DNA of 63,693 bases, filler included, from an uncultured Methanosarcinales archaeon (GTDB lineage: Archaea; Nanobdellota; Nanobdellia; Woesearchaeales; CALCXY01): the NCBI GenBank assembly GCA_964385185.1. It is 4 parts of 4 records of this genome, joined end to end, with 100 filler letters (N's around TTAATTAATTAA, not from the genome) between each part and the next. Parts side by side here need not be neighbours in the genome. Positions count along the whole stretch, not along the records: positions 12,607 to 23,069 come from CAYLOA010000004.1; 3 more parts are not named here. One strand, written 5' to 3'. Positions within the stretch are counted from its first letter, which is position 1, and each line of letters begins with the position of its first letter. Below are positions 1 to 63,693 of this stretch, piece after piece. Under the pieces are notes generated by a model, which worked only from the letters and a program-made list of their open reading frames with translations, did not search any database and was not told where the DNA came from. The translations under genes and the position numbers were made by a program.

Positions 1-2323
1 GTGAAAAAAATGAACCAGCCTGAATAGTATCCCATAAGAAAACCACTTGTTTTCCAAACAGCTTAACATTCGCAATAATACTAACTAACTTACAAATCTT
101 ACCTGCATAATCAAACACTTTCTGTAACATTCCAATGGTATCAAGAAGTGGACCACTTGCATCATCAATTGCTTCCTTAATCTCTTCTTTAAGCTTTACA
201 CTTACCTCACCTTGAGGAAAGTTACTAAATGGAATATCAACTTCAAATGTCTCCCGTTCAGGGAAAGCATTAACTGATGTTGAATCAATAGAAGCAATGA
301 TATCATATGAACAATTAACATTAAAAGATAAATCATCAGCAAAATCACTCTCAAATAAGTTAAAAGCTAACATAGTATCAAGAGAGGGAATAACTCCAGA
401 TTCATCTATATCCTCAATAAAAGGCAATCCTTCCCCTTCACAGCCCACAAAAGTAACATCTAAAGGAACAGCATCCACACCAACAGATTGCAGCTGCACT
501 GCACAAAACTCACGTTGACTAATAACTTCTGCAAACTGTCGATCAATAAAAGAAGGACTACAAGATACACGAGATTGAAAGAAATTAGGGTCAGGATCAT
601 CATTAATCTGAGATAAAAATATAGTTGCAGTCTCAGATACTGAATTTCCTGCAAAATCTTCAAATCGAACAACCAGCCTTCCATCTCTTGGACCACTGAC
701 CTCAATAGCAGGTGTCTCCCAACTACAAAAGAACTTATTTACAGTCCCATTAGCAACAGCCCTGCAATTTGCAATAGGTTCACTAACATCCCCAAAGATA
801 TCGGTAAACAACAAACCAGAAACAATGGTATCATCAGTAACATTTCCAAAGACAAACAATCTTTCCCCTTTAACAATCAATCCTTGAGGGATATCCAATT
901 GCGAAGGAATTTTCTTAACAAATAAATTCTCAATAATAGGGGGTTGTGTATCAGCAACGATATCAATACTTTTAACAGCTACAGCTGTATTCCCTAAATC
1001 ATCTTCAGTAGTCAAAGTAGTCCCAATAGTAACTCGTTGATTATGGGTCATAAACAAAGTTCGATTTGCCCACACACACCTTCCATCAACACAACTATCA
1101 GCTTTATCCGTAGCACTCAGCCCAACAGGACTTAAATCCAAAAACACATTGCCCTTATCAACACCAATAACATCATCAACTTGAGCAATAAAGCTCACCT
1201 TATTATCAACAATAAAAACTCCTCTAAACTCCCCTGTATCAGTAACCAATGAAGTAACAACAGGACCTACCCCATCTTTAGTAATAACACCTAAACTAAC
1301 ATCTTCAGAAAATAGATTTCCAGCTACATCTTCTCCTTTAACAGTAATAGTAGGAGATACTGTATCTTGAATAAGTGTAGTAAATTGCCAACGACAAGTA
1401 CTCAAATTACCTCCACGATCAACACACGAAGTAGCAGATATATCCCCTGGCTTACCAAGAGCACTTAATTCTGCTTTAACACTACTAAACACTAAATTAT
1501 TATCAGAAATATTCACTTCAAGCTCAACAGGAATAAAATTAGGACCTACAAACAACAACTTCTGACCAAGTGAATCCTTAAGCACACTTCCTTCAACATC
1601 AGGTATGGTTTGGTCTACAGAGAACGTTGCACAAGTAAGACTAGTACTTTCCAACCCTAATCGATCTCGAACTTTACCACAAACGGTAAACGTTCCATCA
1701 CCAGAAGGACTGCTAAAATCTTGAGTAATAGTTTGCACACATAGTGTCTCATCTAAATCAATCACCCCTAAACTCTCCCCTCCAAAATCGTTGTTAAACA
1801 ACTCAACTTCTCCCAACCCTACACAATTAGAGGGATTATCTTGAACCGTAAAAGAGAGTTCCACAATTGTTGAAGAAGTAAGCGAAGCATCAACACCAAA
1901 AGCTGTAAATTGTGGAGCTTGATCATCAACTTGGATTTGAGCAGAAGCTTTCTCTCCCGTAAATTGCCCATTATCATCAAACAATTGCACTTCATAGGTA
2001 AACACACCACTCGGAAGAACTGTCTGTTGACTACTGGTACACCGACTAGGATCTCCTGTATCTGCACAGGTGTCAAAGACTAAGAACGGTCCAGCACCGT
2101 TAACAAACGTCCTAATTTGATTCGGTGAAATCTGAGTATCTCCATCAACAGAAGCATCTACATCTAATTGTGTAACATCCACCCGTCCTCTAAATCCAGA
2201 AATATCATCTCCTCCTCGAATATTATCTAACGTGATTGAACTTGCAAATACGGAAGCCGAATACATAGGAAGAGTTATGACTAGCATAATCATCCATATT
2301 GCAACAAATTTCGTCTGCCTCAT
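1..2323 (-). CDS. Large secreted/surface protein (at least 774 aa, runs off the window start) with repeated beta-rich Ig-like segments; absent from the ORF track
   Basis: ATG at 2323 overlaps the upstream TGA (ATGA). My translation stays open to base 2: MRQTKFVAIWMIMLVITLPMYSASVFASSITLD...; signal peptide, recurrent DxxGN and D-x-x-x-P motifs, paired Cys. Confidence 0.85.
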   Translation of the reverse strand, partial: MRQTKFVAIWMIMLVITLPMYSASVFASSITLDNIRGGDDISGFRGRVDVTQLDVDASVDGDTQISPNQIRTFVNGAGPFLVFDTCADTGDPSRCTSSQQTVLPSGVFTYEVQLFDDNGQFTGEKASAQIQVDDQAPQFTAFGVDASLTSSTIVELSFTVQDNPSNCVGLGEVELFNNDFGGESLGVIDLDETLCVQTITQDFSSPSGDGTFTVCGKVRDRLGLESTSLTCATFSVDQTIPDVEGSVLKDSLGQKLLFVGPNFIPVELEVNISDNNLVFSSVKAELSALGKPGDISATSCVDRGGNLSTCRWQFTTLIQDTVSPTITVKGEDVAGNLFSEDVSLGVITKDGVGPVVTSLVTDTGEFRGVFIVDNKVSFIAQVDDVIGVDKGNVFLDLSPVGLSATDKADSCVDGRCVWANRTLFMTHNQRVTIGTTLTTEDDLGNTAVAVKSIDIVADTQPPIIENLFVKKIPSQLDIPQGLIVKGERLFVFGNVTDDTIVSGLLFTDIFGDVSEPIANCRAVANGTVNKFFCSWETPAIEVSGPRDGRLVVRFEDFAGNSVSETATIFLSQINDDPDPNFFQSRVSCSPSFIDRQFAEVISQREFCAVQLQSVGVDAVPLDVTFVGCEGEGLPFIEDIDESGVIPSLDTMLAFNLFESDFADDLSFNVNCSYDIIASIDSTSVNAFPERETFEVDIPFSNFPQGEVSVKLKEEIKEAIDDASGPLLDTIGMLQKVFDYAGKICKLVSIIANVKLFGKQVVFLWDTIQAGSFFS

Positions 2324-4401
2324 GTAATCCTCGGGAATACTAATGTTCTATAAATAAACGAATACGTATCCATTTCAGCAAAAATACTAATATCACTCAG
2401 TTCCAACTCTTCAGGGTCTGATCCTGCTAAATCTGCATATAACACAACAAAAGTAATTTTATTCTTTTGTAAATCGCTTTGAGTAACACCAAAAGGAATA
2501 TCTACCCCTCCAACTGGCCTAGTCTTATTGAGAGGAACCTCAATTAATTGTGTTCCTGTACAAGTTCCAAACAAATTCCTATCCACACATATTTGTTTCC
2601 TGAATACATAAGGTGCATCCGTTGTCAACGTCCCTTCAACCTTATACATTCCAGGATGTAATCTAATTGTATTATCTTCACTAGGGAAATCTGCTATAGT
2701 AGTAAACTCACCCTCCCCTTCACTTGCTGTCCTTTCCAATATCAACAGAACAGAATCATTCTTTAACAAAGGCAGAGGTCTTGGATCAATAACCCAACTT
2801 CCTGCTTGCTTCACCAATCGATATTTAATAACATCATATTCGATATCATAGAATCCATTTAATTCAACATTAACACTATCCTCTTTATCAAGCTCAGTTG
2901 AAAACAACACTTCATTTCGAAGATAGTCAGGATGTGTAAACACAACAGATCCTCCTAAACAGACAGGAAACTGTCCATGGACTCCACCATTTTCATCAGT
3001 ATTTTCAATAAAACAACCTTCGCCTGCACAATTATAGGTAACAGCTACATCTTCAATCCCTTCGCCAAGAGCGTCCTTAACAGTCACACTAATATTACCT
3101 GAATTTCTTTTGTTAAAATCACACACCTGAGTACCACCTGTGGCAGTAGCAGCTTCTAAATGTAAAAATTCTGAGGTCATAGGTTCATTATTTCTAATAT
3201 TACTCTCCAACATATACTGGAACTTGTATCCTTGACCATTAAACGCCTCAGGATCCTCTATTTCAACAAGAGTCGGCCAACTAATGTCATAAAAGAAATT
3301 ATATCTCTGTATCCCAATATAAGGAAAGAAATCTACTCCTAATGATTCTGGTTCACACAATTCACCATTACAATTAAGGTGAAAATACATATCCCACCAA
3401 TCTAAGTAAGAAAAGTGAATATTATACAAAGGACTAAATTCTGAACCAGGTACCCTATATCCTTGATTGTAAATAGTCTCTTGAATTCTATCTCCCACAA
3501 CACTTACTTCTTCATAATTTCGAGCATCAAATACCTGCAAAGCTTGAATATATATACTAATAATAGTTTGTACCTTCTGAGCTACCTCTGATTTCCTCCA
3601 CTGCTCATTAGAACCAAAGTTAAACGTAGCATGAGTCATAGGAGGCAATTCACCCTCACCCAATCCTGTATACGGTACAAGAGTATTGAGCATAGCTTTT
3701 TCGATATATCCTTGATCAATCTCTAAGTTGGACAAAATAGTAGCTTGCTCATACATATTTTGTAATTGAATAGGCATTCGATATGCAAATTCTTCTATTT
3801 TCCTACTACCCACTGCTGTAACTAATAACGGATAATCAACAATAAACAAAATATCATTTTTAGTAACACTGGTTGTTGTATCCACAGGTCCTTGAGGTTC
3901 AATAGTAAATCCTTCATCTGCAAGGAGGGAAAATCCTTCCAAACATGCTTCTAAATTATCATTAACATACGTATCCAACTGACCTTCAATACTTGGCTCA
4001 CCATCTTTTCTATACAGTGCAGGTCTTTCACTGTCAAACTGACAGTTTCCTAGACAATTATTATCACTGCTCATGTAATACCAATACGGAATATACACTC
4101 CAGATCCAGGTGGCATCTCCACCATTTCACCATCAGTTGCAATAATATCAGCGCTAACTCCAGCTCCTAAAGGATCAGTATAACCACCTTGCAATCCTAT
4201 CTTAATGACACCATCAGTAGCAACCTGTTCTATACAGTTCTGCACATAATTTCCAATAGGTTGAAACTCTACGGGAATATCAGCAATCCTTGGCTCGAAC
4301 ACACCAATACCTGTATTAAAGTCTATGAAAAACAATCCAGCTCCGATTACAATAACAGCGCCAAGTATGGCAAAGAGTGTTATCTGACCTTTACTTTTCA
4401 T
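2320..4401 (-). CDS. Class III (type IV pilin-like) signal peptide surface protein, 693 aa, with a probable carboxypeptidase-regulatory-like beta domain
   Basis: N-terminus MKSKG/QITLFAILGAVIVIG; paired Cys; segment ISVTVKDALGEGIEDVAV. Confidence 0.75.
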   Translation of the reverse strand: MKSKGQITLFAILGAVIVIGAGLFFIDFNTGIGVFEPRIADIPVEFQPIGNYVQNCIEQVATDGVIKIGLQGGYTDPLGAGVSADIIATDGEMVEMPPGSGVYIPYWYYMSSDNNCLGNCQFDSERPALYRKDGEPSIEGQLDTYVNDNLEACLEGFSLLADEGFTIEPQGPVDTTTSVTKNDILFIVDYPLLVTAVGSRKIEEFAYRMPIQLQNMYEQATILSNLEIDQGYIEKAMLNTLVPYTGLGEGELPPMTHATFNFGSNEQWRKSEVAQKVQTIISIYIQALQVFDARNYEEVSVVGDRIQETIYNQGYRVPGSEFSPLYNIHFSYLDWWDMYFHLNCNGELCEPESLGVDFFPYIGIQRYNFFYDISWPTLVEIEDPEAFNGQGYKFQYMLESNIRNNEPMTSEFLHLEAATATGGTQVCDFNKRNSGNISVTVKDALGEGIEDVAVTYNCAGEGCFIENTDENGGVHGQFPVCLGGSVVFTHPDYLRNEVLFSTELDKEDSVNVELNGFYDIEYDVIKYRLVKQAGSWVIDPRPLPLLKNDSVLLILERTASEGEGEFTTIADFPSEDNTIRLHPGMYKVEGTLTTDAPYVFRKQICVDRNLFGTCTGTQLIEVPLNKTRPVGGVDIPFGVTQSDLQKNKITFVVLYADLAGSDPEELELSDISIFAEMDTYSFIYRTLVFPRIT

Positions 4402-4543
4402 GTTTCCTCCCTAATTTGATTAATTTTTCAATATAATTAGAAAGTTTCATGGTTCTTTCATCACATTCTTTCTCTAGAAAATCAACAAGCTCATCGCTCA
4501 GCGTAATAGAAACCCTCTTTTTTGTTACTGGTCCTTTAGGCAT
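4391..4543 (-). CDS. Ribbon-helix-helix (CopG/Arc/MetJ-like) DNA-binding protein, 50 aa; absent from the ORF track
   Basis: MPKGPVTKKRVSITLSDELVDFLEKECDERTMKLSNYIEKLIKLGRKHEK*; RVSITL ribbon followed by two helices; overlaps the start of the next gene. Confidence 0.8.
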   Translation of the reverse strand: MPKGPVTKKRVSITLSDELVDFLEKECDERTMKLSNYIEKLIKLGRKHEK

Positions 4544-4563
4544 TATATATTCAGCACCATATT

Positions 4564-4630
4564 AAAGTATGATTTATCTTACTTATACCATAAGTACTAA
4601 CTTTAATACTTATGCTATAAATCATACTTT
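4564..4630. promoter_or_regulatory. Nested inverted repeats, probable operator of the RHH operon
   Basis: AAAGTATGATTTAT (4564-4577) / ATAAATCATACTTT (4617-4630) perfect 14 bp; inner CATAAGTA / TACTTATG. Confidence 0.55.
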
Positions 4631-4642
4631 TACCACCCACTA

Positions 4643-4657
4643 TATTTAAAGCTTTCG
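4643..4657 (-). promoter_or_regulatory. BRE-TATA promoter of the RHH/surface-protein operon
   Basis: Minus strand CGAAAGC-TTTAAATA. Confidence 0.55.
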
Positions 4658-4672
4658 CTAAACATCGAACAA

Positions 4673-4727
4673 CGAAAACTAAAGAGTAGTTTTCGGAATT
4701 GAAAATCCTACTAAGATTTTCAATAAA
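4673..4727 (+). repeat. Dispersed double-hairpin element, copy A
   Basis: CGAAAACTA-aagag-TAGTTTTCG then GA-ATTGAAAATC-ctactaa-GATTTTCAAT-AAA; shares its core with 24909-24980 and 57802-57871. Confidence 0.6.
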
Positions 4728-4869
4728 TTACTGTTTACCCCATACACATTTCTAGAATTTTGATATATAAATGTTACTATGCGCTCCCGAATAAAAGAGT
4801 ATATACATTATATTGTAATTATTATAATCAAGTATCCATTTCACTATACTAAGAGGTTGGGAGAATACA

Positions 4870-5523
4870 ATGGAATCAGAAAATCAAGAACAAATTATAC
4901 CACTCATAGATAAACCATCTACATTTCAAGATAGGATATGCAAACTCTACGGTACTCATAAACCTAAAGCAATCGTAACTCCAGAATCACAGCGTATATT
5001 AAGAGAATTGGGTCCCTATTTTATGGAGTCTGCATATGAAGTTGAAGAAGGTGGACATACATTGAGAATTAATGGGTACACTCCAAATCAAAATATTGCA
5101 ACAACAGCGTTAGAACAACATTTTGGAACGGATTTTATATTTCACCCTATCCATAAAAAACTTGAAAATATTGAAGCAGAATTGGAGATCAAAAAAGAAG
5201 TGGCAGATGTAGGTGCAATCTATAGAATAGCACCACTCGACGATCTACAACTTTCAGATCCGTATATTCATTTACTTAATGCAAATGTAGAAGACCGACC
5301 TTTCCTAAGTGCGTGTCTTGATATGTTGGAAGAAGAGTCTGCAAATTGGTTCGGAGAAGGATTCGATACCAACAATCTTCCCACTTCACCTTTCATCCCC
5401 ACGAGGGTAATCACAGCAAAGGCACAAGAATTAGGATTAGAATCAAAAATCCCCCTGTATATTGATTCAGCCGACAAACTTGACGATACACTGAGATGGT
5501 TATATTCTGAAGAAGCAAGTTAA
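4870..5523 (+). CDS. Hypothetical protein, 217 aa
   Basis: Long ORF in an intergenic slot with GGAG upstream; no motif recognised. Confidence 0.65.
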   Translation: MESENQEQIIPLIDKPSTFQDRICKLYGTHKPKAIVTPESQRILRELGPYFMESAYEVEEGGHTLRINGYTPNQNIATTALEQHFGTDFIFHPIHKKLENIEAELEIKKEVADVGAIYRIAPLDDLQLSDPYIHLLNANVEDRPFLSACLDMLEEESANWFGEGFDTNNLPTSPFIPTRVITAKAQELGLESKIPLYIDSADKLDDTLRWLYSEEAS

Positions 5524-6695
5524 AGACTAAGCTTCCTAATCCTATCAGCTGCATCTTTAATCTCTTGCATAGTAGGTACTAAAGCAAATCTAACATATCC
5601 TTCTCCCGGATTAACTGAATCTACTTCATTACTAATTGCAACACCAGGAGTTGCAACCAAAGCAATCTTAGGATCTAACAACTTAGTAGCAAAATCTAAA
5701 CTTCCTAAACCTTCTTTTAACTTCTGCCAAAGGTAAATAGTCCCTTTAGGCATCGAATTAGGTAAACCAATACTTTCCAAAGCACTAGAAATAATCTCAG
5801 CTTTCTTCTTATAATCAGCATTAAATGCATCAACATGAGCTTCATCAGCCAAAGCAGCTCCTGCTGCATCCTGGATGAAAGTAGCAGTCCCTGAATCCAT
5901 ATTGGTCTTCAATTTTTTAAAACCATCAATGATTCTTTCATCACCCATTAACCATCCTGCTCGATATCCCGTCATAGCACTTCTTTTAGACATTGAATGA
6001 AAAGCAACAATACCTTCTCGTTCAACTTCCAATATACTCAAAGGTTTTTCATCAAAATAATTCTCAATATAAGCTTCATCACTACAAATAATAACATTGT
6101 TATCTTGACCAAAATCAACAGCCTCTTTGTAAAATGCCTTAGTTGCCATAGTAGTAGTAGGATTATTAGGATAATTCAACCATAACACCTTAGATTTCTT
6201 CACAATATCTTTTGGAACCTTGTCCAATTCAGGAAAAAAACCATTTTCCTCAGTCAAATTCATGAAATGAACTTTTCCCTCAGCAAATAAGGTCCCTCGT
6301 TCCCAAGGAGGATAACCAGGATTAGGCACTAATACATAATCTCCAGGATTTACAAATGCCTCTGGAAAATTAAAAATAGCTTCCTTACTTCCTATAGTAC
6401 TACAGATCTCTTTATCAACATCTAAACTAATTCGAAATCGTTTATCACAGAATTTAGCAATACTATCTCTAAAACTTTGATCTCCAATATAAGAAGGATA
6501 TCCATAATCTTTCCGTTTATCAACAGCTCTTTTACAATAGTTACGAATATTTCCAGGAGTAGGATCCTTTGGATCTCCCACACCAAAATCAATAACGGGT
6601 GCTCCAGATTTCTTTAACTCGCCTACTTTTTTATCAATCTCGGCAAAAGCGTATCCACTTAAAGCCTTAATCCGATCACTTGCTTCTATTTTCAT
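5520..6695 (-). CDS. dapL: PLP-dependent class I/II aminotransferase, probable LL-diaminopimelate aminotransferase
   Basis: GVGDP, NYPNNPT, DEAY, SMSKRSAMTGYRAG motifs; lies in the DAP cluster; ATG 6695 preferred over TTG 6713. Confidence 0.8.
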   Translation of the reverse strand: MKIEASDRIKALSGYAFAEIDKKVGELKKSGAPVIDFGVGDPKDPTPGNIRNYCKRAVDKRKDYGYPSYIGDQSFRDSIAKFCDKRFRISLDVDKEICSTIGSKEAIFNFPEAFVNPGDYVLVPNPGYPPWERGTLFAEGKVHFMNLTEENGFFPELDKVPKDIVKKSKVLWLNYPNNPTTTMATKAFYKEAVDFGQDNNVIICSDEAYIENYFDEKPLSILEVEREGIVAFHSMSKRSAMTGYRAGWLMGDERIIDGFKKLKTNMDSGTATFIQDAAGAALADEAHVDAFNADYKKKAEIISSALESIGLPNSMPKGTIYLWQKLKEGLGSLDFATKLLDPKIALVATPGVAISNEVDSVNPGEGYVRFALVPTMQEIKDAADRIRKLSL

Positions 6696-6782
6696 CTGAT
6701 TAATTCTAATCAAGAACTAACTTATAAATGTTGTTGATATGGGATACAAATATTTATAAAAGACCCTCATGTTCCAACAATC

Positions 6783-7028
6783 ATGAGAAAAAGAAATACA
6801 TTTGGAACAAGTTTTGCCTTAGGTCTGTATCAATTAATACAACCAAAAATTACGGTCGGTATCAACATACAATCAGTAAATCCTAATGTTCATATAAATA
6901 TTGATCTGAGAAAACGTATAGAATATCACAAAGACCCCATTAAACAAGCATATCTATCTGGAATAGCAAATGACCAGTACCAAAGAACTCATAAAAAAAG
7001 AAGACAATTATACCACAATTTTGATTAA
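6783..7028 (+). CDS. Possible small basic hypothetical protein, 81 aa
   Basis: Fills the dapF-dapL gap on the opposite strand, with a TTTATAAA box about 25-30 nt upstream; no motif. Confidence 0.35.
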   Translation: MRKRNTFGTSFALGLYQLIQPKITVGINIQSVNPNVHINIDLRKRIEYHKDPIKQAYLSGIANDQYQRTHKKRRQLYHNFD

Positions 7029-7837
7029 TACTCACCAGTAAATACTATCTCAGCAGGTCCAGTCATATACACATGATTATCTTTCTCATTCCATTCAATC
7101 TCTAAATCCCCACCAATTAAATGAACAGTTACTTTTCGACCAGATTTCTTATTCAAAACTCCTGCCACAGCTGCTGCACAAGCACCAGTACCACAAGCCA
7201 TAGTAACTCCTGCTCCTCTTTCCCACACTTGCATCCCTAATTCTTTATCGTTAATAACTTCGATAAATTCAACATTAGTTTTCTGAGGAAATAACTTGTG
7301 CTCTTCAATAGCTTTTCCAATACGTGAAACAGGAAAATTAAATGAATCTACAAAAACAACAGCATGTGGATTTCCCATACTTACTGCAGTAATATTATAA
7401 CATTTTTCACCGACTTCTAGAGGAAAATTAACTAACTCACCTTTCTCAGTTGTAGGAATCTTCTCAGCATCCAAAATTGGTTCACCCATATCAACTTTAA
7501 TCATACCATTTAAAATTTTAGGTTTAATGATTCCAGCTAACGTTTCAATCTCTAACTCTTTTTTCTCAGTAAGCCCTTGATCAACAACATACCTTGCAAA
7601 ACCTCGAACACCGTTTCCACACATTTCTGCCTCTGATCCATCTGAATTAAAAATTCTCATCTTAAAATCAGCTTTGTCACTTTTATCAACTAAGATAATA
7701 CCATCACTACCAATACCAAAATGTCTATCAGACATCTTTCTAGCTAACTCTGGTAGTTCTTTTTCATCAAGCTTTTCTTCCATAGCGTTGATAAAAAGAT
7801 AATCATTTCCTAGTCCGTGTATTTTTACAAATTTCAT
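7025..7837 (-). CDS. dapF: Diaminopimelate epimerase
   Basis: HGLGNDY, NSDGSEAEMCGNG, MGNPH, ERGAGVTMACGTG. Confidence 0.97.
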   Translation of the reverse strand: MKFVKIHGLGNDYLFINAMEEKLDEKELPELARKMSDRHFGIGSDGIILVDKSDKADFKMRIFNSDGSEAEMCGNGVRGFARYVVDQGLTEKKELEIETLAGIIKPKILNGMIKVDMGEPILDAEKIPTTEKGELVNFPLEVGEKCYNITAVSMGNPHAVVFVDSFNFPVSRIGKAIEEHKLFPQKTNVEFIEVINDKELGMQVWERGAGVTMACGTGACAAAVAGVLNKKSGRKVTVHLIGGDLEIEWNEKDNHVYMTGPAEIVFTGEY

Positions 7838-7860
7838 AGTCTTTCGAAATCCCTCATCAT

Positions 7861-9102
7861 TTAAATAAGTTGTCCTCTGATAACATCCTTATAGGTTTCA
7901 GCAGCTCGAACTAACTCCATCTTACCATTTTTAACCATGACTTCAGCAGGTCTCCCTCGAGTATTATACTGCGAAGCCATAGTATAACCATACGCTCCTG
8001 CATTACCGATTGCTAACACATCACCTTCTGAAATGGTAGGCAAACTCCGACTTTTTACACCATCTTCATCTCTTGTAAACGTATCACAACTCTCACAGAT
8101 GTTTCCAGCAATAACAATATCTTCCTTTTTGCCGTTCATATGTGAAGCATTATAAATTTCATGATACGCACCATACATTGCAGGTCGTAATAAATGATGA
8201 AATCCAGTGTCCACTCCTGCAAACTTAAACTTAGGTGTTGATTTCAAAGTATTCACAGTACAGAGTAAAAATCCAGCCTCTGCTACAAACCATCGTCCAT
8301 TTTCAAAAATCATCTCTAACTCTTTTCCATAGTCTTTGCAAAATTCTGTAAATATCTTACTCACTTTCTTACCATATTCATTAATATCGAACATTTTTTC
8401 ATCAGGACTATATACAACTCCAATCCCTCCTCCAAAGTCAACAAACTCCAGAGTATCAAATTCTTTAGCAACGCCTAATAAAATATCCATTGCCTTGTAA
8501 AATTGATCAGGTTTCAAATACCTACTTCCAACGTGCATATGTAATCCAATAACTGTTAAATCAAACTCCTCTGCTATCTTTTTAATCTCATCAACTTTAT
8601 CGTGATAGACTCCAAACTTTGAATCAGGACCGCCCGTAACAACATGTCCATGAAATCCTGCACCAAATTCTGGGTTGATTCTAATGCTACACTTTCCGCC
8701 TTTGTTCAACTTCCCATATCTAGTCATCTCAGAAAGTGAATCCATATTCATAACGACACCAGCATCAATTGCCTCTTGCAATTCTTCATCGGTGGGAGCA
8801 GTAGCGGTAAATAAAATATCTTCAGGCTTAAATCCAATATCTAATGCTAGTTGCATCTCGCCAACACTAACAACATCCAATCCTACTCCTTTCTCAAGTA
8901 ACTTCTTCATAACTACAGCATTAGTATTAGCTTTACAAGCAAACAATAATTTCTTCTTACCATACGTAATAGCTTTATCTAATTCATCATACTTTTGAAG
9001 AATTACGTCTTCCTCATAAACATAGCAAGGACTACCAAACTTCTTAACAATCTCTTCAGCAGATACGCCCCCTAAAACCAGTTTGTCGTCTTTTGTTTCC
9101 AT
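7861..9102 (-). CDS. lysA: Diaminopimelate decarboxylase
   Basis: FACKAN (PLP Lys), SKFG, HMHVGS, DFGGG, GNICESCD, GAYG. Confidence 0.95.
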   Translation of the reverse strand: METKDDKLVLGGVSAEEIVKKFGSPCYVYEEDVILQKYDELDKAITYGKKKLLFACKANTNAVVMKKLLEKGVGLDVVSVGEMQLALDIGFKPEDILFTATAPTDEELQEAIDAGVVMNMDSLSEMTRYGKLNKGGKCSIRINPEFGAGFHGHVVTGGPDSKFGVYHDKVDEIKKIAEEFDLTVIGLHMHVGSRYLKPDQFYKAMDILLGVAKEFDTLEFVDFGGGIGVVYSPDEKMFDINEYGKKVSKIFTEFCKDYGKELEMIFENGRWFVAEAGFLLCTVNTLKSTPKFKFAGVDTGFHHLLRPAMYGAYHEIYNASHMNGKKEDIVIAGNICESCDTFTRDEDGVKSRSLPTISEGDVLAIGNAGAYGYTMASQYNTRGRPAEVMVKNGKMELVRAAETYKDVIRGQLI

Positions 9103-9150
9103 GTTTCTTAGAATGACCAAGTTCCTGAACCTTTTTAAGTCTTGTGGATG

Positions 9151-10209
9151 TTAAATATACTTTTTAGCTTTCAGCAATTCAGCTACCAAAATAGCACCAC
9201 CTGCAGCTCCTCGAATAGTATTATGACTTAAAGCTACAAACTTCCAACCTAAAATCTCATCCTTCCGTAATCTACCTACTGTAATCCCCATCCCATCAGA
9301 ATAATCTCTTTCATCATGAGTTTGAGGTCTATCATCTTCAGGACAATACTTAATTAATTGCTTTGGTGCACTAGGTAAATCCATCCCACTCAAAGGGTTA
9401 TATGATTCCAATCGAGTAATAAAATCCTTCTCGCTCATTTCTTTACCTAATTCCATAGCGACACTTGCCATATGACCATCGCTAACCGGTACTCGAATAC
9501 AGGTAGCACTAATAATGGGGCTACTTGCCTCTTCAATTTTCCCGTTAACTACATTCCCAAGAATCTTCATGGGTTCTCTCTCAGATTTCTCTTCCTCTCC
9601 ACCAATAAATGGAATAACATTATCGACCATCTCTGGCCAAGTTTTAAAGGTCTTACCCGCTCCCGAGATCGCTTGTAATGTAGTGACTTCTACCTTTTGA
9701 ACATCAAAGGGTTCCAAAGCACTAATAACAGGCACATAACTTTGCAAACTACAGTTAGGCTTTACAGCCAATAAACCTTTCCACCCTCGCTTTTTCCGTT
9801 GAGCATCAATAAGTATAACATGTTCAGGATTAATCTCTGGCATAATCATAGGGACATCTTCAGTCCACCGATGAGCACTGTTGTTCGAAACAACGGCAAC
9901 ATGCTCTGCAAATGATTCCTCCAAAGCTCGAATGCTATCTTTATCCATATCAACAGCACTAAAAACCAGGTCAACCTCATTCACCATGGAATCTACATCT
10001 TGACAGGTCTTAACAAGTAACTTCCCAACAGCAGAAGGAATCCCTCCTGGCATACACCATCTGCCTTTAACAGCTTCAGCATATGTCTTTCCAGCACTTT
10101 GAGAACTAGCAGCAACTGCAACTACTTCAAACCAAGGATGTCCTTCTAATAAACTGACAAACCTCTGTCCAACCATTCCGGTTGCTCCCAAAATTCCTGT
10201 TTTTATCAT
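9151..10209 (-). CDS. asd: Aspartate-semialdehyde dehydrogenase
   Basis: GATGMVGQ, PNCS, QAISGAG, RVPVSDGH, HNTIRGAAG. Confidence 0.97.
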   Translation of the reverse strand: MIKTGILGATGMVGQRFVSLLEGHPWFEVVAVAASSQSAGKTYAEAVKGRWCMPGGIPSAVGKLLVKTCQDVDSMVNEVDLVFSAVDMDKDSIRALEESFAEHVAVVSNNSAHRWTEDVPMIMPEINPEHVILIDAQRKKRGWKGLLAVKPNCSLQSYVPVISALEPFDVQKVEVTTLQAISGAGKTFKTWPEMVDNVIPFIGGEEEKSEREPMKILGNVVNGKIEEASSPIISATCIRVPVSDGHMASVAMELGKEMSEKDFITRLESYNPLSGMDLPSAPKQLIKYCPEDDRPQTHDERDYSDGMGITVGRLRKDEILGWKFVALSHNTIRGAAGGAILVAELLKAKKYI

Positions 10210-11081
10210 AGCAAATGCATCTCTTCCAGTACTGCATGTAATTTTTCTTTATTTTCCTTTTCCATATCACACATAGGCAATCGAAAACTGCCTCCTGCAA
10301 AACCTTTTATGGTCATTGCAGTCTTAATCGGAATCGGATTCGTTTCTATAAACGCAACTTCAATTAAGGGAGCTAACTCTGCATCTATCTTTTTTGCTTC
10401 GTCAACATTACCAGCCAACATGCTATCAGTTAATCCAACTACTTTTTCAGGTACCAGATTACTAATGACTGAAATAACACCTTTTCCACCTAATTCCATA
10501 AGAGGAACCGTCATTCCATCATCTCCGGATAATACAGTGACATCAGGAATCTCTTTTATGACTTCTTCCATCTGTGCAATATCTCCTGAAGCTTCTTTAA
10601 TGTATTTTACATTTTTCAAACTACAAATTTTTATCATTGTGGGAACGTCAATATTCTTTCCCGTTCTACTTCCAATATTATACACCACAATAGGAATGCT
10701 AATAGCATCACTTACTGCTTTAAAATGCAAATATAATCCCTTGTCTGTAGGTTTATTATAATACGGTGTAACAACTAAAACTGCGTCAGCTCCCATTTCT
10801 TGAGCCATTACGCTCATCTCAACCGTCTTTGCAGTATTATTACTCCCTGTCCCTACAATTACAGGAATTCTCTTATGACAAAGTCCTATGGTAGCATCAA
10901 TTAACTCTTTCTGTTCCTCAAGAGTCAAAGTAGGTGTCTCTCCAGTAGTCCCGAGAGGCAAAACTCCATTCACTCCAGCTTCTAATTGATATTGCACATT
11001 AGATTCAAATCCTTGAATATCTAAACTACCATCTTTTTTGAAAGGTGTGACTAATGCAGTGATCGTTCCTTCTATCTTCAT
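10206..11081 (-). CDS. dapA: 4-hydroxy-tetrahydrodipicolinate synthase
   Basis: ALVTPF, GTTGE, PYYNKP, YNI, IKEASG, SGDD, ETNPIPIK. Confidence 0.97.
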   Translation of the reverse strand: MKIEGTITALVTPFKKDGSLDIQGFESNVQYQLEAGVNGVLPLGTTGETPTLTLEEQKELIDATIGLCHKRIPVIVGTGSNNTAKTVEMSVMAQEMGADAVLVVTPYYNKPTDKGLYLHFKAVSDAISIPIVVYNIGSRTGKNIDVPTMIKICSLKNVKYIKEASGDIAQMEEVIKEIPDVTVLSGDDGMTVPLMELGGKGVISVISNLVPEKVVGLTDSMLAGNVDEAKKIDAELAPLIEVAFIETNPIPIKTAMTIKGFAGGSFRLPMCDMEKENKEKLHAVLEEMHLL

Positions 11082-11842
11082 GATCGATCCCCCACAATAC
11101 TGTCCATTAAGTTTTCAATCTCAAAAAATCCTTTTTGACCTACTAAAAATTCAGCAGCTAAAACAGCACCTAAAGCAAAGCCATCTCTACTTCGTGCTGT
11201 ATGTTTAATCTCAATCGTATCTGCTGGACTATCAAACAAAACTCCATGTGTTCCAGGATCACTTCCAATACGCAGTGAGGAAAAATGTAACTCTGAAGGT
11301 TTAATCTGTCTATCTACTTGACCATATTCTATAGTCTTCTTCCGACCTACTTGTTTTTTCAAAATCTCTGCGATACTTGTCGCTGTCCCACTCGGACTAT
11401 CAGCTTTCTGATTATGATGAAATTCATATCCTGCGACGTCATACTCTTTTACTTTGTCTACAATAGCTGCTGCATCTTGTACCATCCTAAAAAACATATT
11501 AACACCAATGGAAAAATTGCTAGCCCAAAAAAATCCTACATTGTTATCTGTAATAATACTTCTCACTCTGTCCATCTCGTCATACCACCCTGTAGTACCC
11601 ATGACTAGATTAACACCAGCTTCTGTAACAATTTCAATATTATCTAGTGCACAACTCGGATGAGTGAAGTCTATAGCAACATCTATCCCTTTCAAAGCTT
11701 TGGCATCTACTTTTTTATGAGTAGCTTCTTTATTTTTTGGATCAATAGTAACAGCAACAGTATGTCCCCTATCTATTGCAATCTGTTCAATAACTTTTCC
11801 CATTTTTCCATATCCTATAATTGCAAGTTTTAGTTTTTTCAT
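11078..11842 (-). CDS. dapB: 4-hydroxy-tetrahydrodipicolinate reductase
   Basis: GYGKMG, IDFT, GTTG, NFSIG, EFHHNQKADSPSGTA. Confidence 0.96.
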   Translation of the reverse strand: MKKLKLAIIGYGKMGKVIEQIAIDRGHTVAVTIDPKNKEATHKKVDAKALKGIDVAIDFTHPSCALDNIEIVTEAGVNLVMGTTGWYDEMDRVRSIITDNNVGFFWASNFSIGVNMFFRMVQDAAAIVDKVKEYDVAGYEFHHNQKADSPSGTATSIAEILKKQVGRKKTIEYGQVDRQIKPSELHFSSLRIGSDPGTHGVLFDSPADTIEIKHTARSRDGFALGAVLAAEFLVGQKGFFEIENLMDSIVGDRS

Positions 11843-11851
11843 GTGTATCAC

Positions 11852-12253
11852 CTAGTTCTCCTTCAGAATGGTAAACGTTTCAGTATGGTTTACCCCTTCT
11901 GATATTCTTATTTTTTCAAGTTGTTCATTCATAGCTTCTGTATCAACAGAATCCAAGACACAAACAATATCAAATCTTCCTGTAACTTCATATATTTCTC
12001 GTAATCCAATTGATTGTAACAATTCTACAATCTTCTTTGTTTCAATATGTGGATTCGTTTCAATACCCACAATAGCACCAATTCGATTTCTTAAAGTTAC
12101 TGTAAACTTCTTGATAACCTCTTGGTCTTGCATTTTGGCAACTCTCTTCCGAATGGTTCCCTCACTAACTCCAAGTTCTTTGGCTATCTTCAAAAAAGCC
12201 ATCCGGCCATCATTTTGCAAAAATTGTACTATTTTCGTATCTAATTCATCCAT
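11852..12253 (-). CDS. Lrp/AsnC family transcriptional regulator (LysM-like) heading the lysine operon
   Basis: MDELDTKIVQFLQNDGR...IAKELGVSEGTIRKRV HTH; YEVTGRFD RAM domain. Confidence 0.92.
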   Translation of the reverse strand: MDELDTKIVQFLQNDGRMAFLKIAKELGVSEGTIRKRVAKMQDQEVIKKFTVTLRNRIGAIVGIETNPHIETKKIVELLQSIGLREIYEVTGRFDIVCVLDSVDTEAMNEQLEKIRISEGVNHTETFTILKEN

Positions 12254-12287
12254 ATATACCACCTAATTACACATGGAATGCGAAATA

Positions 12288-12324
12288 CTATATAAGGCTT
12301 TCCCTAAAAGTACGAAATTAGTAA
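12288..12324 (-). promoter_or_regulatory. Lysine-operon promoter (TTATATAG with BRE) and an upstream 15-bp Lrp/LysM-like box
   Basis: TATA at 12288-12295; semi-palindrome GTACGAAATTAGTAA at 12310-12324 just upstream of the BRE. Confidence 0.5.
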
Positions 12325-12354
12325 TAAAAACTACTATAATAGAAATAAAAATTA

Positions 12355-12506
12355 TTAATTAAGAGTTCCATAGTTGTCTACTGCGTATTTGAAATCATCC
12401 ACCCTTGAATTGGTATTACCTTGATAACCACCAGGTACATACAATTTCAAAAAAGTAGCTTCACTTCTCAAATTCTTCATTTCTTGAAGAGTCCCTTCAA
12501 AAGAAC
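12355..12506 (-). CDS. 3' fragment of a gene truncated by the contig end
   Basis: Open frame from the gap: ...SFEGTLQEMKNLRSEATFLKLYVPGGYQGNTNSRVDDFKYAVDNYGTLN*. Confidence 0.45.
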
Positions 12507-12606
12507 NNNNNNNNNNNNNNNNNNNNNNNNNNNNNNNNNNNNNNNNNNNNTTAATTAATTAANNNNNNNNNNNNNNNNNNNNNNNNNNNNNNNNNNNNNN
12601 NNNNNN
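12507..12606. other. Artificial contig joint (N-padded TTAATTAATTAA six-frame stop spacer)
   Basis: Ns flanking TTAATTAATTAA at 12551-12562. Confidence 0.97.
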
Positions 12607-12816
12607 TTATCTCGCTATCACTCGAAACTTTAAGATACTCATTTCATTCGTATCGTAAAGTTATCTCACTTCGTTCGAAGCTNNNNNNNNNNNNNNNNNN
12701 NNNNNNNNNNNNNNNNNNNNNNNNNNNNNNNNNNNNNNNNNNNNNNNNNNNNNNNNNNNNNNNNNNNNNNNNNNNNNNNNNNTTAAGATACTCGTTTCAC
12801 TCGTACCTTAAAGCTT
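12607..12816. repeat. Tandem hairpin array at the 3' end of the ABC permease gene, interrupted by a 100-N gap (12683-12782)
   Basis: AACTTTAAGATAC-tcatttcattc-GTATCGTAAAGTT and ...TTAAGATAC-tcgtttcactc-GTACCTTAAAGCT, linked by TTATCTCRCTWTC-like units. Confidence 0.65.
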
Positions 12817-14017
12817 CCACAGGCTGCTGCCTAGCTGCTTGTATTGCAGGTAATACTCCTGAGACTGTTCCTATTGTAAATGAAAATGCTAAAACTGCTA
12901 AAATTAAATACCACGGGAAAAAGACATCTATGAATTCAAACAATAATACATTCTTAATAATCCAAACCACTCCTTTTGAGAATCCAATTCCTATTAGAAT
13001 GCCCATTATTCCTCCTGCAGCTCCTAACAACCCTGACTCTAAAATAAATAATTGGGTAATATCTCTGTTTCTTGCTCCAATTGCTTTCATTATTCCAATT
13101 TCTTTGGTTCTTTCTATGACTGAAGTGTACATAGTATTCATTATTCCAATTCCTCCTACTAATAATGAAATTCCTGCAATGGCTATGAGTACCAATTGGA
13201 TGACTCCCAAGATTTGATTGAGTGATCTTAGGATTTCATCAAATGTTTGGATTGCAAAGTCTTCTTTTCCTTCTTCAAGATCTCTAAAGTTTCTGAGTCT
13301 TCTTTTTATTTTTTCTGCAACTATGACGGGATCTACTCCTTTTTCCATTTTGAGAATGATAGCATCCACCCTGTTTGGAATTTCAAATAACTCTCTTGCA
13401 GCTTCTAGTGGCATACTTATCGCTTTATCATCTTCAGCAGAACCTATGTAATCCAAGACACCGACTATTTTTACATTTTGTCCGTTAATTTTATACGTGT
13501 TTCTTACCTGAGCATTTTTCTTGAATAAATTTCTTTCTACATGATAATTTCCTACAACCGCTTTGAATTTATCCCCCTTCTTGATCATTCTACCTTCAGC
13601 AATTTCTACATCACCTAGCAATTCTTCCCATACTTTTAGTCCAACCCCTGTATCTGTTCCAATTACATTGAAGAATCTTGTTTCATCGTTGAATTCTATT
13701 TTTGCAGGTACGATGATATATACAGTGGATTCTGCTACTTCTTTTATTTTGGCTACAAAATCCCAATCATCTTCGGTTAAGGAGATTCCCAGCGTTTGTG
13801 ATCCGGGAGGTGCAAATGCAGTTTTCGGAGTGATAATTAATTTGTCTGTACCTAGTAGTTCAAATTGTTCATTAATTTCTTTTTCAAAACCTTGTCCTAG
13901 TGATATTAAGGAGACGATTGCTGCAATTCCTACAAAAATTCCTAACAGGGTTAATGATGTTCGTAGCTTTCGCTGTTGTAATGTTCTCAGTGAGTATTGT
14001 AATAGATCTTTTATCAT
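12797..14017 (-). CDS. ABC transporter permease, MacB/FtsX family
   Basis: LRTSLTLLGIFVGIAA, GGIGIMNTMYTSVIERTKEIGIMKAIGA, PVEALRYE. Confidence 0.95.
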   Translation of the reverse strand: MIKDLLQYSLRTLQQRKLRTSLTLLGIFVGIAAIVSLISLGQGFEKEINEQFELLGTDKLIITPKTAFAPPGSQTLGISLTEDDWDFVAKIKEVAESTVYIIVPAKIEFNDETRFFNVIGTDTGVGLKVWEELLGDVEIAEGRMIKKGDKFKAVVGNYHVERNLFKKNAQVRNTYKINGQNVKIVGVLDYIGSAEDDKAISMPLEAARELFEIPNRVDAIILKMEKGVDPVIVAEKIKRRLRNFRDLEEGKEDFAIQTFDEILRSLNQILGVIQLVLIAIAGISLLVGGIGIMNTMYTSVIERTKEIGIMKAIGARNRDITQLFILESGLLGAAGGIMGILIGIGFSKGVVWIIKNVLLFEFIDVFFPWYLILAVLAFSFTIGTVSGVLPAIQAARQQPVEALRYE

Positions 14018-15234
14018 TTTCTTAGCGCATCCACAGGATGTAATTTAGCTGCTTGGAGTGCAGGAACTACTCCTGATGCGGTACCTACACCAAATGAAAA
14101 TATGAGTGCTCCTAAAATTAGATACCAAGGGAAGTTGGCTCTGAGTAAATCTGTACCTAGGAGACCTTTTCCAATAATTTCAACTGATTTAGAGAGGGCG
14201 ATGCCCATAATGATGCCTACAATCCCTCCAGACATTCCGAGGAATCCAGATTCAATCATAAATAATGTTAGGATATCTTTATTTTTTGCTCCAATGGCTT
14301 TCATGATTCCTATTTCTCGAGTTCTTTCTAAGACAGAGGTGAACATGGTGTTCATAATTCCTATCCCCCCTACAAACAGAGAAATCATAGCTATTCCGAT
14401 AATGAGTGCTTGCATGATGAGTAAGATAGAACCAAATGTTGAAGCAGTTTGTTCAGGAGTTTCTACGGTGAAGTCTTCTTCTCCTAGATCTAATCTTCTA
14501 TCTCTTCTCATATTTTTTTCAATGTTTTGTGCAACGATTCTATTATCAAATCCTTTGGCCACTTGGACATTGATAAAATCAACTTCATCTTGTTCATTAA
14601 CAAGATCTCGTAAGGTATCTTCCATAATGAGAAATGCATCATTTCCAAATGGTGCTGAAATTCTTTCCATGATGCCTATTACTTCAAATTTTTTCCCTTC
14701 AAGAAGTATTTTTTCCCTTACTTTTACTGGACGATCAAATGGATTATTATCTTTTAGGAAATTATTACCTAATACTACTTTGAATTTATCTCCTGTTTTG
14801 AGATGTCTTCCTTGATTAACTTCCACATTTAATGCTCTCAGAACAAAGTCTCTCCCTTCTTTACTTTCTGGAAGAGAGATGGCAAAAGTTTGAACGGTAC
14901 GATCATTGAGTTCTCCTGTTACTCCTCGGAGTAATCTTCCCACGGCAAATTCAACACCTCTCGAGCGTTCCACAATTTTTATATCATCTTCCAGCAAGGG
15001 TACTGCTGCAAGGCTACCCGGAGGGCCAAAACCAGAACTGGCTGCTTGGATTACAAGAATGTCTGAACCTAAATCTGAAAAGGTAGCTGTTAAGGCTTCC
15101 TCAAGTCCTTGACCTAGAGAAACGAGAGAAACTACAGCAGCTATACCAATAAAAATTCCCAACATGGTAAGCCAAGATCTTAATTTTCTGCTTTTTAAGG
15201 ATCTTAGTGTAATTAAGACATAGTCTTTAATCAT
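14014..15234 (-). CDS. ABC transporter permease, MacB/FtsX family (paralog)
   Basis: LRSWLTMLGIFIGIAA, GGIGIMNTMFTSVLERTREIGIMKAIGA. Confidence 0.95.
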   Translation of the reverse strand: MIKDYVLITLRSLKSRKLRSWLTMLGIFIGIAAVVSLVSLGQGLEEALTATFSDLGSDILVIQAASSGFGPPGSLAAVPLLEDDIKIVERSRGVEFAVGRLLRGVTGELNDRTVQTFAISLPESKEGRDFVLRALNVEVNQGRHLKTGDKFKVVLGNNFLKDNNPFDRPVKVREKILLEGKKFEVIGIMERISAPFGNDAFLIMEDTLRDLVNEQDEVDFINVQVAKGFDNRIVAQNIEKNMRRDRRLDLGEEDFTVETPEQTASTFGSILLIMQALIIGIAMISLFVGGIGIMNTMFTSVLERTREIGIMKAIGAKNKDILTLFMIESGFLGMSGGIVGIIMGIALSKSVEIIGKGLLGTDLLRANFPWYLILGALIFSFGVGTASGVVPALQAAKLHPVDALRK

Positions 15235-15236
15235 CT

Positions 15237-16622
15237 TTACTGCTTGGTTTTTCTCTTTTTCATTAACCAGTAGATTCCTGCACCAAATACATACCCACCG
15301 ATTACTAATATTCTCCAGAGAATTGTTTTATAGCGTGGTCCTGTCATTTTAAGGACATCAAACACCATAAAAAGCCAAGCTACTGTTAGAATTACTATAA
15401 ATGCTAAGCTGAATATTGATCCTACAAAAGAACCTCCTTGGATTAATCCTAGTTTTTTTGCTTGTCGAGAGCTGTACAAAGGAAGATCCAATTGGATACT
15501 TTTTGTAAATTCTTTGTTAAATGCATCTTTGTATGTGAGATCAAGATCTAGAACTGCTTGTTTTTTTGCTGAGACGTATATTTCATATTCTGCTGAATCA
15601 AAATCATCTGAATCTAGATTACCCAAGTATACAGAGGGTGAAGAGACTACCGTATAATCTTTACTTGGGTTTAAATTTGCAGTAAGGTATTGAATTTCAG
15701 AAGAACCTACATTGGATACGGAGATGATTACATTTCCTTTTCCACCTCTTGTGTAGACTTCCGTTTCATCTATATTTACTAAAAAATCAGGTGCATCGTT
15801 TACAATAATTCCAATATCATTATTTTTTGAATAGTTTCTTCCTACTTCATCGAAATAAGAAATTTCTAATGGAATTTTATGGACTTTTGAAGCAGCATTT
15901 GCTTCCACATTGAGATTGAATATTACTTTCGTTGATTCTTTTCCACTTAATTGATGAATCATTTTTTCATCTGAAGTTCCTACGGGAGCAAAAGGGACAT
16001 CATCTAGATTGAGTTTAAATCGTAGATCTTTGAGAACGGAATCTGCTGTGTTTACTATTGTCATCTCTACATTTGTCGTTGTTCCTGGCGATAAGACCTT
16101 TGAATCTGTGGAAATTTCTTCTATTGCTAATATTGCGTCATTTGTTTGCACTCTGAGAAAAAAAGGTTCTAGTTTTGTCCAGGCTAATCCCCCATTAGGT
16201 GAGAATTGAAAGCTAATTTTATTATTTCCTTCTACTGCTGATTCATCAACTTTTAATCTGTAAAAAATGATGTATGCATCTTCTCCTACCTGTCTAGCAC
16301 CTACTCTTCCTAATCTTACTCTTTCTGTTCCTTCTGCTAATGTGAAGGGGTATTTAGGTATAAATTCAAATAATACATTTGGAGCGTCAGAAGTTCCAAT
16401 ATTTTCTACCTTTAGTCTGACTTCCACGATACCACCTGGTTCAGCAGGGTCGGGACGTTGATTGATGAAGTTGTATGAGACATCATTAATGTTTGATTCA
16501 GATTTATTTCTGACTATAATTACTGATAAGTCTGTGTTGGATTTACTTAATGCAGCTTCAGCTATTCCTGCAAATGCTATACAGATTGTGAGTATAAGTA
16601 TTACTTGGAGTATTTTTTTCAT
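15237..16622 (-). CDS. COG1361-like (S-layer domain/CARDB-type) membrane-anchored protein of the ABC module
   Basis: Signal peptide, PDPAEPGG-VEVRLKVENIG beta domains, YLGNLDSDD, two C-terminal TM helices. Confidence 0.8.
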   Translation of the reverse strand: MKKILQVILILTICIAFAGIAEAALSKSNTDLSVIIVRNKSESNINDVSYNFINQRPDPAEPGGIVEVRLKVENIGTSDAPNVLFEFIPKYPFTLAEGTERVRLGRVGARQVGEDAYIIFYRLKVDESAVEGNNKISFQFSPNGGLAWTKLEPFFLRVQTNDAILAIEEISTDSKVLSPGTTTNVEMTIVNTADSVLKDLRFKLNLDDVPFAPVGTSDEKMIHQLSGKESTKVIFNLNVEANAASKVHKIPLEISYFDEVGRNYSKNNDIGIIVNDAPDFLVNIDETEVYTRGGKGNVIISVSNVGSSEIQYLTANLNPSKDYTVVSSPSVYLGNLDSDDFDSAEYEIYVSAKKQAVLDLDLTYKDAFNKEFTKSIQLDLPLYSSRQAKKLGLIQGGSFVGSIFSLAFIVILTVAWLFMVFDVLKMTGPRYKTILWRILVIGGYVFGAGIYWLMKKRKTKQ

Positions 16623-17305
16623 TTTGCTTGTCTGCTCATTAATTTCCCATCTTTTAAATGTACCGTTCTATCAGCTGCTTTTGCGACATAATCATCGTGT
16701 GTTACCATTACTATGGTTTTTCCTTCCTTTCTATGTAGATCTTTTAGGAATTTCATCACATTGAGTCCTGTTTTGGAATCTAGGTTTCCTGTGGGTTCAT
16801 CTGCTAAGATTACCTCCGGGTTAATTGCTAATGCTCTTGCAATTGCTACTCTTTGTTGTTGACCTCCTGAAAGTTCAGTAGGTTTATGGTCCATTCTATC
16901 ACCTAATTCTACCATCGTTAAGAGTTCTTCTGCTCTTGTAATTCTTTTATGTTCTACTATGTTTTGAAACATTAAAGGGAGCATGACATTTTGTTTAGCT
17001 GTCAAGGTAGGGATTAAATTGAATTGTTGAAAGATAAAACCTATCATTTTTCCTCTAATTTGTGCTAGAGAAGATTCTGATAGTTTTGAGATATCTTTTC
17101 CGTTGAGGGTGATAGTTCCTTTGGTAGGAAGATCAAGACATCCTACCATATTTACTGCTGTGGATTTCCCTGATCCTGAGGGGCCCATAATGGAGACAAA
17201 TTCTCCTTTTTGTATCTCTAGATTCAATCCTTGGAGGGCAGTTACTTTAACTTCTCCCAAATCATAGATTTTCCAGACATCTTTGAGTTGAATTATAGCT
17301 GTCAT
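16619..17305 (-). CDS. ABC transporter ATP-binding protein (LolD/MacB-like)
   Basis: GPSGSGKST, FQQFNL, LSGGQQQRVAIARAL, ADEPTGNLD, VTHD. Confidence 0.97.
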   Translation of the reverse strand: MTAIIQLKDVWKIYDLGEVKVTALQGLNLEIQKGEFVSIMGPSGSGKSTAVNMVGCLDLPTKGTITLNGKDISKLSESSLAQIRGKMIGFIFQQFNLIPTLTAKQNVMLPLMFQNIVEHKRITRAEELLTMVELGDRMDHKPTELSGGQQQRVAIARALAINPEVILADEPTGNLDSKTGLNVMKFLKDLHRKEGKTIVMVTHDDYVAKAADRTVHLKDGKLMSRQAK

Positions 17306-17320
17306 CTTGTTTCCTTTATT

Positions 17321-17351
17321 TCTTGTATCTCTTGTATCTCTTGTATCTCTT
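17321..17351. repeat. 9-bp tandem repeat (TCTTGTATC x about 3.4) in the ABC operon leader
   Basis: TCTTGTATC at 17321, 17330 and 17339, plus TCTT. Confidence 0.85.
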
Positions 17352-17445
17352 AATCAATATATACCTTTTGGTTGTTATGCTGATGATATTTAGTTCATTT
17401 GATTACATTTATATATTGGAATATGCAGATAGTACACTATAAGGG

Positions 17446-19776
17446 GTGAACATGACTAAAAATAAGATAGATGATGTAGTGCAACTGATTATTCCACCAT
17501 TATTGGTGGCTCTTTTGACTTTGTCTATCTTTGAATTGTTTACCGACCTTTCTGCTTATGCTATATGGATTGATGTCTTTGATGTCTTTGTGATCATTAT
17601 TTTTGCAATTGATCTTTATCATAGATGGTTTGAGGTTCGGAGTATTGGTCCTTTTCTTAAGAAGTATTGGCCTGATATTATAGCAACTATTCCTTTTAAT
17701 TTAATATTTTTGGGGTTGGATAAATTGGTATTCACTCGTGCATTGCGAGGGGTACGGATTATTGGTCGGGCTAGTAAGTTGACTCGATTTGCAAGATATG
17801 GTAGACTATTGAGATTGATTAGGGTTGGAGCGAGATTACCAAGGTTTTTACGGGTGCGGAAGCATATTAAGAAGGCAAAAATACGGAAAGAGCAACCTCA
17901 CGAACGTGAGATGAAAGGTACTTTGAGTTTTAAGGTTATTTTGCTGATTACTATCAATTCTATCATGGGGACAGGAATTTATTTCTTAGTTGCCGCTGGA
18001 GCAAAGCATGCTGGTCCTGCTTCACTAGTTTCTTGGGCAATACTCTCTGTTATTGCTGTCTATATTGCGATGTGTTTTTCAGAGCTTACTGCTATGTTTC
18101 CTAAGGCTGGGGGAGTGTATGAGTTTGCCAAGCAGGCTTATGGAAGGTTTTGGTCGTTTGTGATAGGTTGGGCTACGTCGATAGCTGGAAGTGTGACGAT
18201 AGCTATGTTGTTATTAGGTGCTCTACAATACGTTATCCCTATACAGTATAGTAGCTGGTATGTTCCGATAGCTATCGGTTTGATTTTGATATTTAATGCA
18301 GTAGCTTATCATGGAATGCAGACATCGACTGTTATGTTAGTAAGTTTTGCTATGGTCACCTTATTTACTGTTCTTGCGATTATTATTCCTAGTTTCTTTA
18401 ATATTTCAATTGAAAATTTTAAGCCTTTTTTTGTTTTTCCAGCGATGAATATTTTACTGAGTATTTTCTTTATTGCTGAGACTTTTTTTGGATGGGAGAG
18501 TGCTGTTTTTTTATCAGCAGAGACGAAAAATCCTACGAAAGTTATGCCAAAGGCTCTTATTTATGGAACTTTGGTTATTGTATTACTTTCCTTTACTTTG
18601 GCATTTACTTCACTAGGAGTTATCCCTTGGGAGCAATTTGGAGAGTCTGCAGCACCTTTAAGAGATATTGGGGGTGCCTTGTTTGGAGCACCTGGATTGC
18701 TTATTTTTGGAGTTTTAGTGTTTATTTCTATTATTGGTGCGGTAGCGTGTTGGATTGTGACAGCACCACGGCTTTTGATGAGTATAGCTGAGGATAAGTT
18801 GTTTTTTGTACAATTTGCTAAGATTCATCCTAAATACAAAAGTCCCTATGTGAGTATTATTTTTCAAGCGCTTGTCGTGAGTATTTTGGTCTATATCGGA
18901 GCAGGTCAGTATGAGACTTTATTACATATGCTTATCCCATTGATTTTATTTATCTATTCTGCTGTGTTGTTGAGTGTTGTGATACTACGATTTAAACAGC
19001 CTAATACCAAGAGACCCTACAAGATTTGGTTTGGAAAGGTAGGTCCCATTATTACTATTGGTTTTTTGATTTTTCTCTTGGTAATGTTTATTCGAGAGAC
19101 ACATGCAGCATGGGATATCTTGAGAATATCAGGATTGCTTGTTGTTTTAGGGATACCGGCTTATTTATTTATTGAAATCTTTTATGATGATAAGTATGTT
19201 ACTTTGCGACGGAATATTATGGCATTTTTCTCTCATTATACTCATCATGTGGCTCTGAAGCATTCCATTTTTAGAAAGATTGTAGGTTATGTGGGGCCTT
19301 TTAAGAAAAATAGTACTATTGTTGATTTTAATTGTGGGACGGGATCTTTCGTTAAGTTGTTGATCAAGGATAAGGTACCGTTTAAGCAGGTCTATGCTGT
19401 TGACAAAGCTAAAGAGGAGATTAAGACGTTTTTAGCCCATATCCCTCAGAAGTTTAAGAAGAAAATTCACGCAAAATACAGGCCTAGTTGGAGTATGCCT
19501 AAACATATTAAGAAGGCAGATGTTTTTGTAAGTTTTGATGCTCTAGGACATGTTTCCGATATTGAGAGTTTTTTGAAAGACGTTAGGAAGGTGCTTAAGA
19601 AAAATGGTAAGTTCTGTTTTCATATTAAGCATCATGTTCTGAATGTGACTCCTAATGCTGTGGTGTTGGATGATAAGAAGGCTATTGTTAAGTTGTTTGC
19701 TAAGCAGAAGTTAAAGGCAACGTATAAACGAGAAGGTGCTTTTACAACTCATATTTTTATTTACGGACGTAAATGA
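17446..19776 (+). CDS. Fusion protein: voltage-sensor-like domain + APC amino-acid permease + class I SAM-methyltransferase-like domain, 776 aa
   Basis: S2 IFAIDLYHR, S3 WPDIIATIP, S4 RALRGVR..RFARYGRLLRLIR; APC NSIMGTG, ELTAMFPKAGG, FFGWE, RPYKI; C-terminal IVDFNCGTG, VLKKNG. Confidence 0.85.
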   Translation: MNMTKNKIDDVVQLIIPPLLVALLTLSIFELFTDLSAYAIWIDVFDVFVIIIFAIDLYHRWFEVRSIGPFLKKYWPDIIATIPFNLIFLGLDKLVFTRALRGVRIIGRASKLTRFARYGRLLRLIRVGARLPRFLRVRKHIKKAKIRKEQPHEREMKGTLSFKVILLITINSIMGTGIYFLVAAGAKHAGPASLVSWAILSVIAVYIAMCFSELTAMFPKAGGVYEFAKQAYGRFWSFVIGWATSIAGSVTIAMLLLGALQYVIPIQYSSWYVPIAIGLILIFNAVAYHGMQTSTVMLVSFAMVTLFTVLAIIIPSFFNISIENFKPFFVFPAMNILLSIFFIAETFFGWESAVFLSAETKNPTKVMPKALIYGTLVIVLLSFTLAFTSLGVIPWEQFGESAAPLRDIGGALFGAPGLLIFGVLVFISIIGAVACWIVTAPRLLMSIAEDKLFFVQFAKIHPKYKSPYVSIIFQALVVSILVYIGAGQYETLLHMLIPLILFIYSAVLLSVVILRFKQPNTKRPYKIWFGKVGPIITIGFLIFLLVMFIRETHAAWDILRISGLLVVLGIPAYLFIEIFYDDKYVTLRRNIMAFFSHYTHHVALKHSIFRKIVGYVGPFKKNSTIVDFNCGTGSFVKLLIKDKVPFKQVYAVDKAKEEIKTFLAHIPQKFKKKIHAKYRPSWSMPKHIKKADVFVSFDALGHVSDIESFLKDVRKVLKKNGKFCFHIKHHVLNVTPNAVVLDDKKAIVKLFAKQKLKATYKREGAFTTHIFIYGRK

Positions 19777-20046
19777 TTATGAAGATTGTGGCTGTACAAT
19801 ACCCAAAATTACTTGTTGAGTTTCATTGTTTTCATCTATAACGGGAATCGTGTATGATCCTGTTTGGATGATGCCTTCTAGGATGTTTCTTTGCTCTAGT
19901 AATTGTCCTTGCTGGACTCCTGTGTTGAATATGGATTGTTGTTGAGCTATTAAGTTTGATCTTAAAGCTTGAAATCCAATAAATGCAACAAGAACGATTA
20001 TTACTATGACTAAACTCACAATGACTGTATTTTTATGATTGCTCAT
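19777..20046 (-). CDS. Small membrane-anchored hypothetical protein
   Basis: N-terminal TM helix; TATA-like box upstream. Confidence 0.65.
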   Translation of the reverse strand: MSNHKNTVIVSLVIVIIVLVAFIGFQALRSNLIAQQQSIFNTGVQQGQLLEQRNILEGIIQTGSYTIPVIDENNETQQVILGIVQPQSS

Positions 20047-20118
20047 GGGAATGGTTAAGGTGAGGTTGTTTATATATTTTACTAGGTTGGAGTAATAGAA
20101 AGAGTTTTAAATCATGTA

Positions 20119-20712
20119 ATGTTTCAGTGCTTTATGGATGAAGAGCGTAGACGTTTAATCATGGGGATTATCCTTGTATTTTTTATGGTGTCTTCCGTAT
20201 TTGGAGTCTTTGTATTTGGGTTTAATGACGGGGCAAGTAGCACCTCTCAAAGATACAATGGACATAAGTTTACTATCTTTCAGAATCAATGGAAAGTTGA
20301 ATTGAACGGAGAGGATAAATTGTTTGATTACTATCCTGAAGATGTGGATTACATTCCCGTTGATTCAGCTGTTTCATCTGCATTTTCAAATGCTAAGATG
20401 GTGTATTTTACTAGTGATGTAGATAGTGCAATGAAGGGACCGATTGCTCAGAGTACCTATGATTTTAATAGAGCTTTAGTTGCTGAAAATATTCATGTTG
20501 TTACTGCTTTTACTGAAGAGAATGAATTTAATTTGCCTGTTGTTACGTGTGCTGAAGCAACACCGACTGTTCCTGTTGTTATGCTTGTAGCAGGAGATAC
20601 TACCAGTGTGTCTACTATTGGAAATTGTATTGTTTTAACAGGAGATAGTGATTATAGTTTTTCAAGATTATCTGAAAGAATACTATATGGATATTACGGA
20701 GTGATAGCATGA
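20119..20712 (+). CDS. Membrane-anchored hypothetical protein, paralog of the next gene
   Basis: N-terminal TM; VTCAEA...GNCIVLTG...ERILYGYYG. Confidence 0.8.
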   Translation: MFQCFMDEERRRLIMGIILVFFMVSSVFGVFVFGFNDGASSTSQRYNGHKFTIFQNQWKVELNGEDKLFDYYPEDVDYIPVDSAVSSAFSNAKMVYFTSDVDSAMKGPIAQSTYDFNRALVAENIHVVTAFTEENEFNLPVVTCAEATPTVPVVMLVAGDTTSVSTIGNCIVLTGDSDYSFSRLSERILYGYYGVIA

Positions 20713-21347
20713 GCGAAGAAAAGAGTACAGAAAAAACACCTATTAGTAAAGATAAGATTTTAATTTATACAGCTATAGGTATTGTTGTTTTAGTGTTAGT
20801 TTTTGTAGCAGCTATTGAGCTCTATGATCCTGAGCCTGAAGTACCTGTTGAGACTTTTCAAGGTTTTGTATTTTTCAAAAAAGCAGATTTTTGGCATTTT
20901 AATTGGCAAAGGGATGCTGAGACTACGTATACTGTAAGTTTACGATTTCATCCTCGAGAAGCTTTAGAAGTTGAGTTAGAAGGAGAAATTTTAGATACTT
21001 TTAACGCTTTTGTTGACAACAATAAAGAAGTGTATGTAACTTTTAATCCACAAGCGGATAACTTTACCTATACTGCTTTAGCAGCAGGTGAGCTTAGTTT
21101 GAGTGTAGCACGTGCATTAGATGTAACTCCTATTGCTGCTTGTACTGAGGATGATGGGACAGAAACTTGTGTGGGTCGTCCTATTGTAACTTGTGATGAT
21201 ACTGACAAAGCAGTTATTTTCTTAGATGATGTCGAAGATGAGACTAAGATTACACTAGAAGATAATTGTTTAATCATTTCTGGTAGAGGGATGGAGAAAT
21301 TACGAGCTGTTGATAGAGTATTGTATCATTGGTATCGTGTTTATTAG
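20709..21347 (+). CDS. Membrane-anchored hypothetical protein
   Basis: N-terminal TM; VTCDD...DNCLIISG...DRVLYHWY; ATGA-type overlap with the previous gene region. Confidence 0.8.
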   Translation: MSEEKSTEKTPISKDKILIYTAIGIVVLVLVFVAAIELYDPEPEVPVETFQGFVFFKKADFWHFNWQRDAETTYTVSLRFHPREALEVELEGEILDTFNAFVDNNKEVYVTFNPQADNFTYTALAAGELSLSVARALDVTPIAACTEDDGTETCVGRPIVTCDDTDKAVIFLDDVEDETKITLEDNCLIISGRGMEKLRAVDRVLYHWYRVY

Positions 21348-21351
21348 TCTT

Positions 21352-22317
21352 TTATCTAAAATAGACTATCTTTACAGTTATGAAGATGAGGTAGAGTCCT
21401 ATTAAGATATATCCTTCTTTTTTATCGTCTTGTCCAATTTTCATATTTCTTTTCAAGAGATAGAGGGCTATAATTGAGGCACAAAACCAGAAAGGGATGT
21501 CGAAGAATAATAAGTTCTTGTCGAAATTGAGTCCTATACTTCCTGCCATGATTGCTCCTAAGGGTAAGGAGAGCATGGGATCTGTTATGTTTGAACCTAA
21601 TAGTGTTCCAATGGAAAGATCTCCTGCTTTCTTTGTGATGGCTCTTATGGCTGTGGAGAGTTCTGGAAGAGCTGTTCCTACCCCTACAATCATGATTCCA
21701 ATAAACGATTGGGCTACACCCCATTGTGATGAGAGTGAGAGGGCTGATTCCACTACATATTTGGATGCTACTAATAATATGGTGAGGCCTATTCCAAATT
21801 TAAACAGTTCTTTGCCAATAGGGCTGTGATGTTTATGGAATGCAGCTGATTTTAGGAATTTTTCATTTTTTGCAACTTTGTATAGGTAGAGGATGTATAG
21901 AATTAAGAGTCCAATGGCTTCAACGATTGTTATTTTGAAATCGGTGTATCCTACAATGAACACTGCAATGATGGAGAAGAGGATCATTTTGCCATCTCTC
22001 CTTAAGGTGTCTTTCGTGGCATACATGGTTCCTAATAGTGCTGTGATGCCTAAGACTAAGGTTATTTGTGTGATGTCTGAACCTAGATTGGTTCCTATAG
22101 CAATTCCTGAAGCTTGGACCCCTTGAGATACTTTATATCCTGAGAATAAGTTGGTCATTATTTCTGGGATTGAAGTTCCGATTGAGATTATGGTTAATCC
22201 AATTAACGTTTGTGAAATTTTTAATTTATGAGCTATTTTTTTTGATGAGTTTACTATGATATCTGATCCATAGTAGAGACATCCTAAGCCGAGGATTAAT
22301 ATTATTAATTCAAACAT
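21352..22317 (-). CDS. Ca2+/Na+ antiporter (CaCA/YrbG family)
   Basis: Alpha repeats GTSIPE...GTNLGS and GTALPE...GTLLGSN. Confidence 0.92.
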   Translation of the reverse strand: MFELIILILGLGCLYYGSDIIVNSSKKIAHKLKISQTLIGLTIISIGTSIPEIMTNLFSGYKVSQGVQASGIAIGTNLGSDITQITLVLGITALLGTMYATKDTLRRDGKMILFSIIAVFIVGYTDFKITIVEAIGLLILYILYLYKVAKNEKFLKSAAFHKHHSPIGKELFKFGIGLTILLVASKYVVESALSLSSQWGVAQSFIGIMIVGVGTALPELSTAIRAITKKAGDLSIGTLLGSNITDPMLSLPLGAIMAGSIGLNFDKNLLFFDIPFWFCASIIALYLLKRNMKIGQDDKKEGYILIGLYLIFITVKIVYFR

Positions 22318-22402
22318 ATAAAAAAAAGAGAAAAAGAGTTTATTAACCTGTTGTTGTTTTTCTTTACATACTTTTTTATATTATATCCGTAACTGAGATT
22401 TT

Positions 22403-22750
22403 ATGGTCAAAGAACGTAAGTATGGGTTTATGGAATTTTTATCACAGCCCAAGGTTTTTATAACTCTATTAGCTTATTCTGTATTTTATTCTACTATACT
22501 TTTGATGGATGTAGGGGAACCTAAAGATGTATCATCAGATCGTATTGCAGAATCAGTGGTGGAAGCTGTTGATCCCAAAGAGGAACATAAAGGAGCCCCA
22601 CACTATATTCTAGAGTTTAATAATACTGATATAGTTCTCGGTTGGTCTGCTTGGATGACTGATGTTGTGCACCCAGATAGGACCAGGGTTAATATTGCTA
22701 GTATTGTTAGGTATTTTATCATGTTTATCACCGAATTATCTATAGTTTAG
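22403..22750 (+). CDS. Hypothetical membrane protein
   Basis: ORF with an N-terminal TM segment and a TATA-like box upstream. Confidence 0.5.
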   Translation: MVKERKYGFMEFLSQPKVFITLLAYSVFYSTILLMDVGEPKDVSSDRIAESVVEAVDPKEEHKGAPHYILEFNNTDIVLGWSAWMTDVVHPDRTRVNIASIVRYFIMFITELSIV

Positions 22751-22791
22751 GGTATATAAATAGGTTGTGAAGGGTGCAAGTGAGGTTGAAG

Positions 22792-23069
22792 TTATGAGTT
22801 ATTTCCTAGAACTAGTTTTAGAAGAGCCATTCTTAGGTATAATCCATTCTTGGCTTGTCTGAAATAGGCGGCTCTTGGATCTGAATCAATTTCAGGGGAG
22901 ATTTCATCTACTCTTGGAAGGGGATGCATAACAATGGCTCCTTCGGACATTTGTTTCATGGTCTCTTTGTTTACTACAAAACAGCCTTTGAGTTTATCAT
23001 AGGCTTCTTTGTCATCGAATCTTTCTTTCTGGATTCTTGTCATATAGAAAATGTCCACTTTGTCTAGGA
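22792..23069 (-). CDS. pyrB: Aspartate carbamoyltransferase catalytic subunit, 3' fragment cut by the contig end
   Basis: YMTRIQKERF, MHPLPRVDEI, YFRQAKNG...RMALL. Confidence 0.93.
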
Positions 23070-23169
23070 NNNNNNNNNNNNNNNNNNNNNNNNNNNNNNN
23101 NNNNNNNNNNNNNTTAATTAATTAANNNNNNNNNNNNNNNNNNNNNNNNNNNNNNNNNNNNNNNNNNNN
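23070..23169. other. Artificial contig joint
   Basis: N-padded TTAATTAATTAA at 23114-23125. Confidence 0.97.
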
Positions 23170-24855
23170 CAATCTAAAATCATGAGAATAACTCGCTGGC
23201 CCATACACAGTTTGAGATTCTATAGGATGTCCTTTTCCTTCCATCTCACTACTAAAAAACCGTTTACTCCTCCAATAAAAAGACCCAAGGGTATATTCTG
23301 GTTTAACCCCTACAAAATTCCTCCCATCTCCACAATCACCCATTGAAGAACAGTAAGATGCGCTACTTGCCACCCACTCCTGCGGAGCTCGAATAGTACG
23401 AATTGTTTGAAATATAGGTTGTCTAAATATAGTTACTTCATTTGCCATCTCGCACACCTGTTCTCCTTGTCCAAGCCAAAACTTAAACCCTGGTGGAACT
23501 TGTGGTGTACATAAACTATTAGGAACTTTCCTCCTTTCAAAAGGGATACCATTCAGGTTCTGTAATGCTAAATCTGCATTCCAATAACAATCTCGTACAT
23601 CATCATCTTGGCATGATCGTCTATCAACTTGATAAGCACAATCTTCCCACCTATTAGGCCTACAAACTGCCTCTCCATTAACTGGTTCCGTACAAAGCCC
23701 TTCCCTATAATCTCTACACTCTTCAACATAAATTTTACCATTATGACAACTCATCTGACTATGACGACTTCCCACTCGATCATAACCCAATCCTGTAATC
23801 CCATCATAAACACACCAAGTCTCTCCATCTCCTTTTCCAAAATTTGTACAATCGTCACACACTCCTCCCAAACACTCATCATCCTCTGAATCATCTTCAG
23901 CGCAAGACTGAGGATTAGAAGTACTATCTCCTCCTTTACTCACACATAACAAAGGATCAACATTGGCATAACAATTATGTTCATCATTCATATCACAATA
24001 AGGAAACAGAAGAGGCTCTTTTTTAGAATCAAGTTTACTTACTGTATCTTCCCCTTGCAAAGCAAAATTAAACTCATATTCTTTCCCTTGACCCTCAACG
24101 AGCATTATCAATCTATACAAAGTATCAGGATAAGGCCTCATCTTTTTAATTCGAATAGTAGAACCATGGGAATCCATCCACTCATCTTTATTAAATTGTC
24201 CCTCTGTAATCTCACTATTTACAATCTCGATTGCTAAATCATACATCCGTCCTAAAGGAACAGCAACATCTGTAGTATAGAATGGAATATTTATTACACT
24301 ACTTCCCTTTTGAATAAGAGTAGGATATGAAATTTTAACATTAATAGAATCATCTACAATCCCCGAATCAATAGCAAGCTCACCGGTTTCTACTTCAAAT
24401 CCTGCATCAGTAAAAATATCATAATTAAAACATCTACTAATTGATTGATCTCGGATTTTAGCATTTAACTCCTTAATCATATCACCTTTTGTGATAAGTT
24501 CACTTACACATCCCTTTCCTGCCTTATGTTTACATAAGTATCGATAAGTCACATCATTAAAACGAATCCCAGTATTACTGAATGGAGTTGAAGAAGAATA
24601 AGTAATCTTAGAAAAACTACCCCCCAAAAAAGTAAGACTGGTAGCCAAATCTTTAGCAATCCCTCCAACACATTGTTCTACATTAGCCTTAAAAGAAGCA
24701 GGGTCAGAAGTTAATTCTTGATTTTGTAAAAGACCTTCCCCTTCAAATGCGGCTTTTTTCTCTCGTGCAACAATCTGCAACGTAACGGCAACACTAATAG
24801 TAATAACCAATGCCAACACTAAAAATAGTGAAATCTGGCCCCTCTTCTTTCCCAT
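23170..24855 (-). CDS. Class III signal peptide, Cys-rich surface protein, 3'-truncated at the contig end
   Basis: MGKKRG/QISLFLVLALVI; N-terminal domain resembles 2320-4401; many Cys in the C-terminal half. Confidence 0.8.
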
Positions 24856-24908
24856 ACCCTATAATTACCAATTTCCCCATATAAATCTTCCGAATACACC
24901 TTGTATAG

Positions 24909-24980
24909 CTCAAACTTGCTCGCTATCGAACTTAAGCAAGTTTGAGGAATAGAAAATCTCCAGGTAAGATTTTCTATAAA
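24909..24980 (+). repeat. Dispersed double-hairpin element, copy B
   Basis: CTCAAACTTGCT..AGCAAGTTTGAG then GA-ATAGAAAATCT-ccaggta-AGATTTTCTAT-AAA. Confidence 0.65.
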
Positions 24981-25012
24981 CATTTATATACATTCTCTGT
25001 CCAAACACTCCT

Positions 25013-25336
25013 ATGGACAAGAAAGATTTAGCGTTACTTCTAGTGATGGCAAGTTTCATATATGTTACTTTATTTCTTTCAGGCTGCGAAGAAGGATGTT
25101 CTGAACAACCAGACTTTCCTGATTTTCCACAACCTGCTCCAAACTGTTTTCTTGAAGGAGATTGTCCCTGCCCGCTTAATCCATTTTGTCCCGATCCAAA
25201 TGGAGAACCAGTAATTACGGATCCACCATGTGTAGGAGATTTAGGAAGTCCAGGGTGTCCTCCAAGACCTCCAGAACCAGAAATTACTCCCCCAGATGCA
25301 CCAAATAATATAACAACCGCAGAATCATTTATCTAA
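25013..25336 (+). CDS. Pro/Cys-rich lipoprotein, probably the N-terminal part of an interrupted gene continuing into 25361-26446
   Basis: Signal peptide with lipobox LSGC; Pro/Cys-rich region. Confidence 0.6.
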   Translation: MDKKDLALLLVMASFIYVTLFLSGCEEGCSEQPDFPDFPQPAPNCFLEGDCPCPLNPFCPDPNGEPVITDPPCVGDLGSPGCPPRPPEPEITPPDAPNNITTAESFI

Positions 25337-25360
25337 GGTTGATTTTAATACTTATTTAAT

Positions 25361-26446
25361 GTGCCTTATCATTATTTATACAAAGCTACTAGAAAAGTAC
25401 ATAATATTAATGGCCAAATAGTCAGAGATCCCTCTCCTGCTGAACTTAACCTATTAACAACAACAGCCCCTGCATGTACCTATGATTTAGGAGACAGTTT
25501 TTATGACTCACGCCAAGGGAAAATTTTCAACTATGATGGATCAGTTATTGACAATGTACAAGAATCAAATATAGATGAAATACGTCAAAGATTACCTGAT
25601 GAAAAAATAGATCTCGGATTTGGATTCTTTGATCCAGACTCTAAAACCATTTTTAATTACGGTGGCACAACAATTAAACAGGCAAGCGCTACTGAAATCC
25701 CAATTATCTTGCAGCAACCTCCAGAAAATACATTTCCCTTCCCTCCAAATTATTATGATCCAAAAACAGGTTTTATCCATAATTTATTTGGAAAAAGATT
25801 AAATAAACCAACTGCAGACCAAATCCTAAGAATAATAAGTCAACCTCCTGCAGGTCCTCCTACCTCCCAACCCACAAACATTGCTCCAGAAATAAAAGAG
25901 TTAAAAGATCTACCAGTAAGAGAAGATCAAATCATACAAGATATTAATATTGATGATATTGTATCTGATAAAGAAGATCCTCAAGGAGACCTGTCCTTAA
26001 GAGTATTCTCAGGTGATGCTGAGAAATTAAGTGCAACTGTAATTCAGAATCTAATAACAAGATTAATCCTAATTCCAAATGCTATAGGAACGGTACCAGT
26101 CACATTTACCATTGAAGATACAGATGGGCTGGAATCTTCTAAAACTATTAATGTAATAATTGCTCCAGAAAATGACGCACCAACAATATTAAGTCTCCCT
26201 CCAAGAATAGCATCATCAAGATTGGAATATATCTATGAAATCCAAGGGTTTGATGTAGATGGAGATCTTATTGCATTTGAATTATTTGATAGTCCAGAAA
26301 ATGTGATCCTCACCCCCTCAGGAATAGACACAGCAAGAGTATCATTTCAACCAGAAAAAAGAGGAACTACAGAACTCATAACCGTTTTAGTGAAAGATCA
26401 ATTTGGTGGACAAGGACATCAATCTTGGCAAGTAGAAGTAAGATAA
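25361..26446 (+). CDS. Surface protein with four approx. 40-aa aromatic repeats and two cadherin/Ig-like domains
   Basis: Repeats (F/Y)(F/Y)DPxxGxI(F/H)NxxG; VREDQ, DKED, IEDTDG, ENDAP, DVDGD motifs. Confidence 0.75.
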   Translation: MPYHYLYKATRKVHNINGQIVRDPSPAELNLLTTTAPACTYDLGDSFYDSRQGKIFNYDGSVIDNVQESNIDEIRQRLPDEKIDLGFGFFDPDSKTIFNYGGTTIKQASATEIPIILQQPPENTFPFPPNYYDPKTGFIHNLFGKRLNKPTADQILRIISQPPAGPPTSQPTNIAPEIKELKDLPVREDQIIQDINIDDIVSDKEDPQGDLSLRVFSGDAEKLSATVIQNLITRLILIPNAIGTVPVTFTIEDTDGLESSKTINVIIAPENDAPTILSLPPRIASSRLEYIYEIQGFDVDGDLIAFELFDSPENVILTPSGIDTARVSFQPEKRGTTELITVLVKDQFGGQGHQSWQVEVR

Positions 26447-26452
26447 CAAAAA

Positions 26453-28477
26453 CTATATTCTACTAATTGTTCCTGGTCTTGGTTCAAAAACACTTCCAGT
26501 TCTCTTCAATTTCTCAATAGCTTCATCAACTTCAGCTTCACTTAATCCTTTTTCAGTAGCTGCACGAACAATCTCTTCCATAGGAATATTTTTCCCCATC
26601 CTACCTTCCAATTCACTAATAATTTCCCGAACACCTACCACTTTCCCTCGTTGAGAAGCAGGCATATCGGTAGCAATTCTATCAATATCAATCGTTCCTG
26701 TCTCCTCATCAAATGCAATATTTCGAAGACTAAAGTTCAACAAATTAATAGCCCTCTTGGCATCCTTTTTGGTAACTTTATCTCCTAACCGTGCCTTAGC
26801 AACAGCTTCAGAGATACGCACCAATCCTTCTAATTGCCGTGCACTAATAGGAATACTCTTAATTCCTGACTCAGTATTTCCACTAGCCCTCATTTTAAGA
26901 TAATAATCTTTAATTTCAGAAACAGCCCCTTCTGTCAACTGTGGAGTAAAATTCTTTTTAGCATAAGCGAAATATTTTCTTAATAAAGGTGTAGGAATTT
27001 CACTCTCTTCAATATCTGGATTTTGATGTAAATTCAAAATAAAACTGGCCATTTTTCCATCCTTTTTGGCATCGGGTAAATCCTTAATAGGAAATATGAG
27101 ATCGAACCGATTTATAAGAGTAGGCGGCAAGTTAATTTGCTCTGCTACCGTTTGATAGGGATCAAATCGACCAAATTTAGGATTTGCTGCAGCAAGTACT
27201 GTAGTTTCACAACGAAGAGTAGCTTGAATATTAGCCTTGGCAATACTAATAGTCTGTTGTTCAAGACCTTCGTGTAATGAACTTCTATCTTCTTTTCCCA
27301 TCTTGTCTAACTCATCTATCATCAACTGTCCACGATTAGCCAATACTAATGCACCTGCTTCTAAACTCCATCCTTGCAAAAATTCATCTTTAACAACACT
27401 CGCCGTTAATCCTGCTCCACTCACTCCCTTTCCACTCACATATCGAGCTTTAGGGGCAACAATATTTAATCGCTTAAGCATCTGACTCTTTCCTGATCCG
27501 GGATCGCCTACAAGTAAAACGTGCATATCTCCTCTTGTGGTGCTCCCTGCACCATCATCACGAACCTTTCGCACCCCACCCATGAGCTGATACACCAAAG
27601 CTTCCTTAATCTCACTATGTCCATATACACTAGGAGCAATACTGTTCACTAATTTTTGATACACCTTAGGATTATTTGCTATCTGTTTAATCTCATCTAA
27701 TTCTTCTTCACTAATAGCCAAATCTCCAAAATTCTCTTCAATGGTATCTACAAAATTAGCTTCAATAAGAAGATCAAACCGTGTACTTTGACCTCCAGAC
27801 TTCAATATAATAGGAACTTCCTTAATAACACCATTCAACACAATTTTAGTTCCAGGATTTGTTTTCTTTTCAGAAAGGGGGCTCACCATATCATTAGTAA
27901 GAAATATATTCATTCTCTTAGGTTGTTCTCCTCCATCAAGTTCTTCTGAAGCTTCCTCCAATACCAATCCTTGTGCATCCACCATCTCTTTACTTAATAA
28001 TCTAAATTTCCCTTTTCTCCCACAACCACATTTAGTAGGCTCTTTTAACTTACTATCAAGTTGCAAAACAGGAATAATATTTCCACAACTAGGACACTCA
28101 AAACGACTAGCTGTCACTTGTGGTCGAACATCACTTTTCTGTCTTACAACACCAATTGTAGAATAAAATTTTCCCAAATGTGAACTTCGAATATCTCTCA
28201 ACATTAATTTTTGAGATTCTGGCAAATTACAAAAACGTAATTTAAAACCTTTAACATCTCCCTCCACATCAAATTCTTCAATAGCCAACTCACCGACTTT
28301 AAACATATCCTCTGGTTTATCCAAAAGCATATCTGCCAAAACAGGATCATGAGCTACAAATTTACCAAAATCTACTACAAGAAATTTTTCTCCTTTACGA
28401 ATTTGTTCTAAGAGCTCTGCGTGATAATGCTTCTGTAAAAACGTCGCTACCCTCTTAATTTGTTGACTTGCTTCCAT
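26453..28477 (-). CDS. mcm: Minichromosome maintenance replicative helicase
   Basis: Zn motif CPSC..CGC, GDPGSGKS, IDELDKM, AAANPKFG, SARQLE, C-terminal winged helix. Confidence 0.98.
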   Translation of the reverse strand: MEASQQIKRVATFLQKHYHAELLEQIRKGEKFLVVDFGKFVAHDPVLADMLLDKPEDMFKVGELAIEEFDVEGDVKGFKLRFCNLPESQKLMLRDIRSSHLGKFYSTIGVVRQKSDVRPQVTASRFECPSCGNIIPVLQLDSKLKEPTKCGCGRKGKFRLLSKEMVDAQGLVLEEASEELDGGEQPKRMNIFLTNDMVSPLSEKKTNPGTKIVLNGVIKEVPIILKSGGQSTRFDLLIEANFVDTIEENFGDLAISEEELDEIKQIANNPKVYQKLVNSIAPSVYGHSEIKEALVYQLMGGVRKVRDDGAGSTTRGDMHVLLVGDPGSGKSQMLKRLNIVAPKARYVSGKGVSGAGLTASVVKDEFLQGWSLEAGALVLANRGQLMIDELDKMGKEDRSSLHEGLEQQTISIAKANIQATLRCETTVLAAANPKFGRFDPYQTVAEQINLPPTLINRFDLIFPIKDLPDAKKDGKMASFILNLHQNPDIEESEIPTPLLRKYFAYAKKNFTPQLTEGAVSEIKDYYLKMRASGNTESGIKSIPISARQLEGLVRISEAVAKARLGDKVTKKDAKRAINLLNFSLRNIAFDEETGTIDIDRIATDMPASQRGKVVGVREIISELEGRMGKNIPMEEIVRAATEKGLSEAEVDEAIEKLKRTGSVFEPRPGTISRI

Positions 28478-28683
28478 TCTACTCAAATCCCTTGCAATTA
28501 CTTAGAGAACTCTAAAGATTAATAAATGCTTCCCGCACTTGTCGTGTGGTCTGCAAATTATCCGGCAAACTATCTAATATTGCCGAAATCTTTTCGTTAC
28601 CCCCCTGTTAATTGCAACATTAACGAAAAAAACAAAATAAAAAAAGAACCATAAGGCCCGTAAATAGTGTTTCCTTCTAAAAA

Positions 28684-29259
28684 CTATTTACCTTTAACCT
28701 TTTTTAAGTTTACGATTAATTTGTCCAAAGCTTCGTATACTTCTTTCTCTGACTTAGTTCCAGTACATACAACCTTACCGTTACTAAACAACAAGAAAGT
28801 AGCATTTGCTTGCTGAAGTTTATACACCAAACCAGGAAATTGTTCTGGTTCATACTCTGTATTGTCTAACTTCATAGCTAAAGTATTCAAATTAAGATCC
28901 ATACCCACTGTTCCAGATGCAACAATGTTCTGAATATTAATTTTCGGTTCAACAGTAATCTTAACATTAATTTTCTGCAATGATTTGATAATTTTTTGTA
29001 AACTCTCGCTTACATCTTTCAAAGTTCTCGCACCAGTGCTAACAACTTTTCCAGAACTAAAAATCAATGCACTCGTTTTTGGCTCTTTAATTCTAATAAC
29101 AAGGCCAGGAAACTGTTCAGGATTGTACTCAGTATTCGATAACGTTGCCGCCATCTTTTCTAATGGAATATCATGTTCCAAACTGGTACTTACAACAATA
29201 TTAACAATCTTTATTTCTTTTTTACCTTCTTTCTCGTCTTTTTTCTTTGCTTTTGCCAT
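28684..29259 (-). CDS. tbp: TATA-box-binding protein
   Basis: Duplicated NIVxS...YxPEQFPGL...LxFSxGKVVxTG. Confidence 0.98.
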   Translation of the reverse strand: MAKAKKKDEKEGKKEIKIVNIVVSTSLEHDIPLEKMAATLSNTEYNPEQFPGLVIRIKEPKTSALIFSSGKVVSTGARTLKDVSESLQKIIKSLQKINVKITVEPKINIQNIVASGTVGMDLNLNTLAMKLDNTEYEPEQFPGLVYKLQQANATFLLFSNGKVVCTGTKSEKEVYEALDKLIVNLKKVKGK

Positions 29260-29399
29260 AGTGCTACCCCCAAATTATAGCTTTAAAAACCCCTTTATTT
29301 GGTTTATAAATACGAATTCATTTATAAAGGCTTCCCTTTTTAAAGGGTATTAAGAACGAATTCTATGATATGCTTCTTTACCGACGATATAGTCGGTAC

Positions 29400-30143
29400 T
29401 CAATACACCCTAAAAACTTTCCTTAACACAATAGAAAACACAATACTAAAGATAATATAACTCATTAACCATCCTAACTTCCATCCAAACAAATTTATAA
29501 CCTTCAAAGGCTCATTATTGATACGTATCAACTTAACGTCACCTTTATACTTTTGCTCAACTTTCTCATATTGCATATCATCAATAAGCAAATTCTTAAC
29601 ATAACTACGCTCATTATGCTTTACACCAAGTGTATACTCTCCTGCAGGACCATATAATGTCCAATCTATCTTACCCGATTCTATCTCCTTGATTGCATCA
29701 CTCTGTAAAGTTAACGCCTCAGGATATAGTAATTCAGCTTCTCCAATAATCCCTTTATCAAAAAGTGCCGTAACACTAAACTGATCCTCAGGCATAATAG
29801 GCATATGAGTTAAATTAGCATTTAACCAACCAAATAAAATAATAATAGGAACAAAAGTATACAGTGTTGATTTAAAACTCTGCATCATATATTTCATATT
29901 AGTCTGCATAGCCTTTTTCTGAACTTTCATAGCCTCTTCAGGACTCTCTCGTAGTTCTTTAATCTCTTTTTGAAATTCCTTCATCTCATCCTTTAATGTT
30001 TTCATTAAATTTTGATCAGTAGTGTATTTGTAAATAACGACAATAACAAGAGAAATGACAAAGGAGATAATAAACAAAGCCCAAAAAGGACCGAGACTAA
30101 GAAGAGGATTAAACACTGGATCCAATAATCGTTCAAATACCAT
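29400..30143 (-). CDS. DUF106/EMC3/TMCO1 (Oxa1 superfamily) membrane insertase-like protein
   Basis: TM, coiled coil (MKTLKDEMKEFQKE), MMQSFK, WLMSYIIFS; canonical position after secY. Confidence 0.9.
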   Translation of the reverse strand: MVFERLLDPVFNPLLSLGPFWALFIISFVISLVIVVIYKYTTDQNLMKTLKDEMKEFQKEIKELRESPEEAMKVQKKAMQTNMKYMMQSFKSTLYTFVPIIILFGWLNANLTHMPIMPEDQFSVTALFDKGIIGEAELLYPEALTLQSDAIKEIESGKIDWTLYGPAGEYTLGVKHNERSYVKNLLIDDMQYEKVEQKYKGDVKLIRINNEPLKVINLFGWKLGWLMSYIIFSIVFSIVLRKVFRVY

Positions 30144-30193
30144 TTTTGTATGTTTGTATACTTCAGTTATATATTAACTAACATGTCGTAGAC

Positions 30194-31582
30194 TTACTCC
30201 ATAAACTTCCGCATAGCTGGATTCATATCCATCATATGCTGTTTACTAATATCTTCATATAACTTATAGATAATCATAACAGTCAGTAATAATCCTGTTC
30301 CACCTGTTAATGCTCCAGTCAAATCGGCAGCTGCCGCTAAAAAACCTACGGCAATCGCCCCCATAATAGTAAGTGGATTAATATATCGATTCAACAACCT
30401 TTCTAAAACTCTTTGATCCTTTCTAAATCCTGGAATTTGTAATCCTGAAGCCATCATCTGTTTTGCCTGACTCTTTGCATCCATACCGGATGTTTGTACC
30501 CAGAAGATACTGAAAACAACAGCTCCAATAATCATAACCGTCATATACACCAAAGCTCGTCCAACATCACCACCAGTCATACTCCCACGAATAACAAGTC
30601 CGACAATATTAGGAGGGGTAACCCAACTAACAAATCCAGAGACGGGAGTATTTCCAACAAAAGTACCTAACCAAGGATGTCCCCAATTCTGCAACAATCT
30701 GGCCCATAATTGAATATTAGCAAGTAAAGCAGCAACTAAAATAACTGGAATATTTGAAGTATAAATAAAACTTAAAGGCCATCTAATTCCATGTCCACGA
30801 ACACGACCAAAACTAAGAGGAATCTCCACCTTCATACTTTGAGCATAGACTGAAATTACAAATACAAATATAGTACTTAATACAGCTGCAAGCATTAACC
30901 CTGCAGTAATAGGATCTCCTACTCGTAAACTTTGAAACAAAGCAGGAATAGCTCCTGTTGCAATACCTGGATTAGTTGGACTGGGTAAAGGACTTAGTGC
31001 TCTAATAAATACCTGTTGACTCACTCCTGCAGCAATAAAGAGACTTACTCCAGAACCAAAACCCCATTTACTGGTGACTTCATCCATAAACATAATCATG
31101 ATACTACCTAAAATAAGTTGAAAAATAAGCAATAATTGTAGTTGAAAATAAACGGGTGTTCCTACCATAGCAGGCGGAGGAGCTAATCCTCCCATAAAGA
31201 CATAGATAGCAGCTTCAAAAACAGTAAAAAAGACCGCCATAAGCTTTTGAACTCCTTGGAATCTCATTTTACCTTCATGGCTAGTGAGATCAAACTTAAT
31301 AATACCCGATCCATTCAATAATTGTAAAACAATACTTCCTGTAACAATAGGACCAATTCCAAGACTAATAATACTTCCAAATTGGGCTCCTAGAATAACG
31401 CTTAATAATTCAAACTGTTGTAATGTATTTCTACCAAGACCAAATAAAGGAATCATACCTAAAACATAAAATAATACTAAAATTATCAGAGTCCATTTAA
31501 GTTTCTCTTTGAACCCCAACCTCTTTTGTGTTGGACCTCCCACTTCAGGCAAATTTGCCAGAATATTGTCCCAGATACCCAT
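30194..31582 (-). CDS. secY: Preprotein translocase SecY/Sec61alpha
   Basis: KLKWT, LGIGPIVT, KWGFGSGVSLFIAAG, YTSNIP, IPGFR, GGTGLLL. Confidence 0.98.
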   Translation of the reverse strand: MGIWDNILANLPEVGGPTQKRLGFKEKLKWTLIILVLFYVLGMIPLFGLGRNTLQQFELLSVILGAQFGSIISLGIGPIVTGSIVLQLLNGSGIIKFDLTSHEGKMRFQGVQKLMAVFFTVFEAAIYVFMGGLAPPPAMVGTPVYFQLQLLLIFQLILGSIMIMFMDEVTSKWGFGSGVSLFIAAGVSQQVFIRALSPLPSPTNPGIATGAIPALFQSLRVGDPITAGLMLAAVLSTIFVFVISVYAQSMKVEIPLSFGRVRGHGIRWPLSFIYTSNIPVILVAALLANIQLWARLLQNWGHPWLGTFVGNTPVSGFVSWVTPPNIVGLVIRGSMTGGDVGRALVYMTVMIIGAVVFSIFWVQTSGMDAKSQAKQMMASGLQIPGFRKDQRVLERLLNRYINPLTIMGAIAVGFLAAAADLTGALTGGTGLLLTVMIIYKLYEDISKQHMMDMNPAMRKFME

Positions 31583-31584
31583 TT

Positions 31585-32028
31585 TTATGCTTTTTGCTCA
31601 GAATCTTGAGACTTCTCTTTCTTAATGCCTACAATCTCTCCACCAGCTTTTTGAATTTTCTCGATGGCAGATGCACTCGCTTGATTGACAGTAATAGTAT
31701 ATTTCTTAGTAGCATTTCCTCTGCTTAATAATTTATCGTATTTCAAAGCAGTAAGGTCAACAGTAACTTTTCCGTCTTTTTCCACACCTAATTTTCTCAT
31801 CTCAATGTCTATAATATTAATAGTATTCAAATCTTTAGCAAGTGATGTAAATCCTCTTTTACCAAAATAACCTTTTTTATCCCATACACTCGGTTTAGTC
31901 TGATCTCCTCGTTTACCAGTTCCAGCTCTTCCACTTCCACCCTTATGGCCTTTACCTCTTCTCTTCTTCATACTACCGCAGCCATGGGTTTTACTTCCTC
32001 TATATCTGCTGTTCTTTTTTCGCTTCAT
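31585..32028 (-). CDS. rpl15: Ribosomal protein uL15
   Basis: RGSKTHGCG, GGSGRAG, YFGKRGF, AIEKIQKAGG. Confidence 0.95.
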   Translation of the reverse strand: MKRKKNSRYRGSKTHGCGSMKKRRGKGHKGGSGRAGTGKRGDQTKPSVWDKKGYFGKRGFTSLAKDLNTINIIDIEMRKLGVEKDGKVTVDLTALKYDKLLSRGNATKKYTITVNQASASAIEKIQKAGGEIVGIKKEKSQDSEQKA

Positions 32029-32412
32029 CTAAATCATCCGTTGTATAAGTTTGTTAATATCGGTCCCTCTATACCCTAAAACACCACCTTTGGTATAAGG
32101 TTGTTTAATCCCTTTCCTCTCAAATCCACCTCTTGGAGGATGTAAATTAAAAAATTGCTTAGCTACTTCTTTTCCTTCTTTATCTGTTGTTTTCTGTCCT
32201 CGTTTCTCGACAAGTTCTTTAACAACTTCTTCGCTAACCTCTCCCCAAGTAACATAATGTTGAACCTTTAAAATCATTCCACGGATAGCAGGAGTATCTT
32301 CTAAAATTACACAAGCGTGTTTTCGCAATAATCTAAGCATAGTAAACGTTTTCCGAATACCATCATCTAGATTAATATCTCCTCTAATCCTAACCACAAC
32401 TAATTTACTCAT
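32029..32412 (-). CDS. rpl30: Ribosomal protein uL30
   Basis: VVRIRG, VTWGE, LHPPRGGF, GYRG; start placed at MSKLVV. Confidence 0.95.
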   Translation of the reverse strand: MSKLVVVRIRGDINLDDGIRKTFTMLRLLRKHACVILEDTPAIRGMILKVQHYVTWGEVSEEVVKELVEKRGQKTTDKEGKEVAKQFFNLHPPRGGFERKGIKQPYTKGGVLGYRGTDINKLIQRMI

Positions 32413-33190
32413 CCTTTTTATCCTCAGCAATTTTACCTTCAACAATACCTAATCCTTTTAATTTATCATCTCTTACCTTTGTAGTAGACAATTTTTGAAG
32501 TGCGAAAATACATGCTTTGATCATATTCAGCTTAGTAGCAGTATGTCCTTGAGATTTAGTCCACGCATCAGTAATTCCAGCCAATCCTAAGATTTTCTGA
32601 CATTCCTTCTCTGCAACTAATCCTTTTCCTTTTGGAGCAGGCATAACAATCAAATGGATACTACCACATTTCCCATCAACTTTGAAAGGAATGGAGTGTG
32701 CTTCATTACTCGTACTTTCCCAACTTCCAGATCCTCTTCTAATCTTAAAAACATTCAGTTTAGCTTTTCGAATCGCTTTCTCCCGTGCAGGTACAGTCTC
32801 ACGACCTTTACCATATCCAATCCCTACATAACCATTTTTATTTCCAACAACAGCAACTGTAGCGAAGTTAGGCTTATTACCCTCTCGAGTTTTCTTTTGA
32901 GTTTGCTTGAAAATTCTTCGTTGTCCACCACCAAACTTTCCTTTAGCCTGTCCAACCAATAAAATTTCAGTCTCTAACTGTGGAATTAAAGCGTCAACAA
33001 TTTCTGCTTCTTGAATGATCATTCCTGCATCTAAAATAGTATCAATATCAGTAATTTCCTTTTTCTTTACTTGAACTCCAAGACGAGTTAACGGTTTCCA
33101 TTCCTCAATGTTAAAAACTTCTTGAGGTCTCTGCATATTGCCTCGCTTAAAGTCTCTCTTATTATCCTTCCTTTTCATGTTATCATTCAT
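32405..33190 (-). CDS. rps5: Ribosomal protein uS5
   Basis: WKPLTRLG, VGNKNGYVGIG, RGSGSWE, PAPKGKGL. Confidence 0.97.
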   Translation of the reverse strand: MNDNMKRKDNKRDFKRGNMQRPQEVFNIEEWKPLTRLGVQVKKKEITDIDTILDAGMIIQEAEIVDALIPQLETEILLVGQAKGKFGGGQRRIFKQTQKKTREGNKPNFATVAVVGNKNGYVGIGYGKGRETVPAREKAIRKAKLNVFKIRRGSGSWESTSNEAHSIPFKVDGKCGSIHLIVMPAPKGKGLVAEKECQKILGLAGITDAWTKSQGHTATKLNMIKACIFALQKLSTTKVRDDKLKGLGIVEGKIAEDKKDE

Positions 33191-33771
33191 TTTGTAAGTA
33201 GCTTCTGCTTTACCTCTTCCACTTTTTGAGGCATATCCTCAGGTTTATGTCCGTCTTTTGTGTATTTTGAATATAATTTATCATATTGTTCCTTATTCTC
33301 TGCAGCTAATTTAGCAGCATAAGCTGAAATATGTTTACCTTCTAATCGATCTTGGCTAGGAGCCTGATCATCCTCTAATTTAACATTCAGACCTGCATCT
33401 TTTAATCCTTTCATAGCAGCAAATAAACAATTTGCTTTAGTCACTCTTCGTAATCCGACATCAATAATAATAGTATCAACACCTTTTTCAAGTGCCTTTT
33501 TACCTGCTGCAATACCAGTTAAATAAAATCCAGGAAGATTAGCTCCATTGTAAGGCCATCCTGCTTTCTTTATAGTATCTGAAGTAGCTCCAATAATAAC
33601 TTTATCTCCTGTCGCATTATATTGTGTAATTTGGATAATTGATTTAGTGTTAGTCTTTCTAATAACTGCCCGAGCAGTACCACTAAGCAAAAGACGTAAC
33701 CTTTTTTTGTAGTTAGTCTTTCCGTTTCGTCTTCGTTTATAGGATAATACCTGTCTACCGTTTTTTGCCAT
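33187..33771 (-). CDS. rpl18: Ribosomal protein uL18
   Basis: RRRNGKTNYKKRLRLL, YLTG, DAGL, GKHI. Confidence 0.95.
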   Translation of the reverse strand: MAKNGRQVLSYKRRRNGKTNYKKRLRLLLSGTARAVIRKTNTKSIIQITQYNATGDKVIIGATSDTIKKAGWPYNGANLPGFYLTGIAAGKKALEKGVDTIIIDVGLRRVTKANCLFAAMKGLKDAGLNVKLEDDQAPSQDRLEGKHISAYAAKLAAENKEQYDKLYSKYTKDGHKPEDMPQKVEEVKQKLLTK

Positions 33772-34211
33772 TATTTCCACAATCCTTTTTCATTTACATA
33801 CAACTTAATGTGTCGTACACTTCTGAAAAAGCCTCCTGAACATTTTTTGTACAAAGTTCTGTACACTTCTGCTGTGATTTTTTCTCCTTGTTTTAATTCT
33901 TTAATTAATGCTCTTTGCTTTCGAATTTTGAATATCCATGTTTGTTTCTTTTTAACTCTTGTTTTTTGAGTTCCTTTACGAGATCCATGTCCTCGTTGTC
34001 TTCCTTTAACTCGTTGCAAAGCCTTCTTCCGTGCTCTTGATCTTGAAGGTCCTGGCTTTTTACTTTTAGTAATTGCCTTTGTGCTAATTAATCCTCTAAT
34101 ATCTAACTTAGTAATAGATTCTTTAATATCTTCTAATCGCTCAGGGTCTAGCCTAATCTTTTTAGGTGATACTTTCAATAATCTTGCCGCTAATCTTTTT
34201 TGTAGGTTCAT
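33771..34211 (-). CDS. rpl19e: Ribosomal protein eL19
   Basis: QKRLAA, GRQRGHGSRKG, IRKQR, GGFF. Confidence 0.96.
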   Translation of the reverse strand: MNLQKRLAARLLKVSPKKIRLDPERLEDIKESITKLDIRGLISTKAITKSKKPGPSRSRARKKALQRVKGRQRGHGSRKGTQKTRVKKKQTWIFKIRKQRALIKELKQGEKITAEVYRTLYKKCSGGFFRSVRHIKLYVNEKGLWK

Positions 34212-34218
34212 GGTTCTC

Positions 34219-34818
34219 TTACTGTGGTTTAATCAAGGATTTATCCTTCTCCTTTTTATCTTGATCTTTCTTTTCTACTTCGTCAACTTTTTTATCCAGA
34301 CCTTCTTTGTCATCTTTAGTTTCTTCTTTTTTCTTGTCTTCTGCTTTCTTCTCAAGTTCTTTTTGCTTAGCTTCTTTATCTTCAACTTTTTTCTTCTTAA
34401 CTTGTTTATTTTTCTCAAAAGACTCTTGAGTTTCTTTGATAAATGCAGCAGCATCTTTAACATTAAGTACTGTAATTCCTTTTTCTTGTGCTTTCTCTAA
34501 TACTTGGATTTTTTTCTTTTGACCAACAGTAGATCCAATAACAATACTTGTATTTTCACCAACACTTTCCAAATCGGAAACAGTATAGACCATTTTAATA
34601 AGTGTACCTAATGCTGATAATCCTCTAACAGATTTTGGACTTCTCCACCCATGACTTGGTGTTGGAGGAGATCCTTTTCTACTCAGTCTCATCTTAGATT
34701 GAAGTCCTTTAGGCCTTCTCCATTTAACAGCCAATTTATTATATTGACTAGACTTCTGTCTATGAAAATGTGGCTTTCTTGCCTTCAATGCCTTTCGTAC
34801 TTCTAGATCATTGCTCAT
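34219..34818 (-). CDS. rpl32e: Ribosomal protein eL32 with a K/E-rich C-terminal tail
   Basis: KPHFHRQ, WRRPKGLQSKMR, VGQKKK, GITVLN. Confidence 0.95.
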   Translation of the reverse strand: MSNDLEVRKALKARKPHFHRQKSSQYNKLAVKWRRPKGLQSKMRLSRKGSPPTPSHGWRSPKSVRGLSALGTLIKMVYTVSDLESVGENTSIVIGSTVGQKKKIQVLEKAQEKGITVLNVKDAAAFIKETQESFEKNKQVKKKKVEDKEAKQKELEKKAEDKKKEETKDDKEGLDKKVDEVEKKDQDKKEKDKSLIKPQ

Positions 34819-35441
34819 TTGATTTCCTTTCCAGCTTTTTCAGTAATATAAATTCCATCTTGGAATACTCGTAAATCTCTGTTAGTAACAGTACATAATT
34901 TTTCAATACTTGCTGCAATTTGTCCTGCAATTTCCTTATCTACACTTTCAACAGTGATAATCTCTCCTTCAATTTTAACAGTGCCACCTTCGACAATTTT
35001 TAATGTCCGAGGAATTTTTTCCCCAAGGAAATTTTTAATAACAAAATCTTGTCCTTGTAATGTAACATTCATAGGAAAGTGACCTGCACATATTTTTAAT
35101 TTGTAAACATACCCTTCTAATACACCTTGCATTTTATTCATGATATGTGATCTAAATGTTTTTATTTTTCTTTTCTCATGTCTTGAAAATGTGGTACTCT
35201 GAAGGATAATCTTTCCATTGTCAAAGGATACTTTTATTTTTGGATCATTGACAACTTCTACCAATTCTCCTTTTTCTCCTTTGATAGTAATATTGCCCTT
35301 GTCTACAGTAACAGTAACACCTTCAGCAGGAGTGATTTCCTCTTTATGCTTCCGTCTACCACTAGCGTTGGTTTCTGCAACAGGTGCTGCTTTCTGCTCA
35401 GGTGTTGTTTCCTGAGATTGAATAGATTCCGCTTCACTCAT
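34815..35441 (-). CDS. rpl6: Ribosomal protein uL6
   Basis: HFPMNV, KNFLGEK, DLRVFQDGIYI. Confidence 0.97.
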   Translation of the reverse strand: MSEAESIQSQETTPEQKAAPVAETNASGRRKHKEEITPAEGVTVTVDKGNITIKGEKGELVEVVNDPKIKVSFDNGKIILQSTTFSRHEKRKIKTFRSHIMNKMQGVLEGYVYKLKICAGHFPMNVTLQGQDFVIKNFLGEKIPRTLKIVEGGTVKIEGEIITVESVDKEIAGQIAASIEKLCTVTNRDLRVFQDGIYITEKAGKEIK

Positions 35442-35454
35442 AGTAAATATAACA

Positions 35455-35847
35455 TTAATAACAATATGCTATCAATCTGCCTCCAATATTCTTCTCTTTA
35501 GCTTCATGGTGAGTCATAATCCCTTGAGAGGTACTTACAATCATAAATCCAATATTTCGTGCAGGTAAGTATCTTTTTTCATATTTTTCAAAATTATTTC
35601 TAGTAACACTAAATCGTGGCTTAACTACTCCTGCTTTGTTAATAGATCCTAGCAAATTTACAGTTAACCAATCACCTTTACTGTCTTCATGTACCTTGAA
35701 TGATCCAAGGTATCCTTCTTTTTCAAAAATTTCAAAAACTTTTTTAATCATAGTAGAGATTGGTTTAACTACACAAGTACTCTTACCATTCTTTTCCTGA
35801 TTCATTATGTTCGATAATGTGTTTGCTAGTGGGTCGTTTAGTGTCAT
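35455..35847 (-). CDS. rps8: Ribosomal protein uS8
   Basis: DPLANTL, KPRF, YLPA, STSQGIMTH, GGRLIAY. Confidence 0.97.
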   Translation of the reverse strand: MTLNDPLANTLSNIMNQEKNGKSTCVVKPISTMIKKVFEIFEKEGYLGSFKVHEDSKGDWLTVNLLGSINKAGVVKPRFSVTRNNFEKYEKRYLPARNIGFMIVSTSQGIMTHHEAKEKNIGGRLIAYCY

Positions 35848-35848
35848 T

Positions 35849-36079
35849 TTAGTTGAATTTCTTAAATCCCAATTTTAGTGCAACTTCTCTAAAACATTGT
35901 CGACAAACGTCAAGGCCATATTTTCTAATAATACCTCGTCTTCGTCCACAACGTACGCACTTATGAAGATTCCTCCCTGTTTTCCTCTCTTTTGGTGTAT
36001 TATGCTTTTTAAATTTACCAAGCTTCGCTGGCTTTGATTTTAATTGTTTGTACACTTTTGTATGTGATGATGATGTCAT
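35849..36079 (-). CDS. rps14: Ribosomal protein uS14
   Basis: CVRCG...CRQCFRE...GFKK. Confidence 0.97.
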
Positions 36080-36666
36080 TGTTGTATCTCAACCCCATAA
36101 TTCTTTTTCATAAATTCAACAGCCTCTTCTTGAGCTATTTTGTGCTTTTTAGGCAATGTCTTCTTTCGAATTCTTCGCTTCTTAACTCTAAATCCTGGTC
36201 TCTCCAAACTTACACTTACTTCAAGACCCATAACTCCAATGCTTGGTTCATATTCAAGTCCGGGAATATCGATATATTCTTTAATACCAAAACTGAAATT
36301 TCCATCATTGCTAAATTGTTTTAACTTCAAATTATTTCCATTTGCTTTTAGTAATCGTGAAAGTAAATCTTTTAATTTTGCTCCTCGAATAGTAAGCTTC
36401 GCACCAACGGGTAATCCAGGTCGAACTCCCCATGCAGGGATTCTCTTATTACTAATGGTCTGAATTCCTGCAGTACCAGTAATATGCTTAATAAGTAAAA
36501 CTCCTTTCTCCAAAATCTTTTGATCTTTACCAGCTCCAATATTAAGAGTGATTTTCTCAATCTTAATCTGTCGCATAGGATTCTCTCCAGCATTTCCAAC
36601 TACTTGAGTCTCTGAAGGAGTCTCCGCTTCCTGCGTTGTTGTTTGATCTTGTATTGCTTCACTCAT
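36076..36666 (-). CDS. rpl5: Ribosomal protein uL5
   Basis: [29 protein letters not shown]. Confidence 0.97.
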
Positions 36667-36673
36667 AGTATCT

Positions 36674-37375
36674 TCACTCTTTCTTTCCTTCCTCTAATGA
36701 AATGGATGATTTTCCCTTTCCAATAATATATGCAAAATGCTTCATTGTCTCTACAACATTTCCATCAACCTTGCAAATAATTCGGTTATCTTTGATATCT
36801 TCAATAGTACCTGTCTTCCCAACAAATCTTCCACCAGTAAAGTATGCTAATGCACCTTTTGCATAGGCAAAATGCTCTTTGATGGCTTGTTTAGGTAACT
36901 CTAGTAAGAGGGTATCTCCCACTGTGTAAGCATTTTTATCCACAAGAAGGTTTCTTCCATCTCCCATGTTTAATTGAATCTTTCCTTTCGCAAGTAATGT
37001 CTTACCAATAATTTGAACAGGTTTCAAACTCGCTTCTTTAGCAGGAATAGCTAAAGCAAATAATTCCCCTCCTGAATTAAGTAATAATCTGTAATGTTCC
37101 TTGCTTCCTTCTAAACTGATAACATCCATTAATCCTACCAAATATTTCTCTTCTTTAACTTGAGCTCCATCTACTAAGACTTTTGAACTATACATGATTT
37201 TTTTGACTTCTTTCTTGGTAGTTGCTTTTTCAACTAATACTTTGAAAAACTCAACTAAAGGCATTCCTCTTTCAATAGAATGCTTTCCAGGCAATGGCCG
37301 AGTAATGTAAGTTAATCCTTTTCGCTGTATACTCCAGCTTCTTGGTGCAGGTAATCGTTTTAAGTGTGATTTCAT
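36674..37375 (-). CDS. rps4e: Ribosomal protein eS4
   Basis: HLKRLPAP, VGLMDVI, QLNMGDGRN. Confidence 0.95.
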   Translation of the reverse strand: MKSHLKRLPAPRSWSIQRKGLTYITRPLPGKHSIERGMPLVEFFKVLVEKATTKKEVKKIMYSSKVLVDGAQVKEEKYLVGLMDVISLEGSKEHYRLLLNSGGELFALAIPAKEASLKPVQIIGKTLLAKGKIQLNMGDGRNLLVDKNAYTVGDTLLLELPKQAIKEHFAYAKGALAYFTGGRFVGKTGTIEDIKDNRIICKVDGNVVETMKHFAYIIGKGKSSISLEEGKKE

Positions 37376-37845
37376 TTGGATGACTCCTCCTTCTTTATCT
37401 CTTTCTTAGGTTTTGCTGCTGGTGCCTTATCCTTTGTAGGCGATACTTTTGCAGTTGATCCTTTACTATCTCCCTCTAATTTTGCTCGTCTTAATTTATC
37501 AGTTAAATCAACTTCTTGAATTTGCAAATTTGAGGGTTGTAATGGGTACAAACTCTTGCTTCCATCCTTTTTCAACATTTCAATACCAGTTAGGTAAACA
37601 CTAGTTCTCTTTACACTTACGTTTTCAACTTTACCAGTCTTTCCACTAAACTGTCCTCTCAATACTTTAACGGAATCACCAGATCGAACTCTTGTCTGTC
37701 TCATACCGTATTTCTTTCGTAGGGTAGGTGCCAATGAAACATTCAGGAATTTTTGTTTAATATGAAGGGGAGCATTAAATCTATACTTTCGCTGCCTTCT
37801 TGGCTGCTTGCTCGCTGTCCAATTTTTATTCCATTTTGTTTTCAT
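37372..37845 (-). CDS. rpl24: Ribosomal protein uL24
   Basis: SKQPRRQRK, NAPLH, GDSVKVLRG, PSNL. Confidence 0.96.
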   Translation of the reverse strand: MKTKWNKNWTASKQPRRQRKYRFNAPLHIKQKFLNVSLAPTLRKKYGMRQTRVRSGDSVKVLRGQFSGKTGKVENVSVKRTSVYLTGIEMLKKDGSKSLYPLQPSNLQIQEVDLTDKLRRAKLEGDSKGSTAKVSPTKDKAPAAKPKKEIKKEESSK

Positions 37846-37863
37846 TTTTTTCTACCGTTATCA

Positions 37864-38265
37864 TTATAGTATAATACTTGCAATTTTACTTACTCCTGGC
37901 CATCTTTCAGCAGCTTCTTTTGCCACAGGACCTTTCAATAAAGTTCCTTTCGGTGTTCCTTTTTCATCTTTAAGGACCACTGCAGCATTATCTTCAAACT
38001 TTACTCGAATACCATCTGGTCTTCTATATTCTTTCTTCTGTCGAACAATAATTGCGAAAACAACTTGTTTTCTCATGTCAGGTCGTCCTCTTTTTACAGA
38101 TGCTAATACCATATCTCCTACTCCTGCTGCAGGTTTTCTACCTTTAACCGTTTTAGATCCTTTTACGGAAAAGATTCGAAGAATTTTAGCTCCTGAATTA
38201 TCACAAGTAGATACTTCGGAACCTACGGGAAGGCTCTTCACTACTTTAGCATTCATGGGCATCAT
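37864..38265 (-). CDS. rpl14: Ribosomal protein uL14
   Basis: DNSGAK, GVGD, FEDNAAV, GPVAKEAAERW. Confidence 0.98.
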   Translation of the reverse strand: MMPMNAKVVKSLPVGSEVSTCDNSGAKILRIFSVKGSKTVKGRKPAAGVGDMVLASVKRGRPDMRKQVVFAIIVRQKKEYRRPDGIRVKFEDNAAVVLKDEKGTPKGTLLKGPVAKEAAERWPGVSKIASIIL

Positions 38266-38759
38266 TCTGAATCTTCACCTTTTTTATCATCTGATTTAGG
38301 TTTTTCTGCTTTAGCAGCAAGTTCAGCTTGCTCTTCTTCAGCTTCATCCTTTGCTTTATTTTCTTGCTCTTTCTTGGTAGCCTTGAATTTTCCTTCTTCT
38401 AAAGCACCTTCTCTTTCAGCAAATAATTCGTCTTTACCTAAATTTTCAACAATTACGAAATGTTTAGTCTTACTAAGAGGTCTACATTGCATAATCATTA
38501 CTCGGTCTCCCTTTTCTGCATTAATACAGGTAGGATTGTAAGCTTTAGCAGAACTTCTCCGAATAGTATAACGCTCATACTTAGCAATAGGACGTGACCG
38601 TACCCATTCTATAGTTGCGTCTTTATGAAAAGCTCGCTTTGTAACCATTCCTTTGAAACTCTTCCCTCTAACGGAAAGTTCTCCATGGAATGGACACTTT
38701 CTATCTTCACATGTGCCCTTTGGGGCTTTTACTCCGATTCCGATATTCTTTTTTACCAT
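38262..38759 (-). CDS. rps17: Ribosomal protein uS17 with a charged tail
   Basis: CEDRKCPFHG, KYERY, CRPLSKTKHF. Confidence 0.97.
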   Translation of the reverse strand: MVKKNIGIGVKAPKGTCEDRKCPFHGELSVRGKSFKGMVTKRAFHKDATIEWVRSRPIAKYERYTIRRSSAKAYNPTCINAEKGDRVMIMQCRPLSKTKHFVIVENLGKDELFAEREGALEEGKFKATKKEQENKAKDEAEEEQAELAAKAEKPKSDDKKGEDSE

Positions 38760-38769
38760 TTTGTTTCGT

Positions 38770-39078
38770 TTATTTTATTTCAATTGTTTCAGGTGCAAAC
38801 CCGATTGTGATCAATTCTTGTTTGACCTTATCTTTGTGATCGCCTTGAAGTTCGATTTTACCATCCTTCACCGTTCCGCCACATGCAAATTTGCTTTTCA
38901 GCTTTTTGCCGACGTCTTTAAGATTGACTTCTTTACTGTCAATCCCTTCGATGATGGTGTATTTTTTTCGAAACTTTTTAGCTTCCGTACTGATCACAAT
39001 TTTTTGACTCTCCTTTGTAATGTTTTCCCAGACTCCTAATTCCTTAGGTAGGCCTGTTATTGGATCAATCTCTGGCAT
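38770..39078 (-). CDS. sui1: Translation initiation factor aIF1/SUI1
   Basis: LKSKFACGGTVK, IELQGDH. Confidence 0.96.
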   Translation of the reverse strand: MPEIDPITGLPKELGVWENITKESQKIVISTEAKKFRKKYTIIEGIDSKEVNLKDVGKKLKSKFACGGTVKDGKIELQGDHKDKVKQELITIGFAPETIEIK

Positions 39079-39088
39079 TCTTGTCTAT

Positions 39089-39277
39089 TCACCCCATATT
39101 GCCGAGAACCATATTGATTCTGGCAATTGTTTTTTTTATTTGTTTAACTTGACCTGGACTCTTTGGTGTAGTACCAGATGCAATTTGAGAGTTATGTTTA
39201 ATTAATTCTTTTTTCAATTCAACTAGCTTTTTCTTTAGCTCGGGAGGACTTGTTTGGGATAATTCTTTCATTTTCAT
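39089..39277 (-). CDS. rpl29: Ribosomal protein uL29
   Basis: ELKKKLVELKKEL, PGQVKQIKKTIARI; canonical position. Confidence 0.93.
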   Translation of the reverse strand: MKMKELSQTSPPELKKKLVELKKELIKHNSQIASGTTPKSPGQVKQIKKTIARINMVLGNMG

Positions 39278-39369
39278 TCTGTAATCACCTTATCAAACAT
39301 AGTTTTTCCTAGTTCAAATGAATGAAAATGAAATTTCGAGGTTTCAAACCGAGATTCTTTCATCTTCAT
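39274..39369 (-). CDS. Putative 31-aa ORF between uS3 and uL29, coupled to both
   Basis: MKMKESRFETSKFHFHSFELGKTMFDKVITE*; ATGA overlaps at both ends; GGTGA upstream. Confidence 0.35.
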   Translation of the reverse strand: MKMKESRFETSKFHFHSFELGKTMFDKVITE

Positions 39370-40172
39370 TCTGAATTTTCACCTTTTTTATCCTCTTTAG
39401 CTTCAACTTCTTTTTTCTCTTTTTTCTCTTTCTTATCTTCTTTCACTTCCTTCTTAGTATCTTTTGTATCTTCCTTAGTATCTTTTGATTCTTTAGTATC
39501 AGCAGACTTTTCTTCATCTTCTCCTTCCACAGCTGAATCTTTACTTCCTTCTTCTTCTGAAGTTTCTTCAACAATATCTTTTCTCAGTTTAATATTATCA
39601 GGGAGCTCAACAGTTGGAGGCATGATTTTAACTTGGATACCAATAGTCCCACTCTTAATTTGAGCTTCAGTTTTAGCTTCACTTACACCTTCAATAGCGA
39701 CATCTCCACACTTTTTCAAATATCCTTTATAGAATCGCCATCTTTTAGCTCGTGCACCAGGAATTTTTCCACTAATTAAAATTTCAATTCCTAAAGCACC
39801 AGCACCAATAGCATCTGAAATAGTTCTATGTCCCACAGCTTTGAATTTGCTGCTTCCAAATCGCTCAAGAGTTGATGCAATCCGTTCAGCTACAATCTTA
39901 GCATCTAAATGTACTTGTTCAACTTCAGCAATCTCTAATTGAGGATTTTCAAGTTTGAATTTACTCTTCAAAGTTTCAGTTAATTTTTTGATATTTTCTC
40001 CTTTACGGCCAACAATAAGACCTGGTCTTGATGAATAGATAATGATTTTTTCTCCCATAGGTGTTCGTTGAAGCTTAGTCATACTATGTCCAACATTTTT
40101 CATAGTACTTCGAATATATTCCTCAATCTGGAATTCCTTCATCCTTTCTGCAACAAATTTTCGCTCAATCAT
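39366..40172 (-). CDS. rps3: Ribosomal protein uS3 with a long acidic/basic tail
   Basis: RPGLIVGRKG, ISGK, GYLKKCG, GTIGIQVKIM. Confidence 0.97.
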   Translation of the reverse strand: MIERKFVAERMKEFQIEEYIRSTMKNVGHSMTKLQRTPMGEKIIIYSSRPGLIVGRKGENIKKLTETLKSKFKLENPQLEIAEVEQVHLDAKIVAERIASTLERFGSSKFKAVGHRTISDAIGAGALGIEILISGKIPGARAKRWRFYKGYLKKCGDVAIEGVSEAKTEAQIKSGTIGIQVKIMPPTVELPDNIKLRKDIVEETSEEEGSKDSAVEGEDEEKSADTKESKDTKEDTKDTKKEVKEDKKEKKEKKEVEAKEDKKGENSE

Positions 40173-40750
40173 TTTTTCTCTGCCTCTTGTTTCTTTTCTT
40201 CAGTTGCTTTTGGTTCCTGAGGTGATTCCTTAGCTTCAGGTGTAACTTCTTTCTTTACTTCCTTCACTTCTTTCTTAGTTTGAGGTTCTTTAATATCTGA
40301 TTTAGTTTCCTTTTTTGATTCAGATGCTTTCTTAGGGGTAGCCTTAATAGCCATCTCACTCACTTCCATATCAATATGACACTTCTTCATTTTTCTTCTA
40401 TGATTTCTTCCATAATGCCATTGTGTGGATGCTTTATTGGAAGCAATCATGCTAATTACTAATTCATTTACATTTAATCCTTGAACTTGAGCATTTGCTT
40501 CAATAGTATTCAACATACCCAAAATACTGGTACATGCATTCAATGGATATCTTCCTGTCATAATCTTACCTGGTCGATGTCCCATCTCTGTAAATCTTTT
40601 GAAAGGTACGGCCTCTTTACCCTCAATAACTCGTTGAAGCATAGCTTTTGCCTTTGCTAAGGGTTTCATCCGAATAGCATTGCAAATTTCAATACACTGC
40701 TTTCTACTAATATTCAAGGATCGACCTTTCGCAATAGCTTTGTTACTCAT
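40169..40750 (-). CDS. rpl22: Ribosomal protein uL22
   Basis: ISRKQCIEIC, AVPFKRF, GRYP, ANA. Confidence 0.95.
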   Translation of the reverse strand: MSNKAIAKGRSLNISRKQCIEICNAIRMKPLAKAKAMLQRVIEGKEAVPFKRFTEMGHRPGKIMTGRYPLNACTSILGMLNTIEANAQVQGLNVNELVISMIASNKASTQWHYGRNHRRKMKKCHIDMEVSEMAIKATPKKASESKKETKSDIKEPQTKKEVKEVKKEVTPEAKESPQEPKATEEKKQEAEKK

Positions 40751-40752
40751 TT

Positions 40753-41133
40753 CTATCTCACGCTCAGTGCAGCACTTGATCTTGTTGCGCCTACACCTGG
40801 TGCGCTATGTTTTACTCCTCTTCTTGTAAGTGAATATTCTCCTAAAAAATGACCTAACATTTCTTCAGTAATTTGAATTGCAACAAACTCTTTTCCATTG
40901 TATACTTTGATCATTTTCCCAACCATTTGAGGTACAACAATCATATCTCGACTATGAGTTTCAATATTATTCTTACCTGCTTCAACTTTCTTTAGTAAAG
41001 CTTTTTGCATCGGACTAAATCCTCTTTTAATACTTCTTCGTGATCGAGAAGGTAAGAGGTCTGCAAACTCATTTAAACTCAATTTTTGAATTTCCTCAAA
41101 TGATTTTCCTCTAAAGCTATATTCTTTTGCCAT
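40753..41133 (-). CDS. rps19: Ribosomal protein uS19
   Basis: THSRDMI, YNGKEF, GHFLGEY, GATRSS. Confidence 0.97.
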
Positions 41134-41144
41134 GATTAACTCAC

Positions 41145-41879
41145 CTATTGTTCTCTCCGTTTTCTATGTACTTTTCTTCCTGTCTGTCGTGCAGCAACCA
41201 TTCCAACCTTTCGACCAGGTGGTGCATTTCTTGGAATCGGTCTTGCTTTACTCTTTCTTGAAGTTCTTTTATTTCCAAATGGATGGTCCACAGCATTCAT
41301 TGCGGAACCGCTTACAATAGGATATAATTTGTTCTTTGCCTTCATCATATAATGTCGAGTTCCTGCTTTCAAAATCGGTTTGTCTGGTCTTCCTCCACCA
41401 GCAACAACACCAACAGTAGCTCTACATTGTGAATGTAATGTTTTTTGTCTTTTGGAAGGTAATTCGATAATAACTTTTTCACCTGAATGTGCAATCACTC
41501 TTGCAGACCCACCTGATGCTCGACAAAACTGCCCCCCATCACCAGGAGTTCCCTCTATATTATAAATTAATGTACCTTCTGGAAGAACATCCAAAGGTAA
41601 AGTATTCCCAACTTGCACCTTAACTTTTTCACCAGTATCAACAGTCATTCCAACTTTGATACCTTCAGGTGCAATCATTAATTGTTTTACTCCATCAGCA
41701 TAGACTACTTCTGCTAATGGCGCACTATGACCTTGGGATGATAATAATCCTACAATTTCTCCACTCACTTTCTCTTTATTCGGATTAACATGGGCTGCTT
41801 TTCCAGCATATCTAAATGAAGGAGCTCTATATCTAGGTCCACCCTTCCCTCTTGCTTGTGTTATAATTCGTTTTCCCAT
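41145..41879 (-). CDS. rpl2: Ribosomal protein uL2
   Basis: [29 protein letters not shown]. Confidence 0.98.
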
Positions 41880-41883
41880 TTTC

Positions 41884-42252
41884 TTACATTAATCCAAAGT
41901 TTGTTGCAATATCAATTGCTGGAGTTTCATTACTAAACTTAACATAGGCTCTTTTTTCACTCTTACTCGTAATATAAGTGTTCACTTTCACAACTTTTGT
42001 TTTGAAAACTTCTTCAATTGCTCGTTTAATATCCTTCTTTTGAGCTTTCATATGAACTGCAAATATCAATTTGTTCTCAGACTCCATTAATCTAAGACTT
42101 TTTTCTGTGGATAATGGATGTTTAATCACTTCATAAACATCCATCTCTTCAGGTAAATAGGACTTTTTAGCTGTATCTTCTGCTACTTTCTCTACAGGAG
42201 CTTCCTTTTTTGCAGTTTTTGAGTTCTTTCCTGTTTTTTTATCTTCAGCCAT
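41884..42252 (-). CDS. rpl23: Ribosomal protein uL23
   Basis: HPLSTEK, NKLIF, VNT, KRAYVK. Confidence 0.96.
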   Translation of the reverse strand: MAEDKKTGKNSKTAKKEAPVEKVAEDTAKKSYLPEEMDVYEVIKHPLSTEKSLRLMESENKLIFAVHMKAQKKDIKRAIEEVFKTKVVKVNTYITSKSEKRAYVKFSNETPAIDIATNFGLM

Positions 42253-42261
42253 AGTCTAGTT

Positions 42262-43065
42262 TCACATGAAAAGTTTTTCCTTTTCCATGACCTCCAAAGA
42301 TTTATCTGTAAATAGTACTAATCTTCCTGGCTCTGTTCCAGGAGCTAATGATTCTGCATTTAATTGACCCACTTCAACAACTTCAACACCAGGTACATTC
42401 TTACCTGCTTTGCTTAATTTACATTCTTTAGAAACAACAATTAAAGGACCAACCTTCTTTCGATACTTTCTTCCCCTCATTGTCCCTCTTCCAGGCCTAA
42501 TAGTCTTAACTTCACATCGAGTAAGCTCTTTGCTTAGTCCTAATTGTTCTAAAGCCAACTTAACATCTTTTGTTTTACTCGCATCTTCAAGTGAAGCTGC
42601 AATAATATAAGGATACGTATCAGGAACTTTGTGCTTTTTACCCACTAATTCTTTATCCATACTAGCAGATAATGCGGATCGAATAGCTTTTCTTCGTTCT
42701 TTTCGATTCATTTTTTGATCCCAAATTTTATCAGCTTTTGGAGGATGAGCTCGTCTTCCACCCACCGTTTGAGGAACAGTTGCCCCTACCCAATTAAATC
42801 GAGTTCCTCTTCTACTCATAACCTTTCGAGGAGTTCTACTTTGACCAATTCCGTAAGTAGTTCGATAGGAACTTCTTCTTTTTGAAACGTAAGAACTATG
42901 TCTTTGACCTGCATCGGGAGCTGATCCATATGCTTGTCTATTGTTAGCTTGAATAACCAGTACCGCTTTCTTAATTAAGTCTGGTCGAACAGGTTCAGAG
43001 AACTGTTTAGGTAGATCTTTTTCTCCCTTGTTCTCATTTTTCCCGTCTAGTATTTTTAGTTTCAT
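42262..43065 (-). CDS. rpl4: Ribosomal protein uL4
   Basis: FSEPVRPDLI, GGRRAHPP, NVPGV, LAPG. Confidence 0.97.
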   Translation of the reverse strand: MKLKILDGKNENKGEKDLPKQFSEPVRPDLIKKAVLVIQANNRQAYGSAPDAGQRHSSYVSKRRSSYRTTYGIGQSRTPRKVMSRRGTRFNWVGATVPQTVGGRRAHPPKADKIWDQKMNRKERRKAIRSALSASMDKELVGKKHKVPDTYPYIIAASLEDASKTKDVKLALEQLGLSKELTRCEVKTIRPGRGTMRGRKYRKKVGPLIVVSKECKLSKAGKNVPGVEVVEVGQLNAESLAPGTEPGRLVLFTDKSLEVMEKEKLFM

Positions 43066-43076
43066 TTTGTGTGTAT

Positions 43077-44072
43077 CTATCCTTGTTTAGACGCCAAACT
43101 AATACTCTGTACTTCCATAACGTCTGGATTCTTTATTTGTCTTCTTGGAAATGTAAATCTGATTAATCGTTTTTTAGGACCTGCTAGAGAACCTTTTACA
43201 AGTAAAAAAGGGTTCTTAACTTCTCCATAATTAACAAATCCTCCTTTAGGATTAACAGTCTTAGGATCGTCTCCCACTTGTAGAATAATTTTATTATGTT
43301 CCATTCTTTGATGGTAACCCATCTTTCCTGCTTTTGGAACTCTATACATGATATGACCTTGAGCAACCCAAGGACCTAAACTTCCTGGTCCTCTTTTTGT
43401 TTTTTCGGATTTTCGAGCTCTAATCTTAATACCAAATCTTTTCACCGGACCTTGGAATCCTCGTCCTGTTGTAACAGCATGAGAATCTACATAAGATCCA
43501 GGAGTTAAAATATCTTGAGCAGTAATTTCCTTACCTAGTAATTCTTTACCAGCAGTTAATTGGTCTTCTTTTGAACCTGCAATTCCAATTTCAAATAATT
43601 CTGGTCTTTTTTTACCAATTCCAGTTAATTTTGGTTGAGTATAAACGCCAAGTCGCACTTCAGAAAATTCAGAAAAATCTTCAATCTTTTTTTGAGCTTT
43701 TTTAGGTAATAATATTCTTTTTCCCAACTCTTTGTCAAGAGCATCAGAAAACACTTCACCGATAATCAGTTGTTCATGTGTGTCAGGATTAATATTGTAG
43801 AAACGAAGACTTGCCGCTTTAAGAGGTGGACATTCCACCACCGTAACTGGGACAATAATATCTTGCCCCTTAGTTTTGCTAGTTGCTTTGTTATCTTTAA
43901 CAACAACGTGAGTCATACCTGCCTTATAGCCTGCAAAACCCAGCACTTTAACATCTTTATCATCTTTAACAACTCTCTTAGGATAAGTCCGCACTCTAGC
44001 AAAAGTTCGTTTAGCTCTCTTACGAGGCCAAAATTGCATACTTCCGGATCTTGGATTTTTCTTTGTTGGCAT
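43077..44072 (-). CDS. rpl3: Ribosomal protein uL3
   Basis: PRSGSM, FAGYKAGMTH, GRGFQGPVKRFG, AGKMGYHQR. Confidence 0.98.
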   Translation of the reverse strand: MPTKKNPRSGSMQFWPRKRAKRTFARVRTYPKRVVKDDKDVKVLGFAGYKAGMTHVVVKDNKATSKTKGQDIIVPVTVVECPPLKAASLRFYNINPDTHEQLIIGEVFSDALDKELGKRILLPKKAQKKIEDFSEFSEVRLGVYTQPKLTGIGKKRPELFEIGIAGSKEDQLTAGKELLGKEITAQDILTPGSYVDSHAVTTGRGFQGPVKRFGIKIRARKSEKTKRGPGSLGPWVAQGHIMYRVPKAGKMGYHQRMEHNKIILQVGDDPKTVNPKGGFVNYGEVKNPFLLVKGSLAGPKKRLIRFTFPRRQIKNPDVMEVQSISLASKQG

Positions 44073-44099
44073 TGAATCTACTACCTCTACAATTACCAG

Positions 44100-44295
44100 T
44101 TACCTAGGTAAAAAACCTTTACATGAGACACAGAGAACACAGTATGAATTTCTAACTCAACTGTACTGAAAAGTGTCCCTTTTCAGGCTCATTGATTAAC
44201 CCGTATTTAATGTCATTAAATACCTTAAATATGCACAATATGTACCATATTTCTCACTTAGTGAGAGTATAAGGGATTCAGAGGGTGTTTATAAA
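44100..44295 (-). promoter_or_regulatory. Promoter (TTTATAAA at 44288-44295) and multi-hairpin 5' leader of the ribosomal operon
   Basis: Several short perfect inverted repeats between the TATA box and the uL3 start. Confidence 0.45.
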
Positions 44296-44326
44296 TGTTT
44301 CTCTTAAACTAAAGGGGTATAATATA

Positions 44327-45712
44327 CTAATTTATGGGAGATTTTGTAGAATCAGATCCTTTTTCCTTATTGCTAACTTTAGAAACCTGCTTTTTGTCAT
44401 CAGTTTTCTTAACCCTGGGCTTAGGCTCATCAGCTTTAGCTTCCACCCTACGACGAACATACGTAACAGGATTCTTTATCCGTTTACATAACCCATCAGG
44501 CTTACAACATCCCAACCCAGTATAATAATTTTGATTATCACAATTAGGAGGTAAGACTTTTTTCTGCTTCTGTTTATGATACCGAACTTGTCCCAAAAGA
44601 TTCACTTCTCGTAACGGCTCTAAGTTGTTAGCATTCCATTTTTTCAAGTACTCTTCTATATCATCATAACTCCATCCCACCCGAGTCAAAAAATTAATCA
44701 AAATAAAAACAGCTCTTTTCTTACCATCTTGCATTCCTTTTTCAATAATCTTAATACAAGGTGGAAACATTTCCTGGGGAACTTTCTCAGCAATCTCCTC
44801 AAATTGAACCTCTTTCTCATTGAGAGCTTCAACTATCTCTTCCTTAAGATGAAAGTCAATCGCCTCACGAATTAACTTAGCACCCTCTCCAGGAACTACA
44901 GACTCCCGATCCAAAAAAATAAATTTACTCACTTTAGCATTCTTAGCAGTAGCTATTGCCTTATTAAATTGCAAAACCCGATCAGGATGAATCGGTATAC
45001 TCACCAATCCTGATTTTTCATTAAAACTATAGGGCATCCTATACAAATGTCGAGAAGCAATTAACACGGTGTCAATATCAACAACTTTAAAGGGATCTAG
45101 CACCCCTCCGACGATAACCTCTTCTTTCTTCCGTTCACTAATCTCCACCAAATCTTCAACACTATATTTCTCCAATAATATTTTCCGCAAATGATCTTGA
45201 ATCATATGCCCCAAGAATCCTGCAATCTTACGAGGACCTTCTGGAAATAAGGTTCGAGTCTCTACCCCTTCAACCGTCTCCGGAAATGCTTCAAAGGGAA
45301 CAGCAATATGAAATCCGTGATTACCAGAAAACTTACAACTCACAGATTGTATACCATGGTGACGTAATGCTTTTACTAATAAATCTGCAGCAATTCCACT
45401 AATGTCTAAATTCTGACAATCGATATCTAAAACTAAATCCCACCCTTTTCGAAGTGTGTCTAATTCACCCCTCTTAAGCTCAGAATTAATGTGCATTACA
45501 TTCTTCCACAACTCCTCTGAACAATGAAAACTGGTAGCACCTTGCATTACAAGCTCCACAATCTCTGAAGGATACTTCAAAATATCAGGACGTTTACCAA
45601 ATCCTTTATCTCCAAACCGAATACTCACCTCTTTGTCCTTTGCGCACTCAAGAATAGCTTGCTGAATATCTGCACGCTTATAATAAAGAAGTTTAGTCGA
45701 GAGATCAATCAT
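44327..45712 (-). CDS. priSL: Fused DNA primase PriS-PriL (DPANN type)
   Basis: PriS motifs WDLVLDID, SGNHGFH, RHLYRMPYS, then PriL Fe-S region FPPCI...NFL...PPNC...C...NP. Confidence 0.92.
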   Translation of the reverse strand: MIDLSTKLLYYKRADIQQAILECAKDKEVSIRFGDKGFGKRPDILKYPSEIVELVMQGATSFHCSEELWKNVMHINSELKRGELDTLRKGWDLVLDIDCQNLDISGIAADLLVKALRHHGIQSVSCKFSGNHGFHIAVPFEAFPETVEGVETRTLFPEGPRKIAGFLGHMIQDHLRKILLEKYSVEDLVEISERKKEEVIVGGVLDPFKVVDIDTVLIASRHLYRMPYSFNEKSGLVSIPIHPDRVLQFNKAIATAKNAKVSKFIFLDRESVVPGEGAKLIREAIDFHLKEEIVEALNEKEVQFEEIAEKVPQEMFPPCIKIIEKGMQDGKKRAVFILINFLTRVGWSYDDIEEYLKKWNANNLEPLREVNLLGQVRYHKQKQKKVLPPNCDNQNYYTGLGCCKPDGLCKRIKNPVTYVRRRVEAKADEPKPRVKKTDDKKQVSKVSNKEKGSDSTKSPIN

Positions 45713-45813
45713 ATATTGGGGTAAGTATCAAAACTTTATAAGCATTTTTACCCATGCATACAATGAGACCAATTGCATAACCTATAAAAAGAACACTCTC
45801 CTTTCCTCATTTC

Positions 45814-46668
45814 ATGTCAATTATCAATCAATTCAAAACAGCAATGCTTCTCGCCCTAATGACAGGACTTCTCCTATGGATCGGTTCACTCTGGGGACAA
45901 GGTGGCTTAACAGTAGCAATCATCTTCTCATTAGGAATAAACGTAGTATCCTATTTCTACGGCCACAAAATGGTCCTAAGAATGTATAAGGCACAAGAAA
46001 TTCATGAATCTGACCATCCTAACCTATGGAATATGGTAAAAGAAGTTGCACATGCATCACATATTCCCATGCCTAAAGTATACATCGTCCCATCACCTCA
46101 GGCAAATGCATTTGCCACAGGACCAAATCCAAAAAAAGCCTCAATTGCAGTAAACCAAGGATTATTAGATCTTTTAGATGAAGATGAACTAAAAGGTGTT
46201 ATCGCACATGAAGCAGCCCACATAAAAAATAGAGATATCTTAATCTCTACTGTGGCTGCCACCATTGCTGGAGTAATTTCTTACATTGCATTTATGGCAC
46301 GATGGGGTGCATTATTTGGCGGATTCGGAAGAGATAGAGATGGTGGAAATATGCTTGAACTCTTGGTTTTAGCAATCTTAACGCCTCTACTAGCGACAAT
46401 TATCCAATTAGCCATCAGCCGAAGCAGAGAATTTGTCGCAGATGCAACTGCAGCTAAAAATCTAAAAGATGGAAAAGGCCTTTCCTCAGCATTACATAAA
46501 ATATCCGGATCAGTTGAACAACATCCTTATAGACCTTCATCAAAAACTGAAACAACAGCCCATATGATGATTTCCAATCCATTCCGTGGAAAAGGACTCT
46601 TCAAACTCTTCTCCACCCACCCAGAGACAAAAGAAAGAATGAGAAAACTAGAAAATATGAAATTTTAG
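45814..46668 (+). CDS. htpX: Membrane zinc protease HtpX (M48)
   Basis: NAFATG, HEAAH, SRSREFVAD, FSTHP. Confidence 0.97.
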   Translation: MSIINQFKTAMLLALMTGLLLWIGSLWGQGGLTVAIIFSLGINVVSYFYGHKMVLRMYKAQEIHESDHPNLWNMVKEVAHASHIPMPKVYIVPSPQANAFATGPNPKKASIAVNQGLLDLLDEDELKGVIAHEAAHIKNRDILISTVAATIAGVISYIAFMARWGALFGGFGRDRDGGNMLELLVLAILTPLLATIIQLAISRSREFVADATAAKNLKDGKGLSSALHKISGSVEQHPYRPSSKTETTAHMMISNPFRGKGLFKLFSTHPETKERMRKLENMKF

Positions 46669-46669
46669 T

Positions 46670-47275
46670 TTACTTTCTTTTCATAATATAACTTAAAAAA
46701 ACAGGTCGTCCTTTCTCTACAGTACGTTCAAAATGTAATATTTCAAAATAAGGAATAAAAAGCTTCCTCAATTCTGAATCACTAAAATAGGATAGATATC
46801 TTTCTCGCTTAGTATGTGATTCTAATTCAATTCCTTCTTTACTTCCTTCTTTCATAGATAAACCTAGAATTCCATCCTTCTTAATAATCATACTAATTTT
46901 CTTAACTACTAATGGAATCTTCTTTTTAGGGAGATTAAGAAGACTCGCAAATGCCCAAACACCTTCAAATGAACCATCAGGAAAAGAAATATCCTCTAAA
47001 TCCATCTGTAGAGTTTTCAACCCTTTTTTCTTGCATATAGCTAACATTTCTTTAGAAAAATCCACACAAAGTACATCAAGTCCATGTTCTTGAAAATAGG
47101 AGGCATGATTTCCAGGACCACACCCAAGATCAACTATCTTTTTTCCCTTGATCTTCTTTAGAAAAAGATCACAAAACTTTTTAACTTTAGTTTGAAAATG
47201 CTTTTCAAATTTCTGATCCAAATCCTTGGCAAATGCATTGTAAGATTCCTTTGTTATTTTTTTATAATCATCCAT
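46670..47275 (-). CDS. Class I SAM-dependent methyltransferase
   Basis: VDLGCGPG, VDFSKEM, FEGVWAFASL. Confidence 0.9.
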   Translation of the reverse strand: MDDYKKITKESYNAFAKDLDQKFEKHFQTKVKKFCDLFLKKIKGKKIVDLGCGPGNHASYFQEHGLDVLCVDFSKEMLAICKKKGLKTLQMDLEDISFPDGSFEGVWAFASLLNLPKKKIPLVVKKISMIIKKDGILGLSMKEGSKEGIELESHTKRERYLSYFSDSELRKLFIPYFEILHFERTVEKGRPVFLSYIMKRK

Positions 47276-49496
47276 CGTACTCCCTCTCCAAAACCTCTTT
47301 TATCCTACGAGCTTTAGTAGGACCAATCTTATCAACTTTCTGCAATTTCTCCTCAGTAGCATTCACCAATTTCTTCACCGTCTTAAACTTCTTCAAAAGA
47401 GGCTTTGCCAATGTCCCCCCTACACCAGGCAAACTTCCCACAATAAACTCTTGCCATTGTTGAAGACTCATCTCTCTTTTAGCAGCATGTAAACTAAAAT
47501 CTTTCCCCTCTAAATCTTGCTCACGTTTGGCAATAGCCAATAACACTCCTGCCGTATCTTTGGCATTCTTTGTACGAAGTACAGGAATACCATAACTCAC
47601 AGCAATAGTTGCCAACATGCCACGAACAGCATTCTCATGAATATTACGAACACTATAAATATCCTCAACACCTTCTATAATTACAACAGGTCTTTCAAAA
47701 CTCACCTTCAAATCCTTTAATTGCAATAATAACCGTCCATCAATGATAGAGTCAATAAAATCTTGAACCGTCTTATACTCTACACCCACTCTCCGACTAA
47801 GCACATAATCTCCGACTGGTAATTGTTCTAATTGTAATTTAGCATCTTCTTCCACAAGAGCCTTAATCACAGCACTCCCTTTCTCTCGATGGTCTGCATA
47901 GACAAGTAAATCTGTCCCCTCAGGCGTAGGCTTCTCTGCATAATCATGTAAAGTTTTAGGTTTTCGTAACATTGTCCCTAATTTACCCTTTAATTCCTCT
48001 AATGTTCTATGCATTCTCTTCTCCTTGTTTTGTGCAGCATATCGATATCCTTCATCTCGAGTCCCTTTGGTCAAGAGTACCGTTACTTTCCCCTTTTCCA
48101 TCCTTCCAGTCCTACCTCTCCGTTGAATCTGACGAATAGCACTCGCTACAGGTTCATAAAAAATAACACTATCAACTTTAGGAATATCTAATCCTTCTTC
48201 ACCAATACTAGTTGCTACTAAAACATTATACTCCCCTGATCTAAACTGATCCAAAACTTCTTTCTGCTCCTTCTGACTCATCCCAGTCCCTGCCTTTTTA
48301 GTCTGTCCAACAAATAATTTAGCACGAATTCCCTTCAAAGCATTCAACTCGCGTTCGACAACAACTGCATTGTCCCTATAATTGTTAAAAACAATAATTT
48401 TAGCTCCCGGATCTTCAAATTCTTTTGCAACAATTTCTCCCAAACGAACCAACTTAGGATGTTTGTATCCTTTCTCCATCAAATCTTCACATTTCACCAA
48501 TGCACTTTTGAAATCAATATCTCTAACAATACTCTGAACAGCCTTCACTTTACTCGTTCTCCCATCTTGAGCCATTCTGCCTAAATACATTCCCAATGGC
48601 TCTACTCCTTGTGTTTCCAATAATTCCAAAGCATGTCCCATCTTCATAATCTCTGCCAAAACACTAATTCCTTGCCAAAGTATGGGATCTCTCTCGCCTG
48701 AGGCAATCTTCCCACGAACCTCAGCTTGTAACCCTAACAACAGTGACTTATTGGCATACTTCACATTTCCATATTTGAGTATTCCCCAACTTTTTAGTTT
48801 CTCCAATCTACCTTGTAAAAAATGCTCCAAATAACCCTGCATACTTTTTAATTCCTCAGACAATTCAACTTTCTCCCAAACTAATTCTACATCTTGTATG
48901 TAAGGTTTAACATCTGGATCACTATCAGTTCGAACTTCAATCCCATCTATAGATAAATTTTCACAAACCTCAGAAATAGTCTCCATATCACTCCCAGGAC
49001 TAGCTGTCAAGGCAAGTATCCTGGGATAACGAGCTTTCTTCTCATACTGTTGAGCAACAAACACATACGCATAATTTCCTGTAGCTCGATGAGCCTCATC
49101 TACCCCTAAAAGACTGACATCAGCTAAATCTATTCGATTACTCAAAATATCATTCTCCAATCCTTGAGGAGTAGAAAATATAATCTGACACTCCTTCCAC
49201 AACTCTTTTCGTTTTTCAGGACGAACCATCCCAGTAAAGATGGCAACCTTTTCATCATCAATCTCAAAATGTTCTAAAAAAACAGATTTGTATTGCTCAA
49301 TAAGTGGTTTTGTTGGTCCTAAAAATAAAATCTTAGACTGAGGATATTGTTGTAACCTCTGAGCCGCCAACAACAAAAAGATATTAGTCTTCCCCATACC
49401 GGTTGGCAATACCACTAATGTATTCTTCTCAGCAGCAGTAGCCAATATAGTCTCTTGATACAACCGAGGAGTAAAATTCTTAATCATAAACAGCAT
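47268..49496 (-). CDS. hef: Hef helicase-nuclease (FANCM-like SF2 helicase + ERCC4 nuclease + HhH)
   Basis: LPTGMGKT, DEAH, TASPG, EEGLDIP, QRRGRTGR, GDY...EYKT, LPGVG/IGP HhH. Confidence 0.96.
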   Translation of the reverse strand: MLFMIKNFTPRLYQETILATAAEKNTLVVLPTGMGKTNIFLLLAAQRLQQYPQSKILFLGPTKPLIEQYKSVFLEHFEIDDEKVAIFTGMVRPEKRKELWKECQIIFSTPQGLENDILSNRIDLADVSLLGVDEAHRATGNYAYVFVAQQYEKKARYPRILALTASPGSDMETISEVCENLSIDGIEVRTDSDPDVKPYIQDVELVWEKVELSEELKSMQGYLEHFLQGRLEKLKSWGILKYGNVKYANKSLLLGLQAEVRGKIASGERDPILWQGISVLAEIMKMGHALELLETQGVEPLGMYLGRMAQDGRTSKVKAVQSIVRDIDFKSALVKCEDLMEKGYKHPKLVRLGEIVAKEFEDPGAKIIVFNNYRDNAVVVERELNALKGIRAKLFVGQTKKAGTGMSQKEQKEVLDQFRSGEYNVLVATSIGEEGLDIPKVDSVIFYEPVASAIRQIQRRGRTGRMEKGKVTVLLTKGTRDEGYRYAAQNKEKRMHRTLEELKGKLGTMLRKPKTLHDYAEKPTPEGTDLLVYADHREKGSAVIKALVEEDAKLQLEQLPVGDYVLSRRVGVEYKTVQDFIDSIIDGRLLLQLKDLKVSFERPVVIIEGVEDIYSVRNIHENAVRGMLATIAVSYGIPVLRTKNAKDTAGVLLAIAKREQDLEGKDFSLHAAKREMSLQQWQEFIVGSLPGVGGTLAKPLLKKFKTVKKLVNATEEKLQKVDKIGPTKARRIKEVLEREYDG

Positions 49497-49574
49497 AAGC
49501 CAAAGTAAACTTATAAGGCTTTTCCCCCTACTTGTCCTGTGGTAGCCTCAAAAAGCCAATATTATACCAATTTA

Positions 49575-49913
49575 CTAGAAATCCTTACTAAACAATAAAC
49601 CTTTGCTATGCAAATAATAAGTAGTTAACCATCCAAAACCAAACAAAAACACCATTACCCCTCGGTTACCATACTGAACTAAACTACTGCCAATTAAGAA
49701 ACCAACTAAGAATCCAAAGATAATCAAGAAAAACTTAAAATGCCCAGATTTTTTAGTCCTATACCATAATTTTCCAAATAACATTCCTGATAAAAAAATA
49801 ATTATGTAACTCACAACAGCTGATGTGCTCGTCAGACTCACGATAAATCCGATTACAAGAACTAAAAAAGCGATAGCCTCAGGCCACTCAAGTAAAAAAT
49901 TAAATTTTGCCAT
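49575..49913 (-). CDS. Small polytopic membrane protein
   Basis: About four hydrophobic helices; abuts the upstream gene. Confidence 0.75.
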   Translation of the reverse strand: MAKFNFLLEWPEAIAFLVLVIGFIVSLTSTSAVVSYIIIFLSGMLFGKLWYRTKKSGHFKFFLIIFGFLVGFLIGSSLVQYGNRGVMVFLFGFGWLTTYYLHSKGLLFSKDF

Positions 49914-49914
49914 G

Positions 49915-50670
49915 TTAAAAATAATTCCAAGCTCCTACTTCAAATGATACGTAGTAGAGCAACCATATAATACCTCCTATTATTAATCCAAGAATCCAAG
50001 AATACACTCCAAATCCAGCCAAAACAGTATATCCTAAAACACTTCCAAAAATAAAAGCAAACGTTAATCGTGAATGAAAGAATAGCTTACTCCCATCAAG
50101 CGGAGGAATCGGTAATAAATTCCAAACAGCAAAAGCCAAATTAAAAATAAACAGTTTATTCAATAAAGCGTTTCCTCCAGAAAAGAAAATCAGCTCCACG
50201 GATTTAACCAAAGTTGCCATAACAATGGAAGCAATCGGTCCACAAAGTGCAACAATACTAACTCCTAAAGTGTTAGGACCATATCTAAAAAATCCTAACC
50301 TATGAATCACAGAATGGTGGGCCCAAAAACTACCGGGAATTAACACCCAAATATTTCCTCGAGAAACTAATGTAAAAATTACACCAATAAGTGCTCCATA
50401 CCACCAAAGTTGATACTCGACCCTAAATCCTGCACTAAACGCAGCCAGCCTATGTCCTGTCTCATGAGCTATTACACTCAGCCCTACACCAACGGCAATA
50501 AGAATAAAATGAACAATCCAAGAGGACAAATTGAAAGTCTCACTTCCGTCATTGAATGCAATTATAAAAGTCAACACCAAAGTAGTAATAACCAAAGCTT
50601 TCTTCTCTTCTTTGTTAAAGGGATAATATCTCTTAATCTTATCCCAATAATTCCTTGGTCCTGTGGCCAT
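49915..50670 (-). CDS. Site-2 protease family (M50) membrane metalloprotease
   Basis: HETGH, ALCGP, NLLPIPPLDG. Confidence 0.92.
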   Translation of the reverse strand: MATGPRNYWDKIKRYYPFNKEEKKALVITTLVLTFIIAFNDGSETFNLSSWIVHFILIAVGVGLSVIAHETGHRLAAFSAGFRVEYQLWWYGALIGVIFTLVSRGNIWVLIPGSFWAHHSVIHRLGFFRYGPNTLGVSIVALCGPIASIVMATLVKSVELIFFSGGNALLNKLFIFNLAFAVWNLLPIPPLDGSKLFFHSRLTFAFIFGSVLGYTVLAGFGVYSWILGLIIGGIIWLLYYVSFEVGAWNYF

Positions 50671-50705
50671 ACTCCATTATCGGGTATGAACGTATAAAAA
50701 TGTTT

Positions 50706-51392
50706 CTACACAACATCAATATTCTTAGAATTCCCTTTAATAATATCAATCATCTCTTTTTCGTGACCTGCACCAACGATAGCAACTAATGGTTTTCCAT
50801 CAAAATCTTTCATAATCTTAATCAACTTCTTCGCCATAAACACATTCCTCTCTTCAACCAAAACACGATACAAATTAGGATACCTCACTTTAACTTCACC
50901 AATCATTTTAGCAATAAGCTCTTTTGAAGGCACCGTATTCAGATCAAATTGATATGTTTTTTGACGTAATACAAATCCTTTGAATAAATCCACCACAAAA
51001 TTCCATTTTTCTCCCCAAGTTAATGCTCTACTCAACCGATTAAGAGTAATTTCAATATCTTGGTCAATAAATGCAATCTTAGTTTTCTCACGCCGAGCCA
51101 CTTCCATAGCTTTCTTCATTTCATCCCCAGGACTGACTCCCACATAATCTCCCATCTTTTTCTCAGCCCATCCACCCAATAGAGCAAATAAATACCCTTT
51201 GACTCCAATTCGAGGAATATCACTGATACTGATCCTCCCTTTGATATTATGCATAAGAGCATACGCTCTTTTCCGATCTAATTCCACGCAAACAAGTTCA
51301 GGTTTCTCCCGAAGAATAGCTTCCTCAACTTCCACCATACTCTCTTTTGAGATATGAGATGTTCCAATTAAGGTTAAATGCTTATATTTCAT
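50706..51392 (-). CDS. TraB/PrgY (TraB-GumN superfamily) domain protein
   Basis: IGTSHIS, VCVELD, PGDEM, DQDIEITL, ERN, VGAGH. Confidence 0.92.
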   Translation of the reverse strand: MKYKHLTLIGTSHISKESMVEVEEAILREKPELVCVELDRKRAYALMHNIKGRISISDIPRIGVKGYLFALLGGWAEKKMGDYVGVSPGDEMKKAMEVARREKTKIAFIDQDIEITLNRLSRALTWGEKWNFVVDLFKGFVLRQKTYQFDLNTVPSKELIAKMIGEVKVRYPNLYRVLVEERNVFMAKKLIKIMKDFDGKPLVAIVGAGHEKEMIDIIKGNSKNIDVV

Positions 51393-51512
51393 AATTACCT
51401 AGAAAACGAGATATATTATAAAGATATGCAATACCTATACTACCATGCAGAAAACTTTAAATACAAGCTAAACTCATTATCACTATAAAATAACAGTAAC
51501 AAGGTGATCACT

Positions 51513-51794
51513 ATGCTAAAAATGAAGAAAATTTCCGAAACATTCGAAATGAAGGTATTTACAGATACAGGAGAATACTTCGGAGACGTTGAAGAAGGAA
51601 TCTTAACCTCAACAAAAGTCTTTGGTTGGAGAGTCCGTGCTACTAAAAATTCATTTCTAAATAAAGTGCTAGGATCTGCAAAAGGAGTTATCGTACCACA
51701 CCAATTAGTAAAAGCTATTGGCGATGTAATGGTCATCTCAAAAGCAGCTGTTCCATCTTACTCACCTGAAGAAGAAGCACAAGCTGAACAGTAG
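51513..51794 (+). CDS. PRC-barrel domain protein (CdpB-like, possibly cell division)
   Basis: VFTDTGEYFGDVEE, VIVPHQLVKAIGDVMVI; AGGTGA RBS. Confidence 0.88.
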   Translation: MLKMKKISETFEMKVFTDTGEYFGDVEEGILTSTKVFGWRVRATKNSFLNKVLGSAKGVIVPHQLVKAIGDVMVISKAAVPSYSPEEEAQAEQ

Positions 51795-51853
51795 TGGTAA
51801 AAAACATCACCATTCTAAAAAACTTTAAATACACCTAGATTCATTTCTATCAT

Positions 51854-52570
51854 ATGGACATTGAACCATTGCTCTCATTAGGCCTCACAAAAACGGAGGC
51901 CAAGATATACATCGACTTACTAGAGCTAGGACCATCATTAGTAGGAACCTTATCAAAGAAAACAGGCTTCCATAGAAGATCATTATATGATGCACTAGAA
52001 CGTCTAATAAACAAAGGATTAGTTTCCTACATAACAACAAACAATAGAAAATACTTTGAAGCTGCCGACCCGAGCACGTTATTAGAACTTCAAAAAGAAC
52101 AAGAACACAGAATTAAAGATCTTCTTCCAGAACTTAATCTAAAAAAGCAAATGTCCAAAGACGACAATGATACCACTTTCTTTAGAGGAGTCCAAGGATT
52201 AAAAAGTGTTTTTAACGATCAACTCAAAGAAAGAAAAGAAATCCTCGTATTTGGAGCCTCTAGAGATATTTCCCATATTTTAAAATATTATCTTCCCCAT
52301 TATGATAATGCTAGAAAAAAATATAATATTCCAGTAAAAATTATCTATGATAATTCTTCAAAACAATCTCTCTCAAAAAATATCCCTTTGTTTGAAGTAA
52401 AATTTCTTCCGAAAGAATATGCATCGCCAGCCTCCACAAATATCTATGGAGATAAAGTGGCAATCCTGCTCTGGGAGGAAGAACCATTAGCAATCGTCAT
52501 AAAAAATAAAAAAATTGCAGATGCATATCGATCCTTCTTTTCATTGCTATGGAAAACTGCTAAATCTTAA
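51854..52570 (+). CDS. TrmB family transcriptional regulator
   Basis: LGLTKTEAKIY, YDALERLINKGLV, IYGDKVAI. Confidence 0.92.
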   Translation: MDIEPLLSLGLTKTEAKIYIDLLELGPSLVGTLSKKTGFHRRSLYDALERLINKGLVSYITTNNRKYFEAADPSTLLELQKEQEHRIKDLLPELNLKKQMSKDDNDTTFFRGVQGLKSVFNDQLKERKEILVFGASRDISHILKYYLPHYDNARKKYNIPVKIIYDNSSKQSLSKNIPLFEVKFLPKEYASPASTNIYGDKVAILLWEEEPLAIVIKNKKIADAYRSFFSLLWKTAKS

Positions 52571-52703
52571 TATATGCACTTAAAATATTATTTTCCATAT
52601 GACTAATAAATATACTAGAGTTTCGAAAAGCAAAAACTATTTAAAGTTAGAATTTCATAATTAAAGTCTGCCAAAGTTTCTAAAAAAGGAGGGCATTATA
52701 TTC

Positions 52704-54893
52704 ATGGATCAAACAAACAAGCAGATGGAGTCGGCTCTGTCAAATGGAGCACAAACAGATGAATTTTCTCTGATGTTTGATCACAAGAGTAAACTATCCT
52801 CACTAGTACCAACAGAAAGAATTGAAGCATACAAAAGATTATTCTACAATATTAAAACATGGCAAGAATCAGGAGAAGTACCTTATCATCCCACGAATGA
52901 ATATTTAGGAGGATCTGAACTTGCCTCAGATATCTACAAGAAAAAATATTTCTTAAAAGATCTCAAAAATAAACACATTGAAGACAGGCCTGAACAAGTC
53001 TTTAGAAGACTAGCGGCATACATAGCTGCAATCGAAACAGATCCAGTAAAACAAGATGAATACGCAAAGCGATTCTATAATAGCCTCTATAATGGCCATT
53101 TTCTCCCAGGGGGGAGAGTCATTGCAGGAGCTGGAGACCTGTACAGACTAAAAACACTTGCAAATTGTTTTGTAAGCATTGTAGAGCGAGATAACATTGA
53201 ATCCATCTATAAAGCAGCCTACGAATGTGCAAGAACATACTCATATGGTGGAGGAATCGGAGTGGATATCTCTGTTCTTCGACCACAAAACTCCGTCGTC
53301 CACAATGCAGCAGACTTTTCAACAGGAGCAGTCTCTTTTATGGAAATTTACTCATTAACTACAGGACTTATTGGTCAAGCAGGAAGAAGAGGAGCATTAA
53401 TGTTAACGTTAGATGTAAAACATCCAGATGTATTCAACTTTATCCATGTCAAAAAAGCATCCAATTGGGTCACTAAACAAATCGCTGAGCAATGTAGTTG
53501 GTCAGGAAAGTTCAATGATGAACAAATTGGAGAAATTGAAAAACAAGTAAGAGAAAATACCCAAATTAGATTCGCAAATATCTCATTAAAGGTTTCAGAT
53601 GAATTTATGCAAGCAGTAGATGAACAAACCAAACATGGTAAAGATAAAATCATCATTTACAAAAAAGGACCTACTCAAAACTCTCCGGTTGTCCAAGATG
53701 AAACATCACTTCATTATTCATTCAGCATTCCATCAAAAAATATTGATGAATATCAAGAATTAGGAGTATACAACACAGTGGAAGAAGCAAATGCGGCTTT
53801 AGCAGAATATAACGTATCATTCTCATCTGAGCAATTAGAAGATAATAATTTAAGAGATAATTTTGGAGATCTTATCCTCTCATCACCACAAGGTCAACTC
53901 GCTGTAAAGAAATCTGGAGACTTTATGCTCTATTTCCATTCCAAGAATGTAGGAGAATTAAAAGAATTAGTAAAAGCAAGAGATATTTGGAATCCTTTTG
54001 TAGCAGGAAACTACACAACAGCAGAACCAGGCCTCATTTTCTGGTCAACCATGACAAAATACTCTCCTTCAAACTATGTAGGCAGACCGATTATTTCCAC
54101 CAATCCTTGTGGAGAAGTTCCACTTGAAGATGGAGGAGCTTGTAATCTGAGTTCAATTAATCTTTCAAGGCTAGTACTCAATGGATACACACCAGAAGCT
54201 AAAATAGATTGGGATACCCTAAAACAAGTAACTCAAGACGTAACACGATTCTTAGACAGTGTAGTTGTATGGAATGAAACACTCAATCCTCTAGAAAAAC
54301 AGAGAACTTCTGCTAATGAAACAAAAAGACTCGGTCTAGGAGTTATGGGAATTGCAGATATGTGTAATCAATTAGGTATTGGATATGACAGCCCCGAAGG
54401 AGTAGAATTACTAGAAAAAATAAGTAAATTAATCGCAAACTATGCGTATCGAGCATCTGCTTTATTATCTGAAGAAAAAGGGCCTTCCCCTATTTTTAAT
54501 TACGAACAATATGCGAAGAATCCTTTTTTCCAAGAATCTCTTGATGAAGAAACAAGATCTTTGGTAAAGGAAAAAGGACTTAGGAATATTGCAATCCTCT
54601 CTATTGCTCCAACCGGAACAATAAGTAATGTAGTGTTAGGATTTACAAGCAAAAATAAACATTATGTAGGAGTTTCTGGAGGAATTGAACCCATTTTTGC
54701 ATTGGCATATGATAGAAGATCTGAGTCATTTGGAAATAAAGTATTCAAAGTCTTCCATGCAACCGTCCAAGCATATCTAGACCTCACCGGAAAAACAGAA
54801 GAAGCTAAGCTTGCAAAAGATGATGAAGAGTTAAAACAATTCCTTCCTGAATATTTTTTCAGAACAGCACATTACCTTACTCCAGATACAAGA
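52704..54893 (+). CDS. nrdJ: Ribonucleotide reductase, probably class II (adenosylcobalamin-dependent), 3'-truncated
   Basis: FLPGGR, ANCFV, GGGIG, QAGRRGA, ANIS, EPG, TNPCGE, GLGVMG, IAPTGT, SGGIEP. Confidence 0.88.
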
Positions 54894-54993
54894 NNNNNNN
54901 NNNNNNNNNNNNNNNNNNNNNNNNNNNNNNNNNNNNNTTAATTAATTAANNNNNNNNNNNNNNNNNNNNNNNNNNNNNNNNNNNNNNNNNNNN
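54894..54993. other. Artificial contig joint
   Basis: N-padded TTAATTAATTAA at 54938-54949. Confidence 0.97.
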
Positions 54994-54995
54994 CT

Positions 54996-56105
54996 GGGTT
55001 TACTGCTCTTGTTGATTTATCTTCTAATGAATATGGTTTTCAAGATACTGTAACATTGAAGCCAGAGGCTTGTTTTATAGAACCTTATTTTTTGCAGACT
55101 TGTGATCCAAGTCAAAAGGAAACATTGGAGAATGTTCAACAGCAGGTAAAAGGAATGGACTCTACAAAATGTAGGGATCTTACTAATCTGTTGAGTGAAA
55201 ATGGACTTGCAGAAGATATTAAAGGTAGAAAAAAAGGTCGTTCACCTTTATTTTTTTATGGGATAGCCGATCAACCTTTTTATCTTAATTTGAGTAGTTA
55301 TGAGCGGATGGTAAAGGCAACTTCTTTGGCATCTTCTGTATTATCGGCTGAAGCAAAGAAAAAGAGGGAAGGCAGGCAGTTTTTTACAGGATCAATTGAT
55401 TTTATGGTGGATGGAGAAAATATTTACTTAATTGATATTGGGTCTCCAGCTGTTGGTTTTATTTGTGACATTGAAGCTTGCAGTATTGTTCTTGGGAGGG
55501 ATGCTCAGTATGGTGAAAATTTTTTATGTTCTGCTGTATTTGATGATTTTCAACTTGCAAGAAATCAGCAATCTAAGGATCTTGGTTTTTTTAAGTCGGA
55601 AAAAGATAGACTTGCTAAGATTTTACAAAATGGATCAGGACCGATTCTTGAAGTAGACACAGAGGATTATGAAATTGCCATCAATGGTGAAGAACTTCCT
55701 TCTAAGGAATATGATTATCTTTCAAGGAATCAACCCTTGAGAAATAGAATACTAAGGGATATTGCTCCTGAATTAGCTAAGCTAGGGGTAAAAATACCTG
55801 CAAGCGAAGTTATTATCCCAGAAAGATATGACTTAATTCAACAATTTTATGAACAAAATCGTCTTGGTGACGATTATGGACTTGTTGTAAAGAAAAAAGT
55901 TATGTTTAAAGAGTATTGGAGTGGAAATGGTAGTTTTAAGCCTCTAGTAGTTCCCATTTGGAGCAATGAACTCAAAGTTGATAGAAAATCAAGTACTTTG
56001 TTTGAACAGTATATTCCAAGCCTAACCGATGTTGACATTGCAGGTGGTGGAAGGGGTAAGAGGTCTTATGAAATTAGACTATATTTTGTAGGGGGTGTCC
56101 AATGA
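54996..56105 (+). CDS. 5'-truncated protein, possibly a divergent circularly permuted ATP-grasp
   Basis: Frame open from the gap (GFTALVDLSS...); SIDFMVDGENIYLIDIGSPAVG precedes LVVKK, FEQYIP, YEIRLYFVGG. Confidence 0.55.
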   Translation, partial: GFTALVDLSSNEYGFQDTVTLKPEACFIEPYFLQTCDPSQKETLENVQQQVKGMDSTKCRDLTNLLSENGLAEDIKGRKKGRSPLFFYGIADQPFYLNLSSYERMVKATSLASSVLSAEAKKKREGRQFFTGSIDFMVDGENIYLIDIGSPAVGFICDIEACSIVLGRDAQYGENFLCSAVFDDFQLARNQQSKDLGFFKSEKDRLAKILQNGSGPILEVDTEDYEIAINGEELPSKEYDYLSRNQPLRNRILRDIAPELAKLGVKIPASEVIIPERYDLIQQFYEQNRLGDDYGLVVKKKVMFKEYWSGNGSFKPLVVPIWSNELKVDRKSSTLFEQYIPSLTDVDIAGGGRGKRSYEIRLYFVGGVQ

Positions 56106-56551
56106 TTAAACTTATTATTTTTGATTATAATCGGACATTATTTATTCCTGAATTGGGTTGTATTCCTAGGGCCAACAGAGATATTTTAGTGGCGTTGGAC
56201 AGACTAGGATATAATTTAGCAGTTATTAGTGTAGATAAAGCCGGTAGACTAATAGACGGAATTACTACTGACGGAATTCCTATTCTGCTTAAAAAAACAT
56301 CTGAGAAGAATATTTTGGATTTTTCAGATGTTTTAGATCACTTCAGGTGTGTCCCTTCAGAAACTATCGTTGTGGGGGATAGATTGGAAGAGGAAATTAG
56401 AATAGGTAATGAACTTGGGTGCATAACTGTTTGGATTCGAAATGGTTCAGCTGACAATACTTTATGTATAAACTTAAGGGAGAAACCAAATTTCGAAATT
56501 TGGGATCTGATTGAGGTGCAATCAATTTTGAAACAACAATTAAATTTATAA
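56102..56551 (+). CDS. HAD-superfamily hydrolase
   Basis: IIFDYNRTL motif I, VGDRLEEEI..G motif IV; ATGA overlap. Confidence 0.85.
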   Translation: MIKLIIFDYNRTLFIPELGCIPRANRDILVALDRLGYNLAVISVDKAGRLIDGITTDGIPILLKKTSEKNILDFSDVLDHFRCVPSETIVVGDRLEEEIRIGNELGCITVWIRNGSADNTLCINLREKPNFEIWDLIEVQSILKQQLNL

Positions 56552-56574
56552 AGATAGTAAGGTGAGGATAACAT

Positions 56575-57807
56575 ATGTTCAAGAAAGCAAAAGGGACACA
56601 AGATTATCTGCCAGAGGATCAGGCAGTTCAGAATTATATTTTTAATATATTCAGAATGCTTGCAGGGAGGTATGGATTTAAAGAAGTAGAATCTCCAGCA
56701 TTTGAAGACGTTAAACTCTTATCGAAGAAATCAGGTGATGAAAATACTCAGCAGATATTTCGTCTAGAAAAGAAAGGAGATGAAGATTTAGGTTTACGGT
56801 TTGATTTAACCGTACCTTTGACTAGAATGTTTGTAGAACAAGAGAAATCGTTACCTAAGCCCGTTAAATGGTCGTACGCCACCAGAATGTGGAGATATGA
56901 ACGACCTCAAGCAGGAAGATCAAGAGAATTCTACCAAGTAGGTGTGGAATTATTTGGAGCCGATGATCCTCGAGCAGATACAGAAGTAATTAACTTAATT
57001 CTAGATATTTTTCAAACTTTGGGTTTTAATGAGAATGATATAGAATTACGATTGAATAATAGAAAATTATTGGAAGGATTGTTGTTGGAGGAAGTTCTTC
57101 CTAATAAGATTACTGAAGTTATTCGTATTATTGATAAAAAATCCAAATTACCTAAAGATGTCTATTTAGAAGAGCTTAAGAAAATAGGAATTCGAGATCC
57201 CAATAAATTAGACCAACTGTTAGAGATTACATTATTTGAACGATTAGAGAATATCGACAAAAATGCATTAGCAACAGAAGGATTTAATGAGCTCAAAGCA
57301 ATTTGGCCTTTATTACAAAAGAAATTTGTTACTTTGAGTTTAAGTACGGCTCGTGGTTTGGATTATTATTCTGGAACGGTATTTGAAGTATTTGATAAAA
57401 GCGGAAAGTTTAGAAGTTTATGTGGTGGTGGACGATACGACGATATGGTTGAAGCTTTTGGATCAAAATCATGTGCTACCGGATTTTCAATTGGTTTATC
57501 AACTTTAACACTCTTGCTTAAAGATAAAAAGAAACTACCAGAATTGGATTTAGGTGTTGATTATTATGTTGCACCAGTTAAAGAATTTGAAAAGGATGCA
57601 TATGATCTGGTTGCTCAACTACGAAGCAAATATTCTGTTGAGACAGATTTGAGTGGTCGAAACTTAGGTAATCAAATTAAGTACGCCAACACTATTGGTG
57701 CTAAAAATTTAATAGTGTTTGGTGAAGATGAGAAAAAAAGTGGTAAAGTAAAAGTTAAGAATCTAGCTACTGGTAAAGAAGAAGAAAAAAATATAAAAGA
57801 GTTATAG
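56575..57807 (+). CDS. hisS: Histidyl-tRNA synthetase
   Basis: KGTQD, LRFDLTVP, RYERPQAGRSREF, RGLDYYSG, GGGRYD. Confidence 0.98.
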   Translation: MFKKAKGTQDYLPEDQAVQNYIFNIFRMLAGRYGFKEVESPAFEDVKLLSKKSGDENTQQIFRLEKKGDEDLGLRFDLTVPLTRMFVEQEKSLPKPVKWSYATRMWRYERPQAGRSREFYQVGVELFGADDPRADTEVINLILDIFQTLGFNENDIELRLNNRKLLEGLLLEEVLPNKITEVIRIIDKKSKLPKDVYLEELKKIGIRDPNKLDQLLEITLFERLENIDKNALATEGFNELKAIWPLLQKKFVTLSLSTARGLDYYSGTVFEVFDKSGKFRSLCGGGRYDDMVEAFGSKSCATGFSIGLSTLTLLLKDKKKLPELDLGVDYYVAPVKEFEKDAYDLVAQLRSKYSVETDLSGRNLGNQIKYANTIGAKNLIVFGEDEKKSGKVKVKNLATGKEEEKNIKEL

Positions 57808-57871
57808 AAAATCTCTTAGTGAGATTTTCAATTCCTCAAAATCTCTGCTCGTACCCGATGGAGATTTTGAG
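57802..57871 (-). repeat. Dispersed double-hairpin element, copy C (between convergent genes)
   Basis: Minus strand CTCAAAATCTC..GAGATTTTGAG-GAATTGAAAATCTC-actaa-GAGATTTTCTATAA. Confidence 0.65.
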
Positions 57872-59974
57872 TTATGAAGGTTTGTAGAAATCTACTAATT
57901 TCTTATTTAGGAATTGAGCAAAGTTCTCTGTTGCTTGTTGATATCTATTCCTTTGTTCTAAACCATTAATTGCTTGGGTAACTCTATTAGGAGTCTTGAA
58001 CTCTTGTTCTTCTCCAGATATTACCTGATTAAAGCCCCAGTATCCCCAAGACGGTTTATCATGGTCTAAACTTACATATGTACATGTTTTTTTGAATACA
58101 TTGTCTTTGTTCGCTTTTCTATTAGGTTTGAATTCTCCCGCAGTAGTTGCAGCTTGAATTACTCTTGTAAAGTCATCATACCAATCCTGTTGTTCCATTT
58201 CTGGGAAAAATTCTTTAGTGAAGGCATTGATAGCATCTTTTTTACCATTTCCTGACCATCTGGCTCTTCTTTCTTTTCCACTTTCTTCTTGTGTCCATTC
58301 ACGAGTGTCTGCTTCTTGTAAAGCTTGATATAAGTCATCTACAAGTGAAGCGGTGTCAGGTTCATACCTTGTTTCATCTTCATACCAAATAGGCTCTGTA
58401 CGTGAACTTCTTCTTGGCCACCAAGGTGTTCTTTTACCAATCTCTCCTAATTTTTGCATATGTAAGGCATCAAGAGTTTCTTGAGGTAGGTATGCTTGCC
58501 ATTTTTTTACATATCTTGATTTTTCTTTAATTTCAGGATCTTGTTGTTCTAATTCTTTGTATGAAAATGTTTTTGGGACATCTTTTTTCGGTTCAACTGG
58601 TTTGGGTGAGTATCTATTCCAGAGTCTTTTAATTTCTGGAACCATACTTTTTACTTCCTCAATACTTAGATTATCAATTAAAGCATTTCTTAAGTAAGTA
58701 GGTCTATCTCTTTTTACACTTTCAAAGTGTTCGTAGTCAATAGTATCCAAGAAAGAAGCCAAAGTGTCAAAATCAGTATCGGTTGTCTTTGGTTTTTCAA
58801 CTCTGGTATATTTATGTCCTTCATGTTTTTCTTTACAGTCAGCTTCAAAGATTTTTCCTAGAGCGACTGTTATCTCTTCAAGTTCTTTTTCTTTTCCGAT
58901 ATGTTGTGAAATATATTGTTCAAGAAAGTTTCTTCTTGCTTTCCAGAGTCCTTTAGTAGCTTTTCTAGCTCCAGACATCATTGCAGCAGTTGGTTTCTGT
59001 TTTCTTGTTATTTGACGTAAGGAAAAAGTATCATATTCAAAGGCTTCTTCTTTGTAGATTTTAGCTTCTTCAAATTTTGTATCCAGATCTATTTGAATTT
59101 CTAGTCCATTATCACTCTTAGAAGCATATTTAATGTCATCAATTAATCTTTGATAGACTACCTTATTCACTGGTAGTTTTTGAGCTGCCAAGGCCAAGGC
59201 AGTTCCCCAATCCTTCGTGGTTGCAGTGTACTTAGGATTAATAATCTTGGTGACTGCAGCATGACCTTCGGCAGCATGAATTGTTCCCGCTCGTAATTTT
59301 CTATCTAATGTATGATAGACATCTCCACCTTGAGATTTATTGGTAACGCCTTCAACATCTCCTTTTTTTAGCTCTTCAGCATAGGTGAGTAAATCTTTGA
59401 GCGCTTCTGGATCATTGGTAACAATATCTCCGAATTGTTCTGTTATTGATTTAGGAAGTGCATTAAATGCTTCAATAAGATTGTCAAGTGATATTTCTTC
59501 ACGTTTACTCCTATGTGCTGCTTGATGAGGATCTATTCTGCTTTTAAATTCTTTTTGTGATAATCCAACTAAGTCCCAAGTAGGAATTAATTCTGCATAG
59601 TCTGCATTGCTCACTCTCATATAGTCTACTTCCGGATCTACTGTGCCTCTTCCCCCATATTGATCGAAATCTACTTTGTTTGCCCATCTTAATTGTCCAG
59701 CTGTTGTTGTGGAGTTTCCTGCATCTCCCCTTTTTGCTGTATCAATTCTTCCTCTCTTGATTAATCGAGGAAATTCAGTTAATTTAGAAGCTCCATGACC
59801 ACTCAAATACCCTAGAATGTTTTTCCATCTTCTCAGCCACACTTTATTCTCTTGACCATCATCGGTGTTGGTACTTTCTGTTTCGATGAGGTGAGATAAG
59901 TTCAAATACGGTGTTGCTCTTTGGTCGAAAACTTGACCCAGATTGTCTAATACTTCTTGTTTGAGTAGTGCCAT
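57872..59974 (-). CDS. Hypothetical soluble protein, 700 aa
   Basis: Long ORF; no signal peptide or recognisable motif. Confidence 0.8.
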   Translation of the reverse strand: MALLKQEVLDNLGQVFDQRATPYLNLSHLIETESTNTDDGQENKVWLRRWKNILGYLSGHGASKLTEFPRLIKRGRIDTAKRGDAGNSTTTAGQLRWANKVDFDQYGGRGTVDPEVDYMRVSNADYAELIPTWDLVGLSQKEFKSRIDPHQAAHRSKREEISLDNLIEAFNALPKSITEQFGDIVTNDPEALKDLLTYAEELKKGDVEGVTNKSQGGDVYHTLDRKLRAGTIHAAEGHAAVTKIINPKYTATTKDWGTALALAAQKLPVNKVVYQRLIDDIKYASKSDNGLEIQIDLDTKFEEAKIYKEEAFEYDTFSLRQITRKQKPTAAMMSGARKATKGLWKARRNFLEQYISQHIGKEKELEEITVALGKIFEADCKEKHEGHKYTRVEKPKTTDTDFDTLASFLDTIDYEHFESVKRDRPTYLRNALIDNLSIEEVKSMVPEIKRLWNRYSPKPVEPKKDVPKTFSYKELEQQDPEIKEKSRYVKKWQAYLPQETLDALHMQKLGEIGKRTPWWPRRSSRTEPIWYEDETRYEPDTASLVDDLYQALQEADTREWTQEESGKERRARWSGNGKKDAINAFTKEFFPEMEQQDWYDDFTRVIQAATTAGEFKPNRKANKDNVFKKTCTYVSLDHDKPSWGYWGFNQVISGEEQEFKTPNRVTQAINGLEQRNRYQQATENFAQFLNKKLVDFYKPS

Positions 59975-60009
59975 TTTAAGAATTAGAACTAGAAATTTAG
60001 TATATATTA

Positions 60010-60037
60010 TAGTGTGGTGAAGTACTTTACCACACTA
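60010..60037. promoter_or_regulatory. Near-perfect 28-bp palindrome (operator or map terminator)
   Basis: TAGTGTGGTGAAGT/ACTTTACCACACTA with one mismatch. Confidence 0.5.
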
Positions 60038-60922
60038 AATCTTAGTAAGAATGGTTACTTTGTCGTCTACATAGAAAGAATGTTCAGCTTGCGCCACCAT
60101 ACCTTTATTTTTGTCAAGTAGTGGTGGGAAATCTTTGATAATCTCCATTTGTTCAAGCTCTTTGAGTGCGAAGTTGACTTTGCCTGCATGATGTTTTTTG
60201 GTGAGCCATCTTGTGGTGAAAGGTAATCCTTTGAAATTTTCAATTTCTTTTAGGATGGTTCTTGTAATCATGGATCTTACAGGTTTTTTATTCATGATCA
60301 TCCAAATACTATTCGGGGAAGATTCGTAAATAATTCCTGCTCCATTTGTTGCAAACGGTTCTATGGCAATGATGTCTCCTCGTTTTAATTCTTGAGTATT
60401 TCCATTATCATAATTGGGTATTGTAGGTGCTGTATGGACGTCGAAAGCTCCTAAACCATGACCTGATAGGTTTCTAATTGGAGAGAGATTGTGAGATGCA
60501 ATAGCATCATAGATTGCTTTTCCTATTTCATTAATGGGAGTTCCAATTTGAACTTTATCTGAGGCAGCTCTTAATGCATCTTGGGCTGCTTTTATGATGT
60601 TAGTATGTTGACCTGAGAGGTCTACAGTGGCAGCGTTGTCACCAATGGCTCCATTAATGCACACACCTACATCTAAGCAGCAGATTTGATCTTCAAATAC
60701 AATTTTATCGTCAGGATGAGCACAATAATGCGCAGCTATTTCATTACATGATATTTGTGAAGGGAATGCTGGGATTGCTTCATGGTCATAGATATATTTG
60801 TCAATTTTGTCTGAGACTTCTAATAGTGTTGCTCCTTTTTTGATTAATCCTTTTCCATACTGGAGTGTTTCAGCTGCTAATTTACCTGCTTGTTTCCAGT
60901 CGTCAAATGTGGGTTCTTCCAT
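60035..60922 (-). CDS. map: Methionine aminopeptidase type II
   Basis: AFP, AAHY, DVGV..G..GDNA, NLSGHG, AIEPFAT, AQAEHS. Confidence 0.97.
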   Translation of the reverse strand: MEEPTFDDWKQAGKLAAETLQYGKGLIKKGATLLEVSDKIDKYIYDHEAIPAFPSQISCNEIAAHYCAHPDDKIVFEDQICCLDVGVCINGAIGDNAATVDLSGQHTNIIKAAQDALRAASDKVQIGTPINEIGKAIYDAIASHNLSPIRNLSGHGLGAFDVHTAPTIPNYDNGNTQELKRGDIIAIEPFATNGAGIIYESSPNSIWMIMNKKPVRSMITRTILKEIENFKGLPFTTRWLTKKHHAGKVNFALKELEQMEIIKDFPPLLDKNKGMVAQAEHSFYVDDKVTILTKI

Positions 60923-61064
60923 AATTTTTGTAAATAGTTTGGAGGTTTTTAAAGGTTGTTGAAAATTATCTAATTTTACTAGGTGGATTATTTGCTTTTG
61001 TTAGAAAATTTACTGATTTTTTTTGTAAGGACTTAATAAGGATTAAAACAAAGAAAATAATAGA

Positions 61065-61110
61065 CCTGAGAAAATCTCAGGCAGGTTCACCGACAACCTT
61101 AATGGTGAAT
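61065..61110 (+). repeat. Degenerate partial copy of the downstream tRNA (anticodon arm, variable arm, start of T arm)
   Basis: CCTGAgaaaatCTCAGGcaGGTTCACCGACaaCCTTAatGGT versus tRNA CCTGAttgaaaCTCAGGtgGGTTCACCGACCCTTAcgGGT. Confidence 0.6.
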
Positions 61111-61141
61111 AAAAATATATAAAGGTTATGGTTTAAGTTAA

Positions 61142-61250
61142 GGTGTGGTGCTCTAATTCGGTATGAGGCCTGATTGAAACTCAGGTGGGTTCACCGACCC
61201 TTACGGGTTCGAATGAATTCCACGGATTTCTGAAATTCCCGTCCACACCG
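61142..61250 (+). tRNA. Class II (long variable arm, G73, Ser-like) tRNA with anticodon GAA and a 23-nt intron at 59/60 (61214-61236)
   Basis: Acceptor GGTGTGG/CCACACC, D stem CTC/GAG, anticodon arm CCTGA-TTGAAAC-TCAGG, variable arm GGGTT-CACC-GACCC, T arm ACGGG-TTCGAA[intron]T-CCCGT; TATATAAA at 61116-61123. Confidence 0.88.
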
Positions 61251-61294
61251 CTTAAAACTATACTTTTAAATAACTTGAATGAATTCTATCCTTC

Positions 61295-61723
61295 ATGACA
61301 ATTAAAAAAGGCGATAAAATCAAAGTAGAGTATACAGGAACACTAGACAACGGTAAAGAATTTGATAGTTCTGAAAAACATGGAAAGCCCTTAGAGTTTG
61401 AAGTGGGTGCAGGACAAATGATCAAAGGTTTTGATGAAGCTGTTGTGGGTATGAAACTTAACGAAGAGAAAGAAATTACATTAAAACCTGAAGATGCTTA
61501 CGGTGAAGAGAAAAAAGAAATGATTAAACCTGTTCCAAAAGATCAATTTCCTAAAGAGAAAGATCCTGAAGAAGGTATGGTATTAGTATTACAAACTCCA
61601 CAAGGTGGACAATTTCCTGTTAAGGTTGTTAAAGTTACTGACAAAGAAGTATTCTTGGACATGAATCATCCTTTAGCTGGAGAAACTCTGACTTTTAAAG
61701 TTAAGATTGTTGGGATTAATTAA
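61295..61723 (+). CDS. slyD: FKBP-type peptidyl-prolyl isomerase (SlyD-like)
   Basis: VEYTGTL, FDSS, GAGQMIKGF, PEDAYG, DMNHPLAG. Confidence 0.95.
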   Translation: MTIKKGDKIKVEYTGTLDNGKEFDSSEKHGKPLEFEVGAGQMIKGFDEAVVGMKLNEEKEITLKPEDAYGEEKKEMIKPVPKDQFPKEKDPEEGMVLVLQTPQGGQFPVKVVKVTDKEVFLDMNHPLAGETLTFKVKIVGIN

Positions 61724-62333
61724 GTTTAGGAAATTCTTTTATATTTTTTATTACCCAATCAGCGCCTATTTTTTCAAAGGCGTCTTTTGTATATCCACCA
61801 TTAGCTATTCCTATAAACTTCATTCCTGCACTCTTAGCAGCGACTGCATCATGGATAGTGTCTCCGACATAGACTAATTGATTTGGTGTGTAGGTTTCTA
61901 GAATGGGGTCAAAGAATCGTTCATCTGGTTTTTGAAATTTTACTTCTTCACAGCTGTATATACCTTCAAAGAGCTCTGGATTGAGTCCTGAATTTTCAAT
62001 GATATTATGCAAGGATTCTTTTTCTCTTGAAGACATAATATATAATTTGTAATTATTTTTGAGTTTGTCTAAAGCTTCAACTACTCCTGGAAATGCTAAC
62101 CTTTTTTGTTTGCTTGCAACTTTCCAGTATGCTGTTTTGAATCGTTGTTTGCTATATCCTGGCCAGAAGTTGTGGATTAACTTATCCCAAGGCATTCCAA
62201 AGAGGTTTTTTAGTTGTTCATCAGTTGGAACCTTAATTTTGAGCTTTTTAGCTGCCGCTTGATGGGCTTTTATGCCAATTTCTCGGTAAGGTACCAAAGT
62301 ATCGTCGAAGTCAAAGAGGACAGCTTTAATCAT
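61716..62333 (-). CDS. HAD-superfamily hydrolase (phosphoglycolate phosphatase-like)
   Basis: MIKAVLFDFDDTL, KPD, YVGDTIHD; start moved to 62333. Confidence 0.92.
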   Translation of the reverse strand: MIKAVLFDFDDTLVPYREIGIKAHQAAAKKLKIKVPTDEQLKNLFGMPWDKLIHNFWPGYSKQRFKTAYWKVASKQKRLAFPGVVEALDKLKNNYKLYIMSSREKESLHNIIENSGLNPELFEGIYSCEEVKFQKPDERFFDPILETYTPNQLVYVGDTIHDAVAAKSAGMKFIGIANGGYTKDAFEKIGADWVIKNIKEFPKLN

Positions 62334-62334
62334 A

Positions 62335-63561
62335 CTATGAATAACTATGTGGTCTCTTAAAAGGTTTTCGATTACCGAACGATCCTCTAGATGATCCTCT
62401 GCTAGGACCTCTTGAAGATCTGTCGTTTCTTGGTGGAAGAACAATTTGTACACGCTCTACATAAGGAGGTTTTACCTTCTCAATGTTTAATTCTGGGTAC
62501 TGTTGTTCAACTCTTCCAAAATTTTGGTAGTCTTGTTCAGACAAGAAGTTAATAACTTTTCCATCAGCTCCTGCTCTTGCAGTTCGTCCAATTCTGTGGA
62601 CGTAATCTTGAGCTTCTTTTGGAATCTCATAATTGTATACGTGAGAAACGTTGTTAATGTGTAATCCTCTTGCTGCAACATCGGTGCAGACTAAGACTCC
62701 TACTTTAGCATCGTTAAACATTTCTAATGTTCTTTGTCTTTTGTTTTGTGTAAATCCACCATGGATCGCAATAGCGTTAATTCCATTAGTTTTTAGATTC
62801 TTTTGTACGATATCAACTGAGATTCTCGTATTACAAAATACCATTACTAATCCTCTTGTTTCATTTTTTAATTCATGGATTAATAATGAAAGTTTAAGGT
62901 TTCTTTGTATGTTGTAGTATATTTGTTTTAGTTTACTTGGATCTACTTGGTTTTGAGCTCGTGCCATAATCTGAGTCTTCATATATTTTTTTGCTAAGTT
63001 TTTGACTTCAGTTGGCATAGTAGCTGAAAACAGTAGAGTTTGTCTCTCTGTTGGAAGAGTTCGAATGATGTCTTCCATATCATCAATAAAACCCATATCT
63101 AACATTCTATCAGCTTCATCTAAAACTAAAAGGTGTACTTTTGTAATGTCAATTGTTCTTCTTTCCAGATGATCCAATAATCTTCCTGGAGTTGCAACAA
63201 CAACATCGGTATTTGGTAGATGGTGAATTTGTTCTTCGATAGAAACTCCACCATATACAGCAAGAACTCTTAAAGCGTTATTTGAGAGCTTTTTGAGCTC
63301 CATAGTAACTTGTAATGCTAATTCTCTTGTGGGTAATAATACAATTGATTGGAGACCTGCCCCTCTTTTGCATTTTTCAATAATACCTGAACCGAATGCT
63401 AAGGTTTTTCCTGATCCTGTTGCGGATTCACCAATAACATCTTTTCCTGCTAGAATATCTTTAATACTTTTAGCTTGAATTTCAGTTGGTTTTGTTATTC
63501 CTAATCTGTCTAGTGTTGCCTTTAGTTGACTACTAACTCCTAACTCTGTAAATGATTCCAT
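62335..63561 (-). CDS. DEAD-box RNA helicase
   Basis: Q motif, ATGSGKT, PTRELA, TPGR, DEAD, SAT, ARGL, HRIGRTAR. Confidence 0.97.
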   Translation of the reverse strand: MESFTELGVSSQLKATLDRLGITKPTEIQAKSIKDILAGKDVIGESATGSGKTLAFGSGIIEKCKRGAGLQSIVLLPTRELALQVTMELKKLSNNALRVLAVYGGVSIEEQIHHLPNTDVVVATPGRLLDHLERRTIDITKVHLLVLDEADRMLDMGFIDDMEDIIRTLPTERQTLLFSATMPTEVKNLAKKYMKTQIMARAQNQVDPSKLKQIYYNIQRNLKLSLLIHELKNETRGLVMVFCNTRISVDIVQKNLKTNGINAIAIHGGFTQNKRQRTLEMFNDAKVGVLVCTDVAARGLHINNVSHVYNYEIPKEAQDYVHRIGRTARAGADGKVINFLSEQDYQNFGRVEQQYPELNIEKVKPPYVERVQIVLPPRNDRSSRGPSRGSSRGSFGNRKPFKRPHSYS

Positions 63562-63693
63562 TGTTTATAGCTCCTCAATATAAGCACTTAACAGAAAAAG
63601 CCAAATGATGTCAGTCAAGTGCTTTCTCGGTGCTAATTTGATATGTATATAAGGGGTCAGGACCTCTTTATAAAGTTATGGTTTGGCTAGAAT

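Follow-up and report, generated by a model that had tools for sequence, protein, structure and literature searches.

A pore-less voltage-sensor domain joined to an APC-type permease and a methyltransferase-fold domain in a DPANN archaeon: a candidate voltage-gated amino-acid transporter

Introduction

Voltage sensors are familiar as components of ion channels. In the portion used here, a review of December 2024 names only SLC9C1, the voltage-sensing phosphatases, Hv1 and TMEM266 as non-channel cases (PMC13095418). SLC9C1, in which a long S4 controls a secondary transporter, was described in 2023 as the only known transporter regulated by a voltage-sensor domain (VSD), according to the sections of that work considered here (PMC10620092). 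In the open-access literature of PMC and bioRxiv, no description was found of a VSD–APC fusion, of a VSD–methyltransferase fusion or of stand-alone VSDs in DPANN archaea; the first-pass annotation of the present locus had likewise known of no VSD–APC fusion.

The locus lies in a window of 63,693 nucleotides (the whole stretch of DNA that was analysed, filler included), which joins four parts of an archaeal genome. It carries a gene that encodes a single protein with 16 transmembrane (TM) helices, in which a pore-less VSD is followed by a LeuT-fold carrier of the SLC7/APC type and a cytoplasmic methyltransferase-fold domain. This three-domain architecture had been proposed in the first-pass annotation and is borne out by Pfam matches, AF2 models and conservation across the family. 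The placement of the organism among the DPANN archaea also holds, with homologues from sources named Woesearchaeota or Nanoarchaeota and a genome of 1.3 Mb; the sequence occurs in marine and vent habitats. The topology fits as well: the cytoplasmic end of S4 lies on the side from which APC TM1 starts. Since TM1 must be preceded by an even number of helices, S4 has to cross the membrane.

Gene model and assembly

The gene is a single intact open reading frame of 776 residues when read from GTG, stop codon included in its coordinates and internal stops absent (Table 1). Translation probably starts at ATG 17452 and not at GTG 17446, because the Shine–Dalgarno-like GGGGTGA overlaps the GTG, because of the position of TTTATATA, which we take to be TATA-like from the archaeal consensus, and because P0002 (774 aa), the nearest homologue, begins two residues downstream of the window's GTG. 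Every residue listed in the first-pass annotation was found where it had been placed, including I52-F53-A-I-D56-L-Y-H-R60, W75-P-D77-I-I-A-T-I-P83, NSIMGTG (171-177), ELTAMFPKAGG (213-223), FFGWE (347-351), DFNCGTG (627-633) and the ATG at 17911, which encodes M156. Scans of the window for tRNA genes and Rfam families gave no match.

Table 1. Features of the locus, with positions along the window
Feature	Coordinates	Strand	Residues	Remarks
TATA-like box TTTATATA	17408..17415	+		possible archaeal promoter element; ~37 nt upstream of ATG 17452
SD-like GGGGTGA	17443..17449	+		overlaps GTG 17446
Whole ORF	17446..19776	+	776 from GTG / 774 from ATG 17452	
S1 helix	17464..17541	+	7-32	AF2 helix; outer acid E30, aligns to KvAP S1 Glu
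S2 helix	17551..17634	+	36-63	D46, outer acid; F53/D56, charge-transfer-centre aromatic/acid; R60, conserved Arg; D46, D56, R60 align to KvAP S2 D, D, R
S3 helix	17668..17733	+	75-96	D77 and P83 kink, align to KvAP S3 Glu and Pro
S4 region	17734..17862	+	97-139 (43 residues)	15 K/R, no D/E; mostly every third position basic
Basic linker HIKKAKIRKEQPHEREMKGTLS, S4 to APC TM1	17863..17928	+	140-161	holds M156 (ATG 17911-17913)
APC/SLC7-type permease	17929..19242	+	162-599	12 TM; NSIMGTG in TM1, FFGWE in TM6
Class-I methyltransferase-fold domain	19243..19773	+	600-776	cytoplasmic; alternating strands/helices
Altered motif I, VDFNCGTGSF	19321..19350	+	626-635	first Gly of GxGxG is Asn

The source genome is metagenome-assembled (1.3 Mb, 85 contigs), and the window holds runs of N at 12507-12782 and 23070-23169; the gene lies within an uninterrupted stretch of 10 kb. 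The first-pass annotation had named a stop, an indel or a chimeric join between the domains as a possible flaw. Contigs from four runs of other studies cover the whole stretch across the VSD/APC junction, and they span both domain junctions without indel, joint or stop: a contig of the run X5 (record 1) covers 17327-19241 with 0 differences to the window, and contigs of X6, X7 and X9 cross both junctions, likewise free of indels and joints. Of the 22 runs listed for this sequence, none is an RNA run.

The voltage-sensor domain

The Pfam match, the homology to KvAP, the predicted fold and the conserved charge-transfer residues together identify the N-terminal domain as a genuine VSD without a pore, as had been claimed. 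When the N-terminal 160 residues are scanned alone, Ion_trans (PF00520) matches with its profile positions 13-120 of 241, which correspond to S1-S4 only (E 3.2e-5). The score of 23.7 bits falls 1.3 bits short of the 25-bit gathering cut-off, in a six-TM model of which only half can be matched. Among the Pfam families that had been expected, AA_permease_2 and the methyltransferase families were recovered above their cut-offs, and Ion_trans at this score under its own. A profile built from the VSD and 66 stand-alone relatives retrieved KvAP (E 2.7e-6) and the isolated KvAP VSD (1.4e-5) from the PDB; in these alignments E30, D46, D56, R60, D77 and P83 fall on acidic, basic and proline positions of KvAP S1-S3, and the distal part of the arginine ladder on KvAP S4. 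The AF2 model of the domain (pLDDT 82.8, pTM 0.69) has helices at 3-32, 36-63, 75-106 (kinked at P83) and 112-134, and its top Foldseek matches are the KvAP VSD (prob 1.00, E 0.026) and HCN1/4. Confidence is low at residues 91-120 of the domain model and at 88-122 and 140-156 of the full-length model, where pLDDT stays below 50 for S4 and the linker.

The elements of a charge-transfer centre, named here after the parts used of PMC10620092 and PMC13095418, are all present: an aromatic and an acid in S2, an acid in S3, and outer acids in S1 and S2. Across 121 family members the S1 acid E30 is conserved as Glu in 111 and replaced by Asp in 2, and at the S3 acid D77 109 members have Asp and 10 have Glu. 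D46 and F53 are kept in 117 members each and D56 and R60 in 118 each, the remainder being gaps except for a single Tyr in place of F53; the proline P83 is shared by 120. With like-charged substitutions counted, E30, D46, F53, D56, R60 and D77 are retained in 113-119 of the 121.

The S4 ladder consists of R98/101/104, R114/117/120/123/126 and R130/133/136, to which R108, K111, R138 and K139 are added; 73% of its basic residues are followed three positions later by a further one, and this charge pattern is far from chance. In the family S4 measures 28-64 residues with a median of 14 K+R (range 9-19), and the basic positions are R or K in nearly all of the 121 members that possess them. The distal half (about 111-136) is common to stand-alone VSDs and to KvAP S4. 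The proximal Arg stretch is polymorphic in length, residues 108-114 being missing in 21-30 of the 121 members, and stand-alone relatives have an acidic 'QxxxHE' linker in its place, so that some of the 15 charges may play no part in gating.

A six-TM voltage-gated cation channel would require a pore, and none is predicted. Ion_trans_2 does not match, Ion_trans positions 121-241 remain unmatched, a G[YF]G motif occurs nowhere in the protein, and the gap between S4 and APC TM1 is just 22 residues long, in line with the earlier claim that S5-P-S6 and the selectivity filter are absent.

The permease core

The frame continues, as had been read, into a full APC permease. AA_permease_2 matches residues 160-547 over profile positions 1-406 of 427 (E 1.2e-43, 150.1 bits against a cut-off of 27), and AF2 places twelve TM helices at 162-579. 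The closest solved structures are BasC (6f2g, E 2.9e-28), GkApcT (5oqt, 4e-21) and LAT1 (about 1e-18). The best NCBIfam match, TIGR00909 (E 9e-51), scores 173 bits where the cut-off is 556.8, and BcaP 131 where it is 690; with no NCBIfam subfamily or equivalog above its cut-off, no substrate can be assigned. The core has a mean identity of 75% within the family. It is the only AA_permease_2 match above the cut-off in the 1.3-Mb genome, which also encodes the A and B subunits of an ATP synthase and a K+-channel pore.

Stand-alone relatives and the age of the fusion

The full three-domain architecture occurs in at least 120 protein clusters, and the best 120 show it at full length with 58-89% identity. 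Within the phylum, 23 of the 401 sampled genomes carry the fusion, in six families. The closest relatives of the fused VSD are stand-alone S1-S4 proteins of 140-250 aa, whose genes occur in 167 of the 401 genomes (about 40%). The abundance of these unannotated proteins suggests that voltage sensors lacking a pore are more frequent among prokaryotes than the portions used of PMC13095418 and PMC10620092 indicate. In six genomes a stand-alone VSD gene lies less than 500 bp from a gene for an APC–methyltransferase protein or for the fusion, and in two of them (G137 and G260) a Kv-type channel belongs to the same cluster. Further fusions were sought by comparing the genome's stand-alone VSD with longer proteins; none of 844 candidates reached E <= 1e-5, a result that carries little weight. 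The names of the members of the HPP-VSD, stand-alone VSD and VSD-APC representative clusters were uninformative.

In a protein atlas, the best score (0.81) went to short Ion_trans-like clusters of CPR bacteria and lies below the level at which a match counts as more than a mere lead.

The first-pass annotation had taken the in-frame ATG at 17911 as a hint of a recent fusion or of a second start. Neither reading survives the comparison with homologues. Of 121 homologues, 80 have Met at position 156, and the other 41 have Leu (38) or Phe (3). VSD-less APC–methyltransferase proteins of the same archaeal order, which are 30-48% identical over residues about 150-776 and share both C-terminal domains, have neither VSD nor linker and begin at the equivalent of E153; M156 aligns with their L4 and not with their M1. 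The junction linker is among the best-conserved parts of the protein, with a mean identity of 71% to the window protein and with K142, I146, R147, Q150, P151, H152, E153 and K157 conserved in at least 90%. In the VSD tree all fused VSDs (47/47) form one clade (SH-aLRT 96), which groups with 8 stand-alone sisters. As judged from these comparisons, with the fusion in six families, the fusion is real and old, and a dual-start gene is not supported. The recent capture of a neighbouring stand-alone VSD was considered and rejected, since the neighbours form a separate clade of 12 rows (support 100) apart from the fused one.

Proposed voltage gating

The architecture points, with somewhat better than an even chance, to an amino-acid transporter gated by membrane voltage, in which S4 would act via the linker on TM1a, on the methyltransferase-like domain or on both. 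TM1a is the helix that gates LeuT-fold carriers on the cytoplasmic side. The membrane potential would move the long, highly charged S4, the motion would be transmitted through the short linker of 22 residues to TM1a and/or the cytoplasmic domain, and transport would be switched on or off accordingly. By analogy, the HCN/KAT1-like length of S4 hints at activation by hyperpolarisation, i.e., at transport only in an energised cell.

Voltage gating is favoured by the S1-S4 match to Ion_trans, the KvAP profile homology, the VSD fold, the retained charge-transfer residues, the conserved linker, the genuine and old fusion, the standing of the carrier as the only AA_permease_2 match above the cut-off in a genome with ATP-synthase subunits and a K+-channel pore, the stand-alone VSD genes that adjoin in six genomes, and the precedent of SLC9C1, as far as the part used of PMC10620092 describes it. 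Against it stand the Pfam score below the cut-off, the low AF2 confidence at S4 and the linker, the length-polymorphic proximal Arg stretch and the lack of any counterpart to the elaborate cytoplasmic coupling helices of SLC9C1; moreover, the adjoining stand-alone VSDs belong to another subclade than the fused ones.

Some of these points would also suit a VSD that is a structural or assembly module, concerned with insertion, dimerisation or localisation, whose charges serve folding and whose partner transports independently of voltage. Such a role would explain the missing SLC9C1-like coupling elements, the lack of a confident VSD–APC interface in AF2 and the variation of S4 length in the family, and the VSD-less form, which is far more widespread, evidently works without the domain. 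We nevertheless consider it unlikely: the charge-transfer acids and aromatic, together with 9-19 basic residues in S4, have been kept in a VSD that is only about 60% identical, a mere helix bundle needs no uncompensated buried run of arginines, and the linker to TM1 is strongly conserved.

The methyltransferase-fold domain

Class I SAM-dependent methyltransferases carry a motif I of the form (D/E)xGxGxG, the glycine-rich SAM loop, and the acidic residue that ends their beta2 contacts the ribose. The C-terminal domain belongs to this fold: Pfam Methyltransf_23/31/11/12/25 match at about 607-726 (E 4e-10 to 3e-7, all above their cut-offs), the structure of PH0226 (1ve3) matches with E 9e-4, and AF2 predicts seven strands (624-628, 648-653, 674-678, 691-697, 717-730, 757-763 and 767-775). 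The first-pass annotation had recognised this fold with its altered motif I, DFNCGTG, and the alteration extends to the whole family: of the 121 members, 82 have Asn and 37 have Asp at position 629, none has Gly there, and GxGxG is found in no member.

The further step to a SAM-sensing module is doubtful. In its favour, the window copy is among the more canonical ones, retaining D627, G631, G633 and D653, and SAM binding by this copy is possible; against it, the first glycine (G1) is missing in 121 of 121 members. The motif-I acid is present in 62, the second glycine (G2) in 42 and the beta2 acid in 46 of the 121 (N in 67), and the domain is the least conserved of the protein, with a mean identity of 43% against 75% for the APC core. 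Because of the lost G1, the infrequent beta2 acid and this low conservation, SAM binding is, on the pattern of motif residues, not a conserved property of the VSD-bearing clade. In the VSD-less paralogues the SAM-binding glycines are intact, with the motif-I acid, G1 and G3 each present in 120 of 120 proteins and the beta2 acid in 101; their gene sometimes stands in tandem with the three-domain gene (G286 and G120). The transporter carried its methyltransferase-fold domain before the VSD was added. Furthermore, the motif comparison suggests that degeneration of the SAM loop followed the gain of the VSD, and that voltage took the place, in part, of a ligand-type input.

That the C-terminal domain is an active SAM methyltransferase or a SAM/SAH sensor, and as such the real regulator or a substrate modifier with the VSD secondary, is quite unlikely in view of the residues lost across the VSD-bearing family and of the weak constraint on this domain, even though the Pfam matches, the intact D627, G631, G633 and D653 of the window copy and the well-preserved motifs of the VSD-less family speak for it.

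Remaining alternatives

The VSD might itself conduct ions, as an Hv1-like proton or omega-type pathway that feeds or dissipates the coupling ion or as an autonomous, tethered channel. This appears very unlikely. The unbroken S4 ladder of large basic residues and the conserved F53 plug are features that seal the gating pore in channel VSDs, and Hv channels are said not to have been found among bacteria or archaea (both according to the portion used of PMC13095418); these points weigh more than the kinship with small stand-alone S1-S4 proteins and the precedent of Hv1, given in the same portion of that review as the only characterised channel-forming VSD-only protein (PMC13095418). No Hv1-type signature was noticed in the domain.

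An assembly chimera, a frameshifted gene pair or a mis-called ORF, which the metagenomic origin and the N runs might have suggested, is effectively refuted by the position of the gene inside an unbroken 10-kb stretch, by the agreeing contigs of four other runs and by the same single frame in at least 120 independent clusters and 23 genomes.

Significance

If transport is voltage-gated, the protein would be a second, independent VSD-regulated transporter, archaeal, built on another carrier fold and connected to its sensor in a far simpler way. A small prokaryotic protein would then make the electromechanical coupling of a sensor to a rocking-bundle transporter directly accessible to experiment. 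Since this is the only confident APC permease in a 1.3-Mb genome, the uptake or exchange of amino acids by these small archaea may be linked to the state of the membrane potential. The SAM motifs, intact in VSD-less and degraded in VSD-bearing proteins, offer a natural experiment in the exchange of regulatory domains.

Voltage gating of the carrier could also be part of a wider, so far undescribed archaeal system, in which S4 would pull TM1a directly, stand-alone VSDs would act in trans on adjoining VSD-less carriers, and voltage would have replaced SAM in the fused lineage; this combined proposal is tentative and, as a whole, rather doubtful. If true, it would include the first LeuT-fold carrier, and the first prokaryotic transporter of any kind, to be controlled by a VSD.

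Comparison with known systems

The VSDs of KvAP, HCN, KAT1 and AKT1 provide the best matches by sequence (KvAP) and by fold (KvAP, HCN and KAT1). They share with the archaeal domain the acids of S1, S2 and S3, the position of the aromatic plug in S2 and the proline of S3, and HCN also a long basic S4. In contrast, the archaeal protein has no S4-S5 linker or S5-P-S6, and its S4 exceeds theirs in length and charge (15 K/R in 43 residues). In Ci-VSP, which is eukaryotic, the effector is a soluble PTEN-like phosphatase, whereas in the archaeal protein it is an integral membrane carrier. Hv1 and TMEM266 are VSD-only proteins, like the archaeal stand-alone S1-S4 proteins that form the sister group of the fused VSDs, yet both are eukaryotic. 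BasC, GkApcT and the SLC7 transporters (LAT/CAT) are clear homologues of the central domain, with the TM1 G-x-G and TM6 motifs in common, and none of the matched chains is described with a VSD or a methyltransferase-like domain.

The closest likeness is to SLC9C1. Like SLC9C1 as described in the part used of PMC10620092, the archaeal protein has a secondary transporter covalently joined to a pore-less VSD with an unusually long S4 and to a cytoplasmic regulatory domain of a nucleotide-binding type. The transporter parts are not homologous, and a Pfam scan of the window protein gave no Na_H_Exchanger or cNMP-binding match. SLC9C1 is a metazoan, sperm-specific Na+/H+ exchanger of the elevator-type CPA/NHE class, with a C-terminal VSD, a CNBD and a clamp around S4 formed by nine intracellular helices, whereas the archaeal protein, from a DPANN host, combines a LeuT-fold APC carrier with an N-terminal VSD, a linker of 22 residues into TM1 and a methyltransferase-like domain. 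Although no member of the SLC9C1 type, it may, by analogy, work like SLC9C1.

The fused frame and its surroundings

The fused protein is encoded by a single open frame of 776 codons, and a check of the sequence found in place every residue and motif that the first-pass annotation had listed for it. ATG 17452 is probably the true start, since the GTG shares its bases with an SD-like GGGGTGA, there is a TATA-like box upstream and the closest homologue starts two residues later. The permease and methyltransferase parts originally proposed are borne out by Pfam. A scan of the whole protein finds AA_permease_2 and five class-I methyltransferase families and leaves the N-terminus unmatched; when scanned alone, aa 1–160 match Ion_trans (E 3.2e-5; 23.7 bits, cut-off 25) at profile positions 13–120 of 241, the S1–S4 half only. 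Neither an Ion_trans_2 match nor a G[YF]G motif was found in the whole fused protein, and only 22 residues separate the end of S4 from TM1 of the permease. Judged by these features, the protein is without a pore.

Features of the fused gene, its neighbourhood and the contigs that bridge its junctions
Feature	Position	Strand	Remark
Fused frame	17446-19776	+	776 codons
TATA-like box	17408-17415		upstream of fused ORF
AA_permease_2	aa 160-547		Pfam E 1.2e-43
Five class-I methyltransferase families	aa ~607-726		Pfam E 4e-10 to 3e-7
ABC ATPase	16619-17305	-	divergent operon
461-aa membrane-anchored protein	15237-16622	-	divergent operon; weak CARDB-like match
MacB/FtsX permease	14014-15234	-	divergent operon
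Two overlapping ORFs (197, 212 aa)	20119-21347	+	N-terminal hydrophobic segment each; no Pfam match
Na+/Ca2+-exchanger-family gene	21352-22317		downstream of fused gene
Stand-alone S1-S4 protein, 190 aa	G000:C4:41677-42228; L002 1468-2040	+	Ion_trans E 5.7e-6, positions 6-113 only
VSD-permease junction	X5 record 1 (17327-19241, 0 differences), X6 record 6, X7 record 14, X9 record 19		bridged
Permease-methyltransferase junction	X6 record 8, X7 record 17, X9 record 20		bridged

The gene stands alone. A MacB/FtsX-type ABC transporter operon (14014–17305, −) lies upstream and divergent, and downstream an 89-codon minus-strand ORF abuts the stop codon. The genome (1.30 Mb, 85 contigs, completeness score 100%) encodes ATP-synthase A and B subunits and one K+-channel pore. 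Its only AA_permease_2 match above the cut-off is the fused protein, the second reaching 19.4 bits where 27 are required. The window contains N runs at 12507–12782, 23070–23169 and 54894–54993; 23170–54893 is contig C14 and the fused gene lies on C4, so the window is concatenated.

Reality and age of the fusion

The fusion of voltage-sensor domain (VSD), permease and methyltransferase-fold domain is real. Near-identical copies of the stretch occur in 20 runs from 17 studies of marine, seawater and hydrothermal-vent metagenomes. Contigs from four runs not flagged as a possible source span the VSD–permease junction, and contigs from three of these runs the permease–methyltransferase junction, with zero indels or joints; an assembly artefact is hardly credible. 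The same architecture recurs at full length in the best 120 clusters of a search of 5.8 billion proteins (668–858 aa, 58–89% identity, 86–100% query coverage) and in 23 of the 401 genomes sampled from the phylum: 16 in family f11, two each in f38 and f40, one each in f41 and f57, and the genome of the window itself in f1; one of these frames, in G033, is interrupted by a contig end. Those of the 120 clusters that have a name are labelled 'amino acid permease' and assigned to Woesearchaeota or Nanoarchaeota, and none of the 120 carries a precomputed Ion_trans label.

The suggestion of a recent fusion, or of a second start at ATG 17911, does not hold: in the alignment of 121 full-length fused homologues, 80 have M at position 156, 38 have L and three have F, and the fused clade spans six families. 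Conservation in the surrounding linker reaches at least 90% at K142, I146, R147, Q150, P151, H152, E153 and K157. In a quick IQ-TREE analysis covering 166 columns and 120 rows (47 fused, 65 stand-alone and six neighbour stand-alone VSDs, with two Kv-channel VSDs as root), one clade holds 47/47 fused VSDs (SH-aLRT 96), and its sister group consists of eight stand-alone VSDs (support 98). The fused rows were every third row of the alignment, its first six rows and four locus proteins; the others were omitted for size.

The N-terminal voltage-sensor domain

When the VSD was searched against the PDB as a single sequence, the 19 matches were weak, and all were voltage-gated channels (hERG, HCN1/4, KvAP) bar one (ECT2). 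A profile of the window VSD with 66 stand-alone relatives matched KvAP (E 2.7e-6), the isolated KvAP VSD (1.4e-5) and Shaker (5e-4); six sequences, KvAP and Shaker among them, were the sole matches at E ≤ 0.01. This profile places E30 on the S1 Glu of KvAP, D46, D56 and R60 on the S2 Asp, Asp and Arg, D77 and P83 on the S3 Glu and Pro, and the distal Arg ladder on S4. These positions, and F53, are conserved among the 121 fused homologues (E30, E in 111 and D in 2; D46, 117; F53, 117; D56, 118; R60, 118; D77, D in 109 and E in 10; P83, 120), the remaining cells being gaps nearly throughout. The S4 region (aa 97–139) contains 15 K/R and zero D/E; its basic positions are R or K in almost all homologues that have them, and the family median is 14 K/R (range 9–19) within 28–64 residues. 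APC carriers start in the cytoplasm, so that an even number of helices is needed before TM1 and, on the established topologies of APC carriers and VSDs, S4 would have to span the membrane. Sequence, profile and conservation evidence thus agree in showing a preserved voltage-sensor scaffold.

Relatives of the voltage-sensor domain

When aa 1–160 were compared exhaustively with 1.84 billion representatives, 227 matches were obtained at E ≤ 0.001, and 46 of the 150 matches listed were scanned for domains. About 30 are short proteins (143–247 aa) with at most the S1–S4 part of Ion_trans. In nine others (258–373 aa) the VSD follows an unassigned N-terminal stretch of ~130 aa; in P0220, P0248, P0260 and similar proteins (258–292 aa) the VSD lies at ~130–250 and the preceding ~130 aa have no Pfam match. 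One is a true channel, two are permease fusions (P0123 and the fragment P0122) and four are fusions to an HPP transporter (TM_HPP E 1e-8 to 2e-15). The last (P0164, P0173, P0233, P0268; 305–313 aa) have an N-terminal HPP transmembrane domain (PF04982) and a C-terminal VSD akin to that of the fused protein; by their domain matches, they are a second case of a transporter-like module joined to a pore-less voltage sensor. In an atlas feature space, the nearest clusters consist of 110–133-aa proteins from CPR bacteria (Saccharimonadota, Minisyncoccota) named 'Ion transport protein domain'. At a score of 0.81 this is no more than a lead; it hints at short VSD-like proteins in ultra-small bacteria as well.

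Within the phylum, 167 of 401 genomes have a VSD-profile match, mostly in stand-alone ORFs of ~165–290 aa. The tallies of 181/401 and 167/401 take in five unpublished genomes (G332, G243, G359, G242, G395), and the specific claims rest on none of these. The window's genome has one stand-alone VSD, 27 kb upstream on the fused gene's contig and outside the window, with the family's 'QxLLHEG' S3–S4 linker and a RFGRFSRFIRPLARLPRFLK S4. In six genomes (G137, G260, G063, G120, G371, G397) a stand-alone VSD gene lies <500 bp from a fused or VSD-less carrier gene; these cases are not independent, because four of the six belong to family f11, and in the ~30 other genomes listed with both genes they are far apart or on separate contigs. 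The neighbour VSDs of the first four form their own subclade (support 100), separate from the fused VSDs. Two of the clusters, those of G137 and G260, combine a stand-alone VSD and a VSD–permease fusion with a bona fide 6-TM channel of Kv type (Ion_trans and Ion_trans_2) (L016, G137:C75, 3–3919; L017, G260:C29, 596–4759); the three G137 genes share a strand and are separated by 24 and 218 bp.

Two-domain carriers and the methyltransferase-like domain

Most matches to the fused protein in the 401-genome search are without a VSD: they start at query residue ~114–160, in frames mostly of 626–720 aa, at 30–48% identity. In a search seeded with the VSD-less protein of G063, 7998 proteins were scored and 1002 of them reached E ≤ 1e-50; the 120 with the best scores measure 571–657 aa. 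The VSD and linker were added exactly at the ancestral start, because the VSD-less N-terminus MAELKKVLSF aligns with E153–F162 (M156 corresponding to its L4), and the two-domain form is the older one. Three loci of this family, widespread in the same archaeal order, encode ~626-aa proteins (L018, 1278–3167; L019, 695–2575; L020, 1220–3106), and JGI labels some members 'amino acid transporter/phospholipid N-methyltransferase' or '/UbiE'. The family keeps SAM-loop G1 and G3 and mostly the beta2 Asp; its members are carriers with an apparently intact SAM-binding domain.

VSD-less and VSD-bearing proteins differ strongly in the methyltransferase-like domain: the acidic residue of motif I is found in 120/120 against 62/121, G1 in 120/120 against 0/121 (N 82, D 37), G2 in 29/120 against 42/121 and G3 in 120/120 against 114/121, with the beta2 acidic residue in 101/120 against 46/121. 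Within the fused protein, conservation is moreover lowest in the C-terminal domain (43% mean identity to the window protein; carrier 75%, linker 71%, S4 65%, S1–S3 60%). SAM binding thus appears to be no conserved property of the VSD-bearing clade. The window's own copy may still bind SAM, because D627, G631, G633 and D653 are kept. In at least one lineage the domain seems dispensable, because P0123, a 587-aa VSD–permease on a 28-kb contig (53% identical over the VSD), lacks it.

Proposed mechanism

The analysis shows a preserved VSD scaffold joined, covalently and in conserved form, to TM1 of an amino-acid carrier of the LeuT fold, whose nearest relatives among solved structures are BasC, GkApcT and the SLC7 LATs. 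TM1a is the cytoplasmic-gate helix of LeuT-fold carriers. S4 displacement could act through the 22-residue linker on TM1a, on the cytoplasmic methyltransferase-like domain or on both, and transport would be gated as a result. Activation by hyperpolarisation would fit both the S4, long as in HCN and KAT1, and the precedent of SLC9C1. That the SAM loop degraded once the VSD had been gained suggests a change of regulatory input. Such voltage-gated transport is the reading towards which we lean, if by a modest degree. A purely structural role for the VSD is unlikely. Regulation dominated by the methyltransferase-like domain or by SAM appears rather improbable. Ion conduction by the VSD itself is slightly less probable still.

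Comparison with known systems

Public sequences of the fused protein are annotated as amino-acid permeases only, and no description of its architecture was found in the open-access literature searched. Yeo et al. (2023) present SLC9C1 as the only known VSD-regulated transporter (PMC10620092), and the abstracts of PMC10620091 and 10.1101/2023.10.04.560940 (2023) say so in other words. In the portions seen of a December 2024 review, the non-channel VSD cases named are SLC9C1, voltage-sensing phosphatases, Hv1 and TMEM266, and Hv channels are stated to be absent from bacteria or archaea (PMC13095418); the words 'transporter', 'SLC9C1' and 'archaea' are absent from the main text of a 2025 review (PMC13661669). 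The S4 of SLC9C1 is ~60 Å long, and its hyperpolarisation-driven downward movement relieves inhibition (PMC10620092). As read here, the fused protein would resemble SLC9C1 and the voltage-sensing phosphatases, with a VSD that acts on an effector other than a pore. It belongs to neither group. NHE module, CNBD and phosphatase are all lacking, and its VSD is N-terminal.
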